Assembly (NCBI GenBank): GCA_965230295.1
Contig: OZ246001.1
Coordinates: forward strand, 2,624,001 to 2,688,000
Source: Marinicella sp.
Lineage (GTDB): Bacteria; Pseudomonadota; Gammaproteobacteria; Xanthomonadales; Marinicellaceae
Length of the DNA: 64,000 bases
Reading direction: 5' to 3'
The notes beneath the pieces were generated by a model, which did no database searches, had not been told where the DNA came from, and saw only the letters and a program-made list of their open reading frames with translations. The position numbers were made by a program, and so were the translations under genes. The first letter of the stretch is position 1. Each line of letters opens with the position of its first letter. Positions 1 through 64,000 of this stretch are shown in pieces.

Positions 1-1283
1 ACGTTTCGAAGATTCGTGTGGCTGGTGCTGAGCTGAAAGAAGCCTTCTTACCGATTGACATGATTTCATTCTCATCCAGTATCACCGATAACCTATCGGT
101 AGAAGCTGTCTATATGTTTGAGTTTGAACAGACCGACCCAGATCCAGCAGGTACTTATTTCGCAACCAACGATTTCGCCACTCCAGGTGGTGAATATGTG
201 GCCTTGGGTTTTGGTATTGTGCCTGAGTTGGCCAATGCTGGCGCGATTGCGCAATTGCCATTACCGCCATCATTGATTGCGGCTACTTTGGGTAACATCA
301 ACAACTTCTCAATATTGAGGACTTCAACCCCCGCCACCGATGATGATGGCCAGTATGGCATCGCTTTCCGTTACTATGCAGAGCAATTGAACAACACTGA
401 ATTTGGCTTGTACTACTTGAACTATCATTCAAGATTACCCATGATCAGTGGTAATGCACTGGGGCAACCTGGCGTAGGATTGGGTGTTTCTTCGCCCAGT
501 TCAGGTTCCTATTTCACTGAATACCCGGAAGACATTGAATTGTATGGTTTGAGCTTCAATACCACCATCAATTCGTTGGGTGTTTCCTTACAAGGTGAGT
601 TGTCTTACCGTCCTAATGTACCTTTACAAATTGACGATGTGGAAGTGTTGTTTGCAGCCCTTTCTCCATTGAATCCATTGATTCCGGCGGAATATGATCG
701 ATTCGTGTCACAATTAGGTAATTTTGCACCAGGTGAATACATCCGTGGTTGGGAACGGCATGAAGTGTCTCAGTTACAGTTCACAGCAACCAAGTTATTT
801 GGCCCAGGTTTTATGGGCAGTGACCAAATTGTGTTACTGGGCGAAGTGGGTTTCACCAATGTATGGGATTTACCTGATCAAAGTGTGTTGAGGTACAACG
901 GCCCAGGCACCGATACCGGTGGCGGCCCCAGTACTTTGACTGGTGGCACCAGCAGGAATCCTGTGACTGAAAGCTCAGATTTCTTCGCCACATCATTCTC
1001 TTGGGGATATCGTTTGGTTACCCGTTTTGAATACAATTCAGTGTTCGGTTCATCTTGGAACATTGCCCCAAGACTGGCCTTTAACCATGATGTTAACGGC
1101 ACCACTCCAGGACCTGGTGGGAACTTTATTGAAGGCAGGAAGTCTTGGACTGTAGGTGTCAACGGTACTTATTTGGAAAAATGGAGTGCTGATGTCAGCT
1201 ACACCAACTTCTCCGGAGCAGGTATCCACAACTTGATATCTGACCGAGATTTTGCTTCTATCAACATTAAATATTCGTTCTAA
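1..1283 (+). CDS. DUF1302 family outer-membrane protein (5'-truncated by window)
   Basis: Frame is open back to the window start (VSKIRVAGAELKEA). Motifs GQYGIAFRYY, FGLYYLNYHSRLP, EYPEDIELYGLSFNT and C-terminal DRDFASINIKYSF (terminal Phe of a beta-barrel). Canonical position upstream of DUF1329. Confidence 0.85.
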   Translation, partial: VSKIRVAGAELKEAFLPIDMISFSSSITDNLSVEAVYMFEFEQTDPDPAGTYFATNDFATPGGEYVALGFGIVPELANAGAIAQLPLPPSLIAATLGNINNFSILRTSTPATDDDGQYGIAFRYYAEQLNNTEFGLYYLNYHSRLPMISGNALGQPGVGLGVSSPSSGSYFTEYPEDIELYGLSFNTTINSLGVSLQGELSYRPNVPLQIDDVEVLFAALSPLNPLIPAEYDRFVSQLGNFAPGEYIRGWERHEVSQLQFTATKLFGPGFMGSDQIVLLGEVGFTNVWDLPDQSVLRYNGPGTDTGGGPSTLTGGTSRNPVTESSDFFATSFSWGYRLVTRFEYNSVFGSSWNIAPRLAFNHDVNGTTPGPGGNFIEGRKSWTVGVNGTYLEKWSADVSYTNFSGAGIHNLISDRDFASINIKYSF

Positions 1284-1301
1284 GAACAGAGAGGACATTA
1301 C

Positions 1302-2666
1302 ATGAAGTTATTAAAGAAAACACTTATTTCAACTTTAATTGGATTGACAGTCGTCGCTGGTTCAGCACAAGCAGGCCCCAAACCTGATGAATTGGAACGG
1401 TTATCAACTGATTTAACGCCAATGGGTTCTGTAAGGGCGGGAAACTCTGATGGCACCATTCCAGCTTGGACAGGTGGTATCACTTCAGCACCGGCAGGTT
1501 ATCAAGTGGGTGATCACCACCCGGATCCCTTTGCAGACGACAATGTGTTATTCACCATTGACAGCAGCAATTACCAGGAACATGCTGCGAAGTTAACACC
1601 CGGTCAAATTGCCATGTTTGAGCGTTATCCAGAAACGTTTAAAATGGACATCTATCCAACCAGACGATCAGCATCATTCCCACAACGTATCTATGACAAA
1701 ACGCGTGAGAATGGTCGTACCGGTACATTGGTTGCTGATGGTGAAGGTGTGGCCAGTGTTGCAGAGGGCTTTCCATTCCCGTTTCCTGAAAATGCCTATG
1801 AATTGATTCTGAATCATAAATTGAAGTTCAAAGGTTCAGGCGGGGTACGCTACAACAATCAAGTGGCGCCGAGTACCAAAGGTAAATACACATTGGTCCG
1901 TCTTCGTGAAGAATTGTATGGTAAATACTATGTGCCAGGTAACACCATTGATGACATAGACAACATCCTGTTGTATTTCTATCAAGTGGTTGAGTCACCA
2001 GCTCGTTTGGCAGGTCGTGTGTTGTTGGTCCATGAAACCATGAACCAGAAAGAAACACCTCGTCAAGCCTGGATTTATAACCCAGGTCAGCGCCGTGTAA
2101 GACGCGCACCTAATGTGGCTTATGACAATCCTGGAACTGCATCTGATGGTTTGAGAACCAATGACATGACCGACATGTTCAATGGAGCCATGGATCGATT
2201 TACATGGGATTGGACTGAAACCAAAGAAATGTATGTCCCTTATAACTCATACAAGGCTCACAGTTTTGATTCAAAATTGGCTGACATGGTCAAGCCGGGT
2301 CACCTAGACTCCAGTTACATGCGTTATGAGTTACATCGTGTTCATGTGATTGAAGCCAATTTACGTGATGGCTTCAGACACATCAACAGCCGACGTACTT
2401 TCTACTTAGATGAAGACAGTTATCAAATTTTGTTGACCGACCATTACGACAGACGTGGTGAGTTGTGGCGCTTTTCTGAAGCACACAGCATCAATTACTA
2501 CGAAGTTCCAACATTCTGGTCTACCATCGAAACCCACCATGACTTACAGTCAGGCCGTTATGTGGCAGTGGGCTTAGATAACCAGGATCAGGTCAACACC
2601 TTCAACACGCCTTTGAGCGAAAACAATTACACACCAAGTGCTTTGCGTAAACGCGGAAGACGCTGA
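1302..2666 (+). CDS. DUF1329 family periplasmic protein
   Basis: Signal peptide; LTPMGSVRAGNSDGTIPAWTGG, RQAWIYNPGQRRVRRAP and RTFYLDEDSY motifs; RBS GAGGA upstream. Confidence 0.9.
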   Translation: MKLLKKTLISTLIGLTVVAGSAQAGPKPDELERLSTDLTPMGSVRAGNSDGTIPAWTGGITSAPAGYQVGDHHPDPFADDNVLFTIDSSNYQEHAAKLTPGQIAMFERYPETFKMDIYPTRRSASFPQRIYDKTRENGRTGTLVADGEGVASVAEGFPFPFPENAYELILNHKLKFKGSGGVRYNNQVAPSTKGKYTLVRLREELYGKYYVPGNTIDDIDNILLYFYQVVESPARLAGRVLLVHETMNQKETPRQAWIYNPGQRRVRRAPNVAYDNPGTASDGLRTNDMTDMFNGAMDRFTWDWTETKEMYVPYNSYKAHSFDSKLADMVKPGHLDSSYMRYELHRVHVIEANLRDGFRHINSRRTFYLDEDSYQILLTDHYDRRGELWRFSEAHSINYYEVPTFWSTIETHHDLQSGRYVAVGLDNQDQVNTFNTPLSENNYTPSALRKRGRR

Positions 2667-2695
2667 TCTGTGTTAATCAGTTGAAGTTTTAATTC

Positions 2696-2736
2696 AATGG
2701 CTGTGGGTATTTTTGATACTCATGGCCATTTTTTTT
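2696..2736 (+). terminator. Intrinsic terminator/attenuator-like hairpin inside the operon
   Basis: ATGGCTGTGGGTAT / ATACTCATGGCCAT stem followed by a T run. Confidence 0.6.
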
Positions 2737-2746
2737 GGTAGAAATT

Positions 2747-3679
2747 ATGATGAAAATGAAATTTAAAATTGTGGCATTGATCTGCTTTTCTATGGTGTGT
2801 TCATCTGCCTGGTCCCAACAACCAGCAGAAGTGATGCCATTGGCAGATGAGTCCTTGGTGTTGTCCATAACAAAAGTAGGTGCCTCACTGCTCATGGTAG
2901 GTGAAAGAGGCCACATCCTGAAAAGTAAAGACGAAGGGAAAACGTGGTATCAGATTGAAGGTGTACCGGTCGATGTGGTGTTGACCAAAGTGGTGGCCTA
3001 CAACAACCATGTATGGGCAGTAGGACATGATGCAGTCATCATACACAGTGATGATGCTGGCGAGACATGGGAATTACAATTTTATGATGCCGACCGAGAA
3101 GTACCATTTTTATCAGCTTATTTCATGAGCGAAACCACCGGGTTTGTGGTGGGTGCTTATGGGACCATCTTCTCAACCACTGACAGTGGTGAAACTTGGG
3201 AAGACAATTTAATTGATGAGGAATTGGATTACCATTTGAATGACATCACCCAAGCTGCAGATGGGAACTTATACATTGCTGCAGAAGCCGGATACTTTTT
3301 CCGAAGTTTAGATCAGGGCGCCACGTGGGAAGCCATAGAGCTACCTTACATGGGTTCTATGTTTGGTGTTGTCTCCTTACCTGAACAAGTGGTGTTGTTT
3401 GGTTTAAGGGGCAATATTTTGGTCTCGGCTGACCAAGGTGAAACGTGGGAAGAAGTCTATACTGATTTAGCCAATAATTTATTTGGAGCAGATTTACTGA
3501 GTGAAAACAAAGTCTTGATGGTGGGTGCCAATGGTGCCCGTTTGATTTATGAAAATAATTCAGTAGAAATTTTTCCCGGAGCGGATTCTGGTGACGACTA
3601 TGCCGATGTCCTGGTGTTGGGCAACCAAGCTATCTTGGTTGGCGAGACTGGACTTAAATCACAATCAATTGGACAATAA
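2747..3679 (+). CDS. YCF48-related BNR/Asp-box repeat beta-propeller protein
   Basis: Signal peptide, VGERGHIL, repeated SxDxGxTW Asp-boxes, LPYMGSMFG, GLRGNI. Start moved to ATG 2747. Confidence 0.85.
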   Translation: MMKMKFKIVALICFSMVCSSAWSQQPAEVMPLADESLVLSITKVGASLLMVGERGHILKSKDEGKTWYQIEGVPVDVVLTKVVAYNNHVWAVGHDAVIIHSDDAGETWELQFYDADREVPFLSAYFMSETTGFVVGAYGTIFSTTDSGETWEDNLIDEELDYHLNDITQAADGNLYIAAEAGYFFRSLDQGATWEAIELPYMGSMFGVVSLPEQVVLFGLRGNILVSADQGETWEEVYTDLANNLFGADLLSENKVLMVGANGARLIYENNSVEIFPGADSGDDYADVLVLGNQAILVGETGLKSQSIGQ

Positions 3680-3690
3680 AGGAAGCGACT

Positions 3691-6072
3691 ATGAATCAAA
3701 ATACAAATAAAAATGGCTTCGCGGCCTTTTGTGAATCCATCCTTTTTAAGAACAAGAAAATAATCATTTTCTTATTGGCCTTTATGACTGGTGCCTTGGG
3801 TTACTTTGCCAGTCAATTGAAAGTGGATGCCGGTTTTGAAAAGCAACTTCCCCTCGATCATGAATACATGAAAACATTCATGGAGCATGAAAAATTCAGG
3901 GGTGCCAATCGCATATTGGTGTCAGTGATGGATGACAGTGGCAACATGTTCAATGAGCAGTTTTTTGACAAACTTGAAGAAGTGACCGATGCCGTGGTGT
4001 TTATTCCCGGGGTCAATCGGGCCAGTGTCAAATCCATTTTCACACCTAATGTCAGGTTTGTTGAAGTGGTTGAAGATGGTTTTGCTGGTGGTAATGTGAT
4101 TCCAGCAGATTACAGTCCTTCGCAAACCATGTTCGAAACCATTCGTGGCAACATTGTGAAAGCGGGTGTCTTGGGGCGCCTGGTGGCTGAAGATTTTAAT
4201 GGTGCCATGGTCTGGGCTGATCTCCAGGAAAGAGACCCGCAAACGGGTGAAAAAGTGGATTACCAGGAGATCGCCAAAGAGTTGGAAGCGATCAGAACCA
4301 AATTTGAAGGCGAAGGGCAAACCGTTCATATCATCGGCTTCGCCAAGATCGTTGGCGACATTGCAGACGGTGCCAAATCCGTGTTGTACTTCTTTGCTTT
4401 AGCCATACTGATCACTGCCATCTTGCTTTATGGTTATTCGAAGAATTGGAAACTGACACTTTACCCCATTCTCTGTTCCTTAGTGGCTGTCGTTTGGCAA
4501 ATGGGCTTTTTGAAATTGATGGGCATGGGTATAGACCCCATGAATATCTTGACGCCTTTTTTGGTCTTTGCCATCGGAGTCAGTCATGGTGTGCAGATGA
4601 TATCAGGCTGGACTGACCAAATGGTTAAACAGCCGACAGGTGAGAAAAGCGCTGACTCTGCAGCACGTGCAGCCTTTTGTGCCTTATTGGCGCCAGGTGT
4701 GATTGCCTTGTTGTCAGATACGATTGGTTTTGCAACCATCTATTTTATCAACATAGAAATTATTCAGGAATTGGCCATCACTGCTACAGTTGGTGTGGCA
4801 TTGATTATCATCACTAATTTGATTTTATTACCGTTGTTATTATCCGGTATCAAAATGAAAAAAGTCGATGCATTCTGTGCCAAATTCAGTGGCAAGCAAG
4901 AAGTGGGCGGCATTTGGAAAGGCATTGCGGGATTTGCCAAGACGCCTTTGGCGTCATTGTCTGTATTGGTCGCCATTGGCTTGTTTACATTTGGTTACAT
5001 CAAAAGCCAGGACATGCAAATAGGTGATTCCCAAGCCGGTGTGCCAGAATTGCGACCGGATTCCAGATACAACACCGATGCCATGACCATCAGTAATGAA
5101 TTTTCGTTGGGTGTGGATATGATCAATGTGATAGCAGAAACTTCATCCAATGCCTGTACTGAAAGTTTCAAAGCCATGAAGAACATTGATCGTTTTGCGT
5201 GGCATATGGCGAATGTTGAAGGCGTACAAAAAGTCATAACCTTGTCTCAATTTGCAAAAATCATTACCGCTGGTTGGAATGAAGGTAACATCAAGTGGCG
5301 AGAGCTGTCGCGCAACAATTACGTGATGCGCCAATCCTTATCAGGGATTGAAACCGATACTGGTTTGTTGAATCAGGATTGTAGTGTCATGCCGATCACG
5401 ATATTCACTGAAGACCACAAAGCCACCACCATCAATACTGTCATTGCCGCAGTTAAAGCTTATCAAGCGGATGCGCCACCTGCATTGGATGACACCGGCG
5501 GGTTGCTTGAAGGTGAAGTTAAATTCAGGTTGGCCACAGGTAATGCGGGTGTAATGGCCTCAACCAATGATGTGGTGAAAGGGGCACAAATGCCGATGCT
5601 GATCATGGTTTATGGCGCCATTATTCTGTTGTGTTTGTTGACCTTCAGATCAATCACGGGCACCATCGCCATTGTCACGCCATTGGCACTGGTTTCATTG
5701 TTGGCCTATGCACTGATGGCCTATCTGGGCATTGGCTTGAAAGTAAACACCTTGCCAGTAGTGGCATTGGGTGTAGGTATTGGTGTTGATTATGGAATTT
5801 ATATTTTCAGCAGACTGCAATCTTTACTTAAATCTGGGTTTAATCTGTATGATGCATATAAAGAAACCTTGCGACTAACTGGTAAGGCTGTGGTATTTAC
5901 CGCATTGACTTTAGGTATCGGTGTGGGGACTTGGATGTTCAGTGACTTGCAGTTCCAGGCAGACATGGGTATCTTGTTGGCCTTTATGTTTGTATTGAAC
6001 ATGGTTGGGGCCATGTTGTTGCTACCTGCATTGGCATATTGGTTGATGCCAAAATACAGAAAAGGTTTATAA
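3691..6072 (+). CDS. RND/MMPL family transporter
   Basis: Two repeats of TM bundle + periplasmic loop; FAIGVSHGVQ and GVGIGVDYGIY motifs; typical partner of DUF1302/1329. Confidence 0.9.
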   Translation: MNQNTNKNGFAAFCESILFKNKKIIIFLLAFMTGALGYFASQLKVDAGFEKQLPLDHEYMKTFMEHEKFRGANRILVSVMDDSGNMFNEQFFDKLEEVTDAVVFIPGVNRASVKSIFTPNVRFVEVVEDGFAGGNVIPADYSPSQTMFETIRGNIVKAGVLGRLVAEDFNGAMVWADLQERDPQTGEKVDYQEIAKELEAIRTKFEGEGQTVHIIGFAKIVGDIADGAKSVLYFFALAILITAILLYGYSKNWKLTLYPILCSLVAVVWQMGFLKLMGMGIDPMNILTPFLVFAIGVSHGVQMISGWTDQMVKQPTGEKSADSAARAAFCALLAPGVIALLSDTIGFATIYFINIEIIQELAITATVGVALIIITNLILLPLLLSGIKMKKVDAFCAKFSGKQEVGGIWKGIAGFAKTPLASLSVLVAIGLFTFGYIKSQDMQIGDSQAGVPELRPDSRYNTDAMTISNEFSLGVDMINVIAETSSNACTESFKAMKNIDRFAWHMANVEGVQKVITLSQFAKIITAGWNEGNIKWRELSRNNYVMRQSLSGIETDTGLLNQDCSVMPITIFTEDHKATTINTVIAAVKAYQADAPPALDDTGGLLEGEVKFRLATGNAGVMASTNDVVKGAQMPMLIMVYGAIILLCLLTFRSITGTIAIVTPLALVSLLAYALMAYLGIGLKVNTLPVVALGVGIGVDYGIYIFSRLQSLLKSGFNLYDAYKETLRLTGKAVVFTALTLGIGVGTWMFSDLQFQADMGILLAFMFVLNMVGAMLLLPALAYWLMPKYRKGL

Positions 6073-6099
6073 TAAAGCCCTTTATCAGTTAATACATGC

Positions 6100-7275
6100 A
6101 TGGCTAAAAATCATATTTTGCGCATCGGCGAGGATGGCAACCCCATATCCTTGTATACCTACGATGCGCAAAACAATGCCTGTACCATCACAGCTGTTCC
6201 TCAATGGACAGATGGTGCACTGAAACAAATTGAGTTGGTGTTGTTGGTGCCTGCAACCTGGGTGTATCACAGTCAGACCCAAGTGGCATCTAAAAACATG
6301 GACTTGTTGGCTAAATCAATCCCATTTGCTATAGAAGAAGAATTGAGCAATGAGGTAGAGGATAACTATTTTGCATTCAAGCTGAATGAAAATGGCTCAC
6401 AAGCAGTCATAGCGATTGAAAAAAACCATTTAGACCAACTGAATCTGGCCATCGATAAAAACAACTTAACAATCAGTTCCATTCACAGTGAAGTGGATTG
6501 GTTGCCAGAAATAAAGGATTCAGTGGTCATTTGGAGTGATACAGAAACATCTTTAGTTCGGTTTGGTGAAGAACAAACCATGCGGATTGCCAACCACCAA
6601 ATCAAGCAATTACTCACCGTCTTTGCACAAGACATGAAAAAAATTGTTTGTAACGATGTTGAAAAGGTGACAGGTGTCGATTTACCGGTTTCTTCGACTT
6701 TAGATGCCAGTGCCTGCTGTGCTCATTTGATCAATCAGGAAGCCATTGATTTGTATGTGGACGAATTAAAAACCACTACAGATACTGAAGACACTAAACA
6801 ATGGTTCCTACCTAAGGTTCTGGGTTTGTTGCTGGTGGTAAGTTGGGTAGCCATCCAAGGGATTCAGTGGCTGAATCTGCAGCAATCAATTGATGAGCTA
6901 AAAACTCAACAGGAAGATATGCTGAAAAGCCAGTTTGGTGATGTGGCACCCGTTGAGTTGGTCGATCCATTTGCAGCCTTTCAATCCAGATTGAAATTGC
7001 AAGATTCTCAATCTGGTTCTGGTACCGATATCCTGTTAGATGTTGTTGACTACATCGGGCAAACAACACAGCAACACAAGTCAGTCAGGCTGGGTGGTTT
7101 GCGCTTGGTTGAACAGAAGATGGAAATACAAATCACGGCCCCCAACATTGCTTTTATCAATGAATTTCATCAGTCCTTGCAGCAGCGAGCCTATGAATAC
7201 AATGTTCAAATAGGCGTCAATGAATTGTCTGATGACAATTCATTTCGGTCGATCTTAACAGTGGTGCCCCGATGA
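6100..7275 (+). CDS. gspL: Type II secretion system protein L
   Basis: IPFAIEEEL motif, cytoplasmic actin-like domain, single TM, periplasmic domain; followed by M- and N-like genes. Confidence 0.8.
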   Translation: MAKNHILRIGEDGNPISLYTYDAQNNACTITAVPQWTDGALKQIELVLLVPATWVYHSQTQVASKNMDLLAKSIPFAIEEELSNEVEDNYFAFKLNENGSQAVIAIEKNHLDQLNLAIDKNNLTISSIHSEVDWLPEIKDSVVIWSDTETSLVRFGEEQTMRIANHQIKQLLTVFAQDMKKIVCNDVEKVTGVDLPVSSTLDASACCAHLINQEAIDLYVDELKTTTDTEDTKQWFLPKVLGLLLVVSWVAIQGIQWLNLQQSIDELKTQQEDMLKSQFGDVAPVELVDPFAAFQSRLKLQDSQSGSGTDILLDVVDYIGQTTQQHKSVRLGGLRLVEQKMEIQITAPNIAFINEFHQSLQQRAYEYNVQIGVNELSDDNSFRSILTVVPR

Positions 7276-7751
7276 AAAACTGGTTACAAAATTTATCTGA
7301 CAATGAACGCCGGCTGTTATGGGTTGGTGGATTGTTAATTGCAGTGGCTTTGGTATGGGTGTTGGTTTATCGACCAGTGACAGCACACATAGATAAACAA
7401 GTCAGTTTGAAAAACCGCTTAACCAATCAATTGGCACAGATGCAAGAAATGTCAAGGTCAACTCCTGGAAACCCAGGTCAGCAGATCATTCCCATTCCTG
7501 TTGGCATGACGTTTTCATCCTGGGTAGACCAACAGTTGCGTTTGGTCAACCTACAAAACAATGTCAATCGAACAGAACCCATTGACCAAAGCAGTTTGTC
7601 AATTTGGCTACAAGGTGCTTCTTTCGATCAGGTGATAGATTGGTTACATATGTTATCAAGTACTTATGCTGTTAAAGTGGATCAGATTGACGTAAACGCG
7701 GTTGATGCTTCTTTGGGATTGACCAACATCAGAATGAGGTTAGTGAAGTAA
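7272..7751 (+). CDS. gspM: Type II secretion system protein M
   Basis: WLQNLSDNERRLL N-terminus, TM, and W-L-x3-F-x4-WL ferredoxin-like C-domain; ATGA overlap with gspL. Confidence 0.8.
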   Translation: MKNWLQNLSDNERRLLWVGGLLIAVALVWVLVYRPVTAHIDKQVSLKNRLTNQLAQMQEMSRSTPGNPGQQIIPIPVGMTFSSWVDQQLRLVNLQNNVNRTEPIDQSSLSIWLQGASFDQVIDWLHMLSSTYAVKVDQIDVNAVDASLGLTNIRMRLVK

Positions 7752-8512
7752 TGTTAAGTACCGGAGACAGACTGGGTAAGCTGTTCAAGCTTATCTTTAT
7801 CTTATTGTTGTTGTCCATTTTAGCCATAGCAGTGACTCCTTTGAGTTTCTACTATGATTATGTAAAAAAACACCTCAATCCTGTGAGTTTAACGGGCATC
7901 AGTGGCAGTGCCGTGAAAGGCAGTGCAGATTCACTTTCATACATGTCAGCACCCTTGGGTAAAACGGAATGGCTCTTGTATCCAAAAACTTTTAAAGGGT
8001 TGGGTGGTAAAGTCAGGGTCTATCAACAGAACTACGATTTGACTTTTGATATGCGTGAGTTGTCAGCAGATTCGCATTCATTCAACAACGTCAAAGGCTT
8101 TATTGATTGGCAGTTAATCAAACCATTCATGCAAATGCGATATGGTCAGATTGATGGGTATGCCCAAGTTAATTTACATTCTGTGGAATATAACAACAGC
8201 ACCGGTTTTGACAGAATGGAAGGTGAAGTGGTGTTGCAAGATTTTAAACTGATCACACCAACCGCCAAAGACCTCGGTGAAGTCAAAGTAACGTTCGAGA
8301 CCAAAAATAACGGGATGATAGTGGGCAACTTCACCAGTCAATCCAATGCCTTGAGTGTGTCGGGAGTTCTGGTCATACAACCGCGTCGTTGGCAACTGAA
8401 CTTAGACATCATTCCTAAAGCCGGACATTTTGAGCTGGATGCCGTATTGAATTCAGTCGGAGATGCACGTCGTGGTGGTGGCAGGCGCTTGAATTTAGCT
8501 GGCTTCTATTGA
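7751..8512 (+). CDS. gspN: Type II secretion system protein N
   Basis: N-terminal TM, GISGSAVKGSA motif, DLG motif, position after gspM. Confidence 0.7.
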   Translation: MLSTGDRLGKLFKLIFILLLLSILAIAVTPLSFYYDYVKKHLNPVSLTGISGSAVKGSADSLSYMSAPLGKTEWLLYPKTFKGLGGKVRVYQQNYDLTFDMRELSADSHSFNNVKGFIDWQLIKPFMQMRYGQIDGYAQVNLHSVEYNNSTGFDRMEGEVVLQDFKLITPTAKDLGEVKVTFETKNNGMIVGNFTSQSNALSVSGVLVIQPRRWQLNLDIIPKAGHFELDAVLNSVGDARRGGGRRLNLAGFY

Positions 8513-9412
8513 TGGCTGTTTGATCACTGGTCTTTTACTGATCAGGATCCATATGCCAAAACCGATGATAGGTAGCGTCAGCAGGTGGCCCATGGTCATC
8601 CATTCAAATGCAATGTAACCACGATTGGCATCCGGTTCACGGAAAAATTCTACGATAAATCTGGTGATGCCATAACTGAGCAAGAAGGCGGCTGAAACTG
8701 TGCCTCGTCGTTTGGCTTTATTGGCCACAATCCATACCACAAAGAAAGTAACCAATCCTTCACCGAAGGCTTCATAGAGTGTTGAAGGGTGTCTGGCAAA
8801 AGCGGCCAATTGTCCCTGTTCATAGAGTTCCTGCCAAGCACCTTCAGGCATATTGGCAGCTTGTAGGTGCACGGGTAATGAATCTGGAAAAATCATGGCC
8901 CATGGATGTTGGGTCAGGCGGCCCCATAATTCGCCATTGAGAAAGTTACCCATGCGTACAGCCAGTATACCAGTGGGTACCAAAGGTGCAATAAAATCAC
9001 TGATCTCAAAGAATGTCTTCTGGCTTTTCTTTTTAAAATATAGCATGGCCACCAGGACTCCAGTTAAGCCACCATGGAATGACATGCCACCTTCCCAAAC
9101 CCGCAATGGCAACATAGGATCATCAAATAAAGATGTGTCATTATAAAACATCACCCAACCCAGTCTGCCGCCAACAATGATGCCGATGGCGCCATAAAAA
9201 AGAAAATCAGAGAGCTGTTCGGAGTTCCAAGAAGAAGGGTACTTTTTGATGCGGTACTTACCCAACAGGTAATAAAAAGCAAAGCCGATTAAGTAGGTGA
9301 TGCCATACCAATGAATGTTAAATGGCCCAACCACACCCAGTAAGGGAAGATCAAAGGGGCCCAGTGAAAAAAACACAGGATCAAAGTCAATAATCGGAAA
9401 ATGGTTAGACAT
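8495..9412 (-). CDS. lgt: Prolipoprotein diacylglyceryl transferase
   Basis: HWYG, GGRLG, WEGGMSFHGG, RMGNFLNGELWGR, RHPSxLYE, RFIVEFFREPD motifs. 3' end overlaps gspN by 18 nt. Confidence 0.97.
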   Translation of the reverse strand: MSNHFPIIDFDPVFFSLGPFDLPLLGVVGPFNIHWYGITYLIGFAFYYLLGKYRIKKYPSSWNSEQLSDFLFYGAIGIIVGGRLGWVMFYNDTSLFDDPMLPLRVWEGGMSFHGGLTGVLVAMLYFKKKSQKTFFEISDFIAPLVPTGILAVRMGNFLNGELWGRLTQHPWAMIFPDSLPVHLQAANMPEGAWQELYEQGQLAAFARHPSTLYEAFGEGLVTFFVVWIVANKAKRRGTVSAAFLLSYGITRFIVEFFREPDANRGYIAFEWMTMGHLLTLPIIGFGIWILISKRPVIKQPSIEAS

Positions 9413-9660
9413 GTATTCGAGAAAATTTTTAACAACTTCTGCATTATATGCATTTGTTACTTGGATGGTTAATCTTTATTGAATCAGGGTCACTTGGGTT
9501 GTTGATTATCGACCAGGTGAAAATGGCTTAATAACGGCTAAAAGTAACGAGTTTGTAGGATTTCACAAGGAAAAAATACCTAACAATATGTTAAGATTAA
9601 TGGGATGTGTGCTGTGGCATGCAGCAATCAATAATAATCAAGCAAAATAGAGGAATTTAT

Positions 9661-11706
9661 ATGAATCAAGAGTTGATCCCACTGATCGTGGGTGGTGTTG
9701 GGTTGCTTATGGCATTGATCATTTTTATGATGGTAAACAAAATGCCTTCAGGTGAAGGCAAGGTCAAAGACATTGCCCAACAAATTCACGAGGGCGCCAT
9801 GGTTTTCATGCGACGAGAATACAGTTTGTTGTTGCTGTTCGTGGTGGTGTTGGTCATTGGCCTGTATGTGGGTTTTGGCGATTGGCACACCCCATTTGCA
9901 TTTTTGGTGGGTGCATTTTGTTCTGGCGTTGCCGGTTACTTTGGTATGTTTTCGGCCACCAAAGCCAACGTTCGAACTACGGTAGCTGCCAATGAGCATG
10001 GTGCAGCCAAAGCTTTATCTGTGGCTTTTTATGGTGGTTCTATCATGGGCCTTACCGTAGCTGCCATGGGTTTACTCGGTTTAGGGACATTGTATATGTT
10101 GTTTGGCGGTGATCCGCACACTGTTGAATCAATACATGGCTTTGGTATGGGTGCCTCTGTGGTGGCCTTGTTCTCTCGTGTGGGCGGCGGCATTTTCACC
10201 AAGAGTGCTGATGTGGGCGCTGATTTGGTGGGCAAAGTAGAAGCGGGTATCCCAGAAGATGACCCCAGAAATCCAGGTGTGATTGCTGATAATGTGGGAG
10301 ACAATGTCGGTGATGTTGCGGGTATGGGTTCTGACATCTTTGAATCATATTGTGGGTCAATGATTGCCTGTATAGCCATTGCCTCGACCATGAGTATGGG
10401 CTTGTACTCACAAATTGCTGAACGCCAGCAAGATCTGATGTTCTTGCCATTGGCCTTGGCATCAACCGGATTGATTTGTTCTGTTCTGGGAATTTTCCTG
10501 GTGAAAATGTTCTCTGGTAAGAAACCAGATGTGGCATTGCGATTTGGTACCATTGGTGCCACGTTGTTGTTCATTGTCGCTGCCTATTTCACCACCCAAA
10601 CTTTGGGCATCCAAAGTGCTGTTTGGCAGTGTGTTTTATTGGGTGCTGTGGGCGGCATGGTCATCGGATTGGTGACCGAATACTACACAGGCGGTAAGCC
10701 AGTGAGAGACATCGCTAAAGGTGGTGAAACTGGACCAGCAACTGTGATGATTTCTGGATTGGCGGTAGGTATGGAATCGGTCGTGATTCCAGTCATGACC
10801 TTGGCAGCCATTATTTTTGGTACTTCTTTGTTATTGCCAGAAGGTGCCGGCGTATATGGTGTCGGAATAGGTGCTGTAGGTATGTTGGCCACTGTAGGCA
10901 TCACCATGGCCATTGATGCTTATGGACCGGTTGCAGATAACGCAGGCGGGATTGCTGAAATGGCAGAGTTGGGGCCTGAGACCAGAGAAATTACTGACGG
11001 CTTGGACGAAGTGGGGAACACCACAGCGGCCATTGGTAAAGGTTTTGCTATCGGTGCAGCAGGTTTGGCCGCCTTGGCCATCATTGCGGCATTTATCCAG
11101 GTGATTTCCAGCCAAGTTGCAGGGTTTTCACTGGACATAGGGAACCCGAAAGTCCTGATGGGCATGTTTTTGGGTGGTATTTTCCCATTCATTGTATCGG
11201 CCATGACCATGCGTGCTGTTGGCGATGCCGCTTTTGATATGATCAAAGAGATCCGTCGACAGTTCAAAGAAATTCCGGGGTTGATGGAAGGAAAGGCCCA
11301 GCCAGACAGCAAAAAATGTGTTGATATTGCCACCAAGGCAGCTTTGAAACGGATGATGGGCCCAGGCGCTTTGGCTGTTTTGGCGCCGATGGTGGTTGGT
11401 TTTGGGCTGGGTGCAGCTTCACTGGGTGGCATGCTCGGTGGTGCATTGATCACTTGCGTTCTGTTGGCCCTGACCATGGCCAATGCCGGTGGTGCTTGGG
11501 ACAATGCCAAAAAATATGTTGAAAAAGGCAACCTGGGTGGTAAAGGATCAGACGTTCACAAAGCGGCTGTGGTTGGTGACACAGTAGGTGACCCATTCAA
11601 AGACACATCAGGTCCAGCGATGAATATCTTAATCAATGTGATGGCTATTGTTTCTTTGGTCATTGCACCCTTGTTGGCCAAAATGCCAAATGGTTTTTTT
11701 AGTTAA
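9661..11706 (+). CDS. hppA: Membrane-bound ion-translocating pyrophosphatase, K+-dependent type (Na+ or H+ pumping)
   Basis: [46 protein letters not shown] motifs. GNTTAA (Ala, not Lys) marks the K+-dependent class. RBS GAGGA before ATG 9661. Confidence 0.95.
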
Positions 11707-11726
11707 GAATCAGGCTTTTATCCGCC

Positions 11727-11752
11727 AAAAAGCCCCGAAAGGGGCTTTTTTT
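11727..11752 (+). terminator. Rho-independent terminator after hppA
   Basis: AAAAAGCCCC-GAAA-GGGGCTTTTTTT. Confidence 0.9.
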
Positions 11753-11809
11753 ATCGCTATCAAAAAAAACATGGGTTAAGATTATTGGACTGGAGGAAGA
11801 GTTCTGTCT

Positions 11810-12958
11810 ATGAGTTACCACATCAAACAATACAAACAAGGAGAGGTTATTTTCCATGGTGGAGACAGTTCACATTGCGCTTATATCATCGAAGAAGGCC
11901 AGGTTGAAATTTTTGTGGCAGCCAATGACACGATCATTGATATCCTGAATGAAGGCGAGTTGTTTGGTGAAATGGGGGTGTTGGACCAATCACCCAGGTC
12001 AACATCAGCCAGGGCTTTAACGCCAGTGACTTTATTAGAAGTCAAAACGGAACAGATCACCAATCGTTTGGCTGAGAGCGACCCCATTGTAAAAGCTTTG
12101 GTGGGTGTGCTACTGAAAAGATTCAGGTCGATGTTACCCAGCCAACAACTCAAAGACAGTAAAAACAGTTTGTTGGATCAGGTGGCCTCTGTGATTGAAC
12201 AAGCTGGCTTATCAAAATTTAAACTAGAAAGTGAGCTACGAACAGCCATAAACAATGGTGATGTACAGACAGTGCTGCAGCCATTGAATGACATCCAAAC
12301 CAACCAAATTGCAGGCTTTGAAGCGTTGAGTCGTTGGACACATCCTGAGCGTGGTTTCATTTCTCCCGTTGAATTCATTGCCTTGGCCGAAGAAACTGAT
12401 TTAATTATTGAAGTGGGTGATTTGGTGTTTACTCGAGCCATTGAAACATTGACAAAATTGCCTGATCACGTTTTCATCAACATCAACGTGTCTTCGCGAC
12501 AGCTTGATGATGACCAATTCCTCAATCGTGTACTAGATAAAGTGAAAGCCAACCACATCAACCCTCAACGTCTGAAGCTTGAAATAACCGAAACCATGGT
12601 GGTGGATTTTGAATTGGCTAAAAAGTGGTTGGAAAAATGCAGGAAGATTGGCTTTCCTGTGTGTGCAGATGATTTTGGTACCGGGCATTCGGGAATGGAA
12701 CAATTGGTTGAATTGAATTTTGATGTGCTTAAAGTGGATCAAGTGTTCATCCGCAACATGTTCAAGAATGAGCGATATCAGACCATTTTGGAGTCCATTG
12801 CCAGCATTGCCAAACAATTGAAAACCAAGCTGGTGGCTGAAGGTGTGGAAAGTGATGCTGAATATGAAGTGTTGAAAAACCTCAATTTTGATTTTGGCCA
12901 AGGTTATTATTTTGGCAAACCCATGTCCATTGATGATGTCTTGAAGTTAAAGTTTTAA
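11810..12958 (+). CDS. Cyclic-nucleotide-binding + EAL domain c-di-GMP phosphodiesterase
   Basis: N-terminal cNMP domain (FGEMGVLDQSPRSTSARA); EAL domain with QP, FEAL, DDFGTG, KVDQ, AEGVE, QGYYF; no GGDEF domain. Confidence 0.9.
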   Translation: MSYHIKQYKQGEVIFHGGDSSHCAYIIEEGQVEIFVAANDTIIDILNEGELFGEMGVLDQSPRSTSARALTPVTLLEVKTEQITNRLAESDPIVKALVGVLLKRFRSMLPSQQLKDSKNSLLDQVASVIEQAGLSKFKLESELRTAINNGDVQTVLQPLNDIQTNQIAGFEALSRWTHPERGFISPVEFIALAEETDLIIEVGDLVFTRAIETLTKLPDHVFININVSSRQLDDDQFLNRVLDKVKANHINPQRLKLEITETMVVDFELAKKWLEKCRKIGFPVCADDFGTGHSGMEQLVELNFDVLKVDQVFIRNMFKNERYQTILESIASIAKQLKTKLVAEGVESDAEYEVLKNLNFDFGQGYYFGKPMSIDDVLKLKF

Positions 12959-13077
12959 GGCTCAAAATCCATTCCGCAACAAACATCTTTTATCAATGTG
13001 AGTGGATAATCTTTCAATCCTAAGATTTAAATAATAAAGAACTTCTCATTTTAAAAATAATTGCTTACAATATTAGT

Positions 13078-13199
13078 GTGGGTAAGAAGTCGCTACATCT
13101 GTGGGATATGGTCAAAGTCCCGGTAGCGACATTAGGTGAATTCATATCAATATGAAGACACCTTTGTTGGCCGGGTTTTTGAACTCGGCCAACCTTTTC
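13078..13199 (+). ncRNA. Candidate small RNA with three hairpins, ending in an intrinsic terminator
   Basis: TACAAT -10 at 13066-13071; stems GTCGCTAC/GTAGCGAC, AGGTG..TTCATAT/ATATGAA..CACCT and GTTGGCCGGGTT/AACTCGGCCAAC followed by CTTTT; no ORF. Confidence 0.55.
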
Positions 13200-13226
13200 T
13201 CAGAACCATCTCAACCTAAACCCAAA

Positions 13227-13277
13227 CTGAACACCGTCATTTGATTCATATTGTGTTCATTCTTTCTTGCATACAAT
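13227..13277 (+). promoter_or_regulatory. Promoter with TTCAT-N6-TTCAT direct repeat (OmpR/PhoB-family-like site) and TACAAT -10
   Basis: TGAA inverted half-site near 13228, TTCAT at 13245 and 13256 (11-bp period), TACAAT at 13272. Confidence 0.4.
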
Positions 13278-13306
13278 CAAGTCATTGAATCCAACAGGAG
13301 TACACA

Positions 13307-13801
13307 ATGAAAAAATTAATACTCGGTATTTTTATTATGGGCGTTCCTTTGATGGCTTCGGCCAATCGCTACAACAACATCAATTACGGCAAGGTGGTCG
13401 ATGTTGAACCCGTATACCAAACCATTTCAATTCCTGAAGAAAGACAGGTGTGTGAGCGTCACAGAGATGACCGCTACACCCGGCGAAAATCTAATGCAGG
13501 CAAAGCCATCCTGGGCGGAATCATTGGCGGTGCAATCGGAAATAAATTTGGTCGGGGTCGCGGCCGTGATGCATCAACGGCATTAGGAATCCTGATCGGT
13601 GCTGGTGTGGGAGCCAATTCAGCAGACAGGCATCGTTATGGCAATTCATGTTACATAGAAACCCACTACCGTGAAGAAAATCGATTCATGGGCTATGATG
13701 TAACCTATGAATACAACGGGGATTTGTACCATACACAAATGCAAGAACATCCAGGGGATCGTGTCAGGTTACGTGTTTCGGTTGATGTGTTAGATCATTG
13801 A
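13307..13801 (+). CDS. Glycine zipper 2TM domain protein (YcfJ-like)
   Basis: Signal peptide, VVDVEPVY..P...C, GGIIGGAIGNKFGRGRGR glycine zipper, GYDVTYEYNG...PG C-terminus. Confidence 0.88.
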   Translation: MKKLILGIFIMGVPLMASANRYNNINYGKVVDVEPVYQTISIPEERQVCERHRDDRYTRRKSNAGKAILGGIIGGAIGNKFGRGRGRDASTALGILIGAGVGANSADRHRYGNSCYIETHYREENRFMGYDVTYEYNGDLYHTQMQEHPGDRVRLRVSVDVLDH

Positions 13802-13822
13802 CCGACCCTGAAATGAGTCCAA

Positions 13823-13849
13823 AAAAATGGCGCCCAGTGCGCCATTTTT
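13823..13849 (+). terminator. Rho-independent terminator
   Basis: AAAAATGGCGC-CCAGT-GCGCCATTTTT. Confidence 0.85.
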
Positions 13850-13878
13850 AGTTTTAAAGGTATTTTGGAGTCATTAAA

Positions 13879-13892
13879 TTGACAGAAGTCAA
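13879..13892. promoter_or_regulatory. FNR/Crp-family-like palindrome upstream of ppk2
   Basis: TTGAC-AGAA-GTCAA, resembling the TTGAT-N4-ATCAA consensus. Confidence 0.4.
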
Positions 13893-14043
13893 TAAATCAT
13901 TTGCTTGTAACCAAATTGTTACTTTATTTAACTCAAAGAATTATCCATTCGGGTTAAAATATATAGGTGAAGGGAAGCCTATCTCAAATAGATATGCACA
14001 ACATCAAGCCACTTGATGTGGAACATTTGACTTTTAAAAAATT

Positions 14044-14973
14044 ATGACTGAAGAAAAACACATAAATATCGAACAAGCCAAAAAGCTGTTAAAGAAATTT
14101 ACAGACCATAAATATGTGATGAAGCAAAAACGCAACATCTCTGGCAAACAACTGATGCAATTGACCCACGCTGCCGGTGAGTTTCCTTATGATCAGAAAA
14201 TGGACTTGATTGACTATGAAACCGAAAAGCACTTGTTACAAACAGAACTGCTGAAAGTTCAAAGCTGGGTTAAAGAAACTGGTCAGAGGATTGTTTGTTT
14301 GTTTGAAGGCAGAGATGCTGCTGGTAAAGGAGGTACCATCAAACGGTTCATGGAACATTTAAATCCACGTGCTGCCCACGTAGTGGCTTTGGAGAAACCG
14401 ACTGAAAGAGAACGTGGTCAGTGGTATTTTCAGAGATACATTGCCCAGTTGCCAACCAAAGGAGAAATGGTGTTTTTTGACCGCTCCTGGTATAACAGGG
14501 CCGGTGTTGAAAGGGTGATGAATTTTTGTACCGAAGATGAATATCAAGAATTTATTCGACAAGTATTTCCCTATGAACAAATGCTGGTCAATTCAGGCAT
14601 TATCTTGTTTAAATTTTGGTTTTCAGTCACTCGACAGGAACAACTCCGGAGGTTTCACAGCCGCAAAAATGATCCATTAAAACATTGGAAGCTCAGTCCT
14701 GTGGATGTTGAATCTTTAGATAAATGGGATGATTACACCAAAGCCAAAAAAGACATGTTTTTTCACACGGATAATCCGCTGACGCCATGGACTGTGATTA
14801 AATCTGATGACAAAAAACGTGCCAGAATAAATTGCATGCGTTATTTCTTACACAACTTAGATTATCCGAACAAGAGTCTATCGATTGTCAAAGACTACGA
14901 TGCCAACATTGTTGGATCTGTCAATAAAATGTACCCTTATGCAACCTTGAAGGCCATCAGCAATGAAGGATGA
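14044..14973 (+). CDS. ppk2: Polyphosphate kinase 2
   Basis: FEGRDAAGKGG Walker A, FDRSWYNRAGVERVM, WKLSPVD, SDDKKRARIN. Confidence 0.96.
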   Translation: MTEEKHINIEQAKKLLKKFTDHKYVMKQKRNISGKQLMQLTHAAGEFPYDQKMDLIDYETEKHLLQTELLKVQSWVKETGQRIVCLFEGRDAAGKGGTIKRFMEHLNPRAAHVVALEKPTERERGQWYFQRYIAQLPTKGEMVFFDRSWYNRAGVERVMNFCTEDEYQEFIRQVFPYEQMLVNSGIILFKFWFSVTRQEQLRRFHSRKNDPLKHWKLSPVDVESLDKWDDYTKAKKDMFFHTDNPLTPWTVIKSDDKKRARINCMRYFLHNLDYPNKSLSIVKDYDANIVGSVNKMYPYATLKAISNEG

Positions 14974-15238
14974 AAAAGTGATTGAAATGGTGGCGAAATG
15001 TGAAGCCATTCTTGAGCAAGTACAGTCTCATGCTTCATCGGTTAAGCAGATGCATGATCACATGCAGTACATGATTGAACACAACAAAAAGCTGCAAGAG
15101 GAAATTAAACTGATTGAACGCAAAGAGATGCAAAAGGAAATCATTGCCATGGCCAGTAAAGCAGCCAAAAAGGCTGCAAAAAAGAGTATTGCCAAAGCAA
15201 AAATCAGAGAACAGTTACATCCTGATAACAGCGAATAA
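14963..15238 (+). CDS. Hypothetical coiled-coil protein with Lys/Ala-rich segment, overlapping ppk2
   Basis: 91-aa ORF filling the space between ppk2 and a terminator; heptad-like pattern; ASKAAKKAAKKSIAKAK. Confidence 0.65.
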   Translation: MKDEKVIEMVAKCEAILEQVQSHASSVKQMHDHMQYMIEHNKKLQEEIKLIERKEMQKEIIAMASKAAKKAAKKSIAKAKIREQLHPDNSE

Positions 15239-15255
15239 AATTCCTTTCACCCATC

Positions 15256-15287
15256 AAAAAAGGGTTGTGTAAAACAACCCTTTTTTT
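15256..15287. terminator. Bidirectional terminator between the ppk2 operon and tkt
   Basis: AAAAAAGGGTTGT-GTAAA-ACAACCCTTTTTTT. Confidence 0.9.
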
Positions 15288-15301
15288 AAGTCATACACTC
15301 A

Positions 15302-17302
15302 TCAGCCTTTGAGCAGGTCTTTTGCCGTATTCACTATGCGTTCAGTGGTGAAACCAAAGTGTTCAAACAGTTGGTTGCCAGGAGCTGATTCACCAAAGGT
15401 GTTCTGGGCAATGATTTGCCCCTTTAATCCCACATATTTATACCAGAAGTCACCTTGTGCCGCTTCAACAGCGATGCGTTTTTCACATGTAGGAGGCAAT
15501 ACCGAATCTTGGTAAGCTTGATCTTGTTGAGCAAATATTTCTGCACATGGCATAGAGACCAATCGCACAGAGTGACCAGAGGCGTTGAGCTGCTTGGCAG
15601 CTTCGGCAGCAATGCCCACTTCAGAACCGGTGGCGATCACTATCAACTCAGGTGTACCATCGGTATCGATCAAGGTGTATGCGCCTCGGTAGATGTTGTT
15701 GATTTGTTCAGAGCTTCTTGGTTGGTGTTGTACGCCTTGACGAGTAAATAACAAACAAGAGGGGCCATCCATTTTCTCTACAGCTGACTGCCAGGCAGCC
15801 ACAGATTCAACGGCATCACAGGGGCGCCATACATGCATGTTTGGGATCATCCTCAGGGTCGGCGTTTGTTCTACGGGCTGGTGGGTTGGGCCGTCCTCTC
15901 CAACACCAATGGAATCATGGGTATAAACAAAAATATTGCGGATCTTCATCAAAGCTGCCATGCGCAATGCATTTCGTGCATACTCAGAAAACATCAAGAA
16001 AGTGGCACTGTAAGGAATGAATCCGCCATGCAGGGCCATGCCATTGGTGATGGCGCTCATGGCAAATTCTCGTACCCCATAAGAAATATAATTACCGCTG
16101 AAGTCACCATCATTGATGGACTGAGAACCTGACCAAAAGGTATTGTTTGATGGGGTTAAGTCTGCAGATCCACCAAAAAACTCTGGCAACAAGGGGCCCA
16201 GACCCTCCAAGGCCAGTTTCGAAGCTTTTCTGGTGGCCATCTGTGGCGCATCATCAGCAGTTTGCTGTAAGTAGTTTTGTACAGACTCGGACCAATTGGT
16301 CGGTAGTTCACCGTGCATGCGTCGTTGTAATTCACTGGCTAACTCTGGGTGATCAGTGGCATATGCTGCCATGGCATTGTTCCAGTTTTGTTCAGCTGCT
16401 TGACCTGTTTCTTTGGCATCCCAAGCGGCATAAATTTCAGCCGGGATTTCAAATGGTGCATGCGGCCAATTCAACGCTTCACGGGTGGCCGCAATTTCAT
16501 CTTCGCCCAATGGGGCGCCATGACAATCATGTGATCCCGCTTTGTTGGGTGCGCCATCACCAATGTTGGTTTTGGCACAAATGAGGGTGGGTTGATCCGG
16601 GTTGTCCAAAGCACTTTGTATGGCTTCCTTGACCGCATGGGCATCATGGCCATCAACGGCTTCAATCACTTGCCAGCCATATGCTTTGAATCGTTGTGGC
16701 GTGTTGTCTGTGAACCAGCCATCAACTTCACCATCAATTGAAATGTTATTGTCGTCATAAATGGCAATCAGTTTCCCCAATTTCAGGGTGCCAGCTAAAG
16801 AGCAAGCTTCATGAGAAATGCCTTCCATTAAGCAACCATCACCTAAGAATACATAAGTGTTGTGGTTGATGATCTGGTGACCTGGTTTGTTGAATTGTTT
16901 AGCCAATAACTTTTCTGCCAATGCCATGCCCACTGCGTTGGCGATGCCTTGTCCCAAAGGGCCCGTGGTGGTTTCAATGCCTGGCGTGTAGCCATATTCT
17001 GGATGGCCTGGGGTTTTTGAATGTAGCTGCCTGAAATTTTTCAGGTCATTCATGGTTAAATCATAGCCACTCAAATGTAATGCGGAATAAGGCAACATCG
17101 AACCGTGACCATTAGACATCACAAATCGATCCCGATTGATCCATTGGGGGTTTTGTGGGTTGTGTTGTAGGAAGTCGTTGAACAAGACTTCAGCTATGTC
17201 GGCCATTCCCATTGGGGCACCCGGGTGTCCGGAATTGGCTTGTTGAACGGCATCCATTGCGAGGAATCGAATGGCATCAGCCAGGATTTTTCTGTCTGTC
17301 AT
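15302..17302 (-). CDS. tkt: Transketolase
   Basis: [54 protein letters not shown]. Start placed at [13 protein letters not shown]. Confidence 0.97.
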
Positions 17303-17555
17303 GGTGTTATCTAAGTGGTTGGTTTTGAATGGCCAAATGGCATCCTTACGGGGATTGTATTTTATTGACATTCGTGCCTATAAACAACGACTAATAGGAG
17401 TTTTAACGATTTTGTCATGATCAACCACAACTTATTGAATGTTAACAGACCCCAATCAAATTCTGGCTTTAGAAAAAAGCAGGCAAGACAGCTCTAGTGT
17501 GTTTGCTCTATAATGCTGTGGATAATAGGCAAAGTAAAATAACTGTGAGGAATTT

Positions 17556-18230
17556 ATGGCTAAGAAAAAAACTTTGAAAAAATCAGCATCAACTGAAAAA
17601 AAACCAGCCAAGCTGGCAGAATCGCTGGTTGGTTCAGCCAATGAGATTTGGCTGGCCGGTTTGGGTGCTTTTGCAAAAGCACAATCAGAAGGCAAAAAGA
17701 TTTACGATAAATTAATTGATGAAGGCAAAGACTTTGAAAAATTATTTAAGTCTGTGCCACAAAAAGCTGTCAGTGATGTGAAATCAACTGTCAGCTCTAC
17801 TGTCAGTACGGCCAAGAAAAGGGCTTCAGACAGCTGGGACAAGTTGGAAGATGTGTTCGAAAAACGTGTTGAAAAATCTTTGAAAAGTTTAGGTGTGCCA
17901 ACCAGTAATGAATTGGGTGAGTTGATGAAGCGCATTGATGCGTTGACGAAGGAAGTCACTAAAATAGCCAAAGACACTGGTTCAGCTACTAAGAAGACGG
18001 TCAGTAAAGCGGCTAATGACGCCAAAAAAACTGTCACTAAAGCTGCCAAAGACACCAAAAAGGCTGTAGCAAAAGCCACTGCAAAGAAGAAAGCAGCACC
18101 CAAAAAAGCTGCACACAAGAAAGCAACTGCTAAAAAAGCACCGGTTAAGAAAGCCGTGGCCAAAAAAGCACCAGCAAAAAAACCAGTGGCTAAGAAAGCC
18201 ACAACCAAAAAGAAGACCACCAAAAAGTGA
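17556..18230 (+). CDS. Phasin family (PhaF/PhaI-like) granule-associated protein with histone-H1-like tail
   Basis: SANEIWLAGLGAFAKAQSEG and WDKLEDVFEKRV..LGVPT motifs; AKKA-rich C-terminus. Confidence 0.9.
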   Translation: MAKKKTLKKSASTEKKPAKLAESLVGSANEIWLAGLGAFAKAQSEGKKIYDKLIDEGKDFEKLFKSVPQKAVSDVKSTVSSTVSTAKKRASDSWDKLEDVFEKRVEKSLKSLGVPTSNELGELMKRIDALTKEVTKIAKDTGSATKKTVSKAANDAKKTVTKAAKDTKKAVAKATAKKKAAPKKAAHKKATAKKAPVKKAVAKKAPAKKPVAKKATTKKKTTKK

Positions 18231-18253
18231 TCCGATTCAGGTTTGTTTAATTG

Positions 18254-18281
18254 AAAAGCCACCCGAGAGGTGGCTTTTTTT
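18254..18281. terminator. Bidirectional terminator between phasin and patatin genes
   Basis: AAAAGCCACC-CGAGA-GGTGGCTTTTTTT. Confidence 0.9.
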
Positions 18282-18303
18282 ATGCAGTTAAAAAAGATCG
18301 GTA

Positions 18304-19512
18304 TTAAATACTGCGGATGCTTCTTTCTAATGCGTCTAAAGACTCATTCAAATGATCGGTCCATTTGGTGTGTTGTCCGTCTTGTCGTATAAAATCACGG
18401 ATGTGGCGATCTTTCTGAGCAAGTTTGTATTGATTCAGGTATAAGCCATGGCGAGCCAAGACTGGTTTCAATTCATCTTGCTGGTCAATCAAATGTTGTC
18501 TGGTTGACTGGTAAGCATAGTCACACAGTTGGTCGCGTTTCGAATAGCTGAACAAGTTTGATTTGAACAGGGTTTCGTCATTGGCGTCAGGTTCTGCCAA
18601 GATGATGTCAGAGTGGGGGAATAAGCTTTCGTATTTATCCAGGCCCGATTTCAACCTGGATTGTACGATGGATCTGAATGTTTGTGACAACACCAATGGC
18701 AAACCGCCGCTGACCAAACCCTTTTCATCTAATTTCAATGTCCGTTCAAATGGCACAATCGGGTTGACAGCAAACAGTAAATGGGTGTCTTTTTTCAAGG
18801 CAGCCGATGCATTCATGGTTCTGCGCAGGGCGCCATCGACATAAAATTTACCATTGATCTTTACTGGTGAATACAAACCAGGTAATGCGGAAGATGCTTG
18901 AACTGCTTTAGAAATGGGTACCGTGTTGTGGTCGTTGTTGCCAAAGCCGGCAATTTTTCCGCTGTTCAATTCACAGGCAACAATGTACAGTTCTTTTTTT
19001 AGTTTTCTGAAATCATTGGTGAGGCCATGTTTCTTGATGATGGTCTTTAAAAAGTGTTCAAGTTTTTCATTGTTAAAAACGCCAGCTGGTAAAACTTTAC
19101 CAGTCATCTCCAACACATCAACCACACTTGTTTTCAAGGGTTTTTTGGCCCATCTGAGTATGGTTTTGCTGAGCAAAGTGGGTGTTTTGGCCAAATTCAA
19201 CAGGTATTCTTTATAGGCTGGCTGGAGGAAGTGGTCAGGATTGAATGGTGTCTCATTCTTTTTACTGAAGGCGAAGATTTTTGACATCGTTCTTAAATCA
19301 ATGCCATTGGCCAAGCCGGCAGCTATGAATGCGCCAGCACTGACACCCACATAAACATCCAGTTCAGTTACTTTCAGTGGCTCCAAAGAGTCTTCAATGG
19401 CACACAGTGCACCCAGTTCATAAAAGCCACCCAATGGGCCGCCACCGGCTAAAGCCAAACCGAACTTTTGGTTGCTTCTGATGGGCTCTTTTGCTGCTTT
19501 AACAGTTATCAT
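18304..19512 (-). CDS. Patatin-like phospholipase
   Basis: LAGGGPLGG oxyanion motif, GVSAG nucleophile elbow, YVDGAL catalytic Asp. Confidence 0.92.
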   Translation of the reverse strand: MITVKAAKEPIRSNQKFGLALAGGGPLGGFYELGALCAIEDSLEPLKVTELDVYVGVSAGAFIAAGLANGIDLRTMSKIFAFSKKNETPFNPDHFLQPAYKEYLLNLAKTPTLLSKTILRWAKKPLKTSVVDVLEMTGKVLPAGVFNNEKLEHFLKTIIKKHGLTNDFRKLKKELYIVACELNSGKIAGFGNNDHNTVPISKAVQASSALPGLYSPVKINGKFYVDGALRRTMNASAALKKDTHLLFAVNPIVPFERTLKLDEKGLVSGGLPLVLSQTFRSIVQSRLKSGLDKYESLFPHSDIILAEPDANDETLFKSNLFSYSKRDQLCDYAYQSTRQHLIDQQDELKPVLARHGLYLNQYKLAQKDRHIRDFIRQDGQHTKWTDHLNESLDALERSIRSI

Positions 19513-19757
19513 GTGGCTATTATAGCCATGTACTTTTATTTAGCTACGTTGTAAGAATAAATAGACTGGTTTTTTTATGCAATTGGCATCATAGTTGGGG
19601 TTCTGGAGAAGGCATATTCTGTCGGTTCTGTTGAATGACTGATATTGGACTGGCAGGTGCTAATTTTTGACATAAATAAATGAACAGGTAGATTCTCATT
19701 GGTTATAATGCTTTACTGTTTTAAGCCAAAAGAACTGGCCTGAGAAGGAGGATTCAA

Positions 19758-20417
19758 ATGATCAAAGTAATGTTGGTAGATGACCATGACATAGTCAGGA
19801 CTGGCATCAGGCTGGTGTTGGAAAAAATGTCAGGTATCAGTATTGTAGGGGAGTGCAATGATGGCTACCAAGCATTGGCAATGGTTGAAAAGGAAAAACC
19901 AGATGTGGTGTTGATGGATGTCAATATGCCACGCATGAGTGGCCTTGAAGCCACCAAAAAAATTACTGACATAGATCCTTATGTAAAAATCATCATCCTC
20001 ACCATCCACGCAAAAAACCCTTATCCCAAACAATTGTTAGATGCCGGTGCCAATGGGTACTTAACCAAAGGTTGTGCGGCCCAAGAGCTAGAAGATTCTA
20101 TCAGGAAAGTCTATGCGGGCCAGCGGTATGTGGGTGCGGACATTGCCCAGCAAATGGCATTGTCGATGTTGCCTGGTGGTCAGAAAGATTCTCCATTTGA
20201 TGCTTTGACCAGTCGAGAAATGGAAGTGATGATGTTGTTGGTGAGGGGGAAGAAGGCCAAAGAAATTGGCAACATCCTTGGGTTGAATGATAAAACAGTG
20301 GCCACTTATAAGTACCGCATTCTAGAAAAGCTTGAAATCAAGAATGACGTTAAATTGACTCATTTAGCCATTCGTCATGGCATCCTGGATCCTAAAGAAA
20401 TTGGTTCTATTGATTAA
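19758..20417 (+). CDS. uvrY: UvrY/GacA-family response regulator (REC + LuxR HTH)
   Basis: VDDHDIVRTG, DVVLMDVNMP, GYLTKGC, SPFDALTSRE, KTVATYKYRILEKL...DVKLTHLAIRHG. Confidence 0.8.
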   Translation: MIKVMLVDDHDIVRTGIRLVLEKMSGISIVGECNDGYQALAMVEKEKPDVVLMDVNMPRMSGLEATKKITDIDPYVKIIILTIHAKNPYPKQLLDAGANGYLTKGCAAQELEDSIRKVYAGQRYVGADIAQQMALSMLPGGQKDSPFDALTSREMEVMMLLVRGKKAKEIGNILGLNDKTVATYKYRILEKLEIKNDVKLTHLAIRHGILDPKEIGSID

Positions 20418-20434
20418 GAACCCAATATCAGTCG

Positions 20435-20470
20435 TTGATTAATCCTGTTAAAGCGTTATAATGCGCGCCC
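20435..20470 (+). promoter_or_regulatory. Sigma70 stringent-type promoter upstream of rpsP
   Basis: TTGATT-16 nt-TATAAT followed by the GC-rich discriminator GCGCGCCC. Confidence 0.7.
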
Positions 20471-20615
20471 TTTGCATGAATTAACACCGTTGAAGTGTGG
20501 TTGGTAGCTTGTGCATGAAAAACAGCAAAAAAAGCTTAAATAATGCTGTTATATTAAGGCGATTTCCTATAAAATTGCCCGTCTTTTTTAGTGCCCTGAA
20601 TTTTAGAGGTAAATT

Positions 20616-20864
20616 ATGGTAAAGATTAAGTTAGTTAGGCATGGCGCCAAGCGTTCGCCTTTCTATAAAGTTGTGGCGACTGATTCACGCTATGCAGGTG
20701 ATGGTAAAGCATTGGAGCGCTTGGGTTTTTTCAATCCCATGGCTCGTGGCCAAGAAGTTAAATTGAACTTGAACTTGGAAAGAATCAACCACTGGGTTGG
20801 TGAAGGTGCACAATTATCTGATCGTGTAGGATCGTTGATTAAACAAGCACAAAAATCTGCTTAA
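20616..20864 (+). CDS. rpsP: 30S ribosomal protein S16
   Basis: [17 protein letters not shown]...ERLGFFNP...GAQLSDRV. Confidence 0.97.
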
Positions 20865-20871
20865 TATTAAA

Positions 20872-21369
20872 GTGGACAATGACTTGATAACGGTAGGTAA
20901 GGTTACCGGTCATTATGGTGTAAAAGGTTGGTTGAAAGTGTATTCATTCACCCAACCCATGGAAAACATTGCGACCTATACCACTTGGGTGGTTGGTGGT
21001 CAGGCAATCAAAGGAATCAAAGCCAAGCGTCATGGTAAAACCATGGTGGCTTATTTTAAAGGTTCGGACAACAGGGAAACTTCGCAACAATACATTGGTG
21101 CGCAGATTCAAATCAACAGTCAGGATCTGCAAGATTTAAAAAGCAACGAGTACTACTGGCACCAGCTGATTGGCCTGTCAGTGGTTGACACCCACGGCTT
21201 GGAGATGGGTGAAGTGGCCTCATTGTTTGAAACTGGCGCCAATGATGTGTTGGTGGTTAAAGATCCAAAGGGTAATGAGCTACTGATACCTTATATATTA
21301 GATCAATACATCATGAATATTGATTTAAGTGCTGGTCAAATGGTGGTGGATTGGGAAGTTGAAGCTTGA
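20872..21369 (+). CDS. rimM: Ribosome maturation factor RimM
   Basis: [33 protein letters not shown]; GTG start. Confidence 0.95.
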
Positions 21370-22061
21370 TGCGAATTAATGTCATCACCTTATTTCCTGA
21401 AATGGTTAAAGACAGTTTGGCTTATGGCGTGATTGGAAAAGCCATCGACAAGGGATTGTTGGAATTGAACTGTATCAATCCACGTGATTTTGCAGAAAAT
21501 AAGCACAATCGCGTTGATGATAAGCCATTTGGCGGCGGCCCGGGAATGGTGATGATGTACGATCCTTTGCACCGTGCCATGGAATCCATAGGGGATTCAG
21601 GTCAGCAAGGTGATGTGGTGTATATGTCACCACAAGGTAAACAACTGAATCAGAGTCTATGTAATGAATGGGCAAAAAAGTCCTGTTTGACTTTGGTTTG
21701 CGGTCGATATGAAGGCATTGATCAACGATTTGTTGATGAATATGTAGACCAGGAAATTTCTATTGGTGATTATGTCATCAGTGGAGGAGAAATGGCCGCC
21801 TGTGTGGTCATTGATGCCATAGGACGCCAAATTGATGGGGTTCTTGGTGATGGTGAATCAGCTGAAACTGATTCATTCATGAACGGTTTGTTGGGCATTC
21901 CTCAATACACCCGTTCAGAATTGTTGGGACAATCAGGCGTCCCTGATGTTTTGTTGAGTGGTCATCACCAGGCGATAGAAGCTTGGCGACAAGAACAGGC
22001 CATGAAATCAACTCAACTGAAAAGGCCTGATTTATTGGCAGGCACCTCTGAGAGCGAATAG
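21369..22061 (+). CDS. trmD: tRNA (guanine37-N1)-methyltransferase
   Basis: VDDKPFGGGPGMVM, CGRYEGIDQR, SIGDYVISGGE, VPDVLLSGHH. Confidence 0.97.
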   Translation: MRINVITLFPEMVKDSLAYGVIGKAIDKGLLELNCINPRDFAENKHNRVDDKPFGGGPGMVMMYDPLHRAMESIGDSGQQGDVVYMSPQGKQLNQSLCNEWAKKSCLTLVCGRYEGIDQRFVDEYVDQEISIGDYVISGGEMAACVVIDAIGRQIDGVLGDGESAETDSFMNGLLGIPQYTRSELLGQSGVPDVLLSGHHQAIEAWRQEQAMKSTQLKRPDLLAGTSESE

Positions 22062-22104
22062 GCTACTCATGTACCCATAAGAAGATTGTTTAAGAGAAAA
22101 AATC

Positions 22105-22461
22105 ATGAGTGACATCATTAAACAAATTGAAGCTGCCCAGCTGCGCAGTGATTTACCAACATTCAGCCCCGGTGATACCGTTGTGGTTGGTGTTAAAGTT
22201 ATCGACGGCTCACGTGAGCGTGTTCAGAATTATGAAGGCGTTGTGATTGCTGTTAAAAACCGTGGAATCAACTCTGCATTCACAGTAAGGAAAATTTCTT
22301 ATGGTGAAGGTGTTGAGCGTGTGTTCCAAACCCACAGCCCAATGATTGACAATGTGACCGTTAAACGTCGCGGTAAAGTCAGAAGAGCGAAGTTGTACTA
22401 CTTGCGTGGATTGGAAGGTAAGGCTGCTCGTATTACCGAGAAGTTGGATTCTAAAAAGTAA
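22105..22461 (+). CDS. rplS: 50S ribosomal protein L19
   Basis: [30 protein letters not shown]. Confidence 0.98.
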
Positions 22462-22482
22462 TCACTGATAGAGAGAAATATT

Positions 22483-22719
22483 ATGTCAAGAGTATGCCAG
22501 GTTACTGGAAAGAAAACCGCCGTCGGAAACAATGTTTCGCACGCGATGAACAAAACCCGCAGAAGGTTTTTACCTAATTTACAAAACCACCGTTTTTGGG
22601 TGGAAAGCGAAAATAAATGGGTTAAGTTGAGAGTCTCAGCCAAAGGCATGAGAATCATTGATAAAAAAGGTATTGATGCTGTATTGGCTGAAATGCGTCA
22701 TCGTGGTGAGAAGGTGTAA
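22483..22719 (+). CDS. rpmB: 50S ribosomal protein L28
   Basis: [10 protein letters not shown]...[19 protein letters not shown]. Confidence 0.98.
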
Positions 22720-22721
22720 TC

Positions 22722-22889
22722 ATGAGTAACAGCAAAAGAGATAAAATCAAGTTGGTTTCAAGTGCCGGTACCGGTCACTACTACACCACTGATAAAAACA
22801 AGAAAAACACGCCTGACAAAATGGAAATCAAAAAATACGATCCTGTTGTCAGAAAACACGTTGTTTATAAAGAAAAGAAAATCAAGTAA
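22722..22889 (+). CDS. rpmG: 50S ribosomal protein L33 (55 aa; absent from the ORF track)
   Basis: Translated by hand: [55 protein letters not shown]. Confidence 0.97.
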
Positions 22890-22929
22890 TTGATTGTAGT
22901 GTTTGAAGCCAAGTTGCCTTCAAGCTAAA

Positions 22930-23030
22930 AGTCTATCAGGTTCAGAATTCACAGCAGGGTGCTTGTTTGCGAACAAGTTTGCTGTGATTGAATTTGATAT
23001 TGTAATAACCCTAAATACAGGAAAATTAAA
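22930..23030 (+). promoter_or_regulatory. rpsB 5' leader (t44/S2 autoregulatory-like structure)
   Basis: Long stem TATCAGGTTCAG..CACAGCAG / TTTGCTGTG..TTGAATTTGATA with internal GGGTG and downstream ATAACCC, like the GGGU/ACCC elements of S2 leaders. Confidence 0.55.
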
Positions 23031-24032
23031 ATGGCAAAAGTTAATGTCAAACAGCTGCTGGAAGCTGGTGCTCATTTCGGGCACAACACCAGATATTGGA
23101 ATCCTAAAATGGCCCCGTACATCTTTGGCGCCAGAAATAAAATTCATATCATCGATTTAAGAAAAACCGAAGAAATGATGAATGATGCCATGAACTTCAT
23201 GGGCAAAATTGCATCACGTCGCGGTAAAGTGATGTTTGTTGGTACCAAACGCGCAGCCAGCAAAGCGGTTAAAGAAGAAGCCTTGCGTTGTGGCATGCCA
23301 TTTGTCTCTCACCGTTGGTTGGGTGGCATGTTGACCAACTACAAAACGGTCAAAGCTTCGATCAACCGATTGAAAGACATTGAGTCTATGCAAGCTGACG
23401 GCCGCATTGAACGCTTTGTTAAAAAAGAACAACTGAACATGGAACGCGAACGGGTTAAATTGGAAAAAACCCTGGGTGGTATTAAAGACATGAAAGGTTT
23501 GCCGGATGCGTTGTTCATTTTGGATACACGTTATGAGTCAATCGCCATCAATGAAGCCAAAAAGTTGGGTATCCCTGTGGTTGCAGTGGTAGACACCAAC
23601 AACAGCTTCAATGACATTGACTATGTCATCCCGGCCAATGACGATGCCATGAAAGCCATTCGCTTGTATGCGGCCACAGCTGCCGATTCTATTTTAGAAG
23701 GCAAAGCAGCCATGCAAATCAATGTCAAAGAAGAAGCACCTGCCAAAAAAGCCAAACCAGCTGTAAAAGCTGAAGAGGCACCTGCTAAAGAAGCACCAGC
23801 CAAGGAAGCGCCTGCAGCTGAAGAGAAAGTGGTTGAAGAAGCAGCACCTGAAGCGAAAGCAGAAGAAGTTGAAGTTGAAGCGGTTGAAGCAGCAGTTAAA
23901 GAAGAAGCTCCTGCTGAGAAAGTGACCAAGAAAGTCACCAAGAAAAAAACCACTAAAAAGAAAACTACCAAGAAGAAAACAACCAAGAAGAAAACCACTA
24001 AAAAGAAAGTGGCCAAAAAAACTGACGATTAA
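23031..24032 (+). CDS. rpsB: 30S ribosomal protein S2 with ~100-aa low-complexity C-terminal extension
   Basis: [31 protein letters not shown]; tail of EEAPA and KKKTT repeats. Confidence 0.97.
23940..23999 (+). repeat. Four imperfect 15-nt coding repeats encoding KKKTT
   Basis: AAGAAAAAAACCACT / AAAAAGAAAACTACC / AAGAAGAAAACAACC / AAGAAGAAAACCACT. Confidence 0.9.
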
Positions 24033-24059
24033 TTTTCAACCAGTTTGAGATAAATTGAG

Positions 24060-24108
24060 AGTCCGGTCCTTAGTTGAGGAAAGTCTAAACTAAGGGCCGG
24101 ACTATTTT
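24060..24108 (+). terminator. rpsB-tsf intergenic hairpin/attenuator
   Basis: AGTCCGGTCCTTAGTT...AACTAAGGGCCGGACT followed by ATTTTT. Confidence 0.7.
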
Positions 24109-24132
24109 CACATATTGAATGAGGAAAAAAAC

Positions 24133-25011
24133 ATGAGCATTACAGCTTCAATGGTTAAAGAATTACGTGAAATCACCGGTGCCGGCATGATGGAATGTAA
24201 AAAGGCATTGGTGGAAACCAATGGCAATATAGAAGTGGCAATTGAAAACATGAGAAAATCAGGTGCAGCCAAAGCTGCCAAGAAATCTGGTCGTGTTGCT
24301 GCTGATGGTATCATCAAAGTGGCTGCTTCAACAGACCAAAAAACAGCGGTTCTGGTTGAAGTAAACTGCGAAACTGATTTTGTTGCCAAAGACGAAAACT
24401 TTTTGGCATTTACTGATGCCGTGGTCAACACAGCCTTGGCCATTAATGCCACTGATGTAGAGTCAGTCATGGCTGCTGATGTGGACGGCAAAACTTTAGA
24501 ACAGTTAAGAACTGATTTGGTGGCAAAGATTGGTGAGAACATTCAAGTCAGGCGTGTCCAATTGGTAGAAAATGCAAACGGTACTGTTGGTTTTTATTCA
24601 CATGGTAAAAACATCGGTGTTGTGGTTGCAGCCAACGGCGCTGATGAAGAATTGATCAAGGACCTGGCTATGCACATCGCTGCAGCCAACCCTGAGTATG
24701 TTTCAGAAGAGCAAGTACCAGCTGCGCAATTGGAAAAAGAAAAAGAAATTTTGATTGCTCAAGCACAAGATTCGGGTAAGCCTGCAGAAATCATTGAGAA
24801 AATGGTGGGCGGCAGAATCAGAAAGTATTTGGCTGAAATCACTTTGAAAGGTCAGCCTTTTGTGAAAGATCCAGACGTGACTGTTGAGAAATTATTGAGT
24901 GCTAAAAACGCAGATGTGGTAGAATTTGTGCGTTTTGAAGTTGGCGAAGGTATCGAGAAGAAAGAAGATAACTTCGTTGAGGAAGTAATGGCTCAAGCAC
25001 GTGGAAACTGA
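24133..25011 (+). CDS. tsf: Elongation factor Ts
   Basis: [47 protein letters not shown]. Confidence 0.98.
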
Positions 25012-25726
25012 ATCGATTAAGTACAAAAGAATTCTGCTGAAACTCAGCGGAGAAGCATTGATGGGCGCTGAGGACTATGGTATTGACCCTGAGGTCATCA
25101 ATCGGCTTTCACAAGAAATCGCCCAGGTTCACCGCCTGGGCGTTGAAATAGGTATCGTCATTGGTGGTGGCAACATTTTCCGTGGTGCCGGCTTAAGTAA
25201 GTCAGGCATTGACCGTGTGACTGGTGATCACATGGGGATGCTGGCCACTGTGATGAATTCATTGGCCCTACAAAATGCCTTGGAAAAGCAAGACATAAAA
25301 GTCAGGGTCATGTCAGCCATTGGCATTCACGAAGTATGTGAAGACTACATCCGAAGACGTGCCATCAGGCATCTACAAAAGGGCAACATTACGGTTTTTG
25401 CAGCCGGTATTGGAAACCCGTTTTTCACCACCGACTCTGCGGCCAGCCTGAGGGCCATTGAGATCAATGCCGACATCGTCCTCAAAGCCACTAAAGTGGA
25501 TGGCATTTATTCGGCAGACCCAGTCAAAGACCCCACAGCATTTAAATATGATCATTTGACGTACGATGAAGTGATTGAAAAAAAGTTAGCCGTGATGGAT
25601 ACTTCAGCAGTGGTGCTGTGCCGAGACAGAAAAATGCCCATACGCATCTTCAATATGAATCAAGAGAATGCCCTGATGGAGATCGTCCAGGGTAGCAATA
25701 TTGGTACCGTAGTGACTGCAGAATAA
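25001..25726 (+). CDS. pyrH: UMP kinase
   Basis: [33 protein letters not shown]. Confidence 0.97.
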
Positions 25727-25736
25727 GGAGAACCCG

Positions 25737-26294
25737 ATGATAGATGAAGTGATTAAAGAAGCTGATCAACGCATGAGTAAAACCATTGAAGCTTTGCACA
25801 ATGAGTTGAAAGGTGTGCGAACAGGCCGTGCCAATACCAGCCTGTTAGATGGTATTATGGTTGATTATTATGGTTCCGCTTCGGCTTTAAACCAAGTGGC
25901 CAATGTGGCGGTACAAGACTCCAGAACTTTGACTGTGACACCCTGGGAAAAAACCATGATTGAGCCCATTGAGAAAGCCATCATGTCCTCTAACCTGGGA
26001 TTGAACCCTGTCAGTGCAGGCATGGTTATCCGCATTCCACTGCCTCCATTGACTGAAGAGAGAAGAAAGGATTTGGTTAAGTTGGTGGGGCAAATTGCAG
26101 AAAACAGCAAGATCGCATTGCGCAACATCCGTCGTGATGCCAATACCCACTTAAAACATATGTTGAATGACAAGGACATCACTGAAGATGATTTACGTGG
26201 TGCCGAGAAAGGTGTACAGGATGTTACCGATAAATTTGTCAAGCAAGTCGATGACGTCATTGCCGACAAAGAAAAGGACCTGATGGAAATCTAA
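25737..26294 (+). CDS. frr: Ribosome recycling factor
   Basis: [30 protein letters not shown]. Confidence 0.98.
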
Positions 26295-26323
26295 ACTTTT
26301 GCATTTGACGAATCTATAACTTT

Positions 26324-27037
26324 ATGAGTATTCAGCACATCGCCATAATCATGGATGGAAACGGGCGATGGGCCACTCAAAGAAAAAGACCACGAACTTT
26401 TGGCCATCAGGCTGGTGTCAAAACTGTCCGTTCAACCATTGAGACCTGTGTTGGTTTAGGGATTCCTTCCCTGACATTATTTGCCTTCAGCAGTGAGAAC
26501 TGGTCAAGACCTGAAAAGGAAGTGCAGCGCTTAATGGATTTATTTATGCGGTCTTTAACCAAAGAAACCCCTGAATTATTGCAACAAGGCGTGCAGCAGA
26601 ACTTCATCGGGGACTTGACTAAATTTTCCAACAAGTTACAGCAAAAAATGGCTGATGTTTCTGAGTTAAAACCTGCCCAACATCGCATGAATCTGAACAT
26701 TGCGGTCAATTATGGTGGCAAGTGGGATGTGGTTCAGGCGGCTAAAAAAATGGCCATTGATCTTGAGACCCAAAAAATTGATTTGGAAACAGTGGATGAA
26801 GCACATTTTGGTTCATACCTGAGTTTGGCGGGTCAGCCAGCAGTGGATATGTTGATCAGAACCGGCGGTGAGCACCGCATATCAAACTTTTTGTTGTGGC
26901 AGATAGCTTATGCCGAAGTCTTCTTTGAAGATGTCTTATGGCCGGATTTCAATGCTGAAGAATTACTCAGGGTGATCGAAAGATTCAACCAACGAGAACG
27001 TCGTTTTGGCCAAACCAGTGAGCAAGTCAATGCTTAA
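26324..27037 (+). CDS. uppS: Undecaprenyl diphosphate synthase
   Basis: HIAIIMDGNGRWA, FAFSSENWSRP, IRTGGEHRISNFLLWQ. Confidence 0.97.
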   Translation: MSIQHIAIIMDGNGRWATQRKRPRTFGHQAGVKTVRSTIETCVGLGIPSLTLFAFSSENWSRPEKEVQRLMDLFMRSLTKETPELLQQGVQQNFIGDLTKFSNKLQQKMADVSELKPAQHRMNLNIAVNYGGKWDVVQAAKKMAIDLETQKIDLETVDEAHFGSYLSLAGQPAVDMLIRTGGEHRISNFLLWQIAYAEVFFEDVLWPDFNAEELLRVIERFNQRERRFGQTSEQVNA

Positions 27038-27827
27038 ACAGAGGATCATAACTGCCGTTCTATTGGCGCCCATATTGTTGTCTTTGGTCATTTACGGTAA
27101 CACCTATTGGTTTGCCTTTTTGATTGCTGTGATTCAATTGGCAGCTACTTGGGAATGGTTAAAAATTTCACAACTACAATCCGGATTGGCTGCTGTTAAT
27201 GCATTGATGCTGACGGTGTTAACACTGTTGTTGGTATTGCTGTGGCCCATCAATCCAATGATATGGGTGGTTATCAATGGAATCATTTGGATGTTGGCCT
27301 TGTTGTGGTTGATGAACCATCGCTGGGGTTATGCAAACACCACCAGCCAGACATTGATCAAAGGACTTTTGGGTGTGATTGCCATCATGGTATTTGCCAT
27401 CTGCATCAACCAAATTCATGCGCTGCCTGATGGTCAATGGCTGACACTTTCATTGTTTTTCTTGATCTGGGTGGCCGACATTGGTGCTTATGTCAGCGGT
27501 AAAACCTTGGGTAAAAACAAGTTAGCCATCAACATCTCCCCAGGAAAAACATGGGAAGGGGTCTTTGGCGCAATGGTCTTCGTCGCCTTGTATGCATTCA
27601 TCATCAGTGGATTCATAGACATTAAATGGTGGCACGCCATATTGATGATGGTTCCAATTGCCCTGTTTTCTGTGGTTGGTGATTTGGCTGCCAGTTTGGG
27701 AAAAAGGCAAGCACAGATTAAGGACAGTTCTAATCTATTACCAGGGCATGGAGGATTTATTGATCGTTTTGACAGCCTCATTGCCGCGGCACCCTTGTTT
27801 GCATTTTTGTTGCCCTTTGTGAAATAA
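27030..27827 (+). CDS. cdsA: Phosphatidate cytidylyltransferase
   Basis: MLKQRIITA start, WVADIGAY, ISPGKTWEG, KDSSNLLPGHGGFIDRFDS. Confidence 0.96.
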   Translation: MLKQRIITAVLLAPILLSLVIYGNTYWFAFLIAVIQLAATWEWLKISQLQSGLAAVNALMLTVLTLLLVLLWPINPMIWVVINGIIWMLALLWLMNHRWGYANTTSQTLIKGLLGVIAIMVFAICINQIHALPDGQWLTLSLFFLIWVADIGAYVSGKTLGKNKLAINISPGKTWEGVFGAMVFVALYAFIISGFIDIKWWHAILMMVPIALFSVVGDLAASLGKRQAQIKDSSNLLPGHGGFIDRFDSLIAAAPLFAFLLPFVK

Positions 27828-27832
27828 CTGAC

Positions 27833-29002
27833 ATGCAAAATGTAGCGGTTTTAGGTGCAACAGGTTCAATAGGTGATTCTACACTGGCGGTTATTCGCAA
27901 GCATCCGGATAAGTTTCAAGTACACACCCTCACCGCCCACAGAAATTCTGAAAAAATCATTCGGTTGATCAATGAGTTCAATCCAAATCATGTGGTCATA
28001 ACTGATCAGAAGGCTTTCGAGCATGTTAGCGATGCAGTTAAAACCCGTTCAAACATTCATTTTGGTGCAGCACAGTTAGATGTCGCTGTCAGTGAGCCTG
28101 AGGTGGATTTGGTGATCGCAGGTATTGTTGGCAATGCCGGCATGTCATCTGTTCTGGCGGCTGTGGTGGCAGGCAAGACTTTGTTATTGGCTAACAAGGA
28201 ATCCATTGTTGCTGCCGGTGAATTGGTCATGCCAATGGCCAAAGAAACAGGTGCCCAAATCATCCCGCTGGATTCAGAACACAATGCCATATATCAATGC
28301 CTGGACAGCCGATATGTGACTGGCAGTAGGCCTGATTATGTCAAAAACATCACTTTGACTGCATCTGGTGGCCCTTTTTGGGAAACACCATACGCCTCAT
28401 TCAGCACCATTACGCCAGCTCAAGCTGTGGCTCATCCCAAATGGGATATGGGGGCTAAGATTTCTGTTGATTCTGCAACCTTGATGAATAAAGGCTTGGA
28501 AGTGATTGAGGCTCATTGGTTGTTTGCGATGCCCAATGCGGACATCAATGTTTTGGTGCACCCACAAAGTATTATCCATTCTATGGTCAATTTCATTGAT
28601 GGTTCAGTGTTGGCACAAATGGGCTGCCCTGACATGCAAATACCCATTGCCCATGGTTTGGGTTTGGGACAACGGTTGGAAAACGATGCGCCATTCCTTG
28701 ATTTAATACAGCACCATCAGTTGACTTTTTACCAGGCAGACACCAATAAGTTCAAATGCCTGCAATTAGCCAGAGAAGCGATCAAAGCGGGTGGCACAGC
28801 ACCAGCTGTTTTGAATGCGGCCAATGAGGTCACGGTGGCGGCATTTTTGGCTGGTCAAATACGATTTGACCAGATTCCTTCATTCAATGATAAAATGATG
28901 AATGAGATAGAATTTGAATCCGTTGAATCCTTACAACAGCTACAATTATTAGATTTGGAAGTGAGGCAAGCCACTTTGGCAGGCATCAAATCGAGCAGTT
29001 AA
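27833..29002 (+). CDS. dxr: 1-deoxy-D-xylulose-5-phosphate reductoisomerase
   Basis: LGATGSIG, LANKES, PLDSEHNA, HPKWDMGAKISVDSATLMNKGLE. Confidence 0.97.
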   Translation: MQNVAVLGATGSIGDSTLAVIRKHPDKFQVHTLTAHRNSEKIIRLINEFNPNHVVITDQKAFEHVSDAVKTRSNIHFGAAQLDVAVSEPEVDLVIAGIVGNAGMSSVLAAVVAGKTLLLANKESIVAAGELVMPMAKETGAQIIPLDSEHNAIYQCLDSRYVTGSRPDYVKNITLTASGGPFWETPYASFSTITPAQAVAHPKWDMGAKISVDSATLMNKGLEVIEAHWLFAMPNADINVLVHPQSIIHSMVNFIDGSVLAQMGCPDMQIPIAHGLGLGQRLENDAPFLDLIQHHQLTFYQADTNKFKCLQLAREAIKAGGTAPAVLNAANEVTVAAFLAGQIRFDQIPSFNDKMMNEIEFESVESLQQLQLLDLEVRQATLAGIKSSS

Positions 29003-29008
29003 GAAATT

Positions 29009-30376
29009 ATGACAACAGTATTAGGCAGTATTTTTTGGTTGATCATCACTTTAGGGGTGCTGGTGACTTTTCATGAGTTAGGTCATTTTTGGGTGGCTCG
29101 ACTGTTTAAAGTGAGGGTGATTCGATTCTGTGTTGGATTTGGCAAGCCCATATGGTCCAGATTTGATAAGCAGGGCACAGAAATAGCAGTGGCCCCAATT
29201 CCTTTGGGAGGTTATGTCAAACTACTGGATGTGCGCGATTGTGACGTGCCTGCCGATCAAATACATGAAACCTATAACCACAAACCCTTCTGGCAAAAGT
29301 TTTCGATCATGATAGCTGGTCCAGCATTTAATTTTATCTTGGCATTTTTCTTGTATTGGTTGATGTTTGTGGTTGGCAAAAATGAGATTCAACCCACCTT
29401 AGGAGAGCCCACAAAATTGATGCACGTGGCTGGGTTCACTAACAAGGACCAGTTGAAAGTCATTGATGACCAAGCCATCAGAACCTGGTCAGATGTGTCT
29501 TTAAGTCTGATAACGGCTGGTATTGACAGGCGAGACGTTGCTGTTGAAGTATTGACCGAGTCGGGTACTATTTTGAATCGAACCTTGCCTTTGTCAATGT
29601 TGGCTGACGATGTGGCTGAAGAAGATATGATTGCGGCCATTGGCTTGCAACCTTATCGCATCCCTGCGCCGGCCATTATGGCGGAATTAGATGCCGATCT
29701 GCCTGCCGCCAAAGCTGGCTTACAGGCTGGTGATGAAATCATCAGAATCAATGATGATCAAGTGACCGATTGGTATGATGTGGCTGAAATTGTTGGCCAA
29801 ATCACCGAAGGCCCCATTCGAGTGGAATTCATTCGAAACCAGACTGTTCAAGCCATTTCAGTGCCTAATTTGATGTCAGATCCTGATGACAGCAGCCGGA
29901 AAGTATTGGGCATCAGACCACAAAGCCCAAGCGAGCAAGACCGCGCTTATTACCGCAGTTTATTCTTTAACTTATCTTATGGGCCCATGGAGTCGGTGCC
30001 TCAGGCTTTTTATCAAATTGGGAAAATCACCAGCAAATCTTTGGAAATGATGTGGAAATTGGTGACCGGAAAAGCTTCAGTAAAGAATTTATCTGGTCCA
30101 ATCACCATTGCTCAAGTGGCCAATGATTCGGCGGCCAGAGGATTTTCTTGGTACCTGTCTTTTTTGGCATTGGTGAGCCTTTCATTAGGCATAATTAACC
30201 TCATGCCCATACCCATGTTGGATGGTGGACAGATGCTATTTTTGATATTTGAAAAAATAAAAGGATCACCTTTGAGTGAGCAATTCGAGATGAAGGCTCA
30301 GTTTATTGGGATGTTTCTGCTAATTTCTTTGATGTCTTTAGCTTTTTATAACGACATTTTAAGGTCAGTGTCTTAA
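29009..30376 (+). CDS. rseP: RIP metalloprotease RseP
   Basis: HELGH, PLGGYV, AGP, PDZ domains, NLMPIPMLDGG. Confidence 0.96.
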   Translation: MTTVLGSIFWLIITLGVLVTFHELGHFWVARLFKVRVIRFCVGFGKPIWSRFDKQGTEIAVAPIPLGGYVKLLDVRDCDVPADQIHETYNHKPFWQKFSIMIAGPAFNFILAFFLYWLMFVVGKNEIQPTLGEPTKLMHVAGFTNKDQLKVIDDQAIRTWSDVSLSLITAGIDRRDVAVEVLTESGTILNRTLPLSMLADDVAEEDMIAAIGLQPYRIPAPAIMAELDADLPAAKAGLQAGDEIIRINDDQVTDWYDVAEIVGQITEGPIRVEFIRNQTVQAISVPNLMSDPDDSSRKVLGIRPQSPSEQDRAYYRSLFFNLSYGPMESVPQAFYQIGKITSKSLEMMWKLVTGKASVKNLSGPITIAQVANDSAARGFSWYLSFLALVSLSLGIINLMPIPMLDGGQMLFLIFEKIKGSPLSEQFEMKAQFIGMFLLISLMSLAFYNDILRSVS

Positions 30377-30405
30377 AATACAAAAAAATAATAAATCAAA
30401 CCTTT

Positions 30406-32877
30406 ATGCGAAATCTAATTTTACTCTTGGTGCTTTTATCGTTTAATGTGAAAGCAATGGACCCATTCACGGTCAATGACATCCGGATCATAGGTGCAGA
30501 CAGAATCTCTCACGGGACCATATTTTCTTACTTGCCGATTGAAAGGGGAGATGTGGTTGATGCCGATGCCATCAGGGCGGGGATCAAAGGGGTTTTCTCG
30601 ACCGGTTATTTTCATGATGTGAAAATGCTCAAAGATGGTGATGTGCTGATCATCAAAGTTGAAGAACGACCAGCCATTGCCACCATCCGTATCAACGGTA
30701 ACAAAAGTATCAAGACCGAAGAGTTGATGTCTGGCTTGAACAGCATAGGTTTGTCTGAAGGTGAGGTGTTTGATAAGCTTGAATTGGATAAAGTGAAAAA
30801 TGAGTTGGTACAGCAGTTTTTCTCTCGAGGAAAATACAACGTTGATATCGATACCAATGTCAAAGAGCTGGACCGCAACAGGGTACTGGTTAACATCAAC
30901 ATCGATGAAGGTAAATCAGCCAAAATCAAGCACATCAAAATTGTAGGCAATACGGTATTTACTGATGAAGAGTTGATTGAAGCTTTTGAGTCTGACACCA
31001 CCAACTGGCTGTCTTGGTATTCACAGGATGATCAGTACTCAAAAGAGAAGTTAAACGGTGATTTAGAAAAGCTGAAGTCTTATTATCTGGATCGTGGTTA
31101 TGTGAATGCTGAAGTTGAGTCGGTTCAAGTGACCATCAGTAACGACAAAAAAGACATCTACATCACTGCCAACATTCAAGAAGGTGAACAATACAAATTC
31201 GGCAAACAAGAGCTGACTGGTAATTTAATTTTTGATAAGGATATTTTAGAGAAATATTTACTGACCGCAGAAAATCAAACGTTTTCACAAAATAAGATAG
31301 AGCTCACCAACAACACATTGAAAGCTGTGCTGTCTAACCGGGGTTATGCTTTTGCTGAAATTCAACCGGTGACAGAAATCAATGATGATGATAAAACTGT
31401 TGATGTGACCTTTTTCGTGATCCCTGGCAAAAAAGTTTATGTCCGCAGGATCAATTTCATTGGTAACACCAAAACCAAAGACGAGGTGTTGCGTCGAGAA
31501 ATGAGGCAATTTGAAGGTGCCTGGTTTTCACAAGCCCTGATTGATCGTTCAAAGCTCAGACTTCAACAAAAACCCTACTTTGAAGAAGTTGAAATTGAAA
31601 CCGAGCAAGTGCCTGGTACCGAAGACCAAATTGACGTTAATGTGACCGTCAAAGAACGCAACTCAGGTCAGTTTACCTTTGGTTTGGGTTATTCCCAGGT
31701 CAGTGGTTTGAATTTTTCTACCAGTGTTTCATTACAAAATTTGTTAGGTACAGGTAATACCTTGTCTGTGGCCGTCAATACCTCTGACTTTTATAAACGA
31801 TTAAACCTGCTGTACGAAAACCCCTATTTCACTGATGATGGCATTTCTTTGGGATACAGCTTGAACTTCACCAACATTGACCAAGGTGATGCAAACATTG
31901 CTCAGTACAACTCAACCAATGGTTCTTTGGGCATACAAGCCAGTTTCCCAATCACTGAGTTTGATCGCATCTATACCAATCTGGCTTATGAGCGCATTTC
32001 ATTGCGTGCCAATGAAGGCATCACCGCAGATGCCATTGTCGATGACTTACTGGATTTGGGGGGTTATGCCTATGCCTGTCAAACCATTGTCAGACCTGAT
32101 TTTGATGACGACTTACCTGAGCTAACTGGCCAGTGTTATACCGATGGTTTGATCCCACCTGCCACTGGAGTAGAAGGCGAGCTGATCGAAATTCCATTTC
32201 AATACCGCCGTTCTTTTACTTTATACAAAGCACAGGCACGTTGGGCCAGAGACAGTCGTAACAGGTACTTCAACCCAACCCGGGGTTCTTTCCACTCAAT
32301 TGGTTTTGAAGCTTCATTACCCAGCAGTACAGCAGAATTTTATAAGATCAACATCAAGGAAAATATCCTCTTTCCATTGACTGATAAACTCACATTATCA
32401 TTGCGTGGAGAAATCGGTTATGGTGATGGTTATGGCGATTCGTCAGGGTTGCCGTTCTTTGAAAACTTTTTTGCCGGTGGCGTAAGTTCAGTCAGGGGCT
32501 ATGATGACAATACCTTAGGTCCCAAGTCATTGGTTGGAGGACTGTTAGAAGAAGAAGCAGGGATTCCCACCACATCTCAATCTGGTGACCCCATTGGTGG
32601 TTCATTCAAAGTAGTTGGATCAGCAGAAGTTGTTTTCCCGACACCATTTGCTAAAGACTCCAGCAATGCAGCTCGATTGGCGTGGTTCTTTGACGTAGGT
32701 AATGTGTTTGATGATTTCGATAGTTTTGAAGCCAGAGAATTGCGTATGGCAACCGGCGTGGCTCTGAAATGGCAGGCTCCAGTAGGACCGATTGTTATTT
32801 CATACGCTTATCCGTTCAATAACGACAGCAAAGATCGAACGGAAAGGCTGCAATTTACCTTTGGTAACACATTCTGA
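30406..32877 (+). CDS. bamA: Outer membrane protein assembly factor BamA
   Basis: Five POTRA repeats, GNTKTKDEVLRRE, VRGY loop-6 motif, C-terminal QFTFGNTF. Confidence 0.97.
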   Translation: MRNLILLLVLLSFNVKAMDPFTVNDIRIIGADRISHGTIFSYLPIERGDVVDADAIRAGIKGVFSTGYFHDVKMLKDGDVLIIKVEERPAIATIRINGNKSIKTEELMSGLNSIGLSEGEVFDKLELDKVKNELVQQFFSRGKYNVDIDTNVKELDRNRVLVNINIDEGKSAKIKHIKIVGNTVFTDEELIEAFESDTTNWLSWYSQDDQYSKEKLNGDLEKLKSYYLDRGYVNAEVESVQVTISNDKKDIYITANIQEGEQYKFGKQELTGNLIFDKDILEKYLLTAENQTFSQNKIELTNNTLKAVLSNRGYAFAEIQPVTEINDDDKTVDVTFFVIPGKKVYVRRINFIGNTKTKDEVLRREMRQFEGAWFSQALIDRSKLRLQQKPYFEEVEIETEQVPGTEDQIDVNVTVKERNSGQFTFGLGYSQVSGLNFSTSVSLQNLLGTGNTLSVAVNTSDFYKRLNLLYENPYFTDDGISLGYSLNFTNIDQGDANIAQYNSTNGSLGIQASFPITEFDRIYTNLAYERISLRANEGITADAIVDDLLDLGGYAYACQTIVRPDFDDDLPELTGQCYTDGLIPPATGVEGELIEIPFQYRRSFTLYKAQARWARDSRNRYFNPTRGSFHSIGFEASLPSSTAEFYKINIKENILFPLTDKLTLSLRGEIGYGDGYGDSSGLPFFENFFAGGVSSVRGYDDNTLGPKSLVGGLLEEEAGIPTTSQSGDPIGGSFKVVGSAEVVFPTPFAKDSSNAARLAWFFDVGNVFDDFDSFEARELRMATGVALKWQAPVGPIVISYAYPFNNDSKDRTERLQFTFGNTF

Positions 32878-32881
32878 TTGT

Positions 32882-33400
32882 ATGCTAAAGACTTGGCCCA
32901 TTTTCGTTGTACTTTTTTGTTTGGCCTTTTGGTCAGAAGGGGTGCATGCTGAAGGAAAAATTGGTTATGTCGATATGAATGTGTTGATCAATCAATCGCC
33001 ACAAATTTTGGCCGCAAATCAAACTTTAACCACTGAGTTTGAGGAGCAAAACAGTCGAATTTCAGAGCAAGAGTCTGATTTACAGGCCTTAGAGGATACG
33101 ATCAGCAAAGAAGGCAATTTCATGACACCAGATAAGTTGCTGGAACTTCAAGAACGTGCCCGAATTTTAGATCGCCAAGTACGTCGCGCCAAAGAAGACC
33201 TTAAAGATGCCATCACAATCAGAAATTCTCAATTGGTTGATGATGTACAAAATCAAATCAAATCAGTGGTCGCGGAATATGCTGAAGACAATGGTTTTGA
33301 TGCCATACTCATCAACGCCATTTTATATGCCAGCGAAGAAATTGATATCACCGATGAAATCCTGCAACAACTCAGGTCAGATTATTCTTCAGGTCAATAA
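32882..33400 (+). CDS. skp: OmpH/Skp periplasmic chaperone
   Basis: Signal peptide, KIGYVD, coiled coil, DITDEIL; located between bamA and lpxD. Confidence 0.9.
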   Translation: MLKTWPIFVVLFCLAFWSEGVHAEGKIGYVDMNVLINQSPQILAANQTLTTEFEEQNSRISEQESDLQALEDTISKEGNFMTPDKLLELQERARILDRQVRRAKEDLKDAITIRNSQLVDDVQNQIKSVVAEYAEDNGFDAILINAILYASEEIDITDEILQQLRSDYSSGQ

Positions 33401-33408
33401 GGGGGTTT

Positions 33409-34434
33409 ATGAAGACCTTATCTGATTTGGCCGCATCGTTGCAATTAAGCTTCCAAGGAAATGGTGCAATAGAGTTAACATCAGTGGCAACACTGGAGCA
33501 CGCCACTTCAAACCAAATCAGCTTTCTGGCCAACCCGAGTTATAAAAAATATTTATCCGAGACGCAGGCAGGTGCGGTCATCTTAACTGCAAAAATGGCA
33601 GAACATTTTACTGGCAATGTATTGATCAGTGAAAACCCGTATGTCACATTTGCCTATGTGGCACAGCAGTTTCAAAAATCAATGGAACAGTCAAATTCAA
33701 ACACCAAAAGCATCCATACCACTGCCGCGATCGATGATGATGCTGTGGTTGCAGCAGGTGTCGGGGTTGGACCATTAACAGTGATTGGCCAAGGCGCAAG
33801 AATTGCATCTGGTACAGAAATAGCTTCTCATGTATCGATTGGCGATGACGTGAAAATTGGTCGGGATTGTGTGATCAAAGCCGGGGTAAAGATCGAGTCG
33901 GGTTGTGTGTTAGGTGATCGGGTCATCGTTCATCCAGGCGCTGTAATTGGCGCTGATGGATTTGGCCTGGCCCGAGATCACCATGGGTGGGTGAAAATAC
34001 CACAAACTGGTGTGGTTGAAATTGGTGATGATTGTGAAATTGGTGCCAACACCACGATAGATTGTGGCGCCATAGAAAACACCGTGCTGGGAAAAGATGT
34101 TCGTTTAGACAATCAAATTCAAATCGGTCACAACGTAGTGATTGGTGACCACACCGTCATTGCCGGTTGTACGGCAGTAGCGGGTTCAGCAGAAATTGGT
34201 AAAAATTGTATGATTGGTGGTGGTGTCGGAATAGTGGGTCACATTAAAATATGTGATGGGGTAACCATACAGGCCATGGCACTGGTGACACACACCATCA
34301 ATGAAGCTGGGTCATACAGTTCGGTTTCACCCTTACAACCAACCCAACTGTGGCGAAAAAATGCTGTGCGTGCCAGGCAGTTGGATAAAATTGCTCGCAA
34401 AGTCAATCAATTGGAGAAAAAAATAAATGACTGA
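33409..34434 (+). CDS. lpxD: UDP-3-O-acylglucosamine N-acyltransferase
   Basis: Hexapeptide repeats, IGADGFG, KIPQTG, DNQIQIGHNV. Confidence 0.96.
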   Translation: MKTLSDLAASLQLSFQGNGAIELTSVATLEHATSNQISFLANPSYKKYLSETQAGAVILTAKMAEHFTGNVLISENPYVTFAYVAQQFQKSMEQSNSNTKSIHTTAAIDDDAVVAAGVGVGPLTVIGQGARIASGTEIASHVSIGDDVKIGRDCVIKAGVKIESGCVLGDRVIVHPGAVIGADGFGLARDHHGWVKIPQTGVVEIGDDCEIGANTTIDCGAIENTVLGKDVRLDNQIQIGHNVVIGDHTVIAGCTAVAGSAEIGKNCMIGGGVGIVGHIKICDGVTIQAMALVTHTINEAGSYSSVSPLQPTQLWRKNAVRARQLDKIARKVNQLEKKIND

Positions 34435-34879
34435 TTTGGATAAGAACATAGGGGTCGAACAAATCATGGAGTTGATCCCTCACAGGTACCCGTTTTTATT
34501 GGTCGATAAGGTGGTTGACTATGCCGCTGGCGAATGGATTAAGGCTGTCAAAAACGTCACATTCAACGAACCACAATTTCAAGGTCATTTTCCAGGTCAT
34601 CCAGTGATGCCGGGCGTGATGTTGATTGAAGCCATGGCACAAGCCGCAGGAGTTTTGACCCAACTTTCCCGCGATGGTTTAGCCCATGATGCTTTGTTTT
34701 ATCTGGTTAAAGTAGACAATGCGAAGTTCAGTCAAATTGTGGTGCCAGGTGACCAACTTGTTTTTGAATGCAAGATTAAGAAAATCATTAAAAACATGAC
34801 TTTATACCAATGTAAAGCCACTGTAGAAGGAAAAGTGGTCGCCAAAGCCGATCTGTTATGTGCCGAGAAGAGCAAATGA
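34427..34879 (+). CDS. fabZ: 3-hydroxyacyl-ACP dehydratase
   Basis: PHRYPFLLVD, FQGHFPGHPVMPGVMLIEAMAQ. Confidence 0.97.
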   Translation: MTDLDKNIGVEQIMELIPHRYPFLLVDKVVDYAAGEWIKAVKNVTFNEPQFQGHFPGHPVMPGVMLIEAMAQAAGVLTQLSRDGLAHDALFYLVKVDNAKFSQIVVPGDQLVFECKIKKIIKNMTLYQCKATVEGKVVAKADLLCAEKSK

Positions 34880-35646
34880 TTCACCCCACCGCAATCATTG
34901 ATCCGAAAGCTGACATTGGCAACAATGTAACCATTGGTCCTTACTGTATCGTTCAAGCTGATACGGTCATTGGTGATGGTTGTGAACTTAAATCGCATGT
35001 GGTGGTGGCCAACCACACCACCATTGGTAAAGGCAATAAAATATACCCGTTTGCATCAATTGGTGAAGATCCGCAAGACAAAAAATTTGCAGATGAACCC
35101 ACCCGGTTGGTGATTGGTGATAACAACACCATCCGTGAATATGTGACCATCAACAGAGGTACCGTTGATGACGACGGCATCACCCAAGTTGGTGATGAGA
35201 ACTGGATCATGGCTTATGTCCATATTGCCCATGATTGTATCTTAGGTAACCACACCATTTTGGCCAACTGCAGTTCATTGGCAGGTCATGTACATGTTGG
35301 AGACCATGCGATCCTGGGAGGATTTACCAAGCTGCATCAATTTTGTCGAGTGGGTGCTCATGCATTTTCAGCCATGGACTCCGGTTTCCAAAAAGATTGC
35401 CCGCCATTTGTTATGGCACAAGGCAATCCTGCCAAACCCAGAGCCATTAATTTTGAAGGTTTGAAACGTCGTGGATTTGGTAAAGAGCGCATTGCTATGA
35501 TCAAGGCAGCCTATCGTGCGCTCTATAAATCGGATTTAAAACTAGAGCATGCCATCAATGAACTTGAACAGATGGCCAAAGAATCAGATGATGTGAAAAT
35601 CATGGTTGAATTTATTCAAAATTCTTCCAGAAGTATCATTCGCTGA
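34876..35646 (+). CDS. lpxA: UDP-N-acetylglucosamine acyltransferase
   Basis: MIHPTAII, PQDKK, IREYVTINRGT, HIAHDC, HQF. Confidence 0.97.
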   Translation: MIHPTAIIDPKADIGNNVTIGPYCIVQADTVIGDGCELKSHVVVANHTTIGKGNKIYPFASIGEDPQDKKFADEPTRLVIGDNNTIREYVTINRGTVDDDGITQVGDENWIMAYVHIAHDCILGNHTILANCSSLAGHVHVGDHAILGGFTKLHQFCRVGAHAFSAMDSGFQKDCPPFVMAQGNPAKPRAINFEGLKRRGFGKERIAMIKAAYRALYKSDLKLEHAINELEQMAKESDDVKIMVEFIQNSSRSIIR

Positions 35647-36788
35647 TGTCTCCAAAGCCCTATAAAATTGCGTTGGTTGCCGGCGAAGCTTCCAGTGATT
35701 TGATTGGGGCAGATCTCATCAATGGTTTGTACGAGTTGAATCCTTCGATTGAAGTCCTGGCTGTAGGTGGTCATAAAATAAAAGCCACGCCAGCTCAATT
35801 GTTGCTAGAAAATGAAGTATTTTCAGTGATGGGCTTGACCGAAGTTTTGAAAGATTTGCCACGGATCCTCAAAGTTAAGAAGCAGTTGATTAAAGACATT
35901 CTGAACTTCAAACCAGATGTGTTTATAGGTGTTGATTCACCGGATTTAAACTTTTCTATCGCCAAAGACATGAAAAAACAAGACATCCCAGTGATTCATT
36001 ATGTCAGTCCTTCAGTTTGGGCTTGGCGACCCAAAAGGCTGTTTAAAATGGAACAATTCATAGATGGCTTGTTGACCTTATTTCCCTTCGAAGTTGATAT
36101 TTATCAGGACACCCGAATCCAGGCCAGCTTTGTTGGACATCCCTTGGCCCAATCAATACCTGTCGAAGTGGATAAACAGGCTGTTAAACAACAGCTAAGT
36201 GATGGTGATAAAAAAGTATTGGCCATGTTACCAGGGAGCCGAAACAGAGAGATCAAGCAATTGATGCCGGTTTTTGCCAACACCATTAAACAATTAAATC
36301 TGGGTAGTGAATGGCAAGTCATGAGCAGCAATGTATCGGCAGAAAAAATAGAACTGGTACAATTACTGGCCGCTGAGCATGACTTAGAAATAAAGTGGGT
36401 TGATGACACTTCCACTTTATTGCAGGCAGCTGATTTCGCATTGCTGGGTTCAGGGACGGTCGCTTTGGAAGCCATGTTGTGTAAAACCCCCATGGTGGTG
36501 ACCTATCAAATCTCAAAGTTAACTTGGTTCATAGTCAATACCTTCAAGATGATGCAATTGCCTTATTATTCATTACCCAATGTGTTACATGGAGATTTTT
36601 TAGTTCCAGAAGTGATGCAGAACGATTTAACGGTGAACAATTTATCGGCAGCCTGTTGGAAAGTGATCAATGACCCCAATCAGTCTGACCTGATCCATCG
36701 ATTTGTTGAGATCCATAGACAACTGTTACCTGCACAACCCAATCAAGCGGCTTCTGTTGTCATGAATTACCTGGAGGTATCATGTTAG
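35646..36788 (+). CDS. lpxB: Lipid-A-disaccharide synthase
   Basis: AGEASSD, VMGLTEVL, HYVSPSVWAWR, FVGHPLA, LPGSR, SGT. Confidence 0.96.
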   Translation: MSPKPYKIALVAGEASSDLIGADLINGLYELNPSIEVLAVGGHKIKATPAQLLLENEVFSVMGLTEVLKDLPRILKVKKQLIKDILNFKPDVFIGVDSPDLNFSIAKDMKKQDIPVIHYVSPSVWAWRPKRLFKMEQFIDGLLTLFPFEVDIYQDTRIQASFVGHPLAQSIPVEVDKQAVKQQLSDGDKKVLAMLPGSRNREIKQLMPVFANTIKQLNLGSEWQVMSSNVSAEKIELVQLLAAEHDLEIKWVDDTSTLLQAADFALLGSGTVALEAMLCKTPMVVTYQISKLTWFIVNTFKMMQLPYYSLPNVLHGDFLVPEVMQNDLTVNNLSAACWKVINDPNQSDLIHRFVEIHRQLLPAQPNQAASVVMNYLEVSC

Positions 36789-37348
36789 TGGCGGGTGTCG
36801 ATGAGGCTGGCAGGGGGCCATTGGCCGGCCCTGTGACGGTGTCGGCAGTGATCTTATCTAAACCCATAGAAGGCTTGGATGATTCTAAAAAGCTTTCTGA
36901 AAAAAAGCGATTGGCTTTGGTGAATGTCATCAAGGCAGAAGCACTGGCTTGGTCAGTGGTACACATCAATGTCGATAAGATTGATCAAATCAACATCTTT
37001 CAAGCCACCATGTTGGGGATGATAAATGCCGTAGCTGATTTGACCATCCGGCCTGAAAAAATACAGGTGGATGGCAACAAAACGCCTGATTTTGGTATTG
37101 AAGCCGAAGCGATTGTGGGCGGTGATGGTAAAGTTCCAGCCATCAGTGCTGCTTCGATCCTGGCCAAAAGTGCCAGAGATCAATTGATGGTGAGTTTAGA
37201 TGTCGATTACCCGCATTACGGTTTTGCACAACACAAAGGTTATGGCACCAAACAACATGTCGCAGCCATCCATGAGCATGGTCCATGCCTGCACCATCGC
37301 AAGAGTTTTTCACCGGTACGTGACCTGTTGCAAAAGGAGTTGTTTTGA
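36782..37348 (+). CDS. rnhB: Ribonuclease HII
   Basis: GVDEAGRGPLAGPV, DSKKL, AASILAK, HKGYGT. Confidence 0.97.
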   Translation: MLVAGVDEAGRGPLAGPVTVSAVILSKPIEGLDDSKKLSEKKRLALVNVIKAEALAWSVVHINVDKIDQINIFQATMLGMINAVADLTIRPEKIQVDGNKTPDFGIEAEAIVGGDGKVPAISAASILAKSARDQLMVSLDVDYPHYGFAQHKGYGTKQHVAAIHEHGPCLHHRKSFSPVRDLLQKELF

Positions 37349-40300
37349 CTGTGAATCATCCTTTCATTCATCTGAATGTACACACTGAATTTGCCATTGT
37401 GGATTCAACCATAAGAATTCCGCAACTGATTGATAAAATCAAATCATTGAACATGCCTGCTGTGGCCATCACAGACATGAACAATGTGTTTGCCACCATC
37501 AAGTTTTTTAACACGGCTAAAAAAGCCGGCATCAAGCCCATCATAGGGGCGGACGTCTGGGTCTCATCAGCAGATGACCCTGATCAGGTGTTTGAAGTGA
37601 CTTTACTGTGTCAAAACCGGGCCGGTTATTTGAACTTGAGCCAAATCATTTCACATGCTCAATACCAACGCAATGCCAAACACCAGCCTTGTGTTACTCA
37701 AGAATATATATTCAATCATCATGAAGGGTTGATTGTATTGGCTGACAGCCTATTCAGTGATTTTGGGCGACACATTGCTGATCAAAAATTAGAGCTGGCC
37801 GCTGAAGTGATGTCACAATGGCAAGGGGTGTTCACTGATCGTTATTATGTGGCCATCGCCGAAATCAACCGACCCAATGAAAAACAAATCAATTCTGCGG
37901 CCATCTATATGGCAGCTCATCAGAACATCCCAATGGTTGCCTCTGGCCGTTGTCGATTTTTAGATGCTGATGATTTCAATGCCCACGAAGCGAGGATTTG
38001 CATCAATCGTGGCAATGTATTGGCAGACCCCAAGCGACCCAAAGAATACACCGATGAGCAATATGTAAAGTCAGCTGAATCGATGTCAAAACTGTTTAAT
38101 CAGTTTCCAAGCCTGATTGAAAACAGTTATGCCATCGCTCAACGGTGTACTTTGGACTTTAACTTCAAGGACTATTACCTGCCTGATTTTCCGATTCCGG
38201 AAGGCCTGACCATTGACAGTTACTTTGCTCAATTATGTCGTGAAAATCTACAAGAATTTTTAACCAGCAATGGCCCTGATCCAGCGTATTCAGAACAAGA
38301 TTACCACGACCGGCTTGACCATGAGATCAAAGTCATTTTGGATATGGGTTTCCCAGGATACTTCTTGATCGTTTCGGATTTCATCAGGTGGTCCAAGGAC
38401 AACAAAATCCCTGTGGGACCAGGGCGTGGATCAGGTGCGGGTTCCTTGGTCGCTTACGTGTTGAAAATCACTGACCTGGATCCACTCAAATATGAATTGC
38501 TGTTTGAGCGGTTCTTAAATCCAGAGCGGATCTCAATGCCTGACTTCGATGTTGATTTTTGCATGGATCGGCGTGATGAAGTGATTGCCTATGTGGCCGA
38601 TAAATACGGTAAAGAAAAAGTCAGCCAAATCATCACCTATGGGTCAATGAATGCCAAAGCAGTGATCAGGGATGCTGGTCGGGTTTTGGGTTACCCGTAT
38701 CCTGTGGTTGATGGCATAGCCAAATTGATCCCCAATGATTTGGGAATCACCTTGACGGAATCATTGAAAAAAGCACCTGATCTGGCCCAACTATATGATG
38801 AGGATGACGAAGCTCAGGAAGTGATTGATTTGTCATTGAAATTAGAAGGCCTGAAAAGAAATGTCGGAAAGCATGCGGGAGGTGTGGTGATTGCTCCCAG
38901 TGCAATCAGTGATTTCTGCCCCGTTTATGTGGAGGAAAACTCCCAATCTGTGGTATCGCAATTTGACAAAGACGATGTGGAATCCATTGGTTTGGTTAAG
39001 TTTGACTTTTTGGGCTTGCGTACCTTAACCATCATTGATTGGGCCTTGCAGTCGATTGAAAAAGAAACAGGCCAAGCTTTGGCCATCGATGCCATTCCAT
39101 TGGATGATAAAAAGACCTTTGCTTTGCTGCGCTCAGCCAAAACCACTTCGGTTTTCCAGTTGGAATCTTCAGGGATGCAAGGTTTGATTGGTCGATTGAG
39201 ACCAGACAGTTTTGAAGACATCATCGCTTTGGTGGCTTTGTATCGACCTGGACCATTGGATTCGGGTATGGTGGACACCTATGTTAAATGTAAGCATGGT
39301 TTGGAAACACCCAACTACTTACACGACACTCTGACAGACATCCTGCGACCAACCTACGGTGTGATCTTGTATCAAGAGCAAGTGATGCAAATTGCCCAAG
39401 TGTTGTCCGGTTTTACCCTGGGTGGTGCCGATATTTTGCGTAAAGCCATGGGTAAAAAGATCCATGAAGTGATGGCACAGCAAAAACAAATTTTCATTGA
39501 CGGGGCTGTGGAGCGTGGGGTTGATGCTGGATTGGCTGCAGAAATATTTTCTAACATAGAAACTTTTGCCGGTTATGGTTTTAACAAATCTCACTCAGCT
39601 GCTTATGCCTTGGTTTCTTATCAAACGGCCTATCTCAAAGCACATTATCCGGTTCATTTTATGGCCGCAGTGTTGTCTGCAGACTTGGACAATACAGACA
39701 AAGTGGTTAACCAGTTGTATGACATCAGAAGTTTTAAAATCAATGTCAGAATGCCTGATATCAACGAATCGGTGTATAAATTCAAAGCCAAAGAGGGTGA
39801 CATCATCTATGGAATGGGTGCCATCAAAGGCGTTGGAGAAGGCGCCATTGAAGAAATAGTCAATGCCAGAGAACAAAATGGTCCATTTGTTTCATTCCAG
39901 GATTTATGTACCCGTGTCAGCCTCAGAAAGGTCAATAAGCGAACATTAGAAGCCTTGATTCGTGCTGGTGCATTTGATCAACTGCACCCCAATCGCAGAC
40001 AACTGCTTGATGGTATGGAACAAGTGGTCAAAGCCGCTGACCAAATACACAAAGACCGTGATTCAGGGCAGTTTGATTTATTTGGCAATGCAGGTGGCAA
40101 CTCATCCTACCAATCTGTCCAGTTACCTGAAGTCAATGAAGACCCGACTTTAGAACGCTTATTGGCTGAAAAGACAGTTACTGGTACGTTTTTGAGTGAC
40201 CATCCATTGCGACTGGCCAGTCAATGCCTGAATCATGTCACCACTTTTGAGCTGGCTAAGTTCACCGAAATGAACATCAAAAATGCCAAACCCAAGGATT

Positions 40301-40806
40301 TCAGGGTGTTGGGTTTTGTGACCGGAGTCAGACCTGGTTTTAGGGGGAAAATGAAAGTCAGCATCATTGATCAGTCTGGCGGTTTTGAATTCAGCTTGAG
40401 TGAACAATTCTACTATGAATACCAAGCCATGCTGGAAACCAACAGCATGATATTGGTCGAGGGTACTGCCGGAATGAAGTCATTCAAAGGCAAAGATGGT
40501 AAACCCGATAATGAAATCTTTGTGACTACAGTCAGCAACTTGTACAGCGTGGATGAAGCCGTGGCATTGTATTGTGATCGCATTTGTTTTGTCAGTTTGG
40601 AGAACAGCCAACAACTGTCCCATGACATCAATGAATTACTGGCATCACACGGCAAGGGCAAGGCTCAATTATATGTGCACTACAAGAAGGCTGGTCAAAA
40701 GGTTAATCTTAAACTGTCCGAACAGCATAAAATCAGGCCATCGTACGCCTTGTTATTAGATGCGCTGAACAAACCTTCAATTCAACAAATTCTAACCAAA
40801 AATTAA
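37345..40806 (+). CDS. dnaE: DNA polymerase III alpha subunit
   Basis: PHP domain, VGPGRGSGAGS, FERFLNPERISMPDFDVDF, KFDFLGL, YGFNKSH; no intein visible. Confidence 0.98.
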   Translation: MTVNHPFIHLNVHTEFAIVDSTIRIPQLIDKIKSLNMPAVAITDMNNVFATIKFFNTAKKAGIKPIIGADVWVSSADDPDQVFEVTLLCQNRAGYLNLSQIISHAQYQRNAKHQPCVTQEYIFNHHEGLIVLADSLFSDFGRHIADQKLELAAEVMSQWQGVFTDRYYVAIAEINRPNEKQINSAAIYMAAHQNIPMVASGRCRFLDADDFNAHEARICINRGNVLADPKRPKEYTDEQYVKSAESMSKLFNQFPSLIENSYAIAQRCTLDFNFKDYYLPDFPIPEGLTIDSYFAQLCRENLQEFLTSNGPDPAYSEQDYHDRLDHEIKVILDMGFPGYFLIVSDFIRWSKDNKIPVGPGRGSGAGSLVAYVLKITDLDPLKYELLFERFLNPERISMPDFDVDFCMDRRDEVIAYVADKYGKEKVSQIITYGSMNAKAVIRDAGRVLGYPYPVVDGIAKLIPNDLGITLTESLKKAPDLAQLYDEDDEAQEVIDLSLKLEGLKRNVGKHAGGVVIAPSAISDFCPVYVEENSQSVVSQFDKDDVESIGLVKFDFLGLRTLTIIDWALQSIEKETGQALAIDAIPLDDKKTFALLRSAKTTSVFQLESSGMQGLIGRLRPDSFEDIIALVALYRPGPLDSGMVDTYVKCKHGLETPNYLHDTLTDILRPTYGVILYQEQVMQIAQVLSGFTLGGADILRKAMGKKIHEVMAQQKQIFIDGAVERGVDAGLAAEIFSNIETFAGYGFNKSHSAAYALVSYQTAYLKAHYPVHFMAAVLSADLDNTDKVVNQLYDIRSFKINVRMPDINESVYKFKAKEGDIIYGMGAIKGVGEGAIEEIVNAREQNGPFVSFQDLCTRVSLRKVNKRTLEALIRAGAFDQLHPNRRQLLDGMEQVVKAADQIHKDRDSGQFDLFGNAGGNSSYQSVQLPEVNEDPTLERLLAEKTVTGTFLSDHPLRLASQCLNHVTTFELAKFTEMNIKNAKPKDFRVLGFVTGVRPGFRGKMKVSIIDQSGGFEFSLSEQFYYEYQAMLETNSMILVEGTAGMKSFKGKDGKPDNEIFVTTVSNLYSVDEAVALYCDRICFVSLENSQQLSHDINELLASHGKGKAQLYVHYKKAGQKVNLKLSEQHKIRPSYALLLDALNKPSIQQILTKN

Positions 40807-40812
40807 ACACGC

Positions 40813-41358
40813 TTATCTGAAGCGAAAGGTCATTTGGTCACTGTCAATGGTCACATCAATGTGTATGTTTCTTCCGAATCTTTTTAAGCGTTCTTTGATG
40901 TGAAGTTGTTCTTCAACGATTTGCCCATCGTTGTTGAGCCATTGCAAAGTGGGTTCTTCCATGAGGAAACCCAAATCCACGACTTGCATTTGTGCCGGGT
41001 CTAAACAGATTTCATGTTTTCGGCGGCTGGTTTGAATGAACAGTTGTTTGTGGTTCAGACCATGACTTGGGGAACAAAACAGAATGGATTTAGGTTGACT
41101 GTATTCGTAAGCATGCTTGCCTAACCACAAAGCCAAGCCGGCATGTGGAGTCAATCGACTGATCAAATCGATGCCCTTGTAGCGAATGATCATCATCAAT
41201 AAGGCAAAACCAAATGCCACAAAGGAAAACAACAAGAACGATGTCCTCAAAACATCACTGAAGGAAAACTGCTCGGGGGACTGATCAGGTACATAGACCC
41301 ACAGCAGCACCCACAACATGGCCACCAAAATGAAAAATGAAACAGATTTTCTGAACAA
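40813..41358 (-). CDS. Hypothetical membrane protein (two N-terminal hydrophobic segments)
   Basis: 181-aa ORF filling the gap after dnaE; no recognisable motif. Confidence 0.6.
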   Translation of the reverse strand: MFRKSVSFFILVAMLWVLLWVYVPDQSPEQFSFSDVLRTSFLLFSFVAFGFALLMMIIRYKGIDLISRLTPHAGLALWLGKHAYEYSQPKSILFCSPSHGLNHKQLFIQTSRRKHEICLDPAQMQVVDLGFLMEEPTLQWLNNDGQIVEEQLHIKERLKRFGRNIHIDVTIDSDQMTFRFR

Positions 41359-41481
41359 TTGAGGTTCTCAGTTTAAAAAGAGCATCTTAGCAGAACTATT
41401 GTTGTTCAATACGTGACTTTCGCTATGCAACATCTTCACTGATTGTTGGTAGAATCATGACTACTTTGAATCGAGAAAGGC

Positions 41482-42639
41482 ATGAAAAAGCACCTATATA
41501 TATTTAGCCTCTTGCTGATGTTCAGCATGACTGTTCACAGTAAGACCTGGTATTTAGTCAGGCATGCAGAAAAAGTAGACGATGGCAGCAAAAATCCAGT
41601 GTTGACCAGCCAGGGAGAACAACGTGCAAAAAACATCGCTGGTCTGCTGGCAACAGCCCATATTGATGCCATTTATGCCACAGATTATCACAGGACCCAA
41701 TTAACGGCTAAACCATTGGCCGAATTACTAGGGCTGCCTGTCACTTCGTATGACCCCAGCGCATTACCGGCTTTTGCTGAACAGTTAAAAACAGTTCCTG
41801 GCAATGCCCTGATTGTGGGACACAGCAACACCACACCCATGTTGGCTTATTTATTGTCGGGCCAACCCATGATCAATTTAGATGATGTGGATTATGACAA
41901 TGTTTTCCAAATTACCAACAACAGCGAACAAACTGAAGTGACTCTGTTGAAAAGTTTGCCCAGTCAAGTGGCCCAACCACTGACTCAATTTTCACCCTTG
42001 CACGATCGTTATTTTAACGGTGAGTTGACGTTCAATATGTTGCTCAATGCAGATGTGGTCGGTCAGTCTGTTCATGGTTTTGCAAGCCAAGATGGCCAAT
42101 ACAAATTACATGAAAAAACCAGCATTGAGGCTTACAACATTCATGCCGATATTTCGGCGGTGGTTAACCAAGTAGATTTGTCGCCAGTCAGCATGAACAT
42201 GCAAGGCACCATGGGAGGTCCAGTTGATATCAGCATGCAATGGCAAGGAAATTCAGTCAAAGGTCACAGTGAAATGGCGCGAGAGGGCTTCAAGGCACAA
42301 GGCCGATTGGCAATTAACACTCAACTCAGGCCAAAGACGTTGGAACGCACCAGCACCATCATGTTGGCTCACTTGTTACCAGTCACTGAACAACAACCCT
42401 TGTTCTTGAATTGGTTCAATGCCTATGATGCCGATAATCGTTTGATCAATATCACCTATGAAGGTGAGGAATCTGTCACCGTACCTGCGGGAACTTTTGA
42501 GACAGTCAAAATCAAATACTCTGGTGGGGCACCATCGCAGTATTACTGGATTGATAAAAACCAGGCAAAAGTCGTGAAAATACAAGTGATCAAATCGCCC
42601 TGGAGTTATGAACTGGTAAAAGCTGAAATCAAATCATGA
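41482..42639 (+). CDS. Secreted histidine-phosphatase (SixA-like) domain fused to a DUF3108-like beta domain
   Basis: Signal peptide; LVRHAEK, RTQLTA, LIVGHSNT; C-terminal EESVTVPAGTFETVKI motif. Confidence 0.75.
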   Translation: MKKHLYIFSLLLMFSMTVHSKTWYLVRHAEKVDDGSKNPVLTSQGEQRAKNIAGLLATAHIDAIYATDYHRTQLTAKPLAELLGLPVTSYDPSALPAFAEQLKTVPGNALIVGHSNTTPMLAYLLSGQPMINLDDVDYDNVFQITNNSEQTEVTLLKSLPSQVAQPLTQFSPLHDRYFNGELTFNMLLNADVVGQSVHGFASQDGQYKLHEKTSIEAYNIHADISAVVNQVDLSPVSMNMQGTMGGPVDISMQWQGNSVKGHSEMAREGFKAQGRLAINTQLRPKTLERTSTIMLAHLLPVTEQQPLFLNWFNAYDADNRLINITYEGEESVTVPAGTFETVKIKYSGGAPSQYYWIDKNQAKVVKIQVIKSPWSYELVKAEIKS

Positions 42640-42647
42640 TCTGTTGA

Positions 42648-43745
42648 TCATCGTTTTGTTGCCAATTGATACAGCTCCTTGGTTCTGATGCCATCGCTTT
42701 CTGGATCATCGATCCAGCTTTGACAGTGTTTAATGATTAATTCGGCCAGCAGTTCTATGTGGTCTGCTTGGGCGTTCAAGGCAGGAATGTAACTGAATTG
42801 CTTACCGCCCGCTTCGATAAAATAGCCTTTGTTCTCCACGGCAATTTCTTCCAAGGTTTCCAGGCAGTCTGCTGCGAAACCTGGGCAAATGATTTGAACA
42901 TGGTTATGTCCCTGTTCTGGTAAGGTTTTGAGTGTGTCCATGGTATATGGTTTTAACCACTCTTCACGGCCGAATATGGATTGAAATGTGATCTTGTATT
43001 GGTCATTGTTCAACCCCAGTTTTTCTGCCAACAGTCGACCGGTTTTGTGACACTCACAGTGGTAAGGGTCACCATTCAACAAATAGCGTTTGGGGACGCC
43101 ATGGAATGACATCAACAATTGATCCGGTTGGCCGTGTTGTTGCCAATGTTGTTTAACGGTGTTGGCCAATGCTTCAATGTATGCCGGATGGTCATGGTAA
43201 TGGTTGATGAACCTGGTTTCTGGAATTAAGCGCCAGCTTTGCATTTCTGTAGTCACCGCATCAAAAATTGACGCAGTGGTAGATGCAGAATATTGCGGAT
43301 ACAAGGGCAGCACCAATAGCCGATCTACATTTTTTTCTTTGAGCTTGGCCAATCCATGTTTGATCGACGGGTTACCATAACGCATGGCCAATTCAGTTTC
43401 TATTTCAATGTTGTTGGATTCAAAATGTTCTGTAATGGCGTGGTGTTGCTGTTTACTGATGGCCATCAAAGGTGAGCCTTCACCCACTTCATTCCATATG
43501 CTGGCATAAGCAGCGGCTGACTTTTTAGGTCTGATGTTTAAAATCACCCCATTTAAGATCAGCCACCAGATCCACCTTGGGAAGGTGGTCTCAACCACCC
43601 GAGGATCGGATAAGAATTCTTTGAGGTAGACCTTCAAAGCTTTTTTAGTCGGGGCATCCGGTGTGCCTAAGTTAACCATCAGGACTCCGATTTTTAATGC
43701 ATCACCATGTTGATAAGCGGTGGTATTTTTGTATTTCACGCTCAA
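42648..43745 (-). CDS. hemH: Ferrochelatase
   Basis: NLGTP, EFLSDPRVVE, AMRYGNP, PLYPQYS, SFHGVP, WLKPYT, DCLETLEEI. Confidence 0.97.
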   Translation of the reverse strand: MSVKYKNTTAYQHGDALKIGVLMVNLGTPDAPTKKALKVYLKEFLSDPRVVETTFPRWIWWLILNGVILNIRPKKSAAAYASIWNEVGEGSPLMAISKQQHHAITEHFESNNIEIETELAMRYGNPSIKHGLAKLKEKNVDRLLVLPLYPQYSASTTASIFDAVTTEMQSWRLIPETRFINHYHDHPAYIEALANTVKQHWQQHGQPDQLLMSFHGVPKRYLLNGDPYHCECHKTGRLLAEKLGLNNDQYKITFQSIFGREEWLKPYTMDTLKTLPEQGHNHVQIICPGFAADCLETLEEIAVENKGYFIEAGGKQFSYIPALNAQADHIELLAELIIKHCQSWIDDPESDGIRTKELYQLATKR

Positions 43746-43930
43746 GCAAATCTAATTTGAATGTGCTTGGTATTTTAGCGGTTGAAGGTGAGTATGGGGT
43801 GAAAGAATTCAGGATTCTGCACCCACAAAAGAACAATGACCCCACTTCACAAGAAATTGATTGTTGAGACTTTAAACTTCGTGACTTATTATCTATTGTT
43901 GAATCCATAAATAAAACTTACATTCGTTGC

Positions 43931-44662
43931 ATGATTAATCCTAGCCTTACAAATACCGCGTCCAAAGTGTCCATTTCTTTGTTCTCACTACTGCTGTTCA
44001 GTTTTTTGGTCAGTTGTGGTGGCGAATCCGGCACCCGTTCAGAGGATCAAAAACAAACAGATACAACTGCACCTGTAGTCAAAGACAAGTATGTGGTGTT
44101 GGCACTGGGTGATTCATTGACAGAAGGTCTGGGCGTTGCAAAGGATGGCAATTACCCTGCCTTATTACAGGCAGCCCTTCATGACCAAGGATTTAAGCAG
44201 GTAGAAGTGGTCAATTCAGGATTAAGTGGAGAAACCAGTAGTGGACTGCTGTCTCGTGTGGATTGGGTGTTACAACTCAAACCGAAACTCACCATCTTAA
44301 ATATTGGTGCCAATGATGCCATGCGCGGCCTGCCTCTAGATTTAACCACCAATAACATCAATGAAATCATCAAACGCATCCAGGCATCAGGATCCGATGT
44401 GGTTCTTGCCGGCATGCAAATATATGACAACCTGGGACGTGAATATGTATCTGGCTTTAAAGACATGTACCCAACCATCGCAATACAACACCAGTTGACC
44501 ATGATTCCGTTTTTCCTTGAACATGTTGCCGGGGATGCCAAATACAACCAAGCTGATTTGATTCATCCAACTCGAGCAGGTTATGAAGTCATCGTTTCAC
44601 GCAATGTTCTACCGGTGGTGTTGCCCATCATCGAAAAACGGTTGAATGCCAGCCCCCAATAA
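43931..44662 (+). CDS. tesA: SGNH/GDSL arylesterase-thioesterase (TesA-like), predicted lipoprotein
   Basis: LGDSLTEG, NSGLSGETS, GANDAMRG, DLIHP; lipobox LVSC. Confidence 0.85.
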   Translation: MINPSLTNTASKVSISLFSLLLFSFLVSCGGESGTRSEDQKQTDTTAPVVKDKYVVLALGDSLTEGLGVAKDGNYPALLQAALHDQGFKQVEVVNSGLSGETSSGLLSRVDWVLQLKPKLTILNIGANDAMRGLPLDLTTNNINEIIKRIQASGSDVVLAGMQIYDNLGREYVSGFKDMYPTIAIQHQLTMIPFFLEHVAGDAKYNQADLIHPTRAGYEVIVSRNVLPVVLPIIEKRLNASPQ

Positions 44663-44675
44663 CCCAAACGAAAAA

Positions 44676-45359
44676 ATGACCATGACAGAACAAACCAACG
44701 CCAGCGTTTTGGACGCTCAAAATATCAACAAATCATTTCAACTGGATCAACTTGAAATTGAAGTTCTTAATGACATTTCATTGCAAGTGAAACAAGGTGA
44801 ATTTGTCGCCATCATGGGGAAATCAGGATCAGGAAAATCCACTTTGCTGAGTTTGCTGGCCGGGTTGGACCAACCTACATCCGGCAAAATTTCACTCAAT
44901 GGAGAAGACCTCACTGACATGAGTGAAGAACAGCTGGCTTTGAAACGGCAGTCAGACATCGGATTTGTGTTTCAGTCTTTTCATTTAATCCCCACTTTGT
45001 CAGTGAAGGAAAACATTGAATTTCCCCTGAGTATTGCCCGCAAGAACGATCAGCAAAGGGTTCAGGAACTGATTGAGGCGGTAGAACTGAGTCATCGCAG
45101 CAACAGTTTTCCTCATCAGTTATCTGGTGGAGAGAAACAACGCACGGCCATCGCCCGGGCGTTGGTGGCCAATCCACAAATACTTTTTGCTGACGAGCCC
45201 ACTGGTAACTTGGATGAAAAGAATGCAGATCAGGTGATGCAATTGTTATTGAGTTTACAAAAAGCCTTTAACACCGCTTTGGTGATTGTTACCCATGACC
45301 CCAGCTTGGCTGCGATGGCAGACCGCACCATCACCATTGTGGACGGCCAACTGGTATGA
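44676..45359 (+). CDS. ybbA: ABC transporter ATP-binding protein (YbbA/LolD-like)
   Basis: GKSGSGKST, LSGGEKQR, FADEPTGNLD, VTHD. Start uncertain (44646/44676/44682). Confidence 0.85.
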   Translation: MTMTEQTNASVLDAQNINKSFQLDQLEIEVLNDISLQVKQGEFVAIMGKSGSGKSTLLSLLAGLDQPTSGKISLNGEDLTDMSEEQLALKRQSDIGFVFQSFHLIPTLSVKENIEFPLSIARKNDQQRVQELIEAVELSHRSNSFPHQLSGGEKQRTAIARALVANPQILFADEPTGNLDEKNADQVMQLLLSLQKAFNTALVIVTHDPSLAAMADRTITIVDGQLV

Positions 45360-47878
45360 AATCAAATGGCATACAACCCTTGAACGGCGTCATCATTAGA
45401 CGGGAGTGGCTGGGACATTGGATTTATCCCTTGTTGTTTTGTTTCAGTTTATTGGTTTCACTGGGTGCTTATTTGACCCTGGATTCCTTACAAAATGCTG
45501 TTGATGATTACATCACCGACAATCAGAAAGCCATGGTAGGGGGAGACCTCATCGTTCGATCAAGGCAAGCATTACCCGAAAACATTGAACAATGGGTTGC
45601 TCAATTACCAGCCAAAGACGTTGTGAATGATCGACAGTTCAATGCGATGACCTATGCGGGTGATGCGTCTTTGTTGGTCAGGATCAAAGCCATTGATCAC
45701 AGCTACCCCTTGTATGGTTCGTTGAAGTTGGCATCAGGTAATGATTTATCAACACAGTTAAAATCTGGCCAGGTGTTGGTTGAGCGGCAAGTCCTAACGG
45801 GGCTTGAATTGAACATAGGTGATGTCATCCAAGTTGGCGAGTCTCAATTTGAAATTGTCGACGAAATCATGGAAGAGCCTGATCGACCATTGACTGCTTT
45901 TGGCTTTGGTGCACGGGTGATGATGCTGAATGAAGATTTGGCCTCAACTGGCTTACTTGGACAACGAAGTCGCGTCAACTATCGGGTAGAAATCAAAACC
46001 AGTGATGCCGAGCGAGATGAGTTGGAACAACAGTTGTTGGCATTAACGGCAGATACCAAAGTCAGTGTCACCACCGTGGACCAATCACAAACCAGTATTT
46101 CAGCGTTGTCTGCAAACTTTTTAAAGTTTCTCAAGTTGTTGGTGGTGGCAGTGATTGTTTTATCAGGTGTGGGTTTGATGAGTGTAGTCAAGGCCTTTGT
46201 CAATCGTCAACAGCAGACCAACGCCATCAGAAGGGCCATTGGTGAACCGATTGCTCAATTGAAAAATGGTTATTACCGATTGTTCTTTTTCATGACATTT
46301 GTGGCTGTTGGATTGGCCTGGTTATTAAGCCAAGTGGTGCTTTATTTGGGATATGATGCTTTTGCAGCCATTATTCCGGCTCAAGTAACGCTCGAAATCA
46401 GCCTCATCAGTGTGGGTAAAGTCTTGCTCATAGCCATGGCATTGACCTGGTTGATGACACACAGCACCATTCAAGCCTTATCTGCAGTTAAACCTGTGGC
46501 CGTATTGCAGCAACAAACCACCAGCACACCGCAATGGTATTTCTCACGTTATTGGTTGTTGTTGTCGTTGTTGAGTTTGTATTTATTGCTTTCATTGGAA
46601 CTGTCTTCATGGTGGCAAGGCTTACAAGTCTCTTTGGGATTGATGGTCATCAGTTTGGTGTTCTGGTTGTTCAGTCAACTCATATTACGCACTTTGAAAA
46701 TGTTAACCAACCGTGGCTGGATCAGTCATTGGTTGTTGAAACTGTCGATCCAAAACATCTTTCGCAAAGGCAACCAGTCGATGTTGTTCTTCACCACCAT
46801 GTCCATGGCCGTGATGGTGATGTGGAGTATCACGGCATTGAATCACACCATTGACCAACAATTGATCAGTACTTACCCGGAAAATTCACCCAATATGTTC
46901 ATGCTGGATGTACAAAGTGAACAACATGAGTCGCTGAATGAGATCATTGCTCAACCCATTACTTATTACCCGGTGATCAGGGCCCGGATAGCGACAGTCA
47001 ATGGTATAGATGCGGAGACTTTGAAAAATCAATTGGGAAACTATGACAACATCACCCGTATTTTCAACCTCAGTTATGGGACAGAAATCCTGCCCACTGA
47101 ACAATTAAGCCAGTCGATACAGGCCGGTGAATTGTTTGCAACCAGAGATCAAGAGTCAGATGCTGTGCCCATTTCAATTTTAGATACCATCGCAGGGTAT
47201 TTGGAAGTGTCTTTGAATGATGAAGTGGTGTTTGACATCCAGGGTGTAAAAATGAAAACTTACATCAGCAGCATCCGAAGCCGCTTCCAACGAGGCCCCA
47301 GTCCGTTTTTCTATTTCATGTTTCAACCAGAAGTGATGTCCAAAGCGCCGCAGATTCAATTTGCCACGGCTAAAGTTGAAGCCAAAGATATTCCTCAATT
47401 GCAAACCACCATAGCCAAGCAATTCCCGGGCATCACCACATTAGATGGCGCCAGTATCGCTAAACAGTTAAAGGGTTTTGTTGATCAGCTGACTCAACTG
47501 GTACAAATTTTTACGGGTTTAAGTGTACTGGCCGGGGTCATGATCCTGGTGACCTCATTGGTGTCAACCTCTCAGGATCGTTTACAAGAAAGTGCTTATT
47601 TTAGATTGATGGGCATGCTGACAAACGACCTGTATGCAATCAACGTGATCGAGTTATTGTTGTTAGGCCTGTTGGCATTTGTGGCTGGAGGAATGCTCGG
47701 CTTGGCAGTGTCATATGCCATAACGACTTTTTGGTTTGCTTTGCCCTTTGTTTTCCCTTGGCAAGTGAGTTTATGGTCATTGTTAATTTTGATGGCCACT
47801 TTGCTGTTTGTCAGTTTTGCTTATGGGCGCTTTGTGATCAAATCGAATGTGATGAATTTGGTGAGACAAATGGTTTGA
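45356..47878 (+). CDS. ybbP: ABC transporter permease (YbbP/FtsX-like, type VII)
   Basis: GGDL, YPLYG, FGARVMM, PNMFMLDVQ, PVIRARI motifs; duplicated FtsX architecture. Confidence 0.8.
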   Translation: MKSNGIQPLNGVIIRREWLGHWIYPLLFCFSLLVSLGAYLTLDSLQNAVDDYITDNQKAMVGGDLIVRSRQALPENIEQWVAQLPAKDVVNDRQFNAMTYAGDASLLVRIKAIDHSYPLYGSLKLASGNDLSTQLKSGQVLVERQVLTGLELNIGDVIQVGESQFEIVDEIMEEPDRPLTAFGFGARVMMLNEDLASTGLLGQRSRVNYRVEIKTSDAERDELEQQLLALTADTKVSVTTVDQSQTSISALSANFLKFLKLLVVAVIVLSGVGLMSVVKAFVNRQQQTNAIRRAIGEPIAQLKNGYYRLFFFMTFVAVGLAWLLSQVVLYLGYDAFAAIIPAQVTLEISLISVGKVLLIAMALTWLMTHSTIQALSAVKPVAVLQQQTTSTPQWYFSRYWLLLSLLSLYLLLSLELSSWWQGLQVSLGLMVISLVFWLFSQLILRTLKMLTNRGWISHWLLKLSIQNIFRKGNQSMLFFTTMSMAVMVMWSITALNHTIDQQLISTYPENSPNMFMLDVQSEQHESLNEIIAQPITYYPVIRARIATVNGIDAETLKNQLGNYDNITRIFNLSYGTEILPTEQLSQSIQAGELFATRDQESDAVPISILDTIAGYLEVSLNDEVVFDIQGVKMKTYISSIRSRFQRGPSPFFYFMFQPEVMSKAPQIQFATAKVEAKDIPQLQTTIAKQFPGITTLDGASIAKQLKGFVDQLTQLVQIFTGLSVLAGVMILVTSLVSTSQDRLQESAYFRLMGMLTNDLYAINVIELLLLGLLAFVAGGMLGLAVSYAITTFWFALPFVFPWQVSLWSLLILMATLLFVSFAYGRFVIKSNVMNLVRQMV

Positions 47879-48040
47879 TGAAGACCATGAGCAAATGTCA
47901 GGTGACAATTATTTTCAGCAGTTAAAGTCATCGAATTTGTATGACAACCTGTTAAAGTGAAGAACAAATAAAGCAGTGTAAAACATTAGTCTTGAAAGAA
48001 AAAATACATTTTTAGGTGTGATTCATGGCAAAATAAAGAA

Positions 48041-48440
48041 ATATGACAGCGCGTTGTAAAGCTGCTGAGCAGCTTGACCCGCCGAGCCGGTTAGGCAAAT
48101 CATGCAATCATGGCGATTTTGCAAAGCAAAGAAGCCTTGATGTAATGATTGATTAGCCGTGAGCTTTTGATGTTGCGGCCGCTATCGCTCCTAGCTATCG
48201 CGGCAGACCTACATCCATGTAGGCCAATCAGAGGCGAAGAGAATAGCCAATGAGCATATGGTGATTTGACGAAGTCAAGAAGCCTTATGTGAATGGCGTT
48301 ATAGCACAGGCAATGAAAGTTGGGCGGTTTTATCGAAGATAAAGAAGCCCGATTTGAATGCCGCAGTGCGTGCGAGGTAGCAAGTCATGTTCGCTGTGGT
48401 CGTTTTCACTTTTGTCAGGAACAAAAGTGAATGAAGCCCC
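48041..48440 (+). ncRNA. Candidate large structured non-coding element (multi-hairpin RNA or folded repeat element), unassigned family
   Basis: ORF-free and richer in GC than its flanks. Four related hairpins each closed by GAAGCC, a closing stem ATATGAC/GTCATGT, and G-U wobbles that favour the + strand. Confidence 0.6.
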
Positions 48441-48594
48441 AAGAACATTCCTAATAAGTGTGGAGCTGTCAAAATATAAAGTGTGAGTCAGTTAACCTTG
48501 ACAGTGTGTGCCGGAATCTATTTTGGATTTGCCAAGATGGATGTGATTGTAGATGTTCAAACAACATTTGAACTCGTAAACCATAACTGGCGAA

Positions 48595-50823
48595 ATGAAT
48601 AAGAAAATTGAAAATGTCACGAAAGACAATGTTGTTGAAATCAACCAGATGACAAAACAAAAAAATCAATCCGCTTTCACCAAGCACCTGCATGAAACCC
48701 ACAGGATCTTCGTACAGTCGCTGAATCCCAGGTTAAAAAGCTTTTTTGAAGGCTTGAATGACTTCTTTTTTGACATGGCTGAAAAAGCAGAAAACAACGC
48801 CATTCAGAATCAATATTTTGCTGCCATTGGTGATACCCGGAAAAACAAAACTGAACTGACCAGGCAATTTGCTAAAAATGTGAATGTCATTTTTCAGAAA
48901 TTCAAATCAAAGGATTTCGTCTATTTTATTGAAAATGATGAGCAAACAGACCAAACCAAAAAAGACCTGACATTAATCAAGGAGGACGACTTAGATCAAA
49001 AACTCGCGATCAATAATGTGATTGCCAAAATCAGCCAGTTCTACCACGAAGACTTGTATATGTTGAATGAGCGTTATTCTGAATTGGTCGAAATGGATGG
49101 CGAGGTAGATAACCATGCCAATCCGATTGGACCTGATGCCATTGTCAATGCATTTGCTTTGTCTCTGAAAGTTTTGAAGTCAGAAAACAACATCAAACTG
49201 ATGATCATTAAGTTGTTCGAAAAAAACATGGTTGAAAGTTTGGGGCCGGCTTATCGCATGGTTAACAAATATTTTAAAAAGAACGACATCCTGCCTGAGA
49301 TTAAGTTTGAAGTTAAGCAACAGCCCAGCGCTGGCCATGCCATGAATAACTCCATCAATTATTTGGCCCATGCTTTGTCAGAAGAAGATGAAAACTACAA
49401 GAAAATCGCCAACATTTTAGAGCACGACAGAGAACAAGCGCCTCAACAGAGTTACTCTGCAGAAAGCATTGTTCAATTTTCACAATTGTCAGATGCGTTG
49501 GACCAAATAAAAGTCGAATTACTCAGTGATCAAGAGCTCGAAACCAAACAGAGCATCAGTCCATTGGAACTGAAAGATGAGCTGATCAGAAAACTGAAAT
49601 CACTCAAGGCGATGACTGAAGGCCAGCAAATCAATGTGGCTGATGAAAACACCATCGATTTGATCGGTGAAATGTTTCAATTTCTGGTTGATGACAGAAA
49701 TTTACCTGAAACCATCCAATTGGTGCTTTCGAAACTGCAATTACCCTATTTACAGATTGCCTTAAAAGACGATACTTTTTTCTCTGATAAGCACAACAAT
49801 GCGCGTCAATTGCTTAACATCATGGCAGAAAGCTCCATAGGTTGGTCAGCTGAAACCGATGACAAATCTGTGTTTTTGAAAAAAATAAAGGAAATTGTTG
49901 GTTTCATACTGAAGAATCATGAGAAAAGCATCAACTATGAACGGTTGATAGAACGATTCATCCAGTTTGACCAGCAACTGAAGAAGCGCTCTTTGATTGT
50001 AGAGCGGAGAACTTCAGAGAAAGTATCAGGAAGAGAGCGCTTAAGTTTAGCTAAGAACGAAACAGCTGAGGTTTTGAAGAAGAATCTAAAAGGTCAGAAA
50101 GTACCTCCATTGGTTCGTGAGATTCTGCTTAAACCTTGGGCCAATGTCTTGATCTTGTCCGAATTAAGGAAGCAAGACTCCCCGGAATTGTTGTTTAAGC
50201 ACCAGGATTTCGTCCGTAAGTTAGTGAATGCTGCCAACCCGGACAACCATGTCAAAAGATCAGACAAAGCCATTAAAGATCTATGCAATGAGATGATCGA
50301 AGGCCTCAAGTTGGTTGCTTATGACGTCAAAGATTTGCGAGAAAAATCCAAAGAAATGCAGTCATGTTTGGAGAAAATCAATGGAGTCAGAACCGATGAA
50401 CAACCGATAGACTTTGTTGACCCAAAAGAAATTTTAAAACTATCAAAAGAGTTCAACCGTGAATCCAGTGTGGGTGAATTGATTGAAAACCCTGATTTGA
50501 GCATGGAGCCACCAACAGATATCCCTGAAGTTGATGACGAATTTCATCAATCTGCCCACAATGTTAAGTTGGGTGAGTGGATAGAAATTAACAGTAAGAA
50601 AAAACCCCAACGGGTTAAGTTGTCATGGATCAGTCCCATCAGTGGCAAAATGCTCTACGTCGATGCCAAAGGGGCGAAGGTGATTGACCTGTTCCCCATT
50701 GAATTGGCTGCTAAACTGCGCAACAAAGAATACCACTTGTTGCAGCAAATCCCCATCCTTGACCGGGCCATGTCGTCGATTGCAGATAAAATGAAAAAAA
50801 GAAAAGCGGCTTCAGGTAAATAA
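48595..50823 (+). CDS. DUF1631 family protein
   Basis: FFDMAEKAENNAIQNQYF, NPIGP, IDLIGEMFQFLVDD, LQLPYLQIALKD, KLSWISPISGKMLYVD. Confidence 0.85.
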   Translation: MNKKIENVTKDNVVEINQMTKQKNQSAFTKHLHETHRIFVQSLNPRLKSFFEGLNDFFFDMAEKAENNAIQNQYFAAIGDTRKNKTELTRQFAKNVNVIFQKFKSKDFVYFIENDEQTDQTKKDLTLIKEDDLDQKLAINNVIAKISQFYHEDLYMLNERYSELVEMDGEVDNHANPIGPDAIVNAFALSLKVLKSENNIKLMIIKLFEKNMVESLGPAYRMVNKYFKKNDILPEIKFEVKQQPSAGHAMNNSINYLAHALSEEDENYKKIANILEHDREQAPQQSYSAESIVQFSQLSDALDQIKVELLSDQELETKQSISPLELKDELIRKLKSLKAMTEGQQINVADENTIDLIGEMFQFLVDDRNLPETIQLVLSKLQLPYLQIALKDDTFFSDKHNNARQLLNIMAESSIGWSAETDDKSVFLKKIKEIVGFILKNHEKSINYERLIERFIQFDQQLKKRSLIVERRTSEKVSGRERLSLAKNETAEVLKKNLKGQKVPPLVREILLKPWANVLILSELRKQDSPELLFKHQDFVRKLVNAANPDNHVKRSDKAIKDLCNEMIEGLKLVAYDVKDLREKSKEMQSCLEKINGVRTDEQPIDFVDPKEILKLSKEFNRESSVGELIENPDLSMEPPTDIPEVDDEFHQSAHNVKLGEWIEINSKKKPQRVKLSWISPISGKMLYVDAKGAKVIDLFPIELAAKLRNKEYHLLQQIPILDRAMSSIADKMKKRKAASGK

Positions 50824-50884
50824 CTTAAGACCAGAAAAGAATGCAAGATGACGTCCTTGTCATACCTGCTTCCTGAGCTCAATA

Positions 50885-53284
50885 TTACTGTTTAATGACG
50901 AATTGAGAATCGCTGAACTTTTGCTTGGCTTTGGTTTTATCGTAATGAATGATGGCTTTTCCCATCATTGGGTTCTTGATGGTGGTTTTCATAGGAACCC
51001 GCAGTCCGTGACGCTTTTTATAGTTTGCATACTCAATGGTGATGGGAACAGGGCCAGTTATCGGATTAAGCAGTTTGGTTTTTAATTTCAGTATATCCCC
51101 CGTTTTGGCATCAATATACCAGGTTCTTGATGGCAGTTCTTTGGTCTTGGTTTTTAATACATAGACTGCACTGCCATTGATTTCATTTTCTCCTATGACC
51201 TTTATGCTGTCGGCATGTTGACGCAAATCGATGACCACAGCAGGGTGGTCCATTCTGATTTGTTTGAGGTACTTACCTTTGAATTCAGTATATGGATTGA
51301 TGCCAGTGGTGGCAGCCGTTTCACTGTTGGCTGCAATTAATATCTCACCAAAAATGCCAAAATCCATGTGCTGGCTGTAGCTTTTATCCGCATCAAACAG
51401 GGTGGTGACTTTGCCTTTAAGCCCAGAATTCAACATATTGATCTCTCCGGTAAATACGAAGCCGCTTTTTTTCTTTAAGGCTTTCATGCGTTGTTTACTC
51501 TTCATCAATTTCATGATGTCGTCAACCGAAGGCAATGATTGAGCCGTGTTGTCTGATAATTTTGCTGCGGTATCAACGATTTTTTCTTTGTCACGATATA
51601 AAACCACTTGTGTGATTGCGCCCATGTCATCGGTTTCAAATTTTGCACTCATGTCTGATTTGATTCTGAATTGTCTAAAGCCATCTTCATCAGGCAAATG
51701 TAGCTCAAATGCCATTTGATTGGGCACATCCAAGGTCAATCGATGGTTTTGGATCAGCGCTTTGATTGGACCGTTGAATGTTTTAGATTGGTATTGTCCT
51801 AAGTAAGGTTGCAACTCACTGGCATCAATCTCAGGTTCAATAACCACGCCTTTTTTGGGTAACTCAAAGTCCAATCTATTTTGGTGCATGCGCATGGCTG
51901 CAATACCGCCATTTTCATCGCGATCAAATGACACCGAGATGGTGTCAGTCATGGTGAAGTACCACAAGCCATCAGCATCAGGGTCTTTCAACTCATACAC
52001 CATTTGACCAGGCACATCCACAGCCGGCTTGCCATTCTCTTTGATTAAAAAGGTAAAAATACTGTCTTTAAATGAAGCAAAATTGGCGTGGTATTCGCCC
52101 ACGAATTCATCGTAGCCCACTTGACTGCGGTCATCCGCAGTTGAGACTTTGTCATCCTGAGCTGTTGCCAAATGGTCCCAAACCAGGTTGATTGATTCTT
52201 GTTGTAATGGGGTGGCTGTGACATTGGTCAACAAGACAAAACCCAAATCAGATTCAGGCAATAAAGCCACTTGCGCCCCATAGCCATCAATGTTACCCCC
52301 ATGTTCGACTACTGGTTGATCCTGCCAGGGGCGTAAGAACCAACCCATGCCATAGTTCATCTCACCGGAAATGTTGATGGCTGGTTCCCAAGTGGCATGA
52401 AGTTGTTCTTTTGAAATCAGTTGTTTGCCATCGTGATTTCCATCATTGAGTAACACCTTGACCCACTGTGCCATATCCTTAACATTCGAATAGATACCAC
52501 CTGCAGGTGCCACATTATTCAGGTTGCGACGTGGCATCAGGTCATGTGTTTCGGTTTCATCGTTCCACTGATAACCCAATGAGATGTTTTCATTGGATTC
52601 GGCCGTTTCATGAATTGATGTGGAGTCAGTCATACCCAGTGGCTGTAGAATTGTTTGTGCTAAAACATCATCCCAGCTGCTGCCTGCTAAATTTGCAATC
52701 ACTTCGCCGGCTGCCAGATACATGACATTGTTATAGTGAAAACTCTTTCTGAATTCGTCCCAAGGTTCGGCATGGGTTGCTGTTTCCAGTATCAATTCCC
52801 GGCTGGCTTGTCCATTGGCCCACAACAAATCATTGCGGGTATAACCGGATCGGTGAGACAAAGCATCTCTTAATGTGACTGGTAAATGCGCTCCATCTAC
52901 AGTGAATTGATAGGCTGGCAAGTAGGAAGCAACTTCGTCATCCCAATTCAGTTTGCCCTCATCAACCATCATCGCTGTCATGATCGCTGTAAATGACTTG
53001 GATGAGGAGCCAATGGCAAACAGCGTATCCGGTGTGGCGGGAGTCTGATTTTCCAGATCCATCACCCCAAACCCTTGGCTCAGAATGACTTGATCTCCCT
53101 TAACCACCGCAATGGCCATGCCGGGAATGTGATGTTCTATGCGTTTGGCTTCTAATGTATCAACCAATTTTTTGATTGAATCTTCTGATGGTCCAGCGAT
53201 GGCGTATGCAGGTAGCACCAGCATCAGCACCATGCTCAGCAAAATTAAGATGACGCGAATAAAATTTTTAATTTTCATTTCCAT
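50885..53284 (-). CDS. Secreted serine hydrolase (beta-lactamase class C/PBP fold) with duplicated C-terminal domains
   Basis: SxxK (GSSSKSF), YxN (FHYNN), HGG; signal peptide; RBS CAGGAG before ATG 53284. Confidence 0.88.
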   Translation of the reverse strand: MEMKIKNFIRVILILLSMVLMLVLPAYAIAGPSEDSIKKLVDTLEAKRIEHHIPGMAIAVVKGDQVILSQGFGVMDLENQTPATPDTLFAIGSSSKSFTAIMTAMMVDEGKLNWDDEVASYLPAYQFTVDGAHLPVTLRDALSHRSGYTRNDLLWANGQASRELILETATHAEPWDEFRKSFHYNNVMYLAAGEVIANLAGSSWDDVLAQTILQPLGMTDSTSIHETAESNENISLGYQWNDETETHDLMPRRNLNNVAPAGGIYSNVKDMAQWVKVLLNDGNHDGKQLISKEQLHATWEPAINISGEMNYGMGWFLRPWQDQPVVEHGGNIDGYGAQVALLPESDLGFVLLTNVTATPLQQESINLVWDHLATAQDDKVSTADDRSQVGYDEFVGEYHANFASFKDSIFTFLIKENGKPAVDVPGQMVYELKDPDADGLWYFTMTDTISVSFDRDENGGIAAMRMHQNRLDFELPKKGVVIEPEIDASELQPYLGQYQSKTFNGPIKALIQNHRLTLDVPNQMAFELHLPDEDGFRQFRIKSDMSAKFETDDMGAITQVVLYRDKEKIVDTAAKLSDNTAQSLPSVDDIMKLMKSKQRMKALKKKSGFVFTGEINMLNSGLKGKVTTLFDADKSYSQHMDFGIFGEILIAANSETAATTGINPYTEFKGKYLKQIRMDHPAVVIDLRQHADSIKVIGENEINGSAVYVLKTKTKELPSRTWYIDAKTGDILKLKTKLLNPITGPVPITIEYANYKKRHGLRVPMKTTIKNPMMGKAIIHYDKTKAKQKFSDSQFVIKQ

Positions 53285-53304
53285 AATAGTTCTCCTGTAA
53301 ATGA

Positions 53305-54159
53305 TCATGTTCTGATTGATTGCTCAGCTTGGTACACGGAGTAATCATCAGGTTCTTGTACATTGGTTTGACTCATGATCAAAGCAATGGTGGTGAAGTA
53401 GAGTGACTGCACAATCAGGTTCCAGTCTCGCATGTCTAATTTGGCCAGCCACATGTTGATGGTCAGGAATAAATTGGCCAATAACCAACCTAAGACCAAT
53501 AATTGACAGACCATGCGTTGTTGTTGAATGCGGTCAGGATGAGATTGGTGCGGGTCGGTTTTTTTGCCTCTTATCTGGGTTTGAATCAACACCAAAAAGA
53601 AAACATTCAGTCCCAGATTGAATAGGATGTTCCAGTACCCGGCGAATCCAGGGAAAGGGTTTTGTGCCATATAAATCACGGTTGCTATGTACCCCAGCAT
53701 GGAGATGAGGATGAAGCCCAACCATGTGATCGTCACATGGTCGGTCAGATTACGCGGTTGCAGTTGTGCAGAACGAACCGGATTGGTGTTCAGTTGACGC
53801 ATCATTTGGTGGTGTTTGATCCCTTGGGTGCCTAAATACAAAAACGGGGTGTACTGCATCAAGAAATACACGGACAGTGCACCCTGATTGTCCCAGCCCA
53901 ACAGTTCAGTTTGGGTGCTCCAATACAAATGGGCCAACATGGCCAAGCCGATTAACATCACCAGCGCATTGAAAGCGATGAACCGGTTCAAGACTTCATG
54001 CATGCGCTGCTGTGACACAGGATACAGCTTAGGATAATCTGCAGGTGGGTGTGCCTGCATTCTGCGGCTTAAACGCTGTCTTACCCACCCAGGAATCAAT
54101 GCCGAGATGGTGACAACTTGCAATAAGAAAACAGCATAAAATAAAGTGGTTTGTTGCAT
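53305..54159 (-). CDS. Multi-pass membrane protein, paralog of 54172-55035
   Basis: About 7 hydrophobic segments; YPKLYP, RSAQLQPR, GKKTDPHQS, DYSVYQA shared with the neighbour. Confidence 0.75.
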   Translation of the reverse strand: MQQTTLFYAVFLLQVVTISALIPGWVRQRLSRRMQAHPPADYPKLYPVSQQRMHEVLNRFIAFNALVMLIGLAMLAHLYWSTQTELLGWDNQGALSVYFLMQYTPFLYLGTQGIKHHQMMRQLNTNPVRSAQLQPRNLTDHVTITWLGFILISMLGYIATVIYMAQNPFPGFAGYWNILFNLGLNVFFLVLIQTQIRGKKTDPHQSHPDRIQQQRMVCQLLVLGWLLANLFLTINMWLAKLDMRDWNLIVQSLYFTTIALIMSQTNVQEPDDYSVYQAEQSIRT

Positions 54160-54171
54160 GATATTCTCCTG

Positions 54172-55035
54172 TTATCCGTTGGTTGGGTTGGCTTTATAGA
54201 CATCAAAATCCATGTCTTTCAAACAGTTGTTGTTGAGCATGAAACCCATTGAAATGATCACCAGCATTTGTAAGAACAGGCTCATCATGATTGGCATCAC
54301 TGATTTCAATTGGTAGGCTTCGACCATCAACGCCAGCATCATGAATACATGGCAAGCGATCAATGTGTAACAGAAAGACTTGATCACCATGCTCACTGTT
54401 TTATGTCGATCATCATTCGATTGATAGGGGTCTTTGACTTTGCCGCCAATCAACCATTTGCTCATGGCATAAAAAAACACGAAGCCAACCACCAAAACGC
54501 CGCACATCGATAATGTTTTGGTGCTTGAATTCAAGGTTTGGTTCTCGATGATCAGGCCTAAGATCATGAATGCCAGGAACGTCAAGGGCACCAGACTCAG
54601 TAAATGTGGTGACACATAGTCCAAAATCCCCCTGGGTGTCAGCTGGGCTGTTTTGATGGTTCTTTGGTCTTGCTGTTTCATCAACTTTGCCAAGCGCATG
54701 CCAAACACCTCTAACAACTGGCTTGGAATCATTTGCCACATGAAATAACCCCAGGGTAACAAGGGGTGTACACCTTCTTCACCCACCCATTGGCCTGTAT
54801 AAATGAAGTACAAGATCACCCAGCCCAGGATGAAATTAATGCCATTAAGCCAGCGGTATATGTTCATGTTCCGGGTGAAGAATTCTGAAGACTTGGGGTA
54901 GAGCTTTGGGTGTGTGCTGGCCGGGTAGTTTTCCAAAACATAGGCCGATCGTTTCAGCACACGCCAAGGGAAGTAGGCTGAAAGTAAAATGATTTGTAGG
55001 CTGAATACCACCATGAATAAAGATAATTCAGTCAT
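54172..55035 (-). CDS. Multi-pass membrane protein, paralog of 53305-54159
   Basis: HPKLYP, KTAQLTPR, GKVKDPYQS, DFDVYKA. Confidence 0.75.
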   Translation of the reverse strand: MTELSLFMVVFSLQIILLSAYFPWRVLKRSAYVLENYPASTHPKLYPKSSEFFTRNMNIYRWLNGINFILGWVILYFIYTGQWVGEEGVHPLLPWGYFMWQMIPSQLLEVFGMRLAKLMKQQDQRTIKTAQLTPRGILDYVSPHLLSLVPLTFLAFMILGLIIENQTLNSSTKTLSMCGVLVVGFVFFYAMSKWLIGGKVKDPYQSNDDRHKTVSMVIKSFCYTLIACHVFMMLALMVEAYQLKSVMPIMMSLFLQMLVIISMGFMLNNNCLKDMDFDVYKANPTNG

Positions 55036-55036
55036 G

Positions 55037-55420
55037 TTATGCTCCTGTTAATTGGTTAAGTACATCGGCAAAAGCGATGCGAATTTCTGAATCGGTTACG
55101 CCGGCCTGTTTGAATGCAGTGATGGTTTGAGTCAATTCTTTCATCACCCAGGCATTCAGATCTACCGTACAGTTGTCTTTGGCTTCTGGATGTATAAAGG
55201 TGCCCCGATAACCTTTGGTAACGATCACCGAATCCCGCTCCAGCAAGCGATAGGCTTTGGCCACCGTTTTGTTGTTCATGTCCAGATCATTGGCCAATTG
55301 TCTGATTGAAGGCAGTGGATCGCCTGGTTCAACCTGGTTGCTCTGGACCGCTTGTTTGATCTGCATCACCAGTTGCGAAAACAGGGGTGTTGCACTTTCT
55401 ATGTCGATTGTTATTTCCAT
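55037..55420 (-). CDS. GntR family transcriptional regulator (YtrA subfamily)
   Basis: 127 aa; PLFSQL, PGDPLPSIRQLA, TVAKAYRLLE, GYRGTFI; short C-terminal helix. Confidence 0.92.
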   Translation of the reverse strand: MEITIDIESATPLFSQLVMQIKQAVQSNQVEPGDPLPSIRQLANDLDMNNKTVAKAYRLLERDSVIVTKGYRGTFIHPEAKDNCTVDLNAWVMKELTQTITAFKQAGVTDSEIRIAFADVLNQLTGA

Positions 55421-55437
55421 CGTTTAGATGTCCCATA

Positions 55438-55483
55438 TGTACCGTGTGTACTAATGGTACAACTGGAACAATATGAAAGTCAA
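55438..55483 (-). promoter_or_regulatory. Promoter with overlapping YtrA-type operator
   Basis: Minus-strand TTGACT-18 nt-TACCAT. Palindrome TGTACC...GGTACA (55438-55461) with a further GTAC repeat overlaps the -10. Confidence 0.7.
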
Positions 55484-55744
55484 GAAGATTTTACGCGCTC
55501 TACACCTGTGGGACTACAACTAAACCTTTTACTTTTCTGCAACTAACCCCTTTATTTTCCAAATAAATCATTTATTTAGCTTCCTCTCGAAATAAGTCTA
55601 AAAAGTATTTTTCAGAAATGAAAAATTCAAAAAAAATTTTAATGGATATTAATAAAAACAACACTTAAAGGATAGGAAAGGTCTGAAATGTTAGATAAAA
55701 GTGGAAAGAATCGAGAAAAAAGTAATATGTAACTAGGTACTGAA

Positions 55745-56422
55745 TTATTTCAATGTCTCACTATCATGAATAGCAGTAACTAATATTACCTCAGTAAAGC
55801 TTACTAAGAATTCAGCTGAAACAAAGAACCTTAATATTTTTCCATTATCTATATATAAGTCATTAGAGTATTCATGGCATATTAAATGCCTTATTGTGAA
55901 TAATTCTTTAATTGATTTTATGAAATCATCTCGATTTTCTCTTAAACTTATTGGATCTTCATCAGTATATAATTCAAATTCGCTACTACATACATGATCA
56001 ATGAAATCAACCTCTAGCAAAGCGCTCATTGCTTTGTTTATATCATCTAGGCTACTGATACTTAAAAAATGTGAAACATAGTCACCTAATGAAATTTCTT
56101 TTTTCTGTATAGCAGCAGCAATATCTAGGTTCAGCTTTACATTACTTAGATTAGTGACTCTTTCAATAAAAGGTGTGCCAGAGTTGATTAGATCTGCAAT
56201 AGCGGATCTAAAATATCCTTCTATTCCTGCAACAATCGCAACTGGATAGTATCGTGATAACTCAGGGTTAATAGTTTTAGATTCTTTTGCTTCTAAACCC
56301 ATCAAAAGTAAGTGTGAATTTCTAACACAGTCAGTTCTTAATATGTATGATTTTAATCTCTCATCACACTCAGATCTGACTTTCTTATCCAGGATTTCTT
56401 GTAATATGTTTCTTTTTGACAT
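55745..56422 (-). CDS. HEPN-like domain protein (putative RNase)
   Basis: C-terminal RxxxxH motif (ELFTIRHLICHE) plus N-terminal helix VAGIEGYFR; AT-rich codon usage. Confidence 0.65.
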   Translation of the reverse strand: MSKRNILQEILDKKVRSECDERLKSYILRTDCVRNSHLLLMGLEAKESKTINPELSRYYPVAIVAGIEGYFRSAIADLINSGTPFIERVTNLSNVKLNLDIAAAIQKKEISLGDYVSHFLSISSLDDINKAMSALLEVDFIDHVCSSEFELYTDEDPISLRENRDDFIKSIKELFTIRHLICHEYSNDLYIDNGKILRFFVSAEFLVSFTEVILVTAIHDSETLK

Positions 56423-56480
56423 AGCTATATAGCATTCAATATAGTTATTTTTAAATTAGATCCCTAAAAAGGCTTTTTAA

Positions 56481-57452
56481 TCATTTAATTGAAAGATCTA
56501 AAATTGATGCTCTGTCTGACTCATTTAGAATTGAATACTTTGCACAATGCATTTCTTCTGGATCAATTGAATCTGAATAAACCTTGATTTTGTGATCAGC
56601 GGTCGATATTGAAGTTGCAAGTCCAGTTACATCCATTTCAAACAAAGAGTTAAGCATCTCGTGTGTTTCTTTAGGGAACGACTTTTTATAAGTATCATTA
56701 TATACAGGTTTGAAATATCGAATTAAGGATGCTTCAACAAGGTCGATCCTATTTTTACGAGTGTATTTGGCTTCTAGAAGATCAAACAATCTATTCTCAT
56801 TTGACTCAAAGCTAAAAGTTGGTTGTACAATTCCTCCTGCATAAATGAAGTTTTTATATTCGAGAAAATCGTAAAGCAATATTAAAACTTCTTGATCAGG
56901 ATAATCGTTATTGATATCAGCTAACACTTTTTGAAGAGATCCATGTCCTTGCTTTCCTGTTCTTCCTATGAGGCGTTTAATGGCATTAGAACTACCATTT
57001 TTTCCGAATGATTGTCCTATATATTCTATTTTTAGATTTACAAACTCATCTAGCTTGTGATCAGAATGAGTGATAACGTCTTGAAGACGAATATACTGGG
57101 GTGTTTTATAGCTAGCTAATTTTAAACAAAGAACATTGAATGGATATTCCACTTCATAAATTTGTAAAACCTTTTCATCATATGGAAGTTTAAATTTAAA
57201 TGGTCTAGTATCAATTGTGAATTTATTGTGAACTAAAAAATTACCTGTTAATTCATTGCTACACTTAGAAATTTTAAGTGATGGTTGATCAAAAGAAATG
57301 CGGTTTCTTGTGGATACTAAATAAATATTATGATTTACAAGTATTTTAGAAATCTCTTCATCTAGTTTATAAAGTTCAGCTGGTTTGAATATATAAGGTT
57401 CAGCTGAGAATAATTCCAGCAAACCTTCAACTGCGTGTTTTCTAATTTTCAT
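56481..57452 (-). CDS. GIY-YIG-like nuclease domain protein
   Basis: EYIGQS, KRL..HGSLQ and EASLIRYFKPVYN match the YIG / R / H / E / PxYN order of the GIY-YIG superfamily; AT-rich. Confidence 0.55.
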   Translation of the reverse strand: MKIRKHAVEGLLELFSAEPYIFKPAELYKLDEEISKILVNHNIYLVSTRNRISFDQPSLKISKCSNELTGNFLVHNKFTIDTRPFKFKLPYDEKVLQIYEVEYPFNVLCLKLASYKTPQYIRLQDVITHSDHKLDEFVNLKIEYIGQSFGKNGSSNAIKRLIGRTGKQGHGSLQKVLADINNDYPDQEVLILLYDFLEYKNFIYAGGIVQPTFSFESNENRLFDLLEAKYTRKNRIDLVEASLIRYFKPVYNDTYKKSFPKETHEMLNSLFEMDVTGLATSISTADHKIKVYSDSIDPEEMHCAKYSILNESDRASILDLSIK

Positions 57453-57573
57453 AATTGTAATTATTATACAATTAATTTGCTAAATATTTAGCTTTCTCTC
57501 AAAGTATGAATTATGAGAATTTTATTTTTATAATCTTCAAGCGGTCTGGCTTAGCTGATTTAAGGAACTAAAC

Positions 57574-57919
57574 ATGTAAAATCTTATAAAAAAACAATAG
57601 AGTCAGACTATATAGATAGTATTGTTGCACGAGAACTTTTAAAGCAATTATTGTCAACCGTTAAACAAATCCCAGGGGCATCTTATTTACAATTAGGGTT
57701 TGTTGCATCTTTTCTGGAAAGCTCATAAAAAATGCCACAGGGATAACACCAAAGCAAATTTTTGAATTAATAATTGTCGTAGAGGCAACTGAAAAAATTG
57801 TTAATGAGATGTCTTTAGAAGACAAAGAAATATATGACTTAATAAAAGCGAATCCAAATTGTCAAATAACAATCATTTCCAGGTTTAGGATAATTTTAAA
57901 GAATCAAATGATTGATTGA
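57574..57919 (+). pseudogene. Possible decayed gene remnant in the AT-rich islet
   Basis: AAGGA RBS then ATG-TAA, followed by two overlapping stop-free frames; the second has 84 sense codons (57665-57919). Confidence 0.35.
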
Positions 57920-58075
57920 ATGAATTTCTAGTTCCATTCATACAAAATGTTTAAAAAGCCCTATTGATAATAGTGGATAGTAATCCAAATATGTATCAAT
58001 TTGTAACAGTTTTGTAATCATAAATAAATCAGCTTTTAATAAGGGAAAACATTGTATGGATCGCTACTATTGATC

Positions 58076-58105
58076 TGAGTTGTGTTTGCCCATCTCTATA
58101 TGGAC
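58076..58105 (+). mobile_element. Possible orphan IS end resembling the left end of the IS at 62795
   Basis: TGAGTTGTGT...ATATGGAC occurs at both 58076 and 62795. Confidence 0.4.
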
Positions 58106-58161
58106 TATCTATAGCTTTGTAATAATTGAGGCAATCTGTAATGAATAAACAGGAGTTGATA

Positions 58162-59586
58162 ATGAATAAAAATAAAACCAGTCTTTTGCTTCTTACCTAT
58201 TTAGTTCTTTGTTCGCTAACGAGCAAAGCAGTACAAGTCAGCCCAACCGGCACAGGAGAAGTTCTTATATATCCTTACTACTCTGTTAACAATGGTTTGA
58301 ACACACTTTACTCAGTAGTTAATACCACGCCTGACACAAAGGCAATTAAAGTTCAATTCTTGGAGGGAAATAACGCCGAAGAAACACTTGATTTCAATGT
58401 ATATTTGTCAGCATATGATGTTTGGACTGGGGCTTTAATACCATCAACGTCCAATCAAGCTGACCATTCTGGCGAGCCCTCAGCGACTCATATATCCAAT
58501 GATGCATCGTGTACACCTTTCCTTGTAAAGGATGGCCAGGAGTTTTTGCCTTTTCAAATAGATTATGATGATTTATCGGTTCAACAGGAAAACACCAGTA
58601 TGCAACGAGCCAGAGAAGGACATTTCATCATCATTGAAATGGCTTCATTCAGCCAATCTGGCACGGGTACAAATGTTGTCGATTGGGCCGATCATAGAAA
58701 TGTTGGTGTCCCTGCCAGTTGTGCCGCTATTGTGGGTGATTGGAGTGACAATGGCGAATGGGACTCTGGAGGAGAAGAAAACCCCACAGGGGGGCTGTTT
58801 GGAACAGCATCATTGGTAGATGTAGCACAAGGCATCAGCTACACGTATGATGCATTGGCATTGATTAATTTTTGGCAAGGAAGTGCCTATCATACGGAAC
58901 CTGGCTCATTGGAACCAAATCTGAGCGATGCTTATCCGGAATCAAAAGTGATTTTAGCTTCTGGTGATAATGTAACATCACAATGGAATTCCGGCTATCA
59001 AGCGGTTTCATCTGTATTGATGAGTGCTGAAATCATGAATGAATATGCCCTTGAGACAGCTGTGAATGGTCAAACTGAATGGGTGGTCAGTTTTCCTACC
59101 AAGAGGCACCATTTAGAGGGTGAAATAAGAGCGCCATTTTTCAATGATTGGGATGGAATGGATGCATGTGAGGGAGTGGCAATACAACTTTTGGACAGAA
59201 ATCAATACCACCACATATTTAATACTATCTGTCCTATATTTTGTGGCCTAATTGACCCCAGACCTCAGTTATGTCAGTCAAGTACTGTCGTTGAATTTTT
59301 TCTTCCACGATCACTGACAAGTGATGAGTCCAGAGTACTTGGATCAAATAATTTGCTTCAACTAGAGTCACCACATGGTGATAACACCACTGAGAGTGGA
59401 TGGGCGAAGATTGATTTTGTTGATGACGAACATCAGATGGCATCATTAGAAGGTCATGTGTTCCATGGGCTACCCGCATTGGGTTTTTCAGTTCAAAAAT
59501 ACACCAACTCTCAAGCACAAGCTGGATTATTGGCACAGTATGGGGGGCTCTTTAAACATAAACACACCCTAAGAATTGAGCAGTAA
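58162..59586 (+). CDS. Secreted cell-surface (S-layer-like) protein
   Basis: Signal peptide; GTGEVLIYPYYSV, VVNTT, DFNVYLSAYDVW, TEWVVSFPTK, GLPALGF motifs; RBS AGGAG before ATG 58162. Confidence 0.6.
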   Translation: MNKNKTSLLLLTYLVLCSLTSKAVQVSPTGTGEVLIYPYYSVNNGLNTLYSVVNTTPDTKAIKVQFLEGNNAEETLDFNVYLSAYDVWTGALIPSTSNQADHSGEPSATHISNDASCTPFLVKDGQEFLPFQIDYDDLSVQQENTSMQRAREGHFIIIEMASFSQSGTGTNVVDWADHRNVGVPASCAAIVGDWSDNGEWDSGGEENPTGGLFGTASLVDVAQGISYTYDALALINFWQGSAYHTEPGSLEPNLSDAYPESKVILASGDNVTSQWNSGYQAVSSVLMSAEIMNEYALETAVNGQTEWVVSFPTKRHHLEGEIRAPFFNDWDGMDACEGVAIQLLDRNQYHHIFNTICPIFCGLIDPRPQLCQSSTVVEFFLPRSLTSDESRVLGSNNLLQLESPHGDNTTESGWAKIDFVDDEHQMASLEGHVFHGLPALGFSVQKYTNSQAQAGLLAQYGGLFKHKHTLRIEQ

Positions 59587-60116
59587 TGGATGGTCGGATG
59601 TAATTCCTGGCAAATCTTTCAAAACATACAATTTAAAATCCTCTCGAGCCATGGCTTGATAATGGATTTATTTCTTATTGTAAGGGTAGTTACCACATAG
59701 CTACATAAAGGGCCAACTTTTAACAATTAAAGAGGCATTGCCCCCTATTAGTTAGCAAGGACGTATCAACCTAAGATGATCAACAGTGCTTGAGCATGCA
59801 CATTTCCGAACAAAAAGATCAGCGCTAAATCAGGTTTTGATCAGGACTTTATTGTGATGTTATTTGATAATTTACAGTAAGGAGCCATGCACGAAATCTA
59901 TACGCTATACCGTTGCATGACTCTTTAGCTGGAAAGCACGGGTGGCGGAGTTTTTGCTCAAGCCCTATTCTACCCCGTCTCCCTTGTTTCCCACGCTTGT
60001 AGGGCTCTGATTTCAAAAACAACAATGTGTTATTCAGAACAAATGCCTGTCTTTACAACTATATGGTCATTACCCTTGATAAAGAGGTATGCGCCCTGAA
60101 CCTAAGGAATATAAAG

Positions 60117-61382
60117 ATGATAAAAAACTGTTCTCACTTAAAAAAAACGGCCCTGGTTTCTGCCTTGCTGCTAGAAATGGGTGCGGGGGCACAAGCGGCC
60201 AACATCGCCGTTGATGGCACCACTTGTAACTTAGCGGATGCCATCACTGCCGCCAATATGGATACTCCTACAGGGGGGTGTTCAGCTGGAGCGGGGGATG
60301 ATGTCCTGGATTTAGATTTGGGTGGTAGCCCATTTGTACTAACAGCTCAATTGCCTGATATCAGTTCCAATGTCACAATCAATGGTAATGGCGCAACAGT
60401 CTCTCGAGATGCCGGGGCGCTTGAATTCAACGTGTTCAACATAAATGGCACCAACACCACTTCAATTTTAAATGACCTAACAATCACGGGTGGAAACAGT
60501 CCCGTTAATTTTGGAGGTGGTTTATTTGCTGGATTTGGAACGACTGTTGAAATTAATAATTGCACCATCACAGACAACATGGGTGGTGGTGTATTGTTCA
60601 ACAACAGCAGTAATGCGACGCTCAGAAATTCTCTGATTGATAACAACACAGGAAACATGGCATTTTTGCTTGATGGAGCAGGCGTTGGTATAGCTGGTGG
60701 TAATGTGGATATCATTAACACAACCATTACAAGAAATTACAATCCAGCATACATTTCAGGAGGTGGTGGCGGTATCTTTATCTCTGATTCTTTCGGTCCA
60801 GTAACAGTTGGCATAACCAACAGCACCATTTCTGGCAACACTGCCACAGCTAGAGGTGGTGGAATCTCCAGCGAGGGTGGTGGCCTTGGTATAGATTTGA
60901 ATTTGAATAACGTCACGGTCACTTTGAATTCATCTGCTGGCAATGGTGGTGGTATTTATAGCAGTTATACGGATATTGCCGTTTCTCAATCTTTGATTTC
61001 TGGCAATACGGCAGCGGTATCCAATCAATGGGAATCTACAGGTGCATCTTACGTGACAGTTAATGCATACAACATCTTTGGAGAAAGCAATGCCGCGGGG
61101 TTGACAGGAGTGACTCCGGGTGTTTATGACATCATACCAACAGTTGGTGTTGCGGAGATTTTTGACACCAACTTAACAGACAACGGCGGTGCAACACCAA
61201 CCCATGCATTGATCGCCAATGGCCCTGCTTTAGACGCGATTGCCGCATGTTTACTGAGCACTGATCAAACGGGTAAATCCAGACCCATCGATGGAGATGC
61301 AGATGGCAATGCATTGTGCGATGTGGGGGCCTTCGAAAACATCTACCCCGATGTGATTTTCACTGATGGGTTTGAAAACTGA
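60117..61382 (+). CDS. Secreted parallel beta-helix protein with choice-of-anchor-Q-like domain and IFTDGFE tail
   Basis: CNLADAITAAN, GGGI/NSTISGN repeats, DNGGATPTHAL...DQTG..R...CDVGAFE, ends DVIFTDGFEN. Confidence 0.75.
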   Translation: MIKNCSHLKKTALVSALLLEMGAGAQAANIAVDGTTCNLADAITAANMDTPTGGCSAGAGDDVLDLDLGGSPFVLTAQLPDISSNVTINGNGATVSRDAGALEFNVFNINGTNTTSILNDLTITGGNSPVNFGGGLFAGFGTTVEINNCTITDNMGGGVLFNNSSNATLRNSLIDNNTGNMAFLLDGAGVGIAGGNVDIINTTITRNYNPAYISGGGGGIFISDSFGPVTVGITNSTISGNTATARGGGISSEGGGLGIDLNLNNVTVTLNSSAGNGGGIYSSYTDIAVSQSLISGNTAAVSNQWESTGASYVTVNAYNIFGESNAAGLTGVTPGVYDIIPTVGVAEIFDTNLTDNGGATPTHALIANGPALDAIAACLLSTDQTGKSRPIDGDADGNALCDVGAFENIYPDVIFTDGFEN

Positions 61383-61643
61383 CGATGCTCAGCTGAAACC
61401 TTAAAAACTTAAGTACATTGATGGTGCATGGTCAAAAAAGGGGTGTGCAGTCAAATGGGGCGAAAACAGACAAACATCAGGAAATGAATAGGATTCCATT
61501 AAGTGTTTTACTACTGCGATCAGCATAATCAATACTGTTCTGATTCTTTTGTTGGTGAAATTGTGGTGAACATCAACACCTGTAGAAGTTGCGATGGTGA
61601 TGTAAGCATCAAATCTTATCAGTCTGTTTGTTAGAGAAAACCC

Positions 61644-62735
61644 ATGAAAAAATATGTAAAACACCTGGTGGTAACCGCTTTTTTAGCTCTGGTTCATTTA
61701 TCGTCCCTGGCGCAATTTCCTTCAAACCTGGATCTATCCACTCTGGATGGCAACAATGGATTTGTCATCAATGATGTTAGTGGTTTGGCTGGTTTTTCAG
61801 TCAGCGATGCAGGGGATGTCAATGGTGATGGTATCGATGATGTGATCCTGGGGGCTCCTTTTTCTGGTCCAGATACGAACAGACCAACCGGTGTCAGTTA
61901 TGTGGTTTATGGAACAAATGGCGGTTTTACTGGTTCCATAGATCTGTCCAGCCTCGACGGGATAGATGGCTTTACATTGAATGGTATCTCACCAGATGAT
62001 GTGGCTGGTTGGTCAGTTAGCACAGCGGGTGATGTTAATGCCGACGGATTCGATGATATGATCATTGGTGCTCATGATGTTGAGACAAGCGGAGGTAACA
62101 CTTATGTGGTTTTTGGAAGTGATCAAAACTTTCCCCCCTTTATTAACTTGTCCGACCTTAATGGAATCAATGGATTTACCTTGGGAGGTACTGATGATTA
62201 TGATCTGACTGGTTGGTCTGTCAGCACAGCCGGTGATGTCAATGGTGATGGCTTCGATGATGTGATCATTGGGGCCCCTTTTGCTGATCCCAATGGCAGT
62301 GGGTCTGGTAGCAATTATGTGGTGTTTGGAAAGAGTGCTTTCTCAAATTATTTTGATTTATCCACCCTGGATGGGAGCAATGGATTTACACTTCATGGTG
62401 CATCTCGTGATGAATTGGGCCATTCTGTCAGTGGTGCAGGTGATGTCAATGGCGATGGCATTGATGATCTGGTCTTTGGTGCTCCTTTAGAACATAGCAG
62501 CTATGTGCTGTTTGGAACCACCATGGGATTTCCTTCAACCATCAATTCGTTTGACTTAAATGGAGACAATGGCTTTACCCTGAATGGTATCGCAATCGGA
62601 TGGTTTGTCAGTACAGCAGGCGATGTCAATGATGATGGCATTGATGACCTGATCATTGGCGCTTTTGGTGCGGAAAGCAACCCTGTGGTATTTGGTGATG
62701 ATGGTATTTTTACTGATGGTTTTGAACAGGACTGA
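61644..62735 (+). CDS. Secreted FG-GAP/integrin-alpha repeat protein with IFTDGFE tail
   Basis: Five G(F/W/H)xVSxAGDVNxDGxDDxxxGA repeats; ends DGIFTDGFEQD. Confidence 0.88.
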   Translation: MKKYVKHLVVTAFLALVHLSSLAQFPSNLDLSTLDGNNGFVINDVSGLAGFSVSDAGDVNGDGIDDVILGAPFSGPDTNRPTGVSYVVYGTNGGFTGSIDLSSLDGIDGFTLNGISPDDVAGWSVSTAGDVNADGFDDMIIGAHDVETSGGNTYVVFGSDQNFPPFINLSDLNGINGFTLGGTDDYDLTGWSVSTAGDVNGDGFDDVIIGAPFADPNGSGSGSNYVVFGKSAFSNYFDLSTLDGSNGFTLHGASRDELGHSVSGAGDVNGDGIDDLVFGAPLEHSSYVLFGTTMGFPSTINSFDLNGDNGFTLNGIAIGWFVSTAGDVNDDGIDDLIIGAFGAESNPVVFGDDGIFTDGFEQD

Positions 62736-62891
62736 TGCGCCGAGAATGATTTATCTTGAAATCAAATGCTCTTGATCTGATACTTGATATTCAGTGAGTT
62801 GTGTATCCCGTCAGCACCATATGGACCAAATAGGCCAAATCACTAAGAGATAGTTTCGGTTCATTGTAAACTTTAAATACTGGAGTAAACA

Positions 62892-63246
62892 ATGAAGAAA
62901 ACCAAAGCAGAAAAACCGTACGAGACATCCGTCGTCGTACGCGCAAACATTATTCAGCCGAAGATAAAATTCGCATAGTGATCGAAGGGCTGCGTGCGAG
63001 GACGGCATATCAGCTCTGTGCCGTCGCGAAGGGATCAATGCGAACTTGTATTACCGTTGGTCCAAAGAGTTTCTGGAAGCTGGTAAGAAACATTTGGCTG
63101 GCGATACAGTACGCGAAGCCAGCTCTGAAGAAGTCAAAGAACTTCGTGCTGAAACTTTGTCACTGAAAGAAGCCTTGGCTGAAACCGTGCTTGAGAATCG
63201 CTTGCTTAAAAAAAGCATGATTAGCGATTGTGGCGACGATACGTGA
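62892..63246 (+). pseudogene. IS3-family transposase OrfA with two single-base deletions
   Basis: Reconstructed MKKTKAEK/TVRDIRRRTRKHYSAEDKIRIVIEGLR/GEDGISALCRREGINANLYYRWSKEFLEAGKK needs one added base near 62915 and one near 62996. Confidence 0.8.
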
Positions 63247-64000
63247 GATACTCGGCTTCAGAAAAGTACGAGTTGATTCAACTGGTGCAAGATTCTGAAC
63301 TTTCGGTTCGCAAAACACTGAAAAGATTATCTATTAACCGATCCACTTTCTATGGCTGGCTTGAGCGTTACGAGAAAGATGGTTTAGCTGGATTGTCTGA
63401 CAAACCAGCTAAACCAAGTCGGGTGTGGAACAAGATCAGTGAACAACACCAACAAGCCATGCTCCAAATGGCTCTAGATGAAACTGATCTGTCACTCAGA
63501 GAGTTGGCTGTGAAATACACCGACACACAAGGCTATTATGTATCAGAATCAAGCATGTACAGGTTGTTAAAGTCTCAAGACCTGATCACTTCACCTGCTT
63601 ATATCCTGATGCAGGCTGGAGACAAGTTTGATCAGCCCAGCAATCGGGTAAACGAGCTTTGGCAGACTGATTTCACTTACTTCAAGATCATTGGCTGGGG
63701 GTGGTATTATCTATCCACCATACTGGATGACTATTTCAGATTCATCATTTCATGGCGACTGTGTACCACCATGGCTGCATCTGATGTAACTGACACCTTG
63801 GATGATGCTTTGGCTTTCACAGGGCTGGATCAAGTGCATGTGGACCATAAACCACGATTACTGAGTGATAACGGTCCATGTTATATATCAGGCCAACTGG
63901 CTGATTACCTGAAAGATCAGAAGATAACACACACTCGTGGAAGACCATACCGTCCACAAACCCAAGGCAAGATTGAAAGATGGCATCGTTCAATGAAGAA
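63243..64000 (+). CDS. IS3-family transposase OrfB (partial)
   Basis: Translated by hand: MRYSASEKYELI...WQTDFTY...LDD...LLSDNG...PQTQGKIERWHRSMK; open to the window end. Confidence 0.9.
   Translation, partial: MRYSASEKYELIQLVQDSELSVRKTLKRLSINRSTFYGWLERYEKDGLAGLSDKPAKPSRVWNKISEQHQQAMLQMALDETDLSLRELAVKYTDTQGYYVSESSMYRLLKSQDLITSPAYILMQAGDKFDQPSNRVNELWQTDFTYFKIIGWGWYYLSTILDDYFRFIISWRLCTTMAASDVTDTLDDALAFTGLDQVHVDHKPRLLSDNGPCYISGQLADYLKDQKITHTRGRPYRPQTQGKIERWHRSMK

What the first reader, a model, noticed from the sequence alone, without database searches (positions are those of the whole stretch)
48041..48440. ~400-nt modular structured non-coding element with four covarying GAAGCC-closed hairpins
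Seen directly: GGC-GAT-TTTGC-AAA-GCAAA-GAA-GCC (48112-48136), GGT-GAT-TTGAC-GAA-GTCAA-GAA-GCC (48260-48284), GGC-GGT-TTTATC-GAA-GATAAA-GAA-GCC (48323-48349) and a longer variant at 48398-48438. The apical stems differ in sequence but always pair, while the GRT/GAA internal loop is kept, which amounts to covariation within one molecule. Arms 2 and 3 share a second internal loop ATGA/GAA (GCCA-ATGA-GCATA...TATGT-GAA-TGGC; GGCA-ATGA-AAGTTGGGC...GCCCGATTT-GAA-TGCC). A branched domain with CCTACA-TCCA-TGTAGG lies between arms 1 and 2, and ATATGAC/GTCATGT closes the unit. G-U pairs favour a + strand RNA. It lacks the RNase P, tmRNA, 6S, SRP and riboswitch hallmarks I know. Inference: an undescribed large ncRNA presenting repeated protein-binding or tertiary modules (sponge or scaffold), a leader for the DUF1631 gene, or a non-autonomous mobile element folding as ssDNA (C-GAA-G triloops are very stable in DNA).
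Basis: partly seen in the sequence, partly recalled or inferred. Interest (0 to 1): 0.85.

Follow-up and report, generated by a model that had tools for sequence, protein, structure and literature searches.

The report
Dispersed modular hairpin repeat element
The 400-base "structured RNA" is one copy of a family of roughly a hundred small, hairpin-rich mobile DNA repeats scattered through this marine bacterium's genome; it is unusual in keeping an elaborate conserved fold while no known enzyme that could move it was found.

Summary
The stretch is not a single-copy ncRNA gene. It is one copy (window 48056-48453, + strand) of a dispersed, modular repeat. The genome (a Marinicella, 4.0 Mb) holds 64 complete copies of 145-629 nt, plus 53 further 3' ends and 2 further 5' ends. 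A 145-nt core carries optional hairpin arms plugged in at fixed points. The core fold is strongly supported by covariation: 19 of 40 pairs show compensatory changes against 11.3±1.5 in shuffles, and G-U pairs outnumber A-C 121 to 7, so the + strand is the one that folds. Two empty sites in near-identical environmental contigs set the ends at 5'-GG...CCTT-3' with no target duplication. The 5' flank has C at -4 in 48 of 64 copies. Copies lie between genes, show no orientation bias to neighbouring genes, and are biased to one replication strand (49 of 64). A covariance model finds the fold in 23 of 24 Marinicella genomes and in three other genera of the order. Rfam has no match. I found no reverse transcriptase, TnpB, IS110 or IS91, and the only Y1 transposase has its own REPs. 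My best reading is a non-autonomous, structure-recognised mobile element that probably moves as single-stranded DNA. The mobilising enzyme is unknown, and no RNA data were available.

The parts
48056..48453 (+). Whole repeat copy (398 nt). Its termini are degenerate: GT where the family has GG, and TA where it has TT.
   Evidence: BLAST coverage of the genome rises at about 48055-48058 and falls at about 48452. Family termini GG...CCTT come from two empty sites. GT occurs in 2 of 64 copies and TA in 3 of 64.
48052..48052 (+). Flank C at position -4 from the 5' end (target-site preference)
   Evidence: C at -4 in 48 of 64 copies against a background C of 0.19, p about 1e-22. The C is also kept in the empty allele.
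48059..48075 (+). P1, the 5' subterminal hairpin (AAGCTGC-TGA-GCAGCTT)
   Evidence: 4 of its 5 modelled pairs show changes on both sides (AAGCUGC / GUGCUGC / GAGCUGA variants).
48087..48159 (+). Arm 1, an optional module that holds GAAGCC-closed hairpin 1 at 48112-48136
   Evidence: Absent from the 145-nt minimal copies. 21 distinct versions; 6 of 17 pairs compensatory.
48163..48235 (+). Branched optional domain closed by GCTTTTGAT/ATCAGAGGC, with CCTACA-TCCA-TGTAGG at 48208-48223
   Evidence: MFE fold. 18 distinct versions, all from this genome, with 0 of 10 pairs covarying, so this fold rests on the energy prediction alone.
48242..48302 (+). Arm 2, an optional module with the ATGA/GAA loop and hairpin 2 at 48260-48284
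   Evidence: 13 distinct versions, 4 of them from other species. 4 of 18 pairs compensatory; G-U 23 against A-C 1.
48303..48371 (+). Arm 3, an optional module with the ATGA/GAA loop and hairpin 3 at 48323-48349
   Evidence: 12 distinct versions. 4 of 22 pairs compensatory; G-U 47 against A-C 0.
48372..48453 (+). Conserved 3' domain: terminal helix ATGTTC (48387-48392) with GAACAT (48443-48448); inner GGT/GCC helix; P5 hairpin 48405-48431; 3' end ...TTCC-TA
   Evidence: Present in about 65-84 genomic matches. The terminal helix has 4 of 6 pairs with compensatory changes. P5 hardly varies within Marinicella but covaries in other genera (CCAUUUCG/CGAAAUGG, CGCCCC/GGGGCG).

Best explanation
The stretch is one copy of a family of small, non-autonomous mobile elements. 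Each element is a 145-nt structured core. From 5' to 3' the core consists of GG, hairpin P1, helix P2, the GGTTGG-hairpin-TCAGA element P3, a linker, terminal helix P4 enclosing the 3' hairpin P5, and CCTT. Optional hairpin arms have been added at fixed points, giving copies of up to 629 nt; the window copy carries three arms and a branched domain.

Shown: it is dispersed and polymorphic between near-identical strains. It inserts precisely, without duplicating the target, preferentially 4 nt downstream of a C in AT-rich spacers between genes. Its fold is maintained by compensatory changes on the + strand. In this genome it sits preferentially with the folding strand as the leading-strand template.

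Inferred: the folded single strand, most likely DNA, is what a strand-specific enzyme recognises, in the manner of the HUH/Y1 'peel and paste' transposons. That enzyme would cut at CNNN|GG on the left and CCTT| on the right and paste the element into single-stranded DNA at the replication fork. Selection would then act on the ability to propagate rather than on a service to the neighbouring genes. The enzyme itself was not identified.
For: Copy number and modularity:
- 79 BLAST matches, which fall into 103 clusters.
- 64 complete copies in discrete length classes: 145 nt x14 plus one of 146 nt, 232 nt x6, 629 nt x7.
- The arms are whole-module insertions into the minimal form.

Mobility and ends:
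- Contigs of runs X1 and X2, 0 mismatches over 3.3 kb on one side, skip L102:3330-3568 and carry AGT where the filled allele has AGC. This gives an insertion of exactly GG...CCTT between CATG and AGT, with no duplication.
- A second joint, in X1, skips exactly the 149 nt GG...CCTT at L102:17465-17613.
- The closest relative, G003, lacks the element at 3 of 3 orthologous sites that could be compared and has 0 covariance-model hits.

Target:
- C at -4 in 48 of 64 copies. The same C is seen in most G021 and other-species flanks.

Fold:
- 97.1% of cells are paired.
- 19 of 40 pairs have changes on both sides, against 11.3±1.5 in shuffles (0 of 500 shuffles reach this) and 5-8 in slid controls.
- 31 of 40 pairs in the wider, model-fitted alignment.
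- G-U 121 against A-C 7.

DNA-level hints:
- 73 of 92 arm loops are GNA triloops closed by C-G. This motif is described as extraordinarily stable in DNA (abstracts of PMC13037366 and PMC3201870).
- There is no orientation bias to neighbouring genes: same/same 16, opposite/opposite 20, convergent 18, divergent 10.
- There is a replication-strand bias: 49 of 64 copies, p = 2e-5, with 15 of 15 in the 145-146-nt class and 7 of 7 in the 629-nt class.
- No terminator-like site, and 1 promoter-like site against 1.9 expected.

Selection on propagation:
- Private changes in stems are as often A-C (4) as G-U (5).
Against: No mobilising enzyme was found.
- The genome has no RVT_1, no TnpB, IS110 or IS91 transposase, and no multi-copy IS.
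- Its single Y1 transposase is flanked by a different REP family.
- Y1 presence does not track copy number. 6 of the 9 genomes with at least 10 hits have a Y1, and so do 10 of the 15 with fewer. G019 (83 hits) and G021 (79 hits) have none, while G003 (0 hits) has 3.

The strand that folds is the leading-strand template in 49 of 64 copies. IS608 places its active strand on the lagging-strand template (abstract of PMC5027513), so the analogy fails on this point unless the bottom strand is the active one.

The bias is not seen in 35 copies from other species judged by local GC skew (19 against 16). Replication-orientation bias is also reported for many IS families with other mechanisms (abstract of PMC3971601).

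Only two empty sites were seen, and only one has its junction letters fully known.

Conserved G-U pairs and purine-rich internal loops fit an RNA at least as well as a DNA. The fold is far more elaborate than known HUH transposases need. No RNA run was available to test expression.
Confidence: 0.6

Rival explanations
1. A REP/BIME-like element mobilised by the resident RAYT, the single Y1 HUH transposase of this genome. P1 with its GGAA/GGAG head would act as a REP-type recognition hairpin.
For: The RAYT is the only HUH/Y1 enzyme found in the genome. Its REPs start GGAGCG followed directly by a hairpin. The element starts GGAAAG, or GGAGTG / GGAGAG in other species, also followed directly by a hairpin. 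Insertion without target duplication and a strand bias both fit an HUH enzyme. Genomes of the M. pacifica group carry 3-4 Y1 genes and near-identical minimal copies.
Against: None of the 24 Y1 loci fetched from the genus is flanked by the element's ends. Y1 presence does not track copy number in either direction. REP flanks show T or C at -1 and no C at -4 (10 of 39), unlike the element. REPs occur as inverted doublets with no fixed orientation.
Confidence: 0.15
2. A multi-copy family of functional structured RNAs, for example protein-binding scaffolds or sponges, whose genes have been spread by some mobile process. The repeated GRU/GAA and AUGA/GAA loops would be protein-binding or tertiary modules.
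For: Covariation is strong and + strand-specific, with invariant G-U pairs in P3 (30 of 30 and 28 of 30). Purine-rich internal loops are repeated in every arm. Stems differ from the consensus four times less than unpaired positions (2.1% against 8.1%). The fold is kept across four genera.
Against: No promoter is conserved: the flanks are unrelated, and the one promoter-like site is within chance and lies in a part that varies between species. There is no terminator. There is no orientation preference relative to neighbouring genes. In this genome 49 of 64 copies would be transcribed head-on to replication. Private stem changes show no G-U excess. The closest relative lives with zero copies. 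Rfam has no match.
Confidence: 0.12
3. An RNA-mediated retroelement, in the manner of an ORF-less group II intron, a retron or a SINE, copied through an RNA intermediate.
For: It has an elaborate + strand fold with peripheral optional arms and inserts precisely without target duplication.
Against: No RVT_1 reverse transcriptase was found in a 97.9%-complete, single-contig genome. No Rfam intron or retron model matches even at E up to 10. Copies sit in either orientation relative to genes.
Confidence: 0.03
4. A classical MITE with terminal inverted repeats, moved by a DDE transposase and flanked by target-site duplications.
For: It is small, non-coding, multi-copy and intergenic. The termini GGAAAG / CATTCC are complementary in 5 of 6 positions.
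Against: Neither empty site shows a duplication. A scan of 128 offset pairs comparing 5' and 3' flanks gave only z of about 3 at two adjacent offsets. The genome has no multi-copy IS. The two ends are otherwise unlike each other.
Confidence: 0.02
5. A cis-acting leader or riboswitch of the downstream DUF1631 gene.
For: It lies 141 nt upstream of the DUF1631 start (48595) on the same strand.
Against: 0 of 12 orthologous loci in other species carry it. The closest relative has an empty site. All other copies lie next to unrelated genes in all four arrangements.
Confidence: 0.01

Closest known systems
IS200/IS605-derived non-autonomous elements (PATEs) and the 'peel and paste' single-strand transposition of IS608
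   Same: No terminal inverted repeats of any length and no target duplication. Both have subterminal hairpins near the two unlike ends, precise ends, a short sequence preference immediately 5' of the left end, and a link to the direction of replication. The family features are taken from the abstracts of PMC5027513 and PMC3201880. The term PATE I saw only in the search listing for PMC3119063.
   Different: No cognate Y1 transposase carries these ends. The target preference is a single C at -4, not a full tetra- or pentanucleotide. The folding strand lies on the leading-strand template, not the lagging-strand template. The element has a six-helix conserved fold plus optional arms instead of two simple hairpins.
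REP / BIME / REPIN elements with their RAYT transposases
   Same: They are intergenic, genus-specific and hairpin-forming, and compensatory changes keep the stems. The first hairpin follows a conserved short head directly. A true REP/RAYT system coexists in this genome. REPIN background is from the abstract of PMC3116915, seen in the listing.
   Different: REPs are single hairpins of about 20-40 nt, often in inverted doublets (recalled, and seen here). This element is 145-629 nt, asymmetric and multi-helix. It is not associated with the RAYT gene and has a different flank signature.
BOX elements of Streptococcus pneumoniae (boxA-(boxB)n-boxC)
   Same: The architecture is modular: conserved terminal modules with a variable number of internal modules, a predicted stable fold, and no coding capacity. 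This comes from the start of the abstract of PMC3049150 in the listing; the module scheme is otherwise recalled.
   Different: There is no sequence relationship and the phylum is different. Here the modules are hairpin arms inserted at helix tips of a core whose fold is supported by covariation, and the ends and empty sites are defined.
Structured interspersed repeats such as ERIC/IRU of enterobacteria and bcr1 of the Bacillus cereus group
   Same: These are 100-170-nt dispersed repeats with a conserved predicted secondary structure, and for them both RNA-level and DNA-level roles have been discussed. The review PMC3184786 was seen in the listing; the details are recalled.
   Different: Those elements have inverted-repeat termini and, for bcr1, a target duplication (recalled). 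This family has neither.

Membership tests
Any Rfam RNA family | Match to a curated covariance model at its gathering score | tested here: not met
   0 matches in the 64-kb window at gathering score. In 47850-48650 at E up to 10 there were only three chance-level snoRNA/miRNA matches, E 0.96-7.4, far below their gathering scores.
Classical MITE (DDE-transposase derived) | Target-site duplication flanking each copy | tested here: not met
   Empty alleles read CATG|AGT and ...TAAA|AATT..., with no duplication. The flank-to-flank matching scan was weak.
Classical MITE (DDE-transposase derived) | Terminal inverted repeats shared with an autonomous IS in the same or related genomes | tested here: not met
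   Only GGAAAG/CATTCC, complementary in 5 of 6 positions. There is no multi-copy protein-coding family other than an open frame inside the repeat itself.
IS200/IS605-type single-strand elements (PATE) | No terminal inverted repeats, no target duplication, and subterminal hairpins at both ends | tested here: met
   P1 starts 3-4 nt from the 5' end. P5 ends 22 nt before the 3' end in the window copy. The ends are precise and there is no duplication.
IS200/IS605-type single-strand elements (PATE) | Insertion 3' of a fixed tetra- or pentanucleotide | tested here: inconclusive
   Only the first position of the 5' flanking tetranucleotide is conserved (C in 48 of 64). The other three are A/T-rich, like the background.
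IS200/IS605-type single-strand elements (PATE) | A Y1 (HUH) TnpA that carries the same ends, in the genome or in relatives | tested here: not met
   One Y1 gene in the genome, flanked by other REPs. None of the 24 Y1 loci in the genus has the element's ends next to it. There is no co-occurrence.
IS200/IS605-type single-strand elements (PATE) | Active (hairpin-bearing) strand on the lagging-strand template | tested here: not met
   The folding strand is on the lagging-strand template in only 15 of 64 copies. This holds only if the folding strand is the active strand.
REP/REPIN-RAYT | A short palindromic unit flanking a single-copy RAYT gene | tested here: not met
   The RAYT is flanked by GGAGCG-hairpin REPs, not by this element; the nearest copy is about 10 kb away.
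Retroelement (group II intron, retron) | A reverse transcriptase in the genome | tested here: not met
   PF00078 gave 0 matches in the genome, which is 97.9% complete and in one contig.
Functional small or large ncRNA gene | A discrete transcript with its own promoter and terminator | not testable with these tools
   No RNA run holds the locus. The consensus scan found 1 promoter-like site against 1.9 expected, and 0 terminators.

The most novel reading that the evidence does not exclude
This is an orphan class of structure-defined mobile element. A conserved six-helix single-strand fold, with GNA triloops, tandem G-A loops and plug-in arms, would itself be the substrate either of an enzyme outside the known transposase families or of host replication and repair machinery. 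Alternatively the fold takes part in its own cutting and joining. On this reading it spreads without any dedicated, recognisable transposase and keeps its shape by covariation across several genera of Lysobacterales.
Probability: 0.15. Interest if true: 0.8.

Novelty: new variant of a known kind. Interest (0 to 1): 0.5.

Why it matters
Small dispersed repeats are common in bacteria, but for most of them neither the exact ends nor the way they move is known. This family gives an unusually clear case in five respects:
- Its ends are defined at the base by empty sites.
- There is no target duplication.
- There is a one-base target preference.
- The multi-helix fold is supported by dozens of compensatory changes within and between genomes.
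- Whole hairpin arms have been gained at fixed points.

Yet none of the transposase families that insert without duplication is present or tracks it. If a new enzyme, or a host function, moves it, that would add a mechanism to the short list of single-strand mobile DNA. If the fold acts as RNA, it would be a hundred-copy RNA family.

There are two practical consequences. Annotators should mask this family before calling ncRNAs or leaders in Marinicella. The covariance model built here finds it in 23 of 24 genomes of the genus.

Tried and rejected
- Rfam: gathering scan of the whole window and an E-value scan of 47850-48650. Nothing usable.
- RNA evidence: no RNA holder listed for window:45300-51000, so expression could not be examined.
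- Exact junctions from the closest species genome, G003: the element is absent at the window site and at two other sites. The spacers are too diverged (coding flanks 69-85% identical) to place the junction to the base. For a fourth site only one flank was found.
- Target duplication and flank complementarity: of 128 offset pairs, only two adjacent direct-match offsets reached z 2.9-3.4, and duplicate loci may inflate even that. I do not count it as a duplication.
- Internal joints at L102:4520/4528-4598, inside the copy at 4434-4636: the sides are only 30-32 letters and may come from other copies. Not used.
- Partner enzymes: RVT_1, Y1_Tnp, TnpB (PF07282), IS110 (PF01548) and IS91 (PF04986). 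None fits.
- Multi-copy proteins: the only family found is an open frame inside the 629-nt variant, with a TTG start and variable tails running into the flanks. I judged it spurious.
- Vectors: no match in plasmids or phages by blastn, and none in viral contigs by motif.
- Head-to-tail junction in the genome: none.
- Shared machinery with the REPs: the REP flanks do not show the C at -4.
- Literature: 'Marinicella' plus 'repeat' returned 44 papers. None of the 10 listed concerns genome repeats. I found no description of this family, but I searched only with those terms and with general repeat terms. Supplementary files were not opened.
- One search was a faulty, over-loose pattern of mine (7222 hits) and is not used. 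It was redone.
- Limits: gene positions are my own crude ORF calls. Covariance-model copy counts are lower bounds, because at most 127 candidates per genome were scored. Alignment A2 is fitted to the model and includes weak and reverse-strand hits.
Full report
WHAT IS THERE. The + strand of 48030-48450 folds to -149.3 kcal/mol (z -6.36, 0 of 100 shuffles as good). The - strand reaches -125.6 (z -3.63). Rfam has nothing: 0 matches at gathering score in the whole window, and only three chance-level matches at E 0.96-7.4 in 47850-48650.

IT IS A DISPERSED REPEAT. The window lies in a single-contig genome of 4,008,074 bp. BLAST of 48030-48450 against that genome gave 79 matches with sharp internal break points. 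With wider flanks, coverage rises from 1 to over 60 at about 48055-48058 and falls back at about 48452. The 201 HSPs fall into 103 clusters.

Using the two end motifs, I found 66 5' ends and 117 3' ends. Of these, 64 pair into complete copies in discrete sizes: 145 nt x14 plus one of 146 nt, 232 nt x6, 352 nt x3, 416 nt x3 and 629 nt x7, among others. Two 5' ends and 53 3' ends stay unpaired. Many of the unpaired 3' ends belong to diverged subfamilies with the same architecture but different helix sequences. Nine are bare 22-27-nt termini. Only one copy lies in the 64-kb window.

ANATOMY. The minimal form is about 149 nt including its terminal GG and TT. From 5' to 3' it consists of:
- GG(A/G)
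- hairpin P1
- GACCCGCC
- helix P2
- GGTTGG, a hairpin, and TCAGA (together P3)
- a linker
- terminal helix P4
- a short GGY/RCC helix with an internal loop
- hairpin P5
- AAG, then the 3' strand of P4, then TCCTT

Longer copies are this core with whole hairpin modules added at fixed points. The window copy (48056-48453) has arm 1 (48087-48159), a branched domain (48163-48235), arm 2 (48242-48302) and arm 3 (48303-48371). The 629-nt class has further modules in the 3' domain.

The window copy has degenerate termini, GT for GG and TA for TT. These variants occur in 2 and 3 of 64 copies respectively.

THE FOLD IS SELECTED. I aligned 30 minimal elements from four subfamilies of this genome and from other Marinicella species (A1). 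RNAalifold predicts 40 pairs, and 19 of them have compensatory changes.

On that structure, 97.1% of cells pair, against 88.7% in shuffles. Nineteen pairs and 95 cells have changes on both sides, against 11.3±1.5 pairs and 23.9±3.7 cells in 500 shuffles; none of the shuffles reached the observed values. With the partners slid by 1-3 columns the figures drop to 5-8 pairs and 5-12 cells. P1, P2, P3 and P4 carry most of the covariation. P5 barely varies within the genus.

In 33 minimal copies the paired cells are 1281 Watson-Crick, 121 G-U, 7 A-C and 10 other.

The arms behave in the same way. There are 92 instances of the GGY-GRT-stem-loop-stem-NAA-RYC unit in 101 complete elements, with 11 different inner stems. 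Compensatory pairs number 6 of 17 in arm 1, 4 of 18 in arm 2 and 4 of 22 in arm 3, with G-U to A-C ratios of 6:3, 23:1 and 47:0. The branched domain shows none (0 of 10), so its fold rests on energy alone.

ENDS, EMPTY SITES, TARGET. The closest species genome, G003, has its DUF1631 ortholog 91% identical at the protein level. Its spacer is 283 nt where this genome has 710 nt, and it lacks the element. It also lacks the element at two other sites. All three are too diverged for base-level junctions.

Two public runs hold near-identical DNA. I laid them on a 20-kb stretch that carries three copies. An 18.4-kb contig of X1 has 0 differences over 3.3 kb on the left and 42 over 8.6 kb on the right. 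That contig, and a contig of X2, skip L102:3330-3568 and carry AGT in its place. Read against the sequence, the filled allele is CATG-[GG...CCTT]-AGC and the empty allele is CATG-AGT. This is an insertion of exactly GG...CCTT with no duplication.

A second joint in X1 skips L102:17465-17613, which is exactly the 149-nt reverse complement of GG...CCTT. For this one the tool does not know whether letters lie in between.

Across 64 copies the dinucleotide before AAAGC is GG in 55, and the one after TTCC is TT in 60. The base 4 nt upstream of GG is C in 48, against a background C of 0.19 (p about 1e-22). That C is in the flank, because the empty allele keeps it. The right end, CCTT, also has a C four bases before its cut.

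CONTEXT. With my own crude gene calls, copies lie between genes. The overlaps recorded are mostly with an open frame inside the 629-nt variant itself.

Orientation relative to the neighbours is unbiased: upstream and downstream genes both on the element's strand 16, both opposite 20, convergent 18, divergent 10.

Orientation relative to replication is biased. The cumulative GC-skew minimum is at 1.72 Mb, where a DnaA-box cluster also lies, and the maximum is at 3.86 Mb. Both rRNA operons and 1992 of 3301 genes run co-directionally with replication on that assignment. The element's + strand is the lagging (nascent) strand in 49 of 64 complete copies (p = 2e-5) and for 79 of 117 3' ends.

By size class the counts are 15 of 15 for 145-146 nt, 7 of 7 for 629 nt, 14 of 19 for 147-300 nt, 9 of 16 for 301-500 nt and 4 of 7 for 501-628 nt. 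The window copy is one of the 15 exceptions. A local-skew proxy reproduces the bias here (48 against 16). It gives 19 against 16 for 35 copies in loci of other species, although 8 of 9 M. sediminis copies follow it.

DISTRIBUTION. Record titles of motif hits name the genus Marinicella, which belongs to Lysobacterales, Marinicellaceae.

A covariance model of the core (R1) finds the element in 23 of 24 genomes of the genus. Hits per genome are lower bounds: 85 here, 83 in G019, 79 in G021, 58 in G023, down to 1, and 0 in G003.

In a sample of the order, 15 of 141 genomes and 4 of 61 genera have hits. These include 16 in G033, whose record title reads 'Xanthomonadaceae bacterium DHS20C11' (a MAG), 6 in G024 and 2 in G031. 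Those distant copies keep the architecture with different helix sequences, including P5. In the wider alignment, which is fitted to the model and so biased towards it, 31 of 40 pairs have compensatory changes.

WHO MOVES IT. I did not find out.
- The genome has no PF00078 reverse transcriptase.
- It has no TnpB, IS110 or IS91 transposase.
- It has no multi-copy IS.
- Its one Y1 (HUH) transposase is a RAYT-type gene flanked by inverted copies of a separate REP, GGAGCG plus a hairpin, with 39 copies in the genome at up to 4 mismatches.
- None of the 24 Y1 loci in the genus has the element's ends beside it.
- Y1 presence is unrelated to copy number: 6 of 9 genomes with at least 10 hits have one, and 10 of 15 with fewer.

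One weak pointer the other way should be noted. In G021, which has no Y1, twenty copies are old (median pairwise identity 0.76; 2 of 190 pairs at 0.97 or above). In this genome the 145-nt class has a median of 0.93 and the 629-nt class 0.965.

The element is not on known plasmids or phages.

DNA OR RNA. The DNA-level reading is favoured by several observations:
- There is no link to the orientation of neighbouring genes.
- There is a replication-strand bias.
- Insertion is precise and leaves no duplication.
- No promoter or terminator is conserved.
- 73 of 92 arm loops are GNA triloops closed by C-G, the motif described as an extraordinarily stable DNA mini-hairpin (abstracts of PMC13037366 and PMC3201870, seen).

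Private substitutions in stems are as often A-C (4) as G-U (5), with 5 other mismatches. This suggests that individual copies decay freely and that selection for the fold acts when the element propagates. The numbers are small.

Against a simple analogy with IS608, that element keeps its active strand on the lagging-strand template (abstract of PMC5027513), whereas here the folding strand is mostly the leading-strand template. Orientation biases are also reported for IS families with other mechanisms (abstract of PMC3971601).

Conserved G-U pairs and purine-rich loops would suit an RNA. No RNA data could be had.

The reading as a leader of DUF1631 is excluded for any conserved role, since 0 of 12 orthologous loci carry the element.

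COMPARISON AND VERDICT. The element works most like the hairpin-ended, duplication-free single-strand elements, that is IS200/IS605 derivatives and REP/RAYT systems. It resembles BOX elements in being modular. It fails the membership tests of each: it has no cognate transposase, no full target motif, the wrong strand, no doublet organisation and no target duplication. I found no description of it. These were limited searches, and supplementary files were not opened.

I file it as a new variant of a known kind, namely bacterial non-autonomous interspersed elements. What sets it apart is a six-helix fold supported by covariation, plug-in arms, base-exact ends, and no visible enzyme to move it. 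Interest is moderate, at 0.5.

Noticed in passing
L082:1260-1907 (G000 1669221-1669868): A classical REP/RAYT unit. A 187-aa ORF with a Y1_Tnp match (E 8.4e-10) is flanked by inverted REPs, GGAGCG plus a GTCGAC-TTCA-GTCGAC hairpin. The genome holds 39 copies at up to 4 mismatches, many as inverted doublets, and their stems covary (GTGGAC/GTCCAC, GCCGAC/GTCGGC). G023 has the same gene and the same REP (L110).
   Followed up: partly
L144:1-661 (G000 1312900-1313560): A head-to-tail array of four units of about 122 nt. Each unit is the element without hairpin P1, and the units are joined by CATATG/CATACG. Similar tandem covariance-model hits occur in G015:C19:109934-110259, G015:C12:281322-281600, G008:C50:1-488 and G018:C18:242168-242476.
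   Followed up: no
G000 205232, 251028, 918518, 1195503, 2086829, 2100564, 2122444, 3144767, 3294486 (outside the window): Nine bare 3' termini of 22-27 nt (...GAATGAAGYCCCAAGAACATTCCTT), each preceded by unrelated sequence. The piece can form its own small hairpin (GAATG...CATTC). They could be remnants or one-ended events.
   Followed up: no
G000 524640-524999 and 12 further copies: The 629-nt variants carry an open frame of about 105 codons. It has a TTG start and no stop inside the element, and its tail differs with each flank. It is the only multi-copy 'protein family' in the genome and is probably spurious.
   Followed up: partly
L152-L161 and L189-L199 (G033); L162-L167 (G024); L168 (G031): The same core fold with different helix sequences occurs in three other genera of the order. 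One is a MAG whose record is titled 'Xanthomonadaceae bacterium DHS20C11', with 16 hits. The G024 copies appear to lack P1.
   Followed up: partly
G000 701208-701370 and 3614213-3614765: Two places where two copies sit back to back in inverted orientation.
   Followed up: no
L102:4520-4598 (G000 3474520-3474598): Contigs of X1 and X2 replace a 69-77-nt arm module inside the copy at L102:4434-4636 with 3 or 11 other letters. This may be arm gain or loss between strains, or cross-mapping from other copies, since the sides are only 30-32 letters.
   Followed up: no
window 45356-47878, 48595-50823, 50885-53308: The neighbours of the copy are ordinary genes: an FtsX/MacB-type permease, a DUF1631 protein, and a beta-lactamase-fold protein with DUF3471.
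   Followed up: yes
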